From: a virus
Lineage: Duplodnaviria; Caudoviricetes
Reading direction: 5' to 3' (one strand)
IMG/VR virus record: IMGVR_UViG_3300032270_000254
Coordinates: 1 to 30,615 of that record
DNA length: 30,615 nucleotides
Shown: positions 1-30,615 of the stretch, piece by piece
Position numbering within the stretch: the stretch's first letter is position 1
How the letters are laid out: each line of letters starts with the position of its first letter
Position numbers and translations under genes: made by a program
Notes under the pieces: generated by a model
Databases searched by the model: none
What the model saw: only the letters and a program-made list of their open reading frames with translations
Told to the model about the DNA's origin: nothing

Positions 1-1
1 T

Positions 2-232
2 GAAAACGGCGAGTTTATGTTACTTTCTAAAATGGTCGGGAACGCTTTGTTTTCAGCTGAAGAGAAAGACGACCCGATTAGACTTTACGAGCTGGCCAAG
101 AAAATTTACTATTCAGAGGGGGACATTGAGCTAAGCAAATCGGATGCTGATCTAGTAAAGGAAAAGGTAAAGGCCAAAGGCTTTACTGTGCTTGTTTTAG
201 GGCCACTTTTTGAGTCTTTAAAAGAAAAGTAA
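2..232 (+). CDS. 5'-truncated hypothetical phage protein (probably tail/fibre-associated)
   Basis: The ORF-track frame (17..232) is open back to base 2 (ENGEF-MLLSK...), so the true start is probably outside the window. It is followed by a terminator. No family recognised. Confidence 0.6.
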   Translation, partial: ENGEFMLLSKMVGNALFSAEEKDDPIRLYELAKKIYYSEGDIELSKSDADLVKEKVKAKGFTVLVLGPLFESLKEK

Positions 233-255
233 TGGTAAAGTAACGCCAACAATTT

Positions 256-280
256 AGAGCGCTAGAAATAGCGCTTTTTT
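256..280 (+). terminator. Rho-independent terminator
   Basis: AGCGCTA-GAAA-TAGCGCT hairpin (258-275, GNRA loop) followed by a T-run. Confidence 0.85.
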
Positions 281-298
281 ATTTGGTTTAAAATACTT

Positions 299-306
299 TA
301 TTTTTG
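299..306 (+). promoter_or_regulatory. Bacteroidota-type -7 promoter element for the lysis cassette
   Basis: TATTTTTG matches TAnnTTTG; lies between the terminator and the ATG at 329. Confidence 0.45.
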
Positions 307-328
307 GTAAACGAATTAATTAAATGTA

Positions 329-538
329 ATGCACCACGTCCCACCATTCGAACAAGTATTAGGCCTCGGCATAATTGGAACGCTTGCCTCTGTTATTGAT
401 ATGAACGAAAGCCTAAAATTTCTTATTCTTTTCCTAACTTTTGTGGGTGTGGTCATAAAACTTTGGGAGCAAGTAAAGAAAAGCGATTATTTCTTGGAGG
501 ATGTTAAAAACTTGTGGAAAAAATTTAAACAAAAATAA
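329..538 (+). CDS. Putative holin
   Basis: 69 aa with two hydrophobic segments (VLGLGIIGTLASVI; FLILFLTFVGVVI) and a basic C-terminus; upstream of the endolysin. Confidence 0.5.
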   Translation: MHHVPPFEQVLGLGIIGTLASVIDMNESLKFLILFLTFVGVVIKLWEQVKKSDYFLEDVKNLWKKFKQK

Positions 539-660
539 TGGCTAAAGCGCTAAGTATCAATAAAAAGAGTTCTTTTGGGAAACGAAGGAACGGAAAGGCC
601 AAAAAAAGCTATTCAAAGTTTGAGCAAAAGCCAAAGAAATATCGTGGACAAGGACGTTGA
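538..660 (+). CDS. Small highly basic peptide (40 aa, ends KKYRGQGR); not in the ORF track
   Basis: MAKALSINKKSSFGKRRNGKAKKSYSKFEQKPKKYRGQGR; ATG overlaps the previous TAA (TAATG coupling). Confidence 0.7.
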   Translation: MAKALSINKKSSFGKRRNGKAKKSYSKFEQKPKKYRGQGR

Positions 661-802
661 AAAGTCAAAATATATCCGCCTAGGAATTTGGGCGGTTTTT
701 TTAATTGTGGTTGGCGGTGTTGCCGCGTTTCTTTTACCCGAGCATTCCGTTGGGTCATTCTTTGACCTACTTAAAACAATTGTAACCAGCTTGATTCTAT
801 AA
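644..802 (+). CDS. Small membrane protein (holin/antiholin-like)
   Basis: The track ORF 575..802 more plausibly starts at GTG 644 (MDKDVEKSKYIRLGIWAVFLIVVGGVAAFLLP...). One strong TM segment plus an amphipathic tail; coupled to the next gene by TAATG. Confidence 0.55.
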   Translation: MDKDVEKSKYIRLGIWAVFLIVVGGVAAFLLPEHSVGSFFDLLKTIVTSLIL

Positions 803-1524
803 TGGAAGAATTTAGACCGAGATTAAACCGAGCGGAATGGGAAATTATTAAAGGACTCAGAAACGCTAATGGGGGGGGTGGGGTACTCGAAATTGGAGAC
901 CTACACGAACCTTTTTGCCTCGACGATTATTTGGGCTTTTGCATTGAACAAAAGAATCGGTACAAATGCGAAAAGATAGTTTTCTTGGGTGACGTAATCG
1001 ACAACCATTACGCTAGTTACCACGAAACCGACCCCGATGGAATGAGCGCGGTTGATGAGTTAAATATTGCAATTGAAAGAATCCATAAATGGCGCGATGC
1101 TTTCCCCGATGCGGTTGTAATAATTGGAAATCACGACCGATTAGTTATGAGAAAAGCTTTTACCGCTGGCATTTCTAAAAAGTGGATAAAGAGTTATAAG
1201 GAGGTTTTGGAAACCCCAGGCTGGAACTTTACAGAAGAACACGTTTTAAACGATGTGCTTTACGTTCACGGCGAAGGTGGCGGAGCAATTGCAAGAGCCA
1301 AGGCGGATTTAATTAGTACCGTACAAGGCCACCGACATACCGAGGCTTATACCAATTTTGTGGTTGGTAAAAACTTTAAAATATTTGGCAAACAAGTAGG
1401 TTGCGGAATTGATAAGGATAGTTACGCAATGGCCTACGCAAAGGCTGGCAAAAAGCCAGCAATTGGAGTTGGTGTTACTTTAGACTGGGGACGATTGCCG
1501 TTTAACGTTATGATGGAACTTTAA
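802..1524 (+). CDS. Calcineurin-like metallophosphoesterase
   Basis: Complete motif set: GDLH, GDxxD, GNHD, HG, GHRH. Confidence 0.9.
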   Translation: MEEFRPRLNRAEWEIIKGLRNANGGGGVLEIGDLHEPFCLDDYLGFCIEQKNRYKCEKIVFLGDVIDNHYASYHETDPDGMSAVDELNIAIERIHKWRDAFPDAVVIIGNHDRLVMRKAFTAGISKKWIKSYKEVLETPGWNFTEEHVLNDVLYVHGEGGGAIARAKADLISTVQGHRHTEAYTNFVVGKNFKIFGKQVGCGIDKDSYAMAYAKAGKKPAIGVGVTLDWGRLPFNVMMEL

Positions 1525-1533
1525 ACCTTTTAC

Positions 1534-1541
1534 TATCTTTG
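1534..1541 (+). promoter_or_regulatory. Bacteroidota -7 element; likely leaderless transcript for the endolysin
   Basis: TATCTTTG with only 4 nt before the ATG at 1546. Confidence 0.55.
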
Positions 1542-1545
1542 TAAT

Positions 1546-1971
1546 ATGAAACGACGAATCCAATTTATCGCAATTCATTGCACCGCAAGCCAGCAAAGCG
1601 CAACACCTGAAGCTATTTTACGCTATTGGAGAAACCACTTAGGCTGGAAAAACCCAGGTTATCATTTGCTAATCGACGCGGCTGGTAAAGTGCATCGTTT
1701 ACTGGATTTTAAGTTGATTGCAAACGGAGTTAAAGGATTTAACCAAGTGAGCGTACACATTTCATACATTGGCGGAATAGATAAAAAAGGCAAAGGATTT
1801 GACAATCGAACTGAGGCCCAAAAGAAAGCCATTATTGATTGTATTAATGAGGTAATCGCTTGGTCGGACAATAAAAAGCTAGTTATCCAAGGGCATCGCG
1901 ATTTTCCTAACCAAAATAAGGCTTGTCCTTGTTTCGATGCTATTGCAGAATATAAACACCTTGTAAAATGA
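1546..1971 (+). CDS. Endolysin, N-acetylmuramoyl-L-alanine amidase (Amidase_2, T7 lysozyme-like)
   Basis: IAIHCTA, GYH, SYIGG, GHRD and KACPCF motifs (Zn ligands His/His/Cys). Confidence 0.92.
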   Translation: MKRRIQFIAIHCTASQQSATPEAILRYWRNHLGWKNPGYHLLIDAAGKVHRLLDFKLIANGVKGFNQVSVHISYIGGIDKKGKGFDNRTEAQKKAIIDCINEVIAWSDNKKLVIQGHRDFPNQNKACPCFDAIAEYKHLVK

Positions 1972-2189
1972 ACGCAATTCTTGAATTTAATTTACCTCAA
2001 GAAAACGAGGATTTTCAATCCGCTATAAACGGCCATAATTATAAAAGTGCCATTTGGGATTTTGACCAGTTGTTAAGGTCGGAAATGAAATACAAGGAAT
2101 TGTCGGACGAAACTTACCAAGCTTATAAGTGGTGCCGCGCGGAACTGAGAAAAATATTAGAACAAGACAATTTATTTATCGAACAATAA
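1968..2189 (+). CDS. Hypothetical protein
   Basis: 73-aa ORF with ATGA overlap with the amidase stop. Confidence 0.7.
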   Translation: MNAILEFNLPQENEDFQSAINGHNYKSAIWDFDQLLRSEMKYKELSDETYQAYKWCRAELRKILEQDNLFIEQ

Positions 2190-2332
2190 TGCCATTACCA
2201 AAGCCAAAACCAGCCGAAAGCCAAACCGACTTTGTTGCTAGATGTGTAGCCGACCCAGTAATGGGACGAGAGTTTCCGCGTATGGACCAGCGTTTGGTAA
2301 TTTGTTACGTTCAATTTAGAGGCAAAAAATGA
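2189..2332 (+). CDS. Small hypothetical protein (MPLPKPKPAESQTDFVARC...)
   Basis: ATG at 2189 overlaps the previous TAA; preferred over the track start at 2129. Confidence 0.65.
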   Translation: MPLPKPKPAESQTDFVARCVADPVMGREFPRMDQRLVICYVQFRGKK

Positions 2333-2412
2333 ACAAAATAAAAGCAATTTTAAAACAAATTTGGCTTGGCTTTACAATAGCTAATCAAAACAGAACTTTT
2401 GGCAAATTATGA
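2329..2412 (+). CDS. 27-aa peptide MNKIKAILKQIWLGFTIANQNRTFGKL; not in the ORF track
   Basis: ATGA overlaps at both ends fill the gap exactly. Confidence 0.5.
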   Translation: MNKIKAILKQIWLGFTIANQNRTFGKL

Positions 2413-2957
2413 GACAATTATTGGACGACGAACGTATTCGAATTGCAACTATTTCTTTTTTAATAGGCGTTTTGTTGACCTTTGTAATTTTTCCAAGGCC
2501 TGAGCAAGAGACTGTTTATAAGTATGAAACCGTGACAAAAACGGACACTTTGTTTGTCGACAAATTGGAGACAATTTACATCCCTAAAACAAAGATTAAA
2601 ACCCAAGTTGTACGCGATACGGTGCTAATCAATTTTAAGCCTAAAATTAGCCGTTTTGAGACGTCTTTTCCTTTTGATAATGGTAGTACTAAGGTGAGCG
2701 GAGAAGTCCTTGGAGAAGTGCTTAAAATGACCGCAACGAACGATTATAAATTGCCAGTAGTTACGAATACAATAACCGAAACCAAAACCGAGACAATAGT
2801 TGTAAAACCTAAGGGTTTTTATTTAGGTGCTGGGGTTAGTTCGTTATTACAACCTAACGCGAAAGTTGCCTACTTGGATAACAAATATTTGTTTTCGTAT
2901 CAATTCGAACCATTGCAAGGAGTCCACCAAATCGGGGTGGCCAAAAAGATTTTTTAA
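2409..2957 (+). CDS. Membrane-anchored protein, candidate spanin
   Basis: N-terminal TM helix, Thr/Lys-rich linker, C-terminal amphipathic beta strands ending in Phe; last gene of the lysis cassette. Confidence 0.5.
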   Translation: MRQLLDDERIRIATISFLIGVLLTFVIFPRPEQETVYKYETVTKTDTLFVDKLETIYIPKTKIKTQVVRDTVLINFKPKISRFETSFPFDNGSTKVSGEVLGEVLKMTATNDYKLPVVTNTITETKTETIVVKPKGFYLGAGVSSLLQPNAKVAYLDNKYLFSYQFEPLQGVHQIGVAKKIF

Positions 2958-2958
2958 G

Positions 2959-3006
2959 GGTAAAAAGTTGTAAAATTTACCTTTGTTATTCGGATAATTA
3001 CCGAAT
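2959..3006. terminator. Possible bidirectional terminator between convergent genes
   Basis: Two weak inverted repeats: GGTAAA/TTTACC (2959-2981) and ATTCGG/CCGAAT (2988-3006). Confidence 0.3.
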
Positions 3007-3266
3007 TAACCGCTAATCTTTAGTAAGATTAGATAACCAATTAAATCGTTTATAACGTCCTCATCGTCACGCTCCAAGCTGCCATTCTTAATCCTTTTTA
3101 GCTTGTCGTCAATCCTAACCAGTAGTCCGTCCTTTGCGGACAACTGACTAAACACGCCCAGGGGTTCCAGCGCCGAGTTACCATATTTAAGATTTTTAGC
3201 AATAAGCAAATCGCGAATTTCTTCCAGCGCTTGCGTTACTTGAACGGCAAATAAATTATTATGCAT
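3006..3266 (-). CDS. DUF1599 / nucleotide-modification-associated domain 1 protein
   Basis: KNxxYGNS...RIxDKLxRI...DxxxDLIGYxxL pattern typical of this family. Confidence 0.75.
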   Translation of the reverse strand: MHNNLFAVQVTQALEEIRDLLIAKNLKYGNSALEPLGVFSQLSAKDGLLVRIDDKLKRIKNGSLERDDEDVINDLIGYLILLKISG

Positions 3267-3277
3267 TTAGAAAAAAT

Positions 3278-3586
3278 TTAATAAGGCAAATTGTCACCAT
3301 ACAAAACCCAAGCATTGTTGGGGTCATTTTCAAAATTCTTTTCTTGGTCATAATGTTTTTTAAATAGTTTAAATTTTCCGCCTTTAATGTATTGGCTGGT
3401 CCTAAATTTTGAGCGTCCCTTTTTAACTAACAAGACGTCAGCAAACAAAACGTAAAACTCGTTTTCAACAACAAGCTCGTTAAACTCCAAATATTGTTGC
3501 CACCAATCCGCTGGCTTTCTGTTTTCGTCCAGCACCTTGGATGCAACCAGGTACCCAAATGGATTTAAAATTTCTGCATTTTCCAT
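3278..3586 (-). CDS. Hypothetical protein
   Basis: Track ORF 3278..3592; the ATG at 3586 (MENAEILNPFGY) is the more plausible start. Confidence 0.65.
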   Translation of the reverse strand: MENAEILNPFGYLVASKVLDENRKPADWWQQYLEFNELVVENEFYVLFADVLLVKKGRSKFRTSQYIKGGKFKLFKKHYDQEKNFENDPNNAWVLYGDNLPY

Positions 3587-3711
3587 GCGCAAGTTAAAAG
3601 CATAAAAAACGACACGAAAAAAAAATGTTTGATTTTGTTAAAAAAAAACTTACTTATTTTTTGGAATATTATTTATAAATGAGAAATTCGCATAAACAAA
3701 ACAACACACCT

Positions 3712-3981
3712 ATGGACAATTACGATTGCGAAACACATTACGACAAAGAGGTAATTTTTGACTATGAGGGCAAAACTTACTATTGGCAAGGCGATTACAC
3801 AGTTACCAACTGGGGCGAAGACCAAAGCGAATACGCGCCAGCCTATGGCGAAACTGAGGTGACAATTGATTACACCGCAAGTTTATCCTATAATGATGAA
3901 CAAACTGACGAGGTAATTGAGGTTAAACCGACACGCAGTTTATTAATGCAAATTGAAATAGAAATTGAACGCAACCTTTAA
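3712..3981 (+). CDS. Acidic hypothetical early protein
   Basis: In-frame ATG at 3712 lies inside the ACACCTATGGA motif shared with two other starts; D/E/Y-rich. Confidence 0.7.
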   Translation: MDNYDCETHYDKEVIFDYEGKTYYWQGDYTVTNWGEDQSEYAPAYGETEVTIDYTASLSYNDEQTDEVIEVKPTRSLLMQIEIEIERNL

Positions 3982-3995
3982 ACAACTAAACACCT

Positions 3996-4547
3996 ATGGA
4001 AAAATCACAAAGTATTCAAAATCTAACCCAAGGCTTGGCTAAGTTCCACGCAATGGTTGGACGGATTAGTAAAGATGCTAAGAATCCGTTTTTTAAGTCC
4101 AATTACGCCAGTTTACCTCACATTATTACAGAGATCAGCGAACCGCTAGAAAAGGCTGGTTTAATCCTTAGTCAGTTTCCAAATGGAGACGGACTTACAA
4201 CGATGCTTATACACGCCGAGAGTGGCGAGTATATTTCGGCAACTTACACGCTTCAGGTAGTTAGGCAAAACGACCCACAAGCGCAAGGCTCGGCTATTAG
4301 TTACGCGAGACGTTACGCAATTACAAGCATTTTAAACCTAGCAATTAGCGACGACGACGGCGAGGCTGCAACCCGACCAGTAAGGCAAGCGCCAGCGGTT
4401 ACAAAGACTAAACCAACAGACGAGCAATTTGCCTACTTGGTTAGATATCTAAACGGAACCGACGCGCAACGCAAGCAAGCCAAAGAGGCTTTGGTAAAAT
4501 ACGAATTAACACAGGAACAATTGGACACTTTAGACGGACTACTTTAA
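3996..4547 (+). CDS. erf: ERF-family single-strand annealing protein (recombinase)
   Basis: KNPFFKSNYASL and QAQGSAISYARRYAI...DDDG signatures. Confidence 0.9.
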   Translation: MEKSQSIQNLTQGLAKFHAMVGRISKDAKNPFFKSNYASLPHIITEISEPLEKAGLILSQFPNGDGLTTMLIHAESGEYISATYTLQVVRQNDPQAQGSAISYARRYAITSILNLAISDDDGEAATRPVRQAPAVTKTKPTDEQFAYLVRYLNGTDAQRKQAKEALVKYELTQEQLDTLDGLL

Positions 4548-5032
4548 TGGCAAGTTTATACGAAATAACTAGGGACGCGCTCAAATTAGCGTCTTTATTG
4601 GAAACCGAAGAATTGACCCCTGAGTTGGAGCAAATGCTAATAATTAACCAGGATCAATTACAAGCAAAGGCTGGCAACTATGCCAAGGTAATTGCAAACA
4701 TCCAAAGCGATGTCGACGCAATTGAGAACGAAATAAAGCGTTTAAAAGCAATGAAAGAAAGTAAGGACAGAGCCATTACAAGGCTAAAGGACGCGGTTAA
4801 AAACGCAATGCTTGTAAGTGGTATCGAAAAAATAGAAAGTCCTTTATTTAAACTTTCAACACGTCGCAGCGAAGCGGTCGAGGTTGACATTATCGAGGCT
4901 TTACCAAACCAATTTTTAAACGTCAAAAACGTAGTAACTGCGGACAAGGTAGCAATTAAGGACGCGATTAAACGTGGCGAAAATGTTTTTGGCGCAAGAA
5001 TAGTTGAAAATTTTAATTTAAATATAAAATGA
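4547..5032 (+). CDS. Siphovirus Gp157-family protein
   Basis: M-xLYEI start, coiled coil EIKRLKAMK, DKxAIKxAIKxGExVxGA near the C-terminus; usual neighbour of ERF. Confidence 0.85.
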   Translation: MASLYEITRDALKLASLLETEELTPELEQMLIINQDQLQAKAGNYAKVIANIQSDVDAIENEIKRLKAMKESKDRAITRLKDAVKNAMLVSGIEKIESPLFKLSTRRSEAVEVDIIEALPNQFLNVKNVVTADKVAIKDAIKRGENVFGARIVENFNLNIK

Positions 5033-5166
5033 AAAAGCACATTTATTTAAACGAATCAATTGAACGGCCAGGCGATTTGGCGCCAAAAGGCATTCGTTCA
5101 ACTTATCAAACGGAAAAATTATCTTTTAACGAAACATTTAAACGACTGTGGAAACTGAGCAAATAA
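5029..5166 (+). CDS. 45-aa hypothetical protein; not in the ORF track
   Basis: MKKHIYLNESIERPGDLAPKGIRSTYQTEKLSFNETFKRLWKLSK; ATGA and TAATG couplings on either side. Confidence 0.6.
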   Translation: MKKHIYLNESIERPGDLAPKGIRSTYQTEKLSFNETFKRLWKLSK

Positions 5167-5480
5167 TGCAAGAAATCAAAAACCTTTATTTAAAAGGATT
5201 AACGCGAAAAAAAATAGCCAAGGCGCTTGGTTTAGATCATCAAAGAGTTGGTTATCTACTTTATACCAAATTAAAAATGCATGAAATTCACCCACGAAAA
5301 TTAATGGACGAAAACATTTTTAAAATATTAACCGACCACCAAATTAGTAGAATTTTAACGCTGGCGACATACGGTTACAATTGCAGCGAAATTGCAGAGG
5401 ATCAAAAATTGGAATTTCGCAAAGTAAAAAAGTTGCTTGATGTGGCCGAATCAAAAAACATGATTGAAAAAAAAGTGTAA
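5166..5480 (+). CDS. Protein with two HTH-like motifs
   Basis: GLTRKKIAKALGLDHQRV and GYNCSEIAEDQKLEFRKV; ATG at 5166 is coupled to the upstream stop. Confidence 0.65.
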   Translation: MQEIKNLYLKGLTRKKIAKALGLDHQRVGYLLYTKLKMHEIHPRKLMDENIFKILTDHQISRILTLATYGYNCSEIAEDQKLEFRKVKKLLDVAESKNMIEKKV

Positions 5481-5537
5481 AATATTTTTTATTCCTTAGA
5501 TTAGTTTTAATATTGCTAAACTTTAAACCAAAAAACA

Positions 5538-5639
5538 ATGAAAAAATCAATTAAAGTAATCGGTAAAATCATTTACGCAATAGTGGCATTTTTGCCAATC
5601 TTTGCGCTTGGCTATTTACTTGGCCTTAAATTATTGTAA
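5538..5639 (+). CDS. 33-aa single-TM peptide; not in the ORF track
   Basis: MKKSIKVIGKIIYAIVAFLPIFALGYLLGLKLL, preceded by an A-rich leader. Confidence 0.6.
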   Translation: MKKSIKVIGKIIYAIVAFLPIFALGYLLGLKLL

Positions 5640-5658
5640 ACTTTTAAAACAAACACCT

Positions 5659-5952
5659 ATGGAGACGATTAAAATTAAAGCACGCACTTACTCAGAAAAC
5701 GAGTTTGAGATTCCAAAGTATTTTAAAATTGCCCATCATTATTACATGATTTTGGACGACAAAAATTATTTGTTTGTCAAATCAAATATGGACGAGTTTT
5801 TTTTTCCTGAAATTTCAATTGGCAAAATTGAGGCATTTGCAAGCCGCTGGTTTCAATACGTTAAAAGCCAGGATTTAATTGCAATTAGCGAGCAAGAATT
5901 TCGCGACGAATACACAAAAGCAAATGTTTTACTTTTAAACTTTCTTAATTAA
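5659..5952 (+). CDS. Hypothetical early protein
   Basis: In-frame ATG at 5659 inside ACACCTATGGA, preferred over the track TTG at 5602. Confidence 0.7.
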   Translation: METIKIKARTYSENEFEIPKYFKIAHHYYMILDDKNYLFVKSNMDEFFFPEISIGKIEAFASRWFQYVKSQDLIAISEQEFRDEYTKANVLLLNFLN

Positions 5953-6203
5953 TGGAATCGACCGACTCACAAAACGCACTAATTAAGGGATGGCTCTTAA
6001 ATGGCTATTCTTTAACTCAGCTAGAGGCACTTACCCAATTTGGATGTTTTAGGCTGGCGGCTCGAATTGCAAACCTAAGAGACGAAGGTTTTCACATTAT
6101 TACGGAGATGGTAACTTTGGAAAATGGTAAACGAGTTGCACGTTATACTTGTTTAAATAAAAAAATGCGCGAAGCCGCTGAAAGAATTAAATTAGATTTA
6201 TGA
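5952..6203 (+). CDS. Winged HTH protein (HTH_39-like)
   Basis: LTQLEAL..FGCFRLAARIANLRDEG...ARY pattern. Confidence 0.8.
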   Translation: MESTDSQNALIKGWLLNGYSLTQLEALTQFGCFRLAARIANLRDEGFHIITEMVTLENGKRVARYTCLNKKMREAAERIKLDL

Positions 6204-6565
6204 CACGCGAGGAAGCAATTTTGGAACTTAACCATAGGGCAACGCAAAAGTATTTGGTTTATTTGGCCCTCCAGGAAATCATGTTGGATTATTACGAAGA
6301 CGTGACAATGTTAAAGGCTTTTGACGGCGATCTAAAGACCAAACATAAAAACATGATTAACGCGTTAAAACGTAAATCAAGTGAGGCGTTTAGATTTTTG
6401 GAAAATTACGACGGCGGCGAGGCAACAATAAAACAGTTTCACGAATTCGTTAGTTTATTTGAACGCTTGCACAATTCAATCGACCAGGGCGGTCTAGTAT
6501 TTCACGATTGCTTGGCAGCCATTGACCAAATTTTAAAGGATTATGATAAGGCGCAAAGTAACTGA
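6200..6565 (+). CDS. Hypothetical protein
   Basis: 121-aa ORF with ATGA-type overlap. Confidence 0.7.
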   Translation: MTREEAILELNHRATQKYLVYLALQEIMLDYYEDVTMLKAFDGDLKTKHKNMINALKRKSSEAFRFLENYDGGEATIKQFHEFVSLFERLHNSIDQGGLVFHDCLAAIDQILKDYDKAQSN

Positions 6566-6692
6566 ACAAGAAAAGCAAATTATTTTTGAGGCTTGGCAAG
6601 ACCGCAAGCCAATTAAGGCAATTGCTTCGGAACTGGGTAGATGTTATGGCACAATTTATACTGAACTAAAACGTCGGTATTTAGTTGGATAA
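6543..6692 (+). CDS. 49-aa HTH protein (HTH_38-like); not in the ORF track
   Basis: MIRRKVTEQEKQIIFEAWQDRKPIKAIASELGRCYGTIYTELKRRYLVG has the IAxxLGRxxxTIxxELKR pattern. Confidence 0.7.
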   Translation: MIRRKVTEQEKQIIFEAWQDRKPIKAIASELGRCYGTIYTELKRRYLVG

Positions 6693-6712
6693 ATTAAAAA
6701 GAAGTATATTTG
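6685..6712 (+). promoter_or_regulatory. Bacteroidota primary-sigma promoter for the leader RNA and replication operon
   Basis: TTG (6685-6687), 17-nt spacer, TATATTTG (6705-6712). Confidence 0.75.
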
Positions 6713-6720
6713 TATAAATA

Positions 6721-6810
6721 ATGAAACATTTAAGAGGTCGGAGCCTTAGATGTTTCATAGGTGTAAATCCACCAAGGCCCATCGACTCCGACACGATAGG
6801 GCCTTTTTTA
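6721..6810 (+). ncRNA. Structured leader RNA: two hairpins with complementary loops, the second terminator-like
   Basis: 14-bp stem 6721-6734/6745-6758; stem 6774-6784/6794-6805 followed by a T-run; loop GTCGGAG (6737-6743) is complementary to loop CTCCGAC (6786-6792). Confidence 0.75.
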
Positions 6811-6816
6811 TTTGTT

Positions 6817-7575
6817 ATGAAAAAAGAAGCTTATTACTTTTCGCACGATGCCAACGCAAAGGACGATGTAAAGATTTTACAATTACGAATGGAAATGGGC
6901 TGGGAAGGTTACGGTCTTTTTTGGGCCTTAATTGAGATGCTTAGAAATGAATCTGAATTCCGTATGCTTAAGCATTACAAAAGCATTGCATTTGCATTGC
7001 ATACGCATGAAGATAGCATTAAAAAGCTTATTAATGATTTTGATTTGTTCCAGTTAGATGAACAATATTTTTGGTCGGAAAGTCTTTTAAAGCGTATGGA
7101 ATTAAAAGAAGAGCGCTCCGAAAAGATGCGAGAAGCGGCCAAAAAACGCTGGAATAAAGATATTGATGCAAATGCAATGCAAATGCATAGCTTAAGCAAT
7201 GCACAAGCAATGCAATTAAAGGAAAAGAAAGGAAAGGAAATAAAAGAAAAAGAAATAAAAGGAAATGAAAATAAATTAAATGAGGAGTCACACAATCAAA
7301 TTTTCCGAGATTTATGGAATAATATGATTTGGTTGGAAAGTATGGCAATGAAGCACAAGGCAACAATTGACCAGGTAAGAAATCATTTAAATGAATTTAG
7401 GCAAGAATGCATATTAAAAGCTGAATTTAAGGTAAGCGAAAAAGACGCGAAAGAACACTTTTTTAATTGGATAAAAAGAGGGAATCCAATTGAAATAAAA
7501 CAAGAAAAAAGTCGAAACGTTTTCGACGAAATTTATGAAGATTTGCAACGACAAAAACTCCTAAAAAATGAATGA
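6817..7575 (+). CDS. Replication initiator protein, DUF4373 (Lin1244/Lin1753-like) N-terminal domain
   Basis: YYFSHDANAxDDxKI...GWEGYGLFWALIEML; RSExxRxAAxxRW; low-complexity linker. Start at ATG 6817, since the track extension from 6721 is the RNA leader. Confidence 0.8.
   Translation: MKKEAYYFSHDANAKDDVKILQLRMEMGWEGYGLFWALIEMLRNESEFRMLKHYKSIAFALHTHEDSIKKLINDFDLFQLDEQYFWSESLLKRMELKEERSEKMREAAKKRWNKDIDANAMQMHSLSNAQAMQLKEKKGKEIKEKEIKGNENKLNEESHNQIFRDLWNNMIWLESMAMKHKATIDQVRNHLNEFRQECILKAEFKVSEKDAKEHFFNWIKRGNPIEIKQEKSRNVFDEIYEDLQRQKLLKNE
6964..7282. repeat. Iteron-like repeats and purine-rich tract; putative replication origin
   Basis: Clusters of (A)ATGCA/TGCAT(T) repeats; 16-bp inverted pair 6987-7002 / 7172-7187; GCTTAAGC palindromes at 6966 and 7190; A/G-rich run at ~7217-7282. 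Confidence 0.65.
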
Positions 7576-8197
7576 GATAATTTTAACGCACCTCCGCAAA
7601 ATGGAATTTGTTTGCGGTCTAAAGCAATTTAAAGAATACAAAAAAGAAGAGGCTAACGAGTTGCTCGAATGCCTAAGCAAATTGTTTGGCTCTTATGGCT
7701 GGATGACTGACGCGAGAGTTGATTACATTTTACACGCTGGTATGAGAGGCCAATACGGCGAATTTTACCACGTTAACGAGAAGACTGTGAGCGTTTGGAT
7801 TAATCAATATTACGCACACCACCAAAGCCAAATTGTCCAGGAAGTCCAGGCGTTAAACAACAAAGAGCGCGAATACAGCAACGAGGAAATTGAACATTGG
7901 AAGGAAATTGGACGCCAAACCTTTCGCGATAATTACCAGCACGCCAAAGAAACTGGAACTTGCAGACACATTGCCGACTGGGGTATATACTGGTTTAACA
8001 GATTTCAAGAAAAAGGAATTTTAAAGCCTTGGGATTTCAACGTTGAAGAATTAGAAACCGACGTTCGCCGAGAATTGCGCTTAACAACTAGGTACGTTGA
8101 AGAATCAACAGTTGGGGCCAAGACAAAGAATAAGATTTGGAAATTGTTTATTTTGGACGCGATTAAGGAGAATAAAAATTTAGATAAACTAATATGA
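7568..8197 (+). CDS. Hypothetical protein, possibly a helicase-loader analogue
   Basis: Overlaps the initiator stop, in the position of lambda P; no motif recognised. Confidence 0.55.
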   Translation: MNEIILTHLRKMEFVCGLKQFKEYKKEEANELLECLSKLFGSYGWMTDARVDYILHAGMRGQYGEFYHVNEKTVSVWINQYYAHHQSQIVQEVQALNNKEREYSNEEIEHWKEIGRQTFRDNYQHAKETGTCRHIADWGIYWFNRFQEKGILKPWDFNVEELETDVRRELRLTTRYVEESTVGAKTKNKIWKLFILDAIKENKNLDKLI

Positions 8198-8451
8198 AAA
8201 AGAAAGAAAATGTAAATGATGATTACGGATATTTGGTTTTGTACGAAACTAACCCAAATAGAATAAATGGAGCAACTCAAAAATTTGATGCTCATTTAAT
8301 TACAAATGACCAATTTGAAAATCATAAAAACGAAGATTTTGAATTTCTTAAAAGATTTGCTTTAGAGAAAATGACTAAAATATTTTTTATTAAAGCAACA
8401 GAACCAATTGTTAAAATAATTCCTGAGGTTAAAGTCACTTTAAACAAATAA
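8194..8451 (+). CDS. AT-rich hypothetical protein
   Basis: 85-aa ORF overlapping the upstream stop. Confidence 0.55.
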   Translation: MKKKENVNDDYGYLVLYETNPNRINGATQKFDAHLITNDQFENHKNEDFEFLKRFALEKMTKIFFIKATEPIVKIIPEVKVTLNK

Positions 8452-8463
8452 AACAAAACGATT

Positions 8464-8754
8464 ATGAGCAAGATTTACGGCGGTAACGCAAAAATGATTA
8501 CAACAAAGTATGGCGATTTATGGACAATTAGCCAGTCAAGAAAAGACTTGGAAACGCTTTTAAAATACCTAAACGACAATGATTGTGAATGGGTCAATTC
8601 ATCGGTAAAAGAAAAGCAAGAAAAAGTAGAAGGCAAGGCGACGCATTATTTGGAAGTTTACCAAAGGGAAGCCGTACAAGTGGCGAATAAAAACGAGGCC
8701 AATTTTAAGCCCCTAGAAAAGAGAATTTTTGAAAACGACGCATTACCATTTTAA
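8464..8754 (+). CDS. Putative small ssDNA-binding protein
   Basis: 96 aa, predicted beta-rich core, C-terminal ENDALPF resembling the SSB acidic tip; in the replication module. Confidence 0.55.
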   Translation: MSKIYGGNAKMITTKYGDLWTISQSRKDLETLLKYLNDNDCEWVNSSVKEKQEKVEGKATHYLEVYQREAVQVANKNEANFKPLEKRIFENDALPF

Positions 8755-8904
8755 ATGAAAAAAAACGATTTATATGCAATTTTTGTGGCGCTTGTAGGGA
8801 TTACCCTACTTGCGTTGCTAAAGATTTCTAGCCTACTGCTATTTGTAGTATTGTTGGCAATTTGGACGTTGGCTTGGTCTTGGATTTTTAACCGTTGTAA
8901 ATGA
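8755..8904 (+). CDS. 49-aa hydrophobic membrane protein; not in the ORF track
   Basis: MKKNDLYAIFVALVGITLLALLKISSLLLFVVLLAIWTLAWSWIFNRCK; fills the gap with an ATGA overlap. Confidence 0.65.
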   Translation: MKKNDLYAIFVALVGITLLALLKISSLLLFVVLLAIWTLAWSWIFNRCK

Positions 8905-9242
8905 TTGTTTTTAAAATAAACGAAAAGCCTTTAAGCGTCAATTCAGCGTGGCAAGGGAAACGTTTTAAAACGCCTATTTACAAAGAATACGAAAAGGCAA
9001 TGCTTTTGCAAATGCCACCAAAAATTATTGATCCTAACCAAATGCTCAGAGTTGAGTTTTTTTTTGGATTTAGCAACCAGGCGAGTGACTTGGACAACCC
9101 AGTTAAATTATTAATGGACATTGCACAAAAAAAATACGGCTTTAACGATTCAAAAGTTTTCGAGTTAAACGTGCGCAAATGCATTGTAAAGAAAGGCGAC
9201 GAATTTATACAAATGGGCATTTATAATTTATTGCCGTTTTAA
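8901..9242 (+). CDS. rusA: RusA-family Holliday junction resolvase
   Basis: PLSVN near the N-terminus, DLDNPVKLLMD and NDSKV catalytic motifs. Confidence 0.88.
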   Translation: MIVFKINEKPLSVNSAWQGKRFKTPIYKEYEKAMLLQMPPKIIDPNQMLRVEFFFGFSNQASDLDNPVKLLMDIAQKKYGFNDSKVFELNVRKCIVKKGDEFIQMGIYNLLPF

Positions 9243-9246
9243 AAAT

Positions 9247-10101
9247 ATGAAAATAATTAATTCATTAAGTGGAGGAAAAACCTCGTCCTATATGGCAATT
9301 CATTATCCAGCTGACGTAAATATTTTTGCTTGCGTTTGTATTGATGATCAAAATTGTATGCCAAAAGATTTAACTGTTTTAGCCTATGCTCAAAACAAAT
9401 TGAATGGAAATTTTATTGCATCTGCTGAATCAGAAAAGACTTTAAAAATTATGATGCAATTGGAGCAAAAAATAGGCAAGGAAATAATTTGGGTTAGAGG
9501 TAAAAGTTTTGATCAAATAATTGATAATGCTGGTTGTTTGCCTACTTGGAATAGAAGATTTTGTACAACTGATATGAAAATTAAACCAATGACGGAATAT
9601 ATTTATTACAGATATGGGATTGTTAAAGAGCAAATTGGATTCAGATATGACGAGCTGCAAAGAGCGTATGAAATTAAAAAAGATGAAAAACCTAAATTAA
9701 AAATTGAAAAATATTTTGATTTTGCAACGGACACGTCTTTGACTGGAAATAAACGTAATAAATGGACAAAAAATGTTTTAGTTTCTTACAAGTCATATCC
9801 TTTAATAACTAATAGGATTGAAAAATATGAAATAGAAAAATATTGGCAAAAATTTCCTGAATTTAATTTTCCTGAAGATAGCAATTGTCAAGGATGCCAC
9901 CATAAAAGTCCAAAACTGATAAAACAAAATTTTCTTAAAGAGCCAAATATTTTAGAATGGTTTGCAAAGCAAGAGGAAAAAGGAAAATATAATACTTGGC
10001 ATGATGATATGATCCCATATCGTAAAAAGTTTAAAATGGAATTTACTGGCGAATTTGATTTTGCTGGTACATCATGCGACATGGGAGGATGCACAGATTA
10101 A
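9247..10101 (+). CDS. PAPS-reductase-like (PP-loop adenine nucleotide alpha-hydrolase) protein
   Basis: SLSGGKTS PP-loop, RFCTxxMKIKP, IGFRxDE, NCxGC, C-terminal SCDxGGC. Confidence 0.8.
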   Translation: MKIINSLSGGKTSSYMAIHYPADVNIFACVCIDDQNCMPKDLTVLAYAQNKLNGNFIASAESEKTLKIMMQLEQKIGKEIIWVRGKSFDQIIDNAGCLPTWNRRFCTTDMKIKPMTEYIYYRYGIVKEQIGFRYDELQRAYEIKKDEKPKLKIEKYFDFATDTSLTGNKRNKWTKNVLVSYKSYPLITNRIEKYEIEKYWQKFPEFNFPEDSNCQGCHHKSPKLIKQNFLKEPNILEWFAKQEEKGKYNTWHDDMIPYRKKFKMEFTGEFDFAGTSCDMGGCTD

Positions 10102-10121
10102 ACAAAAATCTTGTTTTTAAC

Positions 10122-10149
10122 TTGTATTATTATCGCAACCTTATATTTG
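10122..10149 (+). promoter_or_regulatory. Bacteroidota primary-sigma promoter
   Basis: TTG (10122-10124), 17-nt spacer, TATATTTG (10142-10149). Confidence 0.7.
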
Positions 10150-10165
10150 CGTAAAGATTAAACAA

Positions 10166-10369
10166 ATGAGCATTTACGAAGGTCTGTTAATAAAGAAAGC
10201 ACGCAAGCAAGCTGGTTACAACCAATTAGATTTGTGCAAGAAAATTGGATTAAGTCACGCGCCAATAAACCACGTTGAGAATGGTTTAGAGTCGATTAGC
10301 CTTTTGAATTTGCGTAAAATTTGCGACGAAATTGGTTTGGAGGTTGTAATAAAGCGAAAAGATGGCTAA
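10166..10369 (+). CDS. XRE/Cro-family HTH transcriptional regulator
   Basis: IKKARKQAGYNQLDLCKKIGLS...INHVENG...LRKICDEIG. Confidence 0.9.
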   Translation: MSIYEGLLIKKARKQAGYNQLDLCKKIGLSHAPINHVENGLESISLLNLRKICDEIGLEVVIKRKDG

Positions 10370-10613
10370 AGGTTACCCAATCACAAAGCCTGATTATTCT
10401 TTGGAAATTCGTTACCGTCTAAGGGATGGCAACTGGTCACAATGGTCAAACAAAGGAAAAGGTAAATTTGAGTGCATTGAACTTGTACAAAGGCAAATAA
10501 GGACATTGGCAGCCGCTTACCAAGGACGAGAAAAAGAGGTTCGTTTTGAATGGAATGGCAAACTTTGTAATTTTATAGGTCAGCCAACAAATCAAACAAT
10601 TTTATTAATGTAG
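10362..10613 (+). CDS. Hypothetical protein
   Basis: 83-aa ORF overlapping the XRE gene. Confidence 0.65.
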   Translation: MAKGYPITKPDYSLEIRYRLRDGNWSQWSNKGKGKFECIELVQRQIRTLAAAYQGREKEVRFEWNGKLCNFIGQPTNQTILLM

Positions 10614-10638
10614 TTATTTTGGGTTTGTTGATGTTTAA

Positions 10639-10668
10639 AAGGCTTGGGTTTTGCTCAAGCTTTTTTTT
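10639..10668 (+). terminator. Rho-independent terminator
   Basis: GCTTGGG/CTCAAGC stem (one G-U pair) followed by T8. Confidence 0.75.
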
Positions 10669-10690
10669 CTAACTTTAAAAAAAAATAAAA

Positions 10691-11251
10691 ATGCAGATCA
10701 ATGATTTAGGTTTTTGGGAGACAACAGACCAAACAGGACACATTCACGACCTTAGCATATCCGCTGCATTATGCAAGTACTTAGCCGATAAGAAAGCCAC
10801 AACAGTTGTCGACTTTGGATGTGGTTTAGGTGACTACGCAAAGGCTTTTAAAGCGGAAGGTTACAAAGTGGAGGCATACGATGGAAATCCAAATACCGAA
10901 ACCTTAAGCGGTGGAATTGCAAAGGTGCTGGACCTATCTAAACAATTTTATTTGGGTAAAAAATTTGATGTTGTTTTGTCTTTAGAGGTTGGCGAGCATA
11001 TCCCAGCGGAATTTGAGGACCAATTTATTGACAACATAACCAAGCACGCAAAAAAGCATTTGGTTATAAGTTGGGCAATTGAGGGACAAGGGGGCAGCGG
11101 ACACGTCAATTGCAGAAATAATAATTATATTATTGGGCAAATTGAGGACCGCGGATTTAAATTTAATTTTAACGACAGCGAAAAGATAAGAAAGGCCGCA
11201 ACAAATGCGTCGTGGTTTGGATACACAATTATGGTATTTGATAAGGTCTAA
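10691..11251 (+). CDS. Class I SAM-dependent methyltransferase (small-molecule/sugar type)
   Basis: VVDFGCGLG motif I, FDVVLSLEVGEHI, GQGGSGHVNC; no DPPY/NPPY or PC motif of DNA methyltransferases. Confidence 0.85.
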   Translation: MQINDLGFWETTDQTGHIHDLSISAALCKYLADKKATTVVDFGCGLGDYAKAFKAEGYKVEAYDGNPNTETLSGGIAKVLDLSKQFYLGKKFDVVLSLEVGEHIPAEFEDQFIDNITKHAKKHLVISWAIEGQGGSGHVNCRNNNYIIGQIEDRGFKFNFNDSEKIRKAATNASWFGYTIMVFDKV

Positions 11252-11270
11252 TTTCGATTAGACTTTTTTT

Positions 11271-11278
11271 TATCTTTG
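11271..11278 (+). promoter_or_regulatory. Bacteroidota -7 element upstream of the terminase genes
   Basis: TATCTTTG, 23 nt before the ATG at 11302. Confidence 0.55.
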
Positions 11279-11301
11279 ACTGAATAAACAGTTTATTTCA
11301 C

Positions 11302-11559
11302 ATGGGACAAAATGGAGGCGTAAGGCCAGGCGCTGGCAGAAAGCCAAAGGCAGACGAAATAAAAATAATTGAGCAAATGGACGCGATTGCCGTACCTGAG
11401 GACGCTTGGCGCGCGCTTTGGGAAAAGTGCCAGGACGGCGACATTCAAGCAATTAAATGCTGGCTTAATTATCGTTTTGGAATGCCTAAGCAAGTCGTTG
11501 ACGTAACAACCCAGGGCGAAAAAGTAACGCCGCCAATCGAATGGATAAAATCCAAATAA
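11302..11559 (+). CDS. terS: Terminase small subunit (putative)
   Basis: GGxRPGAGRK N-terminal motif and GDxxAIK helix; directly upstream of and overlapping terL. Confidence 0.7.
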   Translation: MGQNGGVRPGAGRKPKADEIKIIEQMDAIAVPEDAWRALWEKCQDGDIQAIKCWLNYRFGMPKQVVDVTTQGEKVTPPIEWIKSK

Positions 11560-12758
11560 TTGACAAATACGAACCGTTATTTTTAGAGACGCCTAAAACC
11601 CGTTATTATCTTATAACTGGCGGTCGTGGTTCGGGGAAGTCTTGGACCTTGTCCATGTTTCTGTTAAACCTAACTTATGAGGAGGGCCACGTTATCCTGT
11701 TTACTCGTTGGACGTTGACGAGTGCGTTTATTTCAATTATCCCCGAATTTATCGACAAAATAGAGTTGATGAATAAGGCGGACGACTTTGAAATTACCCA
11801 AAGCGAGATTATAAATAAGGCCACAGGATCAAAGATTTTATTTAGAGGGATTAAGACCAGCCAAGGCACCGCAACGGCTAACTTGAAATCAATTGCTGGC
11901 GTTACAACATTTATTTTGGACGAATCGGAGGAATTAATGGACGAGGACGTTTTTGACCGAATCGACCTTTCAATTCGTGCCGTAAATAAGCCAAACCGCG
12001 TTATTTTGGTAATGAATCCAAGTTACAAAAGTCATTGGATTTATAACAGATTTGTAAAGCATACGCGCAGCGATACCAGTTACATCCATACAACTTACTT
12101 GGACAACGAGCATAATTTAAGCCAGTCATTTATTGACCAGGCAAAGCGAGTTAATCAAGAAAACGAACACCGTTACGAGCATTTATTTTTAGGTAAATGG
12201 CTAGACGATGCCGAAGGATTGCTTTGGAATCGGCCAATAATTGAACGAGCAAGGGTAAGCGCAAAACCTGAATTGTCACGCATTGTGGTTGCCATTGATC
12301 CAGCGACGACCGCATTAATGGGCAGCGACGAAACTGGTATAATGGTTTGCGGAAAAGACGTCAACGGCAAAGGTTACGTTTTAGAGGACCTTAGCGGTAA
12401 ATATTCGCCAACGGAATGGGCAACAGTTGCATTGCAAGCGTTTAAAAATTGGAATGCTGATTGCGTGGTTGCTGAAAAAAACCAAGGCGGTGACATGGTC
12501 GAAAACGTTTTGAGGTCGCAAAACACGACCGCAAGAATAAAACTTGTAACCGCAACAAAAGGGAAATTTGTAAGGGCAGAGCCAATTTATTCGCTTTATG
12601 AGCAACACAAAATTTTCCATGTTGGCAGTTTCCCATTGCTAGAAAACCAAATGATTACCTTTGAACCTGACAAAGGCAAATCCCCTGATCGGGTCGACGC
12701 AATGGTTTGGGGATTTACCGAATTAATGTTAACAAGCCAAGATTTTTGGCACGTTTAG
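11541..12758 (+). CDS. terL: Terminase large subunit
   Basis: Walker A GGRGSGKS, Walker B FILDESEE, nuclease motifs VAIDPA...SDETG...SPDRVDA. Confidence 0.95.
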   Translation: MDKIQIIDKYEPLFLETPKTRYYLITGGRGSGKSWTLSMFLLNLTYEEGHVILFTRWTLTSAFISIIPEFIDKIELMNKADDFEITQSEIINKATGSKILFRGIKTSQGTATANLKSIAGVTTFILDESEELMDEDVFDRIDLSIRAVNKPNRVILVMNPSYKSHWIYNRFVKHTRSDTSYIHTTYLDNEHNLSQSFIDQAKRVNQENEHRYEHLFLGKWLDDAEGLLWNRPIIERARVSAKPELSRIVVAIDPATTALMGSDETGIMVCGKDVNGKGYVLEDLSGKYSPTEWATVALQAFKNWNADCVVAEKNQGGDMVENVLRSQNTTARIKLVTATKGKFVRAEPIYSLYEQHKIFHVGSFPLLENQMITFEPDKGKSPDRVDAMVWGFTELMLTSQDFWHV

Positions 12759-12760
12759 AA

Positions 12761-12805
12761 TATTGAATCATTTTTTTATTTTATTACCCTATTTTTACAA
12801 AAAAA
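12761..12805 (+). promoter_or_regulatory. Candidate late promoter, weaker copy of the TATTTTTA motif
   Basis: TATTG, T-tract, then CCTATTTTTACAAAAAAA upstream of the portal gene. Confidence 0.4.
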
Positions 12806-12814
12806 GCAAACGGA

Positions 12815-14191
12815 ATGAATTACATTGATAGAATTAAAGCAGCGCTAGGCTTTAACCAAAAAGATTCCACATATTTAAACGCGGTTTTCCCTTACTTGGG
12901 AAACAACGTGATTTGGACCGCACCAACAACGCAAAATTTTATCGAAAAAGGTCTTTACCTTAACTCTGACCTTTACGCAATTATCAACCTAATCATTAAT
13001 AAAGTAAGCACGGCGCCAATTGTTGTTTATGAAGTAAAGGACCAAAAGGCATTGAATTACTATAAATCAATGTCTCGGAACTTTGACAACTCAGGCGCTA
13101 AATTCCAGGCCGAGCGACTTAAAACAAAGGCATTGGAAGAGGTGCATATTCCTGAACTTGAAAAGTTATTTAAAAAGCCAAACGAATTCCAAACTTGGGA
13201 CAACCTTTTAAAGGAAATTGCGGCATTTCGTCTAATTACTGGCAACGCTTACATCTACGGCGCTAGACGTGGCGAGCAACCAAACGCTCCAATTATTGCG
13301 TTGTACTCTTTGCCAGCGCAATACATGGAAATTATAAGCGGTGGATTAAACCAACCGATTAAGGAATACCGATTAACCTATAACGGTTACGAGCGCATAA
13401 ATGCCAATAACGTTGGTCACCTAAAAAACATTAATTTAAGTTATACCGCTGGAACCGCTAACCATCTTTATGGCGCCTCACCTTTGCGGTCCGCCGTTCG
13501 TGATTTAACCACCTCTAACGATGGCAAGCAAGCGCTTTTGTCTATGCTCCAAAACATGGGTGCGCGCGGTATTTTAACAGGAGACGGAACGGTAAACATT
13601 ACACGCGAGCAAGCGCAAGGTCTTAAAGAAGATTACGCGGCAAATTACCAGGGCGCAAACAGAGCGGGCGACGTAATTATTACGCCAGCAAAATTGTCTT
13701 GGGTACAAATGGGAATGAACGCTGTTGATATGTCAATCATTGACACACAAAAAGTAATTTTACGCTCTTTATGTCGCGTTTACGGCGTCGATGCTAAGTT
13801 ACTTGGCGATACTGAAGCCAGCACGTTTAACAATACAGAAACGGCTTACAGGGCTTTAATTAATAACGTTGTAAGACCTTTGCATATTGAAATAAGGGAC
13901 GTGCTAAACAATTGGCTTTTGACATCATACGGTAACAAAAATCTTTTTTTGGATTTTGATTACATGGCTTATCCTGAAATGCAAGACGACATGGATAAGC
14001 TTGTAAATCAATTGTCCCAGGCTTGGTGGTTAACTCCAAACGAAAAGCGTGCAGCCATGAATTACGGACTTTATGAAAATATTTTGATGGAACAACCGTT
14101 TATCCCCCAGGGATTAATGACCTTGTCCGAGTTTTCCGAGCAACCTATTGACGACGTAGACAATTTGGGAGATTATGCCCAATCCAACTAA
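12815..14191 (+). CDS. HK97-family portal protein
   Basis: GNAYIY, LYGASPL, LCRVYGV..KLLG, TFNNTE, LTPNEKRA motifs; follows terL. Confidence 0.93.
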   Translation: MNYIDRIKAALGFNQKDSTYLNAVFPYLGNNVIWTAPTTQNFIEKGLYLNSDLYAIINLIINKVSTAPIVVYEVKDQKALNYYKSMSRNFDNSGAKFQAERLKTKALEEVHIPELEKLFKKPNEFQTWDNLLKEIAAFRLITGNAYIYGARRGEQPNAPIIALYSLPAQYMEIISGGLNQPIKEYRLTYNGYERINANNVGHLKNINLSYTAGTANHLYGASPLRSAVRDLTTSNDGKQALLSMLQNMGARGILTGDGTVNITREQAQGLKEDYAANYQGANRAGDVIITPAKLSWVQMGMNAVDMSIIDTQKVILRSLCRVYGVDAKLLGDTEASTFNNTETAYRALINNVVRPLHIEIRDVLNNWLLTSYGNKNLFLDFDYMAYPEMQDDMDKLVNQLSQAWWLTPNEKRAAMNYGLYENILMEQPFIPQGLMTLSEFSEQPIDDVDNLGDYAQSN

Positions 14192-14966
14192 AAAAGATTT
14201 AGCGCTTGCAAAGCAATTGGATGCATTGCAAAGACGTTACGAAAAGCGCTACGAAAAGCAAATTTACACGGCTTTAAAAAAGCAAATGCAACCGTATTTG
14301 GATGCTATTAAACAGGCGGACGGAAATATTAACCGCTTTGATTTAATAACGCCAGCGCCTTTGGCTGACACCTTGGAAAACCTTTACGTTGTGGCTGGCA
14401 CCGCTTACGCCGAGGCAATTTATAACGCAATCCAACCGCCAACAAAAGCAACTAAAGAAGTTTTACGCGCTGGCTGGCGTGACTTTATGCGTTTGTTTGC
14501 AGTTAGAAACTTGCCGCAAACGTTGATAAGCATTAACGAAACCAGCCAAAAGATAATTCGAGCCATTGTACTTGCTGGAATAAATGAAGGCCTTGGCGCC
14601 TTAGAAATAGCCACAAACATTCAACAAAGCATTTCTCTAATATTTAGAAATCGTGCAAAGTTGATTGCTAGGACTGAAATGGTAATAGCAACCAACAACG
14701 CGGCCATGCAATCAGCGGCAACCTCGGATTTTATGTATGAAAAGAAATGGATTCCAGCGACCGACACGCGCACGCGTCCTGATCATGCAGAAATGATGGC
14801 AAAACCTTGGATTCCATTCGACCAAAATTTTATTGTTGGCGGAAATGATATGAGACAACCAGGCGACGGCTCCCAAGGTGCTGGCGCTGACCAAATATGT
14901 AATTGTCGATGCAAGGTTGTTTTTAGAATAATGCGAGACGTTGACGGCTTATTAATTAGAAAATGA
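14175..14966 (+). CDS. Head morphogenesis protein (SPP1 gp7 / Mu gpF family)
   Basis: RAKLIARTE, KKWI...DTRTRPDH, PGD...NCRC. Confidence 0.9.
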   Translation: MPNPTKKDLALAKQLDALQRRYEKRYEKQIYTALKKQMQPYLDAIKQADGNINRFDLITPAPLADTLENLYVVAGTAYAEAIYNAIQPPTKATKEVLRAGWRDFMRLFAVRNLPQTLISINETSQKIIRAIVLAGINEGLGALEIATNIQQSISLIFRNRAKLIARTEMVIATNNAAMQSAATSDFMYEKKWIPATDTRTRPDHAEMMAKPWIPFDQNFIVGGNDMRQPGDGSQGAGADQICNCRCKVVFRIMRDVDGLLIRK

Positions 14967-15541
14967 TTGCTTACGTTATAAACTTGGACCATCGCAAAGA
15001 CAAATGGCGTGCGTCAATGCAAGAATTGTCCCCGCATTTTAATTTGGAACGAGTAAGCGCAATTAAACACGAATGGGGCTGGCTTGGATTATGGCAAACT
15101 TTCAAAAAAATATTTCAAGAATGCAACGGCGACGTTTTAATATTTGAGGACGACGCAACGTTTAGAGGTTGGGCGACTAATTTACAAAACGCAATAAATG
15201 ACTTGCCAGCCGACTGGGATATGTTAATGCTTGGGGCTAATATAAAAGATTCAAGAATTGACCGAATAAGTAAACAATTGGTTAGGACTTACGGCGCTTG
15301 GACAACGCACGCAATACTTTATTCGCATCGCTTTGCAAAGGAAATGGCAAAACTAGATTTAGACGTGCCAATTGACGAATATTTTAGGACAAAGGTCCAT
15401 CCTAAAGGCAACTCTTATATTTGCGTGCCATTCCTATCTTTTCAAAGACCAAGTGAAAGCGACATTGAGGGTAGTTATAAAAATTATACAAGTATATTTG
15501 AAGAAAGCGAAAACAAAGCAATGCATTTTATTAATCAATAA
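14963..15541 (+). CDS. Glycosyltransferase family 25-like (GT-A fold)
   Basis: YVINLxxRxDK, LIFEDDA, WDMLMLG, THAILY, PIDEY. Confidence 0.85.
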   Translation: MIAYVINLDHRKDKWRASMQELSPHFNLERVSAIKHEWGWLGLWQTFKKIFQECNGDVLIFEDDATFRGWATNLQNAINDLPADWDMLMLGANIKDSRIDRISKQLVRTYGAWTTHAILYSHRFAKEMAKLDLDVPIDEYFRTKVHPKGNSYICVPFLSFQRPSESDIEGSYKNYTSIFEESENKAMHFINQ

Positions 15542-15590
15542 TTTTATTGGTTTGCTTTTTTTTTGTAGCCTTTTATTTTTACAAAAAAAC
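15541..15590 (+). promoter_or_regulatory. Candidate late promoter (copy 1)
   Basis: 40/50 ungapped identity with 20852-20901; TTG, 19-nt spacer, TATTTTTA. Confidence 0.6.
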
Positions 15591-15595
15591 CGACA

Positions 15596-16309
15596 ATGAT
15601 TTACAAGAATATAAGCCAGGGAATAATTGAAGACGTTGACGATGTTAAAGGCATCGTAACTGGTTATTTTTCTGCATTTAATAACATAGATTCCGACGGC
15701 GACGTTATCGTTTCAGGCGCTTACAAAAAGACAGTCGCCGAAAATGGACCAATGGGACGCAATAGAATTATGCACCTTTTGCAGCACAATCCTTTAATGC
15801 CATTGGGTAAGCCTACGGAATTAATGGAGGACGCAAAAGGATTGCGCTTTACCTCTAAGATTACCGAGACTAGTTATGGCAAAGACGTAATAAAACTTTA
15901 TGCTGAGGGTGTTTTTAACGAGCATTCAGTTGGTTTTGAAATTATGAAGTCGGACAATAAAGCTGGTTACCGAGAAATTAGAGAAATTAAACTTTGGGAA
16001 GGTTCAACAGTTACATGGGGAGCAAATCCAAACACACCGATTGAGTCAATGAAATCATGGGACAAGCCAAAGACTGAGGAAATGATTGCAAAGTTTTGCG
16101 GCATTCTTAGAAATGGCAGCCTTACCGACGAGTCAATGATTCAAATTGAAATAGGATTAAAGCAAATTCAAGAACATTTAAAGGCATTGAACACTAAATC
16201 AGTTTTGGCCGTAGAATCCGACGAAAGTCAATTCACCACCGTACAAGACCCGAGTTTGTCAATGGCTTTGGAGTTCGAATATATACCAAAACTTAAAAAA
16301 TTTATCTAA
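15596..16309 (+). CDS. HK97-family prohead protease
   Basis: GYFSAF..DSDGD, LLQH, SVGF, LWEGSTVTWGANP. Confidence 0.93.
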   Translation: MIYKNISQGIIEDVDDVKGIVTGYFSAFNNIDSDGDVIVSGAYKKTVAENGPMGRNRIMHLLQHNPLMPLGKPTELMEDAKGLRFTSKITETSYGKDVIKLYAEGVFNEHSVGFEIMKSDNKAGYREIREIKLWEGSTVTWGANPNTPIESMKSWDKPKTEEMIAKFCGILRNGSLTDESMIQIEIGLKQIQEHLKALNTKSVLAVESDESQFTTVQDPSLSMALEFEYIPKLKKFI

Positions 16310-16315
16310 AACAAA

Positions 16316-17518
16316 ATGGACGCAATTAAATCACAATTGGACTCTGTATTGGCTAAATTGGAATCAAACGAAGCTTTGATTTCCGACGTAAAGTCAATGA
16401 AAGAAGCGGGCGAAGAATTCAGAAAATCACTTTCTGCTGAAACCGCAAAATTAAATGAAAAAGCTGACGCCCTACAGGCTCAGTTGGACGGCGTAGATGC
16501 ACGCACCCAGGCTGGTTTTTCTAAGGCTGCAAAAGGTTATTCTTTCTCTAGCGAACTAGAGAAAGCGTTTAACTCTGACGCATTCGGAAACTACAAAAGC
16601 GGAAACGCTAACAAAGTAAAGTTGGACCTTGAATTGAAAGGCGCTGACATGACAGTTGGAAACGCTTACACTGGCGAAGTTATCCCAGCGGATCGCGTTC
16701 CTGATCTTAAGTTTACTCCAAACAGAAAAGTAAACGTTCGTCAGTTGTTGCCAGTTGGACAGACTAGCTCTAACCTTATCCGTTTCGTGCGCGAGTCAGC
16801 TTACGACAACGCTGCGGCTCCAACCGCTCAGGGTTCCCCAAAGCCTCAATCCGATTTCGATTTGACTGCGGTAGATCGTAGCATTCGTACAATCCCTACT
16901 TTCATGAGATTGACAAAAGAAATGTTGGACGATACCCCAGGGCTTATCGCTTACCTTTCTAGCCGCGCTCCTAGCAAATTGTTGAACGTTGAAGATACCC
17001 AGCTTTTGTACGGAAGCGGTATTGGTCAGAACTTGAACGGTTTTGCAACTGACGGATCAGCTTGGACAACAGTTAAATTTGGCACACTAATTAACAGATT
17101 TGACGTTTTGGCTGCTGCGGTTGTTCAAACAACTAAAAACGAATACGCGCCAAACGCAATCATGATTAACCCATCTGACTATTTGCAGTTAGTATCTGTT
17201 AAAGAAAGCACTGGTGGTTACATTATCCCTTCTTATGTTACCATGTCAGCTGGTCAAATGTTTATCTTGGGCGTTCCAGTTTACGCAATCAATGGCGTTG
17301 TTGCTGGCGATTTCTTCGTTGGAGACTTTGCACTTGGTTCCCAGTTGTTCGTTCGTCAGGGCATCACGCTTGAATTCTTCGAGCAAGACGCTGATAACGT
17401 AACTAAGAACTTTGTAACCGTACGCGTTGAGGAAAGAATTGCATTGGCAGTTTATACAACTCAATCCATCGTTTACGGAACATTTGCAGCCGCTTTGGCT
17501 AACGGTTCCGCAGTATAA
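16316..17518 (+). CDS. HK97-fold major capsid protein
   Basis: N-terminal coiled-coil delta domain; EDTQLLYGSG, ILGVPV, VGDF, NFVTVRVEER motifs; codon usage consistent with high expression. Confidence 0.95.
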   Translation: MDAIKSQLDSVLAKLESNEALISDVKSMKEAGEEFRKSLSAETAKLNEKADALQAQLDGVDARTQAGFSKAAKGYSFSSELEKAFNSDAFGNYKSGNANKVKLDLELKGADMTVGNAYTGEVIPADRVPDLKFTPNRKVNVRQLLPVGQTSSNLIRFVRESAYDNAAAPTAQGSPKPQSDFDLTAVDRSIRTIPTFMRLTKEMLDDTPGLIAYLSSRAPSKLLNVEDTQLLYGSGIGQNLNGFATDGSAWTTVKFGTLINRFDVLAAAVVQTTKNEYAPNAIMINPSDYLQLVSVKESTGGYIIPSYVTMSAGQMFILGVPVYAINGVVAGDFFVGDFALGSQLFVRQGITLEFFEQDADNVTKNFVTVRVEERIALAVYTTQSIVYGTFAAALANGSAV

Positions 17519-17544
17519 GTAAATAGGTGTTTAGTTTGATTAAG

Positions 17545-17573
17545 GCCCCGACAAATCGTCGGGGCTTTTTTTT
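17545..17573 (+). terminator. Rho-independent terminator after the capsid gene
   Basis: GCCCCGAC-AAATC-GTCGGGGC followed by T8. Confidence 0.92.
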
Positions 17574-17620
17574 ATTTATCTATAAATCAATACCTTTAAA
17601 CGAAATCAACAAATAAGCAA

Positions 17621-18607
17621 ATGAATATCGTTTTTTTTGTACACGCATGGGCGGGAACCCATAACTCGGGGGCAGAGTGGACCGTTCAGCATTATGCAAA
17701 ATTTTTCCACGAAAAAGGATGCAATATTGAAGTTATTTTACCCGAGGGTCAAATTTATCCCGACGGCGAAAAGTTTGCTTTTATAAAATTTATTACTGGC
17801 TATTATTCAAATGACTTTTTCCTAGCCTTACAAAATGCAAGCGTAATATTTACCCATTTAGACAATACAGGCGTTGCGATTAATTGGGCAAAACAATTTA
17901 AAAAGCAATTGATTTTTTTAAGCCACAACGATTCCGATTATAGAAACGTGCGATTTAAAGCGCAAAACATTCACGTTGTTTACAACAATAAAGCAAACGA
18001 AAAGAATTTACAAAACGGGCCTTACCCTAATCAGTCAATTGTTTGCAAGCCTCCAATATTTCCTGAGGACGTAAAATATAACCGTAAACATGGCCAATAT
18101 ATTACCCTAATCAATTGCAACGAAAATAAGGGCGGTCAAATATTAATTGAATTGGCAAAGCGATTGCCAAAGCGCAAATTTCTTGGCGTGCTTGGTAGTT
18201 ACGGCGAGCAAATTATTGACGACACACTAAAAAATTTAAAGTATGTCGCACAAACGCCTGACGTGCATTTAATCTATGGCAAAACCAACATTGTTCTTGT
18301 ACCATCATTTTACGAATCCTATGGACGTGTAGGTTTGGAGGCGGCGATTAATCGACTCCCAGTTATTTGCACCCCAACAGACGGATTAAAGGAATGTCTT
18401 GGCGCCGCTGGCCTTTACTTTGATCGCAACGACATTGACGGCATGGCTGCAAAAATTGAGGAATTAATGAGTGACGAAATACTTTACGATTTCCATCAAA
18501 ACATAATGCGAAATCTTGCTGAGGAACGCCTTAAATACCAGGACCAAGAATTAGAAAGATTCTTTAATTTTATCGTTGACAAAGCAAAGAAACAATACAA
18601 TGAGTGA
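17621..18607 (+). CDS. Glycosyltransferase family 4-like (GT-B fold)
   Basis: SGAE N-terminal loop, KG motif, VPSFYESYGRVGLEAA...PVI (Ex7E). Confidence 0.9.
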   Translation: MNIVFFVHAWAGTHNSGAEWTVQHYAKFFHEKGCNIEVILPEGQIYPDGEKFAFIKFITGYYSNDFFLALQNASVIFTHLDNTGVAINWAKQFKKQLIFLSHNDSDYRNVRFKAQNIHVVYNNKANEKNLQNGPYPNQSIVCKPPIFPEDVKYNRKHGQYITLINCNENKGGQILIELAKRLPKRKFLGVLGSYGEQIIDDTLKNLKYVAQTPDVHLIYGKTNIVLVPSFYESYGRVGLEAAINRLPVICTPTDGLKECLGAAGLYFDRNDIDGMAAKIEELMSDEILYDFHQNIMRNLAEERLKYQDQELERFFNFIVDKAKKQYNE

Positions 18608-19190
18608 TTTATTATATACGCCAAGCAATTCGTCTTTTACAGGGTATTCCATACAGTTTGCAGACGTTGCGCCAGTTACCGAACCAATTACATTGGCAGA
18701 GGCTAAAGAATATGCAAGAATTGACGGAAACGCTGAGGACACTTTAATTACTAGCCTTATAAAAGTTGCGCGCCTACATTGTGAGTCGTATATGGGCAAA
18801 GCAATTATTCGCAAAACAGTTACAATTGAATCGTTTGGATTTCCTTATCAATGGCAAATTCCTTACGGTCCATTAATTGCGGCTGGCGATATTACTAAGG
18901 TCGTAACACTTGACCAAAACAATGCCGAGACGCCTTTAAATTATCAATTAAACGTTGGACTATTTCCAAAGATTAACATTATAGGAGGCGCACAATCTTA
19001 TAAATTTAAAATGATTTATGTGGCTGGATTTACAACCGTTCCCGAAGACATAAAGCTTGCCGTTAAAATGATGGTAAACACCCTTTACGAACGCCGCGAA
19101 GATTTTAGCGATTTACAGGCCATTCCATCGCCTTTAGGAGTTAAGGCAATCTTGATGCCTTATAGAACTTATAACTGGTTTGGCGCGTGA
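18600..19190 (+). CDS. Head-tail connector (HK97 gp6-like adaptor)
   Basis: EPITLAEAKEYARID...EDTLITSLI; VPEDIKLAV...YERRE; start at ATG 18600. Confidence 0.88.
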   Translation: MSDLLYTPSNSSFTGYSIQFADVAPVTEPITLAEAKEYARIDGNAEDTLITSLIKVARLHCESYMGKAIIRKTVTIESFGFPYQWQIPYGPLIAAGDITKVVTLDQNNAETPLNYQLNVGLFPKINIIGGAQSYKFKMIYVAGFTTVPEDIKLAVKMMVNTLYERREDFSDLQAIPSPLGVKAILMPYRTYNWFGA

Positions 19191-19528
19191 GGACAAATAA
19201 GGAAATTAAAGCTGGCGATTTGCGAGAGCGGATTTCGTTTTACAATCCAAGCCTTTTTGGGGATGGATACGGTGGTTTTTATTCTCAGCAAACACTTAGT
19301 TACACTTGTTGGGCAAAGGTCACAAACCTAAGCGGTCAGCGTCAAAATAGCGAGGATCAAATGGTAATTAAAAACCAATGGGAGGTAATAATTAGGGACA
19401 ATCCGCTGGTTACAATTACAAAGTCAATGAATATTAATTACGCTGGCAGAACGCTAGTAATTAGCGAAATAATTGACGTTTTAGAATACGATCGAATTAT
19501 TAAATTTATTGCAATAGAAAGGGACTAA
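19187..19528 (+). CDS. Head closure protein (SPP1 gp16-like)
   Basis: AGDLRERISF...DGYGG...WAKV; GTG start. Confidence 0.85.
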   Translation: MRTNKEIKAGDLRERISFYNPSLFGDGYGGFYSQQTLSYTCWAKVTNLSGQRQNSEDQMVIKNQWEVIIRDNPLVTITKSMNINYAGRTLVISEIIDVLEYDRIIKFIAIERD

Positions 19529-19969
19529 ATGCTAAGTATTGAATTTAACCAGCAAAGCCTAAATGCCTTTTATAAGTATTTAAAAAACTTAGAAAGCCAG
19601 GTTTCTGATTATGTCCGAGCGGAAATAGAGGACTCAATGCTGGCTATTGAAAGCGAAGCGACAAACAATGTGCCTGTTGATACTGGCGCCCTAAAAAATA
19701 GCATTCAATCGATGCCGATAAAAGTTACTAAAAACGAAGTAACTGGCGGCGTTGAGGTTGGCGCAACTTACGCGCCTTACGTTGAATTTGGAACTGGGAC
19801 AAAAGTAAAGGTGCCAAGTGAGTTAAACAACTTTGCCCAGCAATACAAAGGCGACGGAATTAAAGAAGTGAATTTGCCAGCAAGACCGTTTTTTTATCCT
19901 GAGGTTTTTAAGCAACGAACTGAATTGCCAAAAAATATTGAGCGCACTTTAAAAAAACTACTTGAATAA
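19529..19969 (+). CDS. HK97 gp10-family neck/tail protein
   Basis: PVDTGALKNSI, YAPYVEFGT, ARPFFYP. Confidence 0.9.
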   Translation: MLSIEFNQQSLNAFYKYLKNLESQVSDYVRAEIEDSMLAIESEATNNVPVDTGALKNSIQSMPIKVTKNEVTGGVEVGATYAPYVEFGTGTKVKVPSELNNFAQQYKGDGIKEVNLPARPFFYPEVFKQRTELPKNIERTLKKLLE

Positions 19970-20394
19970 TGAGAAATATAAAACTATTTGTGCGCAAGGC
20001 TTATTGGACCGCTTTAAATAATACAATTACCTATAAAGGCGGACAAATTCCATGTTACGATACTTTTGCACCTGACGAGGCTGCATTTCCATACATTTTA
20101 ATTGGAAATCAAACGCAACAAGACGACAAAGACAACCAGGAATATAATTACATTACAACGATAACATTGGACGTTGTAACGGCTGGAATTGCACCGTATG
20201 GACGTATTGACGCCGACACAATAGCCGATTTAATTTTGCAAATAGTTTGTCTTTACCCTGAAAATTATTTAGCGCTCCAGGTTGGCAAAATTGTAACTGC
20301 AAAATTAATTCAACAGACTAGCCTTTCAAGTATTACGGACACAAACATTGTGCATCGTGAAATTTTGACGATTGAAAATTGGATTGATGGGTAA
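19969..20394 (+). CDS. Tail terminator/completion protein (DUF3168-like)
   Basis: YD..P....PYILIG pattern; position between the gp10-like gene and the tube genes. Confidence 0.75.
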   Translation: MRNIKLFVRKAYWTALNNTITYKGGQIPCYDTFAPDEAAFPYILIGNQTQQDDKDNQEYNYITTITLDVVTAGIAPYGRIDADTIADLILQIVCLYPENYLALQVGKIVTAKLIQQTSLSSITDTNIVHREILTIENWIDG

Positions 20395-20851
20395 GGTTAA
20401 CGGCTCCGCTTTATTTGTAACTGTTGGACTTGACCGAGTGGCCAAGTCAACTGGTTACAATTTATCCGCGGAAATGAGCCAGTTGGATAAAACCAGCAAC
20501 GAATCAGGTTTTTTTTCAGATCATATTTCGCGTCTTGGGTCTTGGTCATTGTCTAGCGATTCGCTTTACATACAGGACGGCTTTTCCTTTGGCGATTTAT
20601 ACAATGCTTATATTAACCGCGAGCGCATTTATTTATCGGCTGGACAAGAAGATAACTTAACATTTATTGGATTAGCAACAATTGAATCGTTGAGCCAGTC
20701 AGCACCAATGGAACAGGCTGCAAGCATTTCAGCAACATTTAAAGGTGTTGGCGGTCTTTACCCAACCATTTTACCAGCCGACCGCTTTATTATTGACGAG
20801 TTATTTGAAATTATAATTGACCAAGACGGAAACTTTTTGGTATACACTTAA
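20387..20851 (+). CDS. Tail tube protein paralogue with acidic C-terminal extension
   Basis: Colinear similarity to the next gene (GKxNG, SDHI, WSxSxDxL, GDLY, FxGxG); start at ATG 20387. Confidence 0.7.
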   Translation: MGKVNGSALFVTVGLDRVAKSTGYNLSAEMSQLDKTSNESGFFSDHISRLGSWSLSSDSLYIQDGFSFGDLYNAYINRERIYLSAGQEDNLTFIGLATIESLSQSAPMEQAASISATFKGVGGLYPTILPADRFIIDELFEIIIDQDGNFLVYT

Positions 20852-20901
20852 ATTTTATTGTATTGCATTTTTTCTAAGTCCTTTTATTTTTAAAAAAAAA
20901 A
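20852..20901 (+). promoter_or_regulatory. Candidate late promoter (copy 2)
   Basis: Repeat of 15541-15590, upstream of the major tail gene. Confidence 0.6.
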
Positions 20902-20922
20902 TCGAATTAACCTCATAAAAAT

Positions 20923-21345
20923 ATGGCTACTACTGGCAAATTTAATGGCACACTACTAAACGTTTACCTTAATAACGTAATGATTGGATGCGCCACATCC
21001 TCTGAACTATCTGTAAATGTTGACCTTGCGGATGCAACTTGCAAAGACGACGGAGGCTGGTCCGATCATATCGCTGGCTTACGCGATTGGTCTGTTTCAA
21101 CTGACGGATTGGTTGCATTTGACGACGTTAACAATGTTGGAGACCTTTATACTTTATTGAGCGGTCGTTCTATTGTTGCTTTGAAATTTACCACAAACGT
21201 TACTGGCGACTTGGTATTTTACGGCAATGCATCTGTTGCGTCAATCAGCGTTTCGGCTGAAATGGAATCCGCAGTTACTTATTCAGTTGAATTTACTGGC
21301 AAAGGTCCTTTACTAAAGGCCACCGTTGTGCCAGCATCTACTTAA
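20923..21345 (+). CDS. Major tail tube protein (TP901-1-like)
   Basis: DATCKDDGGW...GLRDWSVSTDG...TYSVEFTGKGPL. Confidence 0.88.
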   Translation: MATTGKFNGTLLNVYLNNVMIGCATSSELSVNVDLADATCKDDGGWSDHIAGLRDWSVSTDGLVAFDDVNNVGDLYTLLSGRSIVALKFTTNVTGDLVFYGNASVASISVSAEMESAVTYSVEFTGKGPLLKATVVPAST

Positions 21346-21352
21346 TTAATAT

Positions 21353-21360
21353 TATATTTG
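21353..21360 (+). promoter_or_regulatory. Bacteroidota -7 element; likely leaderless transcript
   Basis: TATATTTG with 4 nt before the ATG at 21365. Confidence 0.5.
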
Positions 21361-21364
21361 GCCC

Positions 21365-21733
21365 ATGAATCACACAGGCCGAACATTTATTAACATCAAT
21401 GGCAGCACCTATTCCGTCAAATTCGGGATGGGTGCTTTATTGCATTTTAGCGAAACGCTAGGAAACGACGTACAGCAAACCATTGAGCAATTGACAACGC
21501 CAGGCGTTGGTCAAATTAAAGCAATCGCAAAGTTTATTTATTCTGCTTTGTACGTTGACGCGCTTTACCACGACAAAGAATTTAATTTGGACACAATGGA
21601 TATTATTGACTGGGTCGATTCAAATCCATCTGACCAGGTTACCAATGTCATGTTTGTAATTATGCAAGGGATTAGCGCAATAACAAAAATTGAGTATCCT
21701 AGCGAAAACGCTGGCGAGTCAAAAAAAAAATAA
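21365..21733 (+). CDS. Tail assembly chaperone (gpG-like)
   Basis: Between the tube and tape-measure genes; ends ESKKK on an A10 run. Confidence 0.8.
   Translation: MNHTGRTFININGSTYSVKFGMGALLHFSETLGNDVQQTIEQLTTPGVGQIKAIAKFIYSALYVDALYHDKEFNLDTMDIIDWVDSNPSDQVTNVMFVIMQGISAITKIEYPSENAGESKKK
21721..21730 (+). other. Programmed -1 frameshift slippery site
   Basis: A10 immediately before the stop; the -1 frame is open (ITFRDVCHYAIGELGIQPDSFYFMSFAEY...) through 22092. Confidence 0.85.
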
Positions 21734-22092
21734 CATTTAGAGACGTTTGCCATTATGCCATTGGGGAGTTAGGTATTCAACCTGACTCCTTTTATTTTAT
21801 GTCTTTTGCTGAATACCAGTCGATTGCCTATGGTCACCAAATGAGACAAAGCAAAGAGGAAAATTTATTTAGGACGCTTTGGGTGCAGTTAAATAATGTG
21901 AACGTTACAAAAAAATCAGACTTAATTAAAAAGCCCGATAAATACTGGCGCATTCCTTTATTGGATGGTAAACCTATTGTTATTCCGACCGCTGAGGAGA
22001 AAGCCAAGGCTTACGAAATTGGCAAACAATGGCAAAACCTTAAATTTGAAGAAGAAGCAAATTTTGACACAGTAAATAAGACCATAAAATGA
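21730..22092 (+). CDS. Tail assembly chaperone gpT part (expressed as a gpGT fusion)
   Basis: -1 frame containing the typical LGxxPxxFxxMxxxE motif upstream of the track ATG at 21799. Confidence 0.8.
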   Translation: MTFRDVCHYAIGELGIQPDSFYFMSFAEYQSIAYGHQMRQSKEENLFRTLWVQLNNVNVTKKSDLIKKPDKYWRIPLLDGKPIVIPTAEEKAKAYEIGKQWQNLKFEEEANFDTVNKTIK

Positions 22093-23906
22093 GCGCAAAA
22101 TTAAATGTTGACATTGTCGCCCAATTAAAAGAGTTTAACAAAGCAATGGCCGATGTTAAATCGGAAGTTGATGACCTAAATAAACAAGTTTCAAAAGGAA
22201 ACAACCAAAGCACAAAATCAACCAATGGTTTATCTAGCGCCTTTTCAAGTTTAGGTAAAACTATGGGCGGTTTATTTGCCGCAGATATGCTTTTAAATTT
22301 TGGAAAAGCGGTTATTAGTACGACTGCTGAATTTCAAAAAATGGAAGCGGTTTTAACAACAACACTTGGCAGTAAATCCGCTGCTCAAGTTGCAATGCAA
22401 GACATTGTCGAATTTGCCTCAAAAACGCCTTTTCAAGTTAATGAGTTAACAGATTCTTTTGTAAAATTAGCCAACAGAGGTTTTAAACCGACATTGGATC
22501 AAATGACTGCGCTAGGTGACCTTGCATCGTCAACTGGTAAATCTTTTGACCAATTAACAGAGGCTGCTTTGGACGCAATGACTGGCGAATTTGAAAGATT
22601 GAAAGAGTTTGGTATTCGTGCAAAATCTGAGGGCGATAAAGTTGCTTTTACTTTTAAAGGCGTGACTACGGAAGTACAAAAAACTGACGATGCAATTAAA
22701 GATTATTTAATTAGCCTTGGAAATGTGGAAGGCGTCAGCGGTTCAATGGCCTCTATTTCAGAAACTGTTGGCGGTCAAATTTCTAACCTAGAAGACAATT
22801 TTACCCAATTACAATTGGCAATTGGTTCATCTTCAACTGGTCTAATTTCTAGCGTTTTAAAGTTGTCTAATATAATGCTTGCCGATTTAGTAACTGCTTT
22901 AAATTCTGTTAATACAGTTGCTGAAACTGCTGGAGATAGTGGTATTGAAGCATTTGGTCGGCAATTGCTATCTTTTATTGATCCAGCATATCGGGCAACT
23001 TTAGAGGGGGTTGCAATTGGTATTAACGCAAATAAAAAAGCGGCCGTTGAAGCAGAGCACGCGCTAAAAAAAGAAAATGAGACAAAAGAAGCCGCTAAAG
23101 AAGTAAGCGATCAATTAGCCAAACAACTTAAAAAAGACCATGACCAAAAAATAAAGCAACTTAGAAAAGAATCTGAAGAGTTTATTAAAACTCAAAACGC
23201 AACACTTGGAAAAGTTGGAACAAGGGATGCATTTGGCGGCAAGCCTAGTGACGTAACTAAACAAGTAACTCCTGAGCGTTTAAACATGATTCAAAACGCA
23301 TCTGCAAGCATTTTGGCAATGAATAAACAAATTGCTTTGACAATGCCAGGCATTATTATACCACAGGAAGCAATCGACAGAATAAGCGCCGCAGCAATTG
23401 CTCAATCTGCTTTGGCTTATGAAACTCAAAAAACTGAACAGTCTTTGGCGCTTGCATTACCTTTTGGGGATATGTTAACGCAATCATTTGTGACATTGGC
23501 AGAAACTGGTAAACTTTCTTTTCAGGGTGTTTTTGACGGACTTAAAAAAATGGCAATACAATTGGCCGCAACTGTTGCCGCTGCATTTGCTTTAAATCTT
23601 TTGCTTGGCGGGTTAGGTGTTGCTGGATTTGCCAAAGGTGCTGGAGGATTTAAAAAGATTCTTGGTGGTTTGGGCGGAGGTGGTCCGCTTGGAGGTTTAA
23701 TTCCATTTGCCAATGGCGGTATTGTGTCGGGACCAACGCCAGCGCTTGTTGGTGAGTATACAGGCGCGCGCTCAAACCCTGAGGTTATCGCACCTTTGTC
23801 TAAATTGCAAAATATGATGGGCGGAAATGTTACCTTTACAATTAGCGGCGACAACCTAGTTGGCACGTTGAACAGAGCAAACAAAACAAGGGCAAGAAAA
23901 TTCTAA
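22089..23906 (+). CDS. Tape measure protein
   Basis: FASKTPF tape-measure domain, ERLKEFGI, Ala/Gly-rich helices, C-terminal FANGGIV.GPT.ALVGE...PEVIAPL. Confidence 0.92.
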   Translation: MSAKLNVDIVAQLKEFNKAMADVKSEVDDLNKQVSKGNNQSTKSTNGLSSAFSSLGKTMGGLFAADMLLNFGKAVISTTAEFQKMEAVLTTTLGSKSAAQVAMQDIVEFASKTPFQVNELTDSFVKLANRGFKPTLDQMTALGDLASSTGKSFDQLTEAALDAMTGEFERLKEFGIRAKSEGDKVAFTFKGVTTEVQKTDDAIKDYLISLGNVEGVSGSMASISETVGGQISNLEDNFTQLQLAIGSSSTGLISSVLKLSNIMLADLVTALNSVNTVAETAGDSGIEAFGRQLLSFIDPAYRATLEGVAIGINANKKAAVEAEHALKKENETKEAAKEVSDQLAKQLKKDHDQKIKQLRKESEEFIKTQNATLGKVGTRDAFGGKPSDVTKQVTPERLNMIQNASASILAMNKQIALTMPGIIIPQEAIDRISAAAIAQSALAYETQKTEQSLALALPFGDMLTQSFVTLAETGKLSFQGVFDGLKKMAIQLAATVAAAFALNLLLGGLGVAGFAKGAGGFKKILGGLGGGGPLGGLIPFANGGIVSGPTPALVGEYTGARSNPEVIAPLSKLQNMMGGNVTFTISGDNLVGTLNRANKTRARKF

Positions 23907-23909
23907 CCA

Positions 23910-26900
23910 ATGGCATACGGTCTAAAGTATACAATTCCATTTAAAGACGTCGACAATTATTCAAACGTCGTTGAAATTTACCAGGACGGATTTGTTGGAA
24001 CATCAACCGAGTTGATTGCAACAGACGTGCCAGCGGTGCATAAATACGAACGTGAGGACAACGAGGACCTTACGACGCCAATAATGTCGACCACGTTTAC
24101 AATTAGTTTTTACTCAACAGAAACGACCGATTTTCGAAATTTCTTTAGTTATTCAGATCGTGAGTTTTTGGTTGTGCATAAATTTGAGGGCGACGTTGTA
24201 TTTAAAGGTTACTTACTAAACGACATTACTGGCGAACCATTCCAAGACCCTCCTTACCCAGTAGTTGTAACTGCAACGGATGGATTGGCTCAGCTTAAAG
24301 AAGTGGATTTAATTGGCCCAAGTGTAGACACAGAATTAGGAAGCCTAATTTTTGAGCAATTAAACCGATTGGAATTAGACTTGGACATTGAGGTTTGTAA
24401 TGACCTTTACGAGGGCCTTGTAATGGACAACACAAAATCCATTTTTGACCAGGCGGTTGGCGAACAATTGCTAATCCAAGAATTTACATTTGACGAATTA
24501 GGCTTAAATGCTTACGATTTCTTACTGGAAATTTGTCGCACATTTGGTTGGATTTTGCTACAAAAAAACGGACGTTGGTTAATCCAGCGACCAATTGCAA
24601 GAAACATTGAGGGGACAACTATTTACGTCCATAGTTACGTTGACGGCTCGGTTATTTCTAGTTTTGTAAATAACGCGATTGATTCGGCAAAAGAATGGTA
24701 TTCCAATTCGGTTGGGTCTTTTCCATATAGTGGCATTGCCTACGGAAATAACAAATTTGTCGCAATTTCCAATGGATCGTTTACTTTAAGGCATTCAAAT
24801 GACGGCATTACATGGTCAAACGTAACAATTGGGTCCTTTGGATTGTCAGGGATAACCTACGCAAATGGGAAATTTGTTGCCGTTGGCGGTGAATTTTCGG
24901 GTATTGATTTAATTGCAAACATTCAGGTTTCAACTGACGGAATAAATTGGACTCGTTACACGCCGTTTACAAATGGACCAGCGCCAAAAGCAATTACTTA
25001 CGGCAATGGATTATTTGTTGTCGTTGCAAATGGAGGCGGAAATAGGGTAATAACCTCACCTGACGGAATAAGTTGGACATTACGCAACGCATCTGACAAC
25101 AATAGTTGGCAATCCGTAGCGTATGGAAATGGGAAATTTGTCGCGGTGGCAAATACAGGCACCAACCGAGTAATGTATTCGACAAATGGAATTAACTGGA
25201 CTGGAGTAAATGCAAATTTAGGATCAAACGCAATCACATTTGCAGAGGGAAAATTCACAACTGGCACCCATTATTCAACCGACGGAATAACTTGGATTAA
25301 CACTAATATTTCGCCAATTATTCCGTTTGGAATTACTTACGGAAATGGAATTTTTGTTGCCGTTGGCCAGGCTGGCTCAAACAGAATTGCAATAAGCGAG
25401 GACGCAATCACATGGCAATTAGTCGCTGCGCCTGAATTGACAACTTGGAATTCTATTGCTTATGGCGATTCGAAATTTGTTGCTTTGGCAGATTTAGGAA
25501 CTAATCGGTCCATGGTTAGTTACTCAAATCAATCTGAGGAAATGCAAACAATTGCCGACCAAACAAACGCCTCGACAAATTGGATTCCTGTTGGCGGCGA
25601 TCAGTTGTTACAATACCAACGGCCAATTAAAAAACTGACTTTAACCCAGGGCGATTTGGGCCAATCAATTATTACCAATGGCGAATCATTCAACGAATCC
25701 AGTTGGTTTTTAGAGGGTCCCTATAAACCTTACGACTGGACAATAACGCCTGATCCTGACACGCCAGTAATACAAATTTTTCCAAATAACATTCCAGCGC
25801 AAACGGGTTACGATAACGAGCAAGGCGTTTCTTGGGACATTCGATTTATGCCAAATGGCGAAGAGACGGACGAGCCAATTATTTCAAAGCCTGTTTTCTT
25901 GGATTTTGCTGGATTAAGTTTGGACTTGGAGGTTGATATTAATTATTCTACACTTGCAAGCGGTATGGCTATTGCAGTAAAGCACGTCGATAGCAGCGGA
26001 ACAACTAGATATTTAGGAACTGCAATTGTAGGCTCTTTAAATCTTTTGGCATGGTCAGAAACTTACAACACTTTTGTTTTTTACTCAACAAGGGACGACG
26101 ACACTCGTAAGTTTAAACTTTCTAGTTTTGTATTGCCAACGGCTGGATTTTTGTCAATTGAATTAAAGTATTTTGGCGAGACTGGCAGCGCAACAGTAAC
26201 CGCGGCAAAAATAATCCCAACATTTGAGGGCAAGAAAAACCCAAGCGAGGTAAAAAAGATTTACGAAACGGCTAGGGCTTACACGAGTTTACGCGACGAT
26301 ACTTTAACGTTTAGCGACCTTTGTATTACTGCTTCAAAAAACTGGCTTAGAATAGGCGAACTGCCAGCCATTGTTTTTGTTGAAAAGTCTTTGGCTGGCA
26401 CGACAGGAATTATTCAGGTTCCAAGCGGTGCAGTTACCCAAGTTAACCGATTAACTGACACCTTGGGCGCCAATACGCTTAATTTTTCAGGCGGAACGGT
26501 GACGGGACAATACCAGCGCCAATTTGTGGCAGCCAGCACGTTTACAATTGATTCTGTTACGATTTTAGTTAGCAGTTTGTCGGGAAATCCACCGCCGCCA
26601 AGCGCTCAATTAAACGTGTCGGTTACAACAATTAGCAGCACGCAAAGAAATGTAACGATAACCTTTAACGGTTACGATTATACTGGCGAGGCAAACGTTC
26701 AAATTCAAGTCTTTTTAAAAGATTCGAACGGCAACGATTACCAAACCTCGACGTTTTTGTTGCAAGTCAATGCAAACGGAACAATTACCTACACGCAAAC
26801 AAACATTTCGTTTGAAAACCAAGCGCTTTTGGGCGGCTATTCGCCACGTTTGCGGGATTGTTACGCGCGAAATGTGTTGAGTATATACAACGCTTTAAGT

Positions 26901-27092
26901 TATCGCTTAGAGGGGTCATTTAGACGCAAAGGCGACACCTTTGGGACTGGTTATATAACCAATCAATTGCTTTATACTGGCTATTCCACGGTGCGTTTGC
27001 AAGTCATTGGCTGGGAATACGACTTGGCAAGTCGCGTGGCAAGAATTACCTTTGGACAAGTACCGACGGCGTACGTTTACCCTATTAATTAA
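23910..27092 (+). CDS. Large tail tip/hub protein with inserted beta-propeller
   Basis: Follows the tape measure gene; ATDGLAQLK hub-like motif; seven YGNGxFVAV / SxDGIxW repeats at about 24730-25520. Confidence 0.75.
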   Translation: MAYGLKYTIPFKDVDNYSNVVEIYQDGFVGTSTELIATDVPAVHKYEREDNEDLTTPIMSTTFTISFYSTETTDFRNFFSYSDREFLVVHKFEGDVVFKGYLLNDITGEPFQDPPYPVVVTATDGLAQLKEVDLIGPSVDTELGSLIFEQLNRLELDLDIEVCNDLYEGLVMDNTKSIFDQAVGEQLLIQEFTFDELGLNAYDFLLEICRTFGWILLQKNGRWLIQRPIARNIEGTTIYVHSYVDGSVISSFVNNAIDSAKEWYSNSVGSFPYSGIAYGNNKFVAISNGSFTLRHSNDGITWSNVTIGSFGLSGITYANGKFVAVGGEFSGIDLIANIQVSTDGINWTRYTPFTNGPAPKAITYGNGLFVVVANGGGNRVITSPDGISWTLRNASDNNSWQSVAYGNGKFVAVANTGTNRVMYSTNGINWTGVNANLGSNAITFAEGKFTTGTHYSTDGITWINTNISPIIPFGITYGNGIFVAVGQAGSNRIAISEDAITWQLVAAPELTTWNSIAYGDSKFVALADLGTNRSMVSYSNQSEEMQTIADQTNASTNWIPVGGDQLLQYQRPIKKLTLTQGDLGQSIITNGESFNESSWFLEGPYKPYDWTITPDPDTPVIQIFPNNIPAQTGYDNEQGVSWDIRFMPNGEETDEPIISKPVFLDFAGLSLDLEVDINYSTLASGMAIAVKHVDSSGTTRYLGTAIVGSLNLLAWSETYNTFVFYSTRDDDTRKFKLSSFVLPTAGFLSIELKYFGETGSATVTAAKIIPTFEGKKNPSEVKKIYETARAYTSLRDDTLTFSDLCITASKNWLRIGELPAIVFVEKSLAGTTGIIQVPSGAVTQVNRLTDTLGANTLNFSGGTVTGQYQRQFVAASTFTIDSVTILVSSLSGNPPPPSAQLNVSVTTISSTQRNVTITFNGYDYTGEANVQIQVFLKDSNGNDYQTSTFLLQVNANGTITYTQTNISFENQALLGGYSPRLRDCYARNVLSIYNALSYRLEGSFRRKGDTFGTGYITNQLLYTGYSTVRLQVIGWEYDLASRVARITFGQVPTAYVYPIN

Positions 27093-27094
27093 TT

Positions 27095-30000
27095 ATGGCA
27101 AATAGAAGGTTTATAGATTTTCCCATTGCGGCAAGTGTTGGCGACAATGATATTGTTTTAATTTGGCAAGACGGACTAAATAAACAGACGACCAAGGCAA
27201 CGCTTTTGCAAGGGTCGCCACAAAGTTTGGCTGGATTAACAGACGTTGACATTGCGGGCCTAACCAATGGTCAGATATTGCAATACAATAGCACCTTGGG
27301 CAAATGGGAAAACGTAGATAGGACCGACATAAATTTAAGCGAGTTGGGAGACGTTACGATTGTGGCGCCAACCAATGGCCAGGTTTTGGTTTATAATTCG
27401 TCAACGTCTAAATGGGAAAACTCAAGCGGCGGTTATGTCCCTTATACTGGCGCAGTTACAACGGTTAACCTTGGCGCTCAATCCATTTTGGCTGGAACTT
27501 TTGTAAAGGCTGGCGGAACATCTGCACAATTTCTAAAGGCGGACGGCTCGGTTGATTCCACGGCGTACGGGACTGGTTCGGTTACCTCAGTAGGTCTAAC
27601 AATGCCAAGCGCTTTTAACGTTGCAAATAGTCCAATAACAACCAACGGAACTTTGGCCGTTACTGGCGCGGGAACTGTTGCCCAATACATTCGAGGCGAC
27701 GGCTCTTTGGCCGATTTCCCAGCAACTACTGGAGGTGGTGCGTCAGTTAGTTACTATTTAAACGGATCAGTAAGCCAAGGCACAATCGGAGGCGTTGCTT
27801 ATCGCGAGGTTAACAGAAATCCAGTTTTTGGGGCTGGAACTGACATAAGCATAAGTTCAAACGGCTACATTGCCAACTTTATAACCGATGCTGGCGACCC
27901 AAATAAACTAGAAATTCCCGCTGGTAATTGGAATTTAGAAACCTACTTTAGCGCGTCAAGTGGTGGCGGTAATCCGTCTTTTTATGTTGAATTGTACAAA
28001 TACAATGGCTCAACCTTTACCTTAATTGCATCCAGCGCAACGTCGCCTGAATTAATTGCATTTGGCACAAACATAAACCCATATTTCAGCACGTTAGCGG
28101 TGCCACAAACAACGCTGGCTTTAACAGATAGGTTGGCGTTAAGGTATTACGTTAATACGTCTGGGCGTACAATTACCTTGCATACGGAAAACGGACACCT
28201 ATGCCAAGTTATTACTACGTTTACAACTGGCTTGACTGCATTAAATGGTTTAACTAGCCAAGTGCAATTCTTTGCGGTTGGGACTAGCGGAACGGACTTT
28301 GCCATTTCTAGCGCGACCGATACCCATACCTTTAATCTCCCGACTGCAAGTGCTGTTAATAGAGGTGCATTAAGTGCAGTTGATTGGAGCACATTCAATA
28401 GCAAGCAGAACGCAATTACTCTTACCACAACAGGTACAAGTGGGGCAGCTACATTGGTAGGTAGTACTTTAAATATTCCGCAATATCAGGCGGCTGGAAC
28501 TTATGTAACCTCGGTAACTGCGTCAACACCTTTAGCGTCTAGCGGAGGTACAACGCCAAATATTACAATCCAACAGGCAAGCGGCTCACAAAATGGATTC
28601 CTATCTAGCACAGATTGGACAACATTTAATAGCAAACAGAACGCTTTAACGAATCCAGTAACGGGAACGGGAACAAGCGGCCAAGTTGCTTACTTTAACG
28701 GCACGACAACAATTACCAGCGAATCCAACTTATTTTGGGATGCGACAAATGACAGGCTTGGAATTGGAACAAGTTCGCCAAGTTATACTTTACAATCTAA
28801 AGGCAATGGATTTGCAGTACAAGGAAATAATTTAAACCAAGGCAATACAATTCGTTTTTTAAGAGAAAGCGGCACTGAAATGGCTTATATTGGCTGGAGT
28901 ACTGAGGCTGCAAATAATTCAACTTGGCTTTTTAAATCTAGTAATGGTAACCCAATTGGATTTATTGCGGATGGGACAACTCAGGCTTTAACTTTAACCG
29001 CAACAAATAACCTACTTGTTGGCACAACCACAGACGCTGGTTATAAACTAGACGTTGCTGGTACTTTAAGGTCTACTGGACGGGCATTGTTAGGTAACTC
29101 AATGTTTGTTGGTGAAGTTTCAGGTTCCTATTCAATTATTGAAACAACTGGAAGCAATGGAATTTGGTTAAGACCAGCTGGAGTTTCCTCACCTAGTGGA
29201 ATGTTTTTAACCTCAGGCGGCAACCTACTTGTCGGCACAACAACGGATGCTGGCTATAAACTAGACGTTAACGGAACTGGGCGGTTTAGTGGTGCCGATG
29301 GAGCAGATTTAATTAGATATAACGCAACTGGAGTAAACACAAATTTTGCAACTAAAATAGTAAGTGGCGCAAACGATGTTTTAGTTTTTAGAAGGCAACA
29401 TTCTAGCGTTGGAGCCTTAGATATAATGGCCCTTGGATTTAACGGCAACGTTGGGATTGGGACAAGTTCGCCAGGTCAAAAACTACAAGTTGATGGCAGT
29501 TTATTGGTAAATGCTGGAACATCTGCAACGGCTTATAGGGATATAATGATGGGAGGTATTGGTGGATGGTCAACTGGAGAATCTCACGGCATAGATACTG
29601 TTTACAATACTTCGTCAAGTCCAACAACTTTTTCAAGAATTGAGTCTCATTTTGATGGAACTAGTGGACGTTTTAGATTTAGGAATTTGTTTTTTAATTC
29701 TTCGCCTAGAACCGATATTTTAATGACAATTGAAGGCAATGGAAACGTGCTGATTGGAACGACAACAGACGCTGGCTATAAGCTAGACGTTAACGGAACT
29801 GGTCGGTTTAGTAATATTTTAGTTGCTAATAGCGATATTCACCAAGTTTCAACTGGTGGATTATATTGGGGTGCAGCTTCAACTTATGTTATTGGAGTTA
29901 CTGGAAACACGGCTAATGGTAATTTATCTTTTATAACTGGAAGCACGGTTAAGGCTACAATAACCTCAGGCGGCAACATTGGGATTGGGACAAGTTCGCC

Positions 30001-30615
30001 AGGTTTTAAACTAGATGTTCAGAACAATACCCAAGCAATTACTAGAATACTAGACACAAGCACAAATTCAAGTTTAATATTACAGGCTGGGACTGGTTCA
30101 GCAATGAAAGTTACTGGCTATAATTATAACACCTCAACTGCTATTCCTTTGTATATTTCAGTTGATGGGGCCAATACTATAATGCAAAGTGGAGGCGGCA
30201 ACCTACTTGTCGGAACTACAACGGACAACGGGACTAGGCTGCAAGTAAGCGGCAGTGCTACAATAGGTGGAAATTTAACCATTAGTAGCGGAAATAATCT
30301 AAACGTTGTTACTGGCGATATTCATTTTCAATCAAATGCTGGTTATGGTATACTTTCACCAAATGCTAACAGATTAGTAAGTATTCAAAATGGAGCATTT
30401 GGAGTTTCAGGCGCGGCTACCTTTTCAAGTAGCGTGACGGCAGTTTCATTAAGGTCTGTTGACCCTGCAAATACATTTTCAGCATCATTTGGAGCAAACT
30501 CATCAACACCTAATTGGGTGGCAGTTGGTACAATTAGCGGAGTTCCAAGTATTAATGGATATAATAATACATTTTCCGCTACCACTAATTTAGCATTGCA
30601 GCCAAATGGAGGCAA
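27095..30615 (+). CDS. Long tail fibre / receptor-binding protein, 3'-truncated; absent from the ORF track
   Basis: ATG 27095 (MANRRFIDFPIAASVGDNDIVLIWQDG...). The same frame reads sensibly at the window end (VPSINGYNNTFSATTNLALQPNGG). Contains LxDV..NGQxLxYNS..KWEN, DWxTFNSKQNA and GNxGIGTSSP / TTDAGYKLDV repeats. Confidence 0.88.
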   Translation, partial: MANRRFIDFPIAASVGDNDIVLIWQDGLNKQTTKATLLQGSPQSLAGLTDVDIAGLTNGQILQYNSTLGKWENVDRTDINLSELGDVTIVAPTNGQVLVYNSSTSKWENSSGGYVPYTGAVTTVNLGAQSILAGTFVKAGGTSAQFLKADGSVDSTAYGTGSVTSVGLTMPSAFNVANSPITTNGTLAVTGAGTVAQYIRGDGSLADFPATTGGGASVSYYLNGSVSQGTIGGVAYREVNRNPVFGAGTDISISSNGYIANFITDAGDPNKLEIPAGNWNLETYFSASSGGGNPSFYVELYKYNGSTFTLIASSATSPELIAFGTNINPYFSTLAVPQTTLALTDRLALRYYVNTSGRTITLHTENGHLCQVITTFTTGLTALNGLTSQVQFFAVGTSGTDFAISSATDTHTFNLPTASAVNRGALSAVDWSTFNSKQNAITLTTTGTSGAATLVGSTLNIPQYQAAGTYVTSVTASTPLASSGGTTPNITIQQASGSQNGFLSSTDWTTFNSKQNALTNPVTGTGTSGQVAYFNGTTTITSESNLFWDATNDRLGIGTSSPSYTLQSKGNGFAVQGNNLNQGNTIRFLRESGTEMAYIGWSTEAANNSTWLFKSSNGNPIGFIADGTTQALTLTATNNLLVGTTTDAGYKLDVAGTLRSTGRALLGNSMFVGEVSGSYSIIETTGSNGIWLRPAGVSSPSGMFLTSGGNLLVGTTTDAGYKLDVNGTGRFSGADGADLIRYNATGVNTNFATKIVSGANDVLVFRRQHSSVGALDIMALGFNGNVGIGTSSPGQKLQVDGSLLVNAGTSATAYRDIMMGGIGGWSTGESHGIDTVYNTSSSPTTFSRIESHFDGTSGRFRFRNLFFNSSPRTDILMTIEGNGNVLIGTTTDAGYKLDVNGTGRFSNILVANSDIHQVSTGGLYWGAASTYVIGVTGNTANGNLSFITGSTVKATITSGGNIGIGTSSPGFKLDVQNNTQAITRILDTSTNSSLILQAGTGSAMKVTGYNYNTSTAIPLYISVDGANTIMQSGGGNLLVGTTTDNGTRLQVSGSATIGGNLTISSGNNLNVVTGDIHFQSNAGYGILSPNANRLVSIQNGAFGVSGAATFSSSVTAVSLRSVDPANTFSASFGANSSTPNWVAVGTISGVPSINGYNNTFSATTNLALQPNGG
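29011..30230 (+). repeat. Dispersed near-identical DNA repeats within the fibre gene
   Basis: 26-nt exact repeat 29451-29476 = 29979-30004; 17-nt exact repeat 29208-29224 = 29961-29977; 40/42 match 29249-29290 vs 29771-29812. Confidence 0.85.

What the first reader, a model, noticed from the sequence alone, without database searches (positions are those of the whole stretch)
6721..6816. Kissing-loop leader RNA with terminator in front of the replication initiator
Seen: a consensus promoter (TTG-17-TATATTTG) puts the transcript start just before hairpin 1 (14 bp, one G-U; loop AGGTCGGAGC). Hairpin 2 (AAGGCCCATCG/CGAT-A-GGGCCTT; loop ACTCCGACA) is followed by a U-run and then the initiator ATG at 6817. 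The two loops are perfectly complementary over 7 nt (GTCGGAG/CTCCGAC). Inference: an attenuator or switch in which the loop-loop pseudoknot controls termination or translation of the initiator, i.e. RNA-level replication control. It could also release a ~90-nt small RNA. I cannot assign it to a named Rfam family.
Basis: partly seen in the sequence, partly recalled or inferred. Interest (0 to 1): 0.78.

Follow-up and report, generated by a model that had tools for sequence, protein, structure and literature searches.

The report
Kissing-loop leader before phage replication genes
In front of this uncultured phage's predicted DNA-replication gene lies a roughly 90-base predicted RNA whose first hairpin tip matches, letter for letter, the tip of a terminator-like hairpin; related and cultured Bacteroidota phages keep that match with different letters, so it is a real element missing from the Rfam catalogue that likely sets how much transcription reaches the replication gene.

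Summary
Observation confirmed, plus a missed middle hairpin. A Bacteroidota-type promoter (6685-6712) is followed by hairpins P1, P2 and P3, a U-run, and the Lin1244_N (ex-DUF4373) initiator ATG at 6817. The 7-bp loop1/loop3 match is under selection: 87 of 88 folded relatives, picked by protein only, keep at least 7 Watson-Crick pairs across six non-cross-pairing loop codes; two leaders differ at just the two paired letters. The leader is not tied to DUF4373. It also precedes DUF6291 and DnaD-like initiators and occurs in cultured phages (11b, tooticki6-1 twice, elemoA, Harreka_1, Danklef_1, phi13:2). A second architecture keeps total arm length and often carries loop-E-like or tandem-GA loops. 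There is no Rfam match, third pairing site, conserved antisense promoter or leader peptide. Best reading (0.5): a guanidine-IV-like attenuator in which the kiss hinders terminator closure. Direction, input signal and transcription itself are untested. Boldest reading (0.25): terminated leaders act in trans as a code-specific copy-number sensor. This scan noted the same class before on other DNA. Anonymous candidates upstream of DUF4373 in PMC10690425 may overlap; their alignments were unreadable.

The parts
6543..6692 (+). 49-aa HTH gene whose stop codon lies in the promoter spacer
   Evidence: PF13936 HTH_38, E 8e-10; a stop-codon-type motif lies at the same place in the spacer in 89 of 92 related leaders
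6685..6712 (+). Bacteroidota-type promoter-like site: TTG, 17 nt, TATATTTG
   Evidence: box present in 86 of 88 relatives; upstream T[TA]G at 15-21 nt in 91 of 92; consensus recalled, activity not tested
6721..6758 (+). P1 hairpin, 14 bp with one G-U, 10-nt loop
   Evidence: 94.6% of cells paired and 8 of 11 pairs with two-sided changes in 44 sequences
6737..6743 (+). loop-1 kissing core (7 nt)
6760..6773 (+). P2, small middle hairpin (4 bp here, 5-9 bp in relatives)
   Evidence: 85.1% paired and 1 of 4 pairs with a two-sided change
6774..6805 (+). P3, terminator-like GC-rich hairpin with 9-nt loop and a bulged A
   Evidence: -15.3 kcal/mol alone; present in all 88 folded relatives
6786..6792 (+). 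loop-3 kissing core, exact complement of loop-1 core
6804..6813 (+). U-tract (T6-A-T3) after P3
   Evidence: at least 5 T in the 8 nt after P3 in 87 of 88 relatives
6817..7575 (+). predicted replication initiator, Lin1244_N (PF14297, formerly DUF4373; old name recalled) plus DUF7833
   Evidence: phrog_2562 'replication initiation protein', E 1.4e-22
7568..8197 (+). overlapping 209-aa gene of unknown function, probably co-transcribed
   Evidence: only weak hits

Best explanation
The element is a promoter-proximal leader whose first hairpin loop is complementary to the loop of a terminator-like hairpin, and it likely works as a transcriptional attenuator in which the predicted loop-loop kiss, formed within the nascent RNA, would hinder closure of the terminator stem and so set how much transcription enters the replication operon. 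Shown: the anatomy, selection for the loop-loop pairing, its RNA-strand bias, and conserved arm geometry. Inferred: that it is transcribed, that P3 plus the U-tract terminates, that the kiss forms co-transcriptionally in cis, and that it favours read-through, as described for the guanidine-IV riboswitch. The input (folding kinetics, Mg2+, a protein, or free leader RNA) is unknown.
For: Covariation: 87 of 88 folded upstream regions, chosen by protein similarity alone, have at least 7 WC pairs over six cores, with cross-allele means of 5.0 bp or less. L024 and L417 differ at only the two paired letters. A pattern leaving one paired position free was matched in 99 of 99 promoter-bearing distinct hits, against 34 of 44 without a promoter. 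Position: directly after the promoter, with P3 ending 8-17 nt before the ATG in 87 of 88, and in front of three unrelated initiator N-termini, so transcripts from this promoter must pass the U-tract. Cis geometry: site-to-site distance median 52 nt, IQR 49-55.5, in 47 leaders; P1 and P3 lengths anticorrelate, rho -0.59; summed arm height sd 2.8 against 6.6 permuted in 36 of those 47. RNA level: G-U in stems of 87 of 91 leaders and better folding on the + strand in 68 of 91; loop-E-like or tandem-GA loops under the kissing loop in 13 of 27 long-P3 leaders against 1 of 27 on the opposite strand. Direction: long-form analogues pair 11-16 nt of the 5' segment with the terminal hairpin's loop or 3' arm, which competes with it. 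Precedent: PMC11611296 (passages).
Against: No transcript, terminator or reporter data exist here. The kiss is thermodynamically compatible with the full P3 stem: 0.0 kcal/mol in the window, median 0.8 over 47 leaders. It extends 2 bp into the P3 stem in only 33 of 88 leaders and not in the window's allele, so antagonism would be steric or kinetic. In long-P3 leaders the kiss lies 15-35 nt upstream of the U-tract. No ligand or factor is identified. Homology of the long forms to this element is not shown. The arm-length statistic mostly reflects two architecture classes of related sequences, and 11 of 47 rows were dropped. The 47 leaders were curated for having the complement.
Confidence: 0.5

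Rival explanations
1. Trans feedback: terminated or processed leader RNA accumulates with genome copy number, and its loop captures loop 1 (or loop 3) of nascent leaders bearing the same code. This would throttle initiator expression and interfere with co-infecting phages of the same code (P4 CI / IsrK logic in a minimal two-site form).
For: Six mutually non-pairing codes in one close clade, five of them found with all three initiator families. 36 distinct 5' sites in the curated set. No G-U in the cores although stems carry 206 G-U in 2583 pairs. The two copies within one genome differ in 3 of 3 cases (tooticki6-1, L143, L396). Precedents in PMC4825925 (passages); small loop changes alter compatibility in PMC10724649 (passages).
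Against: The conserved cis geometry suggests the released RNA kisses itself, leaving few free loops. No third site. Extra WC pair types per position are no higher in the kiss (6 over 7 positions, from the six cores) than in P1 (9 over 11), so neutral compensatory drift can explain the codes. Different codes in two copies are expected by chance among so many codes.
Confidence: 0.22
2. The kiss only compacts and stabilises a terminated ~90-nt small RNA with a job of its own, or protects the mRNA 5' end; the initiator is expressed by fixed leaky read-through or from upstream.
For: The kiss coexists with P3; tertiary-type internal loops occur; length is narrow (median 91 nt).
Against: The element keeps its place at the head of replication modules while the first gene is swapped. 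Little primary sequence is conserved across classes, as a target-binding RNA would need (model R1 misses class II).
Confidence: 0.13
3. Translational control: the kissed fold next to the start codon helps or blocks ribosome loading (IncI repZ-like logic) and P3 is a poor terminator.
For: P3 ends 8-17 nt before the ATG in 87 of 88 close relatives, at the edge of a ribosome footprint (recalled).
Against: The U-tract is strictly kept (87 of 88). The spacing reaches 18-51 nt in several cultured and distant phages. No pairing site near the start codon, and no conserved leader peptide or antisense promoter.
Confidence: 0.1
5. A put-like nascent RNA that docks on RNA polymerase and suppresses termination processively (HK022 put; recalled, not read).
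For: Promoter-proximal hairpins followed by a U-rich tract; the G-U / A-C end of the kiss is conserved in 30 of 36 distinct 5' sites against a shuffled mean of 13.0.
Against: Stem lengths, linker and polarity vary widely, leaving little constant surface.
Confidence: 0.04

Closest known systems
Guanidine-IV riboswitch (mepA / GGAM-1), PMC11611296 passages read
   Same: A 5' hairpin loop forms a kissing loop with the region capping the terminator hairpin across a flexible linker, ahead of a U-tract; there the kiss hinders the complete terminator stem and promotes read-through.
   Different: No Rfam match. The central three pairs vary freely and polarity can swap. Downstream genes are phage replication genes, not guanidine exporters. 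No ligand is known.
Phage P4 CI RNA (seqA/seqB/seqC) and P1/P7 c4 RNA; P4 as summarised in PMC4825925
   Same: A leader-derived RNA in front of phage replication genes, with short complementary sites and premature termination.
   Different: Only two sites and no seqC equivalent; no C4 Rfam match; an intrinsic-type terminator is part of the element; common in integrase-less phages.
Gifsy-1 IsrK (PMC4825925, passages)
   Same: One promoter could give both a short terminated RNA and a read-through mRNA.
   Different: IsrK pairs with about 30 nt downstream of its terminator and acts on translation through orf45; here both sites lie upstream of the U-tract and there is no conserved upstream ORF.
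IncI/IncB/IncK plasmid rep pseudoknot and antisense RNAI (PMC10724649, passages and reference titles)
   Same: Loop pairing in the leader of a replication initiator; small loop changes could define specificity groups.
   Different: No conserved antisense promoter (72 of 92 lack any box) and no leader peptide; the partner site is a terminator loop, not the ribosome-binding region.
Anonymous candidates DNAVirus_187, _704, _4859, _4548 (PMC10690425 supplementary tables)
   Same: Listed within 25 bp upstream of DUF4373 genes; the first three come from mainly freshwater viruses; 49-106 nt.
   Different: No function or loop-loop pairing is mentioned in the passages and tables seen. Their alignments could not be read, so overlap with this leader is neither shown nor excluded.

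Membership tests
Any Rfam 15 family | cmscan hit at gathering score | tested here: not met
   0 hits in the window and in 13 related loci; only sub-threshold chance hits at the leader
Guanidine-IV riboswitch | kissing loop between a 5' hairpin and the terminator hairpin | tested here: met
   predicted pairing supported by covariation; not probed
Guanidine-IV riboswitch | conserved loop sequence and guanidine-related downstream genes | tested here: not met
   loop cores vary; downstream genes are initiators or endonucleases
Guanidine-IV riboswitch | ligand-dependent read-through | not testable with these tools
   needs a termination assay
P4 CI / c4 antisense system | third site (seqC-like) complementary to the small RNA | tested here: not met
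   cognate matches in four flanking zones are no better than non-cognate in 91 leaders; each core occurs once in the window
P4 CI / c4 antisense system | small RNA processed from the leader and acting in trans | not testable with these tools
   needs RNA data
IncI-type rep pseudoknot with antisense RNA | countertranscript promoter on the opposite strand | tested here: not met
   none near the leader in the window; a consensus box in 20 of 92 relatives, not across all initiator types; non-consensus promoters not excluded
IncI-type rep pseudoknot with antisense RNA | conserved leader peptide | tested here: not met
   open in-frame upstream ATG in 6 of 92; no ATG at all in 22 of 92
IsrK-type dual RNA | target site downstream of the terminator | tested here: not met
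Intrinsic (Rho-independent) terminator | GC-rich stem followed directly by a U-tract | tested here: met
   the scan did not list it because the loop is 9 nt; termination itself untested
Bacteroides FopS sRNAs | single-stranded 5' stretch with R1 seed plus one terminator hairpin | tested here: not met
   PMC11697453 passages; this leader has three hairpins and no Rfam hit

The most novel reading that the evidence does not exclude
A widespread family of Bacteroidota phage leaders uses a 7-9-letter kissing code as an RNA address. The kiss in cis licenses the first rounds of replication-gene expression, and accumulating terminated leaders with the same code shut it down in trans. This gives largely lytic phages a protein-free counter of genome copy number and a code-specific way to exclude close relatives.
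Probability: 0.25. Interest if true: 0.87.

Novelty: new variant of a known kind. Interest (0 to 1): 0.7.

Why it matters
How integrase-less Bacteroidota phages time and dose their replication initiators is essentially undescribed in the papers searched. This is a compact RNA element with strong covariation that spans several initiator families and is present in cultured phage-host pairs (tooticki6-1, 11b, elemoA, Harreka_1, Danklef_1, phi13:2), so it can be tested directly. It would add a kissing-loop attenuator with no known ligand to the riboswitch-like repertoire and supply natural orthogonal terminator parts for Bacteroidota. If it acts in trans, it would be an RNA-coded incompatibility system in phages.

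Tried and rejected
Rfam: nothing at gathering in the window or in 13 loci; e-value hits are chance terminator look-alikes. RNA runs: none was listed, which is no evidence either way. N-terminal extension or leader peptide from ATG 6721: rejected, 6 of 92. Third pairing site: rejected. Antisense countertranscript: no conserved promoter box. Strand invasion into P3 as the general mechanism: only 33 of 88 extend 2 bp, and an apparent extra P1-top/P3-arm pairing is not conserved (registers). 'Only in lytic phages': weakened. Integrase was absent from 11 of 11 records and 0 of 17 genome-resident DUF6291 loci had the leader, but Danklef_1 (integrase annotated) has it and temperate laban6-1 has a long form. 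Faster change in the kiss than in stems: not seen. One search used kiss columns off by one and was redone; there 13 of 44 rows are misregistered by MAFFT, and two of the five measures were not above shuffles (175/500 and 500/500). Covariance model R1 is clade-specific and gave only weak hits in 5 genomes (not examined). The constrained fold failed through a script error; only its MFE and duplex values are used. REP-like GTAG repeats explain some promoterless pattern hits (label recalled). FopS: rejected. Porphyromonas phage005b lacks the leader. Paper searches showed no description of this element; subscription journals are not covered.

Full report
Context. The window is one 30,615-base virus record, estimated 89% complete: a siphovirus-type genome with lysis, Erf/Gp157 recombination, replication, terminase, portal, capsid and tail genes. 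The gene at 6817-7575 has Lin1244_N (PF14297; the older name DUF4373 is recalled) and DUF7833, and matches phrog_2562, 'replication initiation protein'. A Bacteroidota host is inferred from the promoter type (consensus recalled) and from related cultured phages; it was not determined.

Observation. A third small hairpin, P2, lies between its two hairpins. The region folds far better than shuffles (z -5.76). A 7-bp loop match arises in 696 of 200,000 loop shuffles, so the single case is unlikely by chance but needs relatives.

Covariation. I took the closest loci of three initiator queries (each call kept the best 80 of 83-549 relatives). That gave 167 loci chosen by protein only; 3 were too short, leaving 90 distinct upstream regions. 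88 folded into two long hairpins, and 87 of them have 7-9 Watson-Crick pairs between the loops. The exception (L405) and one unfolded case (L428) lie behind an inserted gene, with the leader one gene up; the other unfolded case (L344) visibly carries the match. Six cores of the form GU-NNN-AG occur (20, 16, 16, 15, 13 and 7 sequences). Cognate pairing averages 7.0-9.0 bp and cross pairing 5.0 or less. Five of the six cores occur with all three initiator families. L024 and L417 differ at exactly the two paired letters. On a 44-sequence alignment, the 31 correctly registered rows pair at all seven positions, three pairs change on both sides, and 0 of 500 shuffles reach the covariation score; 13 rows were misregistered, and two other measures were not above shuffles (one search had the kiss off by one column but gives P1 94.6% and P2 85.1% paired). 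In pattern scans that left one paired position free, it was matched in 99 of 99 promoter-bearing distinct hits and 34 of 44 others.

RNA level and geometry. Stems contain 206 G-U in 2583 pairs (87 of 91 leaders), and the + strand folds better in 68 of 91. In 47 leaders curated for having the complement two architectures appear. Class I, the window's, has a long P1, P2 and a short P3. Class II has a short P1, an A-rich linker and a long bulged P3. The two sites lie a median 52 nt apart, P1 and P3 lengths anticorrelate (rho -0.59), and opening both sites costs a median 0.8 kcal/mol, so the kiss sits in loops and can coexist with P3. Summed arm height is 23-34 nt, sd 2.8 against 6.6 permuted, in 36 rows (11 rows with no P1 or a mis-called fold were dropped, and lineages are not independent). 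In 27 long-P3 leaders, 6 carry an AGUA/GAA loop (loop E / sarcin-ricin type, label recalled) and 7 a tandem-GA-type loop next to the kissing loop, against 1 and 0 on the opposite strand. 30 of 36 distinct 5' sites begin with GU or end with AC (shuffled mean 13.0, maximum 23), and polarity can be swapped (L051 versus L055).

Distribution. The leader stays while the first gene changes. Among 84 viral pattern hits (63 distinct) it precedes Lin1244_N, DUF6291 and DnaD-like initiators, and endonuclease-like or other genes (those labels partly recalled). A crude detector finds it in 43 of 133 more distant viral loci and in 4 of 31 bacterial-genome loci, one of them weak; it misses several cases seen by eye, so these are lower bounds. 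Cultured phages carry it: Flavobacterium 11b, tooticki6-1 (two copies with different codes), elemoA, Olleya Harreka_1, Cellulophaga phi13:2 (5' site without a clear P1) and Polaribacter Danklef_1. Whole-genome scans at the stricter setting gave only these copies, one in 11b and two in tooticki6-1. Muminviruses are described as strictly lytic (PMC7077304, passages). No tyrosine integrase was found in 11 of 11 records, 8 of them at least 90% complete, and 0 of 17 genome-resident DUF6291 loci, from 803 genomes searched, had the leader within 1.5 kb. But Danklef_1 has an annotated integrase (PMC8776804 passages), and temperate laban6-1 has a long form, so it is not confined to lytic phages.

What is absent. 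No third site. No conserved antisense promoter box (72 of 92 lack one) and no conserved upstream ORF (6 of 92 in frame). No second copy in the window. No Rfam family.

Mechanism. Transcripts from the promoter must pass a GC-rich hairpin and U-tract 13 nt before the ATG, and the only conserved alternative pairing is the kiss. I commit to attenuation with the kiss favouring read-through (0.5). The basis is the guanidine-IV precedent, where a kissing loop hinders the complete terminator stem and elongation of that stem strains the linker (PMC11611296, passages), and long-form analogues (L134, L226, L069, L224, L243, laban6-1), whose 5' segment pairs 11-16 nt with the terminal hairpin's loop or 3' arm. 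Against it: the kiss does not compete for stem bases in the window's allele, nothing was measured, and no input is known. The trans-feedback rival (0.22) rests on the many orthogonal codes and on the P4 CI and IsrK precedents (PMC4825925, passages). However, pair-type diversity in the kiss (6 extra types over 7 positions) is no greater than in P1 (9 over 11), and the cis geometry argues that released RNA would pair with itself. A stable small RNA (0.13), translational control (0.10), put-like action (0.04) and chance (0.01) follow.

Novelty. Ten paper searches showed no description of this element. I read passages of PMC2864571, PMC10434189, PMC11697453, PMC4825925, PMC10724649, PMC11611296, PMC7077304, PMC8776804 and PMC10690425, and searched supplementary tables of PMC10690425 and PMC8040213. 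PMC10690425 lists anonymous candidates within 25 bp of DUF4373 genes (DNAVirus_187, 704, 4859, 4548). Its alignment and diagram files could not be read, so part of this leader may already be catalogued there without a name or function. This scan's earlier notes describe the same class on other genomes; they are not counted as support. One of them pointed me to guanidine-IV, and one that called such a match chance is contradicted for this family. Verdict: a real RNA element absent from Rfam, a new variant of the kissing-loop attenuator kind, testable in cultured systems; interest 0.7.

Noticed in passing
window 6817-7575; L263:1024-1710; L255:1581-2273: Initiators in this clade swap unrelated N-terminal domains (Lin1244_N, DUF6291, DnaD-like) behind the same leader while sharing C-terminal pieces such as DUF7833.
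   Followed up: partly
window 6543-6692: A small HTH gene ends in the promoter spacer, apparently in 89 of 92 relatives; it is a candidate regulator of this promoter.
   Followed up: partly
L488:2001-2100, L483:2250-2345, L454, L382, L082, L396: Long-P3 leaders carry an AGUA/GAA internal loop 3-5 bp below the kissing loop; others carry UGAA/GGAU-type loops.
   Followed up: partly
L051:1082-1173 and L055 upstream of 2001: Related leaders have the same code with the two loops exchanged (polarity swap).
   Followed up: partly
L489:11598 and 12633; L143:570 and 2895; L396: Some genomes hold two leaders with different codes; in tooticki6-1 one lies before an annotated endonuclease. Endonuclease genes often sit directly behind the leader (GIY-YIG in Danklef_1).
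   Followed up: partly
L618:13241-13100 (minus), L134, L226, L069, L224, L127: Long-form leaders in which a single-stranded 5' segment can pair with the loop or 3' arm of a long terminal hairpin (11-16 nt; less in L127); relation to the kissing form not established.
   Followed up: partly
L243:1501-1589 (minus): A high-GC viral contig has a 12-bp version with a U-tract but no Bacteroidota promoter box and no adjacent gene.
   Followed up: no
window 20372-20851 and 20923-21345: Two adjacent genes both match major tail protein phrog_1407.
   Followed up: no
window 14963-15541 and 17621-18607: Two glycosyltransferase-like genes lie inside the head module.
   Followed up: no
window 27093-30615: No long closed ORF is listed; possibly a tail-fibre gene running off the end of the record.
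   Followed up: no
window 12664-12720: A detector hit of 8 bp here is an ordinary hairpin stem, not a loop-loop match.
   Followed up: yes

Follow-up and report, generated by a model that had tools for sequence, protein, structure and literature searches.

The mRNA of the major capsid protein gene in this phage carries a short, G/U-rich 3' tail complementary to the start regions of several early genes of the same phage. This tail is a real, conserved and co-varying feature: it matches early starts beyond what its composition predicts, is specific to early genes, is kept among relatives and changes in step with the start motifs of each lineage. Read from the sequences, the end of the capsid mRNA, either whole or as a decay fragment, probably damps early translation late in infection, a reading favored because the duplex would mask adenines that promote initiation and because the sRNA GibS provides a precedent in the Bacteroidota.

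The window, the whole stretch of DNA analyzed here, is a complete 30.6-kb virus record from an uncultured freshwater phage. Almost every gene is on the + strand, in the order of lysis genes, early block, and then terminase, portal, protease, HK97 capsid, and tail genes, with the early block encoding ERF, Gp157/Gam-like, HTH, Lin1244_N replication, and RusA-like proteins. Start regions are A-rich and G-poor across the family (9-12% G in the 20 nt upstream), which points to a Bacteroidota host. Scans of bacterial genomes with the capsid and ERF proteins returned only matches of 29-42% identity from mixed taxa, and a close cultured relative was absent among the INPHARED phages (all <60% identical, 33% being the top value among the matches listed); a terminase-centered scan recovered mainly short contigs and was set aside. 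Several other elements of the genome stand out, including two minus-strand ORFs (86 and 104 aa; 3006-3592) located between the lysis genes and the early block and divergent from the early genes, two glycosyltransferase genes (14963-15541 and 17621-18607) that flank the protease and capsid genes within the head module and suggest virion glycosylation, and a hairpin with a U-run (21760-21800), conserved in many relatives between the tail-chaperone gene and the next ORF, that resembles a frameshift or read-through element more than an operon end. The features that bear on the pairing are as follows (all on the + strand; energies in kcal/mol):

16316..17518, +, HK97-type major capsid protein gene, 400 aa (PHROG 10, E 4e-52; Pfam Phage_capsid, E 2.5e-35)
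17519..17541, +, 3' tail, 23 nt, C-free and G/U-rich (17523-17536 pair, of which about 17523-17532 form the conserved core)
17542..17573, +, intrinsic terminator hairpin and U-run (11-pair stem at 17542-17568, then T's)
3984..3997, +, best predicted target, the ERF start from -12 to +2 (14 bp, -19.2; -15.6 after opening costs)
3996..4547, +, ERF single-strand annealing protein gene (PHROG 155/2324; Pfam ERF)
4547..5032, +, Gp157/Gam-like gene, its start overlapping the ERF stop (profile matches)
5647..5660, +, second predicted target, the start of the 97-aa gene 5659-5952 (-15.5; 14 bp with a 1-nt bulge)
3699..3713, +, third predicted target, the start of the 89-aa gene 3712-3981 (-13.7)

The tail sits between the capsid stop codon and the intrinsic terminator, as in 3'UTR-derived sRNAs, with a predicted opening cost of about 2.6 kcal/mol, and the predicted duplex stops about 5 nt short of the terminator stem. 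An internal promoter for a separate tail RNA is unsupported; a Bacteroidota -7 motif was unmatched within 400 nt of the capsid stop, though phage late promoters may differ, and synonymous diversity does not drop at the capsid 3' end (0.26-0.34 against a mean of 0.31). The Rfam models (GcvB, DapZ, C4, and others) gave four matches in the window, all below the gathering score and driven by the terminator. Three metatranscriptome runs (0.05 of words each; contigs only) hold pieces of the capsid region of relatives, one ending at 17529, and as assembled RNA contigs these are uninformative on RNA ends, strand, or level.

The first-pass annotation had reported that the capsid tail is antisense to early starts, and each of its named matches was recovered. 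Positions 17523-17536 are the exact 14-nt reverse complement of 3984-3997, and the extended stretch 17523-17545 matches 3975-3997 at 19 of 23 positions. The 10-nt match at 5651-5660 grows to 14 bp once a 1-nt bulge is allowed, and the 8-nt match at 3706-3713 is also present. All of these matches span the bases upstream of an ATG together with its AT (starts at 3996, 5659, and 3712). When the tail was paired with all 46 start windows (-25 to +6, with starts called by a script favoring A-rich upstream sequence), the three best duplexes were those with the named early starts, and adding opening costs left this order unchanged, at -15.6, -12.4, and -9.8, followed by -7.1 for the fourth. The start of the capsid gene itself (16316) falls outside the top 12 of the 46, so that intramolecular pairing of the icaR type was rejected. 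A cis-antisense arrangement of the OOP or Sar type was excluded as well, as the targets lie 12-14 kb from the tail in other transcription units and the pairing is 8-14 nt in length.

Dinucleotide shuffles of the 23-nt tail were used to gauge chance. A match of at least 14 nt arose in 22 of 5000 shuffles anywhere on the + strand and in 7 of 5000 inside the 46 start windows, and the mean energy of the top three duplexes (-16.1 kcal/mol, compared to -11.4 when shuffled) was reached by 0 of 400. The complementarity thus exceeds composition-matched shuffles, one of the two computational checks that had been proposed earlier. The shorter matches of 8-10 nt are present, but are not significant alone; four starts are matched at ≥8 nt, a count equalled in 789 of 5000 shuffles, and for this reason they count only as part of the set. 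Among 427 ATG windows that are not starts, three reach the energy of the third target and none that of the first. Elsewhere in the window, a site within the RusA-like gene (8953-8983) pairs at -18.9, almost equal to the ERF start at -19.2, and a fourth copy of the shared 8-mer is inside the tail-fiber gene at 28195.

Comparison of 80 capsid loci (88-98% identical) placed ATAGGTG within 40 nt of the capsid stop in 57. The shorter ATAGGT is kept in 62 of 67 distinct in-register sequences, 13 of them as a second allele, while the remaining five carry a change of one seed G to A; a search for the pattern of the G-to-A allele returned six viral contigs and one metagenome contig, all <6.2 kb and none extending to the early genes. 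Across the same set, the sequence of the terminator stem has been replaced several times and the seed retained. The 14-nt complementarity described for the window is real there, but its length is not conserved: in the 10 genomes that combine the window tail class with a called ERF start, exact complementarity runs to 14 nt in one, 13 nt in four, 10 nt in four, and 7 nt in one, leaving a shared core of about 10 nt.

For a whole-genome test, the window was joined by 50 of 64 virus records, picked for length and module diversity. The terminator of the capsid operon was found by script in 49 of the 51 genomes and read by hand in the remaining two; for G049 and G050, the limits of the tail were set manually. 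The tails contain at most one C in 47 of 49 cases. In 41 of 51 genomes, the tail outperforms its dinucleotide shuffles at z ≤ -2 (z ≤ -3 in 27), and the other 10 miss the z ≤ -2 threshold. Early genes, assigned by position, account for 130 of 150 top-three targets compared to a 46% early share of all starts, a count that omits G051, where the early block could not be delimited; early and late starts are nearly alike in base composition. The early block of G051 contains several consecutive small genes that each follow the same start repeat of roughly 25 nt, in the manner of a cassette array. The most frequent top-three targets are the starts of the ERF cluster (28 of 41 genomes), the 97-aa cluster (22/39), and a 33-aa gene (10/20), followed by an HTH gene (8/37) and the 89-aa cluster (7/38); the 97-aa gene of the window (5659-5952) has no PHROG or Pfam family. 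The duplex covers positions -2 to +2 in 76 of 153 cases; the corresponding figure among shuffles is 312 of 918, which makes the enrichment moderate.

Set beside the window, five records (G054-G060) reveal strong modularity in the family: recombination joins three virion modules with at least three early blocks, one of which is on the opposite strand. The virion modules encode the capsid of the window, a 423-aa capsid with 25-27% identity to it, or an unrelated probable capsid with a 167-aa gene. In this third module, the tail sits after the 167-aa gene that follows the probable capsid. The probable capsid has no PDB or Pfam match and is assigned from gene order, PHROG 1623 (E 2.7e-4), and its atlas neighbors (Phage_capsid on 25% of the members of one cluster); the gene after it is a candidate for a tail tube. 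Four early start motifs occur among the compared genomes, and ERF-type genes that are merely 36-51% identical have a start motif in common. The match between tail and early starts extends over all three virion modules, the four start motifs, and early genes in either orientation.

Covariation was assessed by pairing every tail with the early starts of every genome. Tails favor the early starts of their own genome, with a negative own-genome residual in 47 of 50 (naive p 5e-5), and the preference holds within start-motif classes (p 0.0012, n = 26; p 0.0018, n = 13), with two small classes weak (p 0.045, n = 6; p 0.25, n = 5), these p-values being optimistic for genomes that are related and mosaic and that amount to about four independent comparisons between lineages. 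When a single genome represents each tail allele, 26 of 28 residuals are negative (within-class p 0.0012). Two genomes, G054 and G019, have two unlike copies of the capsid end each and are possibly chimeric assemblies; a first run with the partial copy of G054, the worst fit, gave 43 of 49 negative (within-class p 4.5e-4), and later runs used its full-length copy, a good fit, and kept the first copy of G019, a poor fit. For each of the six tail classes, the strongest pairing is with a start class that occurs together with it, and in the five genomes with early genes on the opposite strand, the tail remains antisense to the early mRNA, with energies reaching -28 kcal/mol. The other check proposed earlier, co-variation of the UTR with the early start motif in related phages, therefore also came out in favor, with complementarity that is kept and lineage-matched. 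Behind the 423-aa capsid (26% identical), the ATAGG seed is present in 16 of 90 rows and requires six changes on the tree of that capsid, by either convergence or recombination. Seven mosaic genomes combine the 423-aa module with a window-type early block and have a tail class that better fits another lineage (class means of -20.0 with the starts of that lineage compared to -15.0); three of the seven have little or no signal (z 0.4, -0.3, and -1.1).

Within the same genomes, the last 30 coding nt of the capsid-operon genes reach z ≤ -2 in 0 of 28 cases. A second tail of similar composition served as an internal control:

10614..10638, +, second C-free, G/U-rich tail, followed by a terminator and located downstream of the 83-aa gene where the early block ends

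Across the 23 genomes that carry it, this second tail has no consistent start-region target (mean z -0.29; z ≤ -2 in 4). Together with its terminator (10614-10670), it gains an ATAGGTT stretch in two genomes. Terminator tails from bacteria (n = 20, from 400 kb of three genomes of the phylum of a Bacteroidetes-titled record, a small sample that is not the true host and was scored with mononucleotide shuffles) have a mean z of -0.51, with two at z ≤ -2, none at z ≤ -3, and no C depletion. By eye, no phage-type G/U tract was present in 30 bacterial groEL tails, where two are C-poor but A-rich; many of these genomes use Shine-Dalgarno sites and are therefore imperfect proxies for the host.

Also within the early region, a structured leader (6705-6816; fold z -4.6) lies upstream of the replication gene (likely start 6817) and is composed of a promoter-like motif, a long hairpin, a small hairpin, and a terminator-like hairpin. 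The first hairpin has a loop complementary to the terminator-like hairpin. Loop and hairpin vary in concert in four or more sequence versions across the relatives, a pattern suggestive of an attenuator or a pseudoknot that controls replication. The leader has no Rfam match.

In the proposed mechanism, the capsid mRNA, expected to be abundant and late, would base-pair through its tail with the early mRNAs of the same phage at their start regions. The duplex would span about -12 to +2, with both partners predicted to be accessible, and would block ribosome loading, lowering the output of the ERF recombinase and neighboring early proteins; the Gp157/Gam-like gene would be hit indirectly if its translation is coupled to that of ERF. 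The active species would be the full-length mRNA end or a decay fragment of it, as opposed to a separately promoted RNA. The host is likely a member of the Bacteroidota without Shine-Dalgarno use, in which the masked region would hold positive determinants of initiation. In Flavobacterium johnsoniae, A at -3, -6, -12, and -13 promotes initiation (PMC6847099), and a duplex over -12 to +2 would cover these adenines. Bacteroides is described as having no obvious Hfq or ProQ (PMC7366714). The effect is probably fine-tuning and not an essential switch, since mosaic genomes with poorly matched tails exist. The silencing of several early genes put forward in the first-pass annotation is partly supported, both computational checks having come out in its favor, but it would act through a conserved core of about 10 nt, not 14. 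The predicted targets also go beyond recombination functions and take in small uncharacterized early proteins as well as an HTH regulator in one lineage.

Among the alternatives, the one given the most weight, and still unlikely, is that no functional pairing exists and that lineage-specific, strand-symmetric low-complexity repeats make A/C-rich starts mirror G/U-rich tails, the starts being selected for initiation and the tails for something else. Both elements are of low complexity, a second C-free G/U tail occurs in 23 genomes, the counts of 8-nt matches are within chance, and mismatched mosaics exist. However, composition-preserving shuffles fall short in 41 of 51 genomes, late starts of the same composition are not targeted, the second G/U tail has no signal, and the bacterial tails are not C-free. 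The 8-mer occurs 51 times at called starts compared to 18 elsewhere and its complement 13 times in the capsid tail compared to 4 elsewhere, and the targets carry C at -3, contrary to the A-3 preference (PMC6847099) and unlike what would be expected from initiation alone. Slightly less likely is that the pairing is real but acts mainly against other RNAs, either the early mRNAs of superinfecting relatives, as a form of exclusion, or A/C-rich host starts. The matching signal is mostly at the level of lineage (within-class permutation mean -2.06 of an observed -2.77), one bacterial groES start, among those listed, ends in a similar motif, and the phage RNA STnc6030 is described as excluding superinfection by pairing (PMC12197685); own-genome matching is nonetheless still above the within-class permutation (p 0.0012).

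The effect may also run in the reverse direction, with early mRNAs binding the capsid tail, altering its stability or termination, and delaying capsid expression, though this is improbable. Complementarity itself is directionless, and mRNA-mRNA pairing that alters stability is known for hly-prsA2 (PMC7821165), but on the early side start codons are masked, on the capsid side merely spacer, and a single tail matches many starts. More doubtful still is a protein-binding site at the DNA level, one that would act in either orientation as a mark of early starts and of the capsid terminator. Several HTH proteins are among the phage products, and a further copy of the complement occurs in the replication-gene leader at 6757, but the motif is non-palindromic, its orientation tracks transcription even with an inverted early block, with the sense form at starts and the antisense form in the tail, the matches involve bulges and G-U pairs, and the 6757 copy belongs to a local RNA structure, with this form in only three genomes of its class. 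Largely refuted is the notion that an antisense ORF begins in the tail or that the tail anneals to the 3' end of 16S rRNA. A 92-codon antisense frame does open at the seed in the window, but it begins at ATT, and among the 59 sequences listed such frames are mostly 8-19 codons; similarly, the window allele reaches -8.7 kcal/mol when paired to a 16S tail, but for most other alleles the value is only -2.6 to -7.5.

The favored reading, damping of early translation by the capsid mRNA end, has relatives among known regulatory RNAs. The seed of GcvB is G/U-rich, and DapZ resembles GcvB. Like GcvB, the capsid tail has a G/U-rich, unstructured seed that would mask C/A-rich sequence upstream of the starts of several mRNAs. 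GcvB target sites hold translation-enhancing ACA motifs (PMC3879156). Unlike GcvB, the tail has targets without Shine-Dalgarno sites and its duplex reaches the AUG; it also has no sequence homology to GcvB (no Rfam match at gathering level) and is not a free-standing sRNA gene. Trans-acting RNAs derived from or borne on 3'UTRs include CpxQ, SdhX, DapZ, and MicL, with RNAIII and the hly 3'UTR acting as whole mRNAs (PMC9438474, PMC7821165). As a stop-to-terminator stretch predicted to pair with the initiation regions of several mRNAs, the capsid tail is similar; it differs from these RNAs in being phage-encoded, only 23 nt long, aimed at the phage's own early genes, known from sequence alone, and in a host likely without Hfq (as stated for Bacteroides in PMC7366714). 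GibS, an sRNA of Bacteroides thetaiotaomicron, represses by pairing over start codons. The capsid tail resembles it in that a single-stranded seed would cover start codons in a phylum that does not use Shine-Dalgarno pairing; GibS, by contrast, is transcribed from its own promoter in a host intergenic region and has its seed at the 5' end (PMC7366714). In Staphylococcus aureus, a motif in the icaR 3'UTR pairs with the initiation region in its own 5'UTR and blocks translation (PMC3868564); the capsid tail motif is likewise complementary to initiation regions, but icaR acts on its own mRNA and the tail on targets 12-14 kb away in other transcription units.

Phage RNAs that regulate genes of their own phage include C4 of P1/P7 (PMC5320573) and Sar, OOP, and aQ (PMC12197685; see also 10.1101/2024.10.31.621285), and the capsid tail would similarly control the phage's own genes at ribosome-binding regions. 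As these sources describe them, C4 is a structured, RNase P-processed immunity RNA (PMC5320573), whose model the tail does not match, Sar, OOP, and aQ are cis-antisense (PMC12197685), and none of the four is a capsid-mRNA tail or a late-to-early feedback. Full-text searches covering the main texts of open-licence papers returned no case of a capsid tail acting from late to early genes; the review PMC12197685 has a supplementary table of 38 uncharacterised phage sRNAs.

How small lytic phages without a dedicated repressor or sigma factor switch off their early genes is poorly known. If the favored reading is true, a capsid mRNA doubling as an antisense regulator would tie virion output to early shut-off, would provide a regulatory reason for lineage-specific tags before early starts in hosts without Shine-Dalgarno use, and would place an extra compatibility constraint on module swapping among mosaic phages; the natural pairs of tail and start alleles are ready material for compensatory tests. 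Extrapolated from these sequences to lytic phages in general, the case is evenly poised that the tail of the capsid-operon mRNA may serve as a protein-free late-to-early feedback, one that would have evolved or been readjusted repeatedly behind virion modules that are unrelated, tracking the early start tag of each lineage and turning down recombination and regulatory genes.
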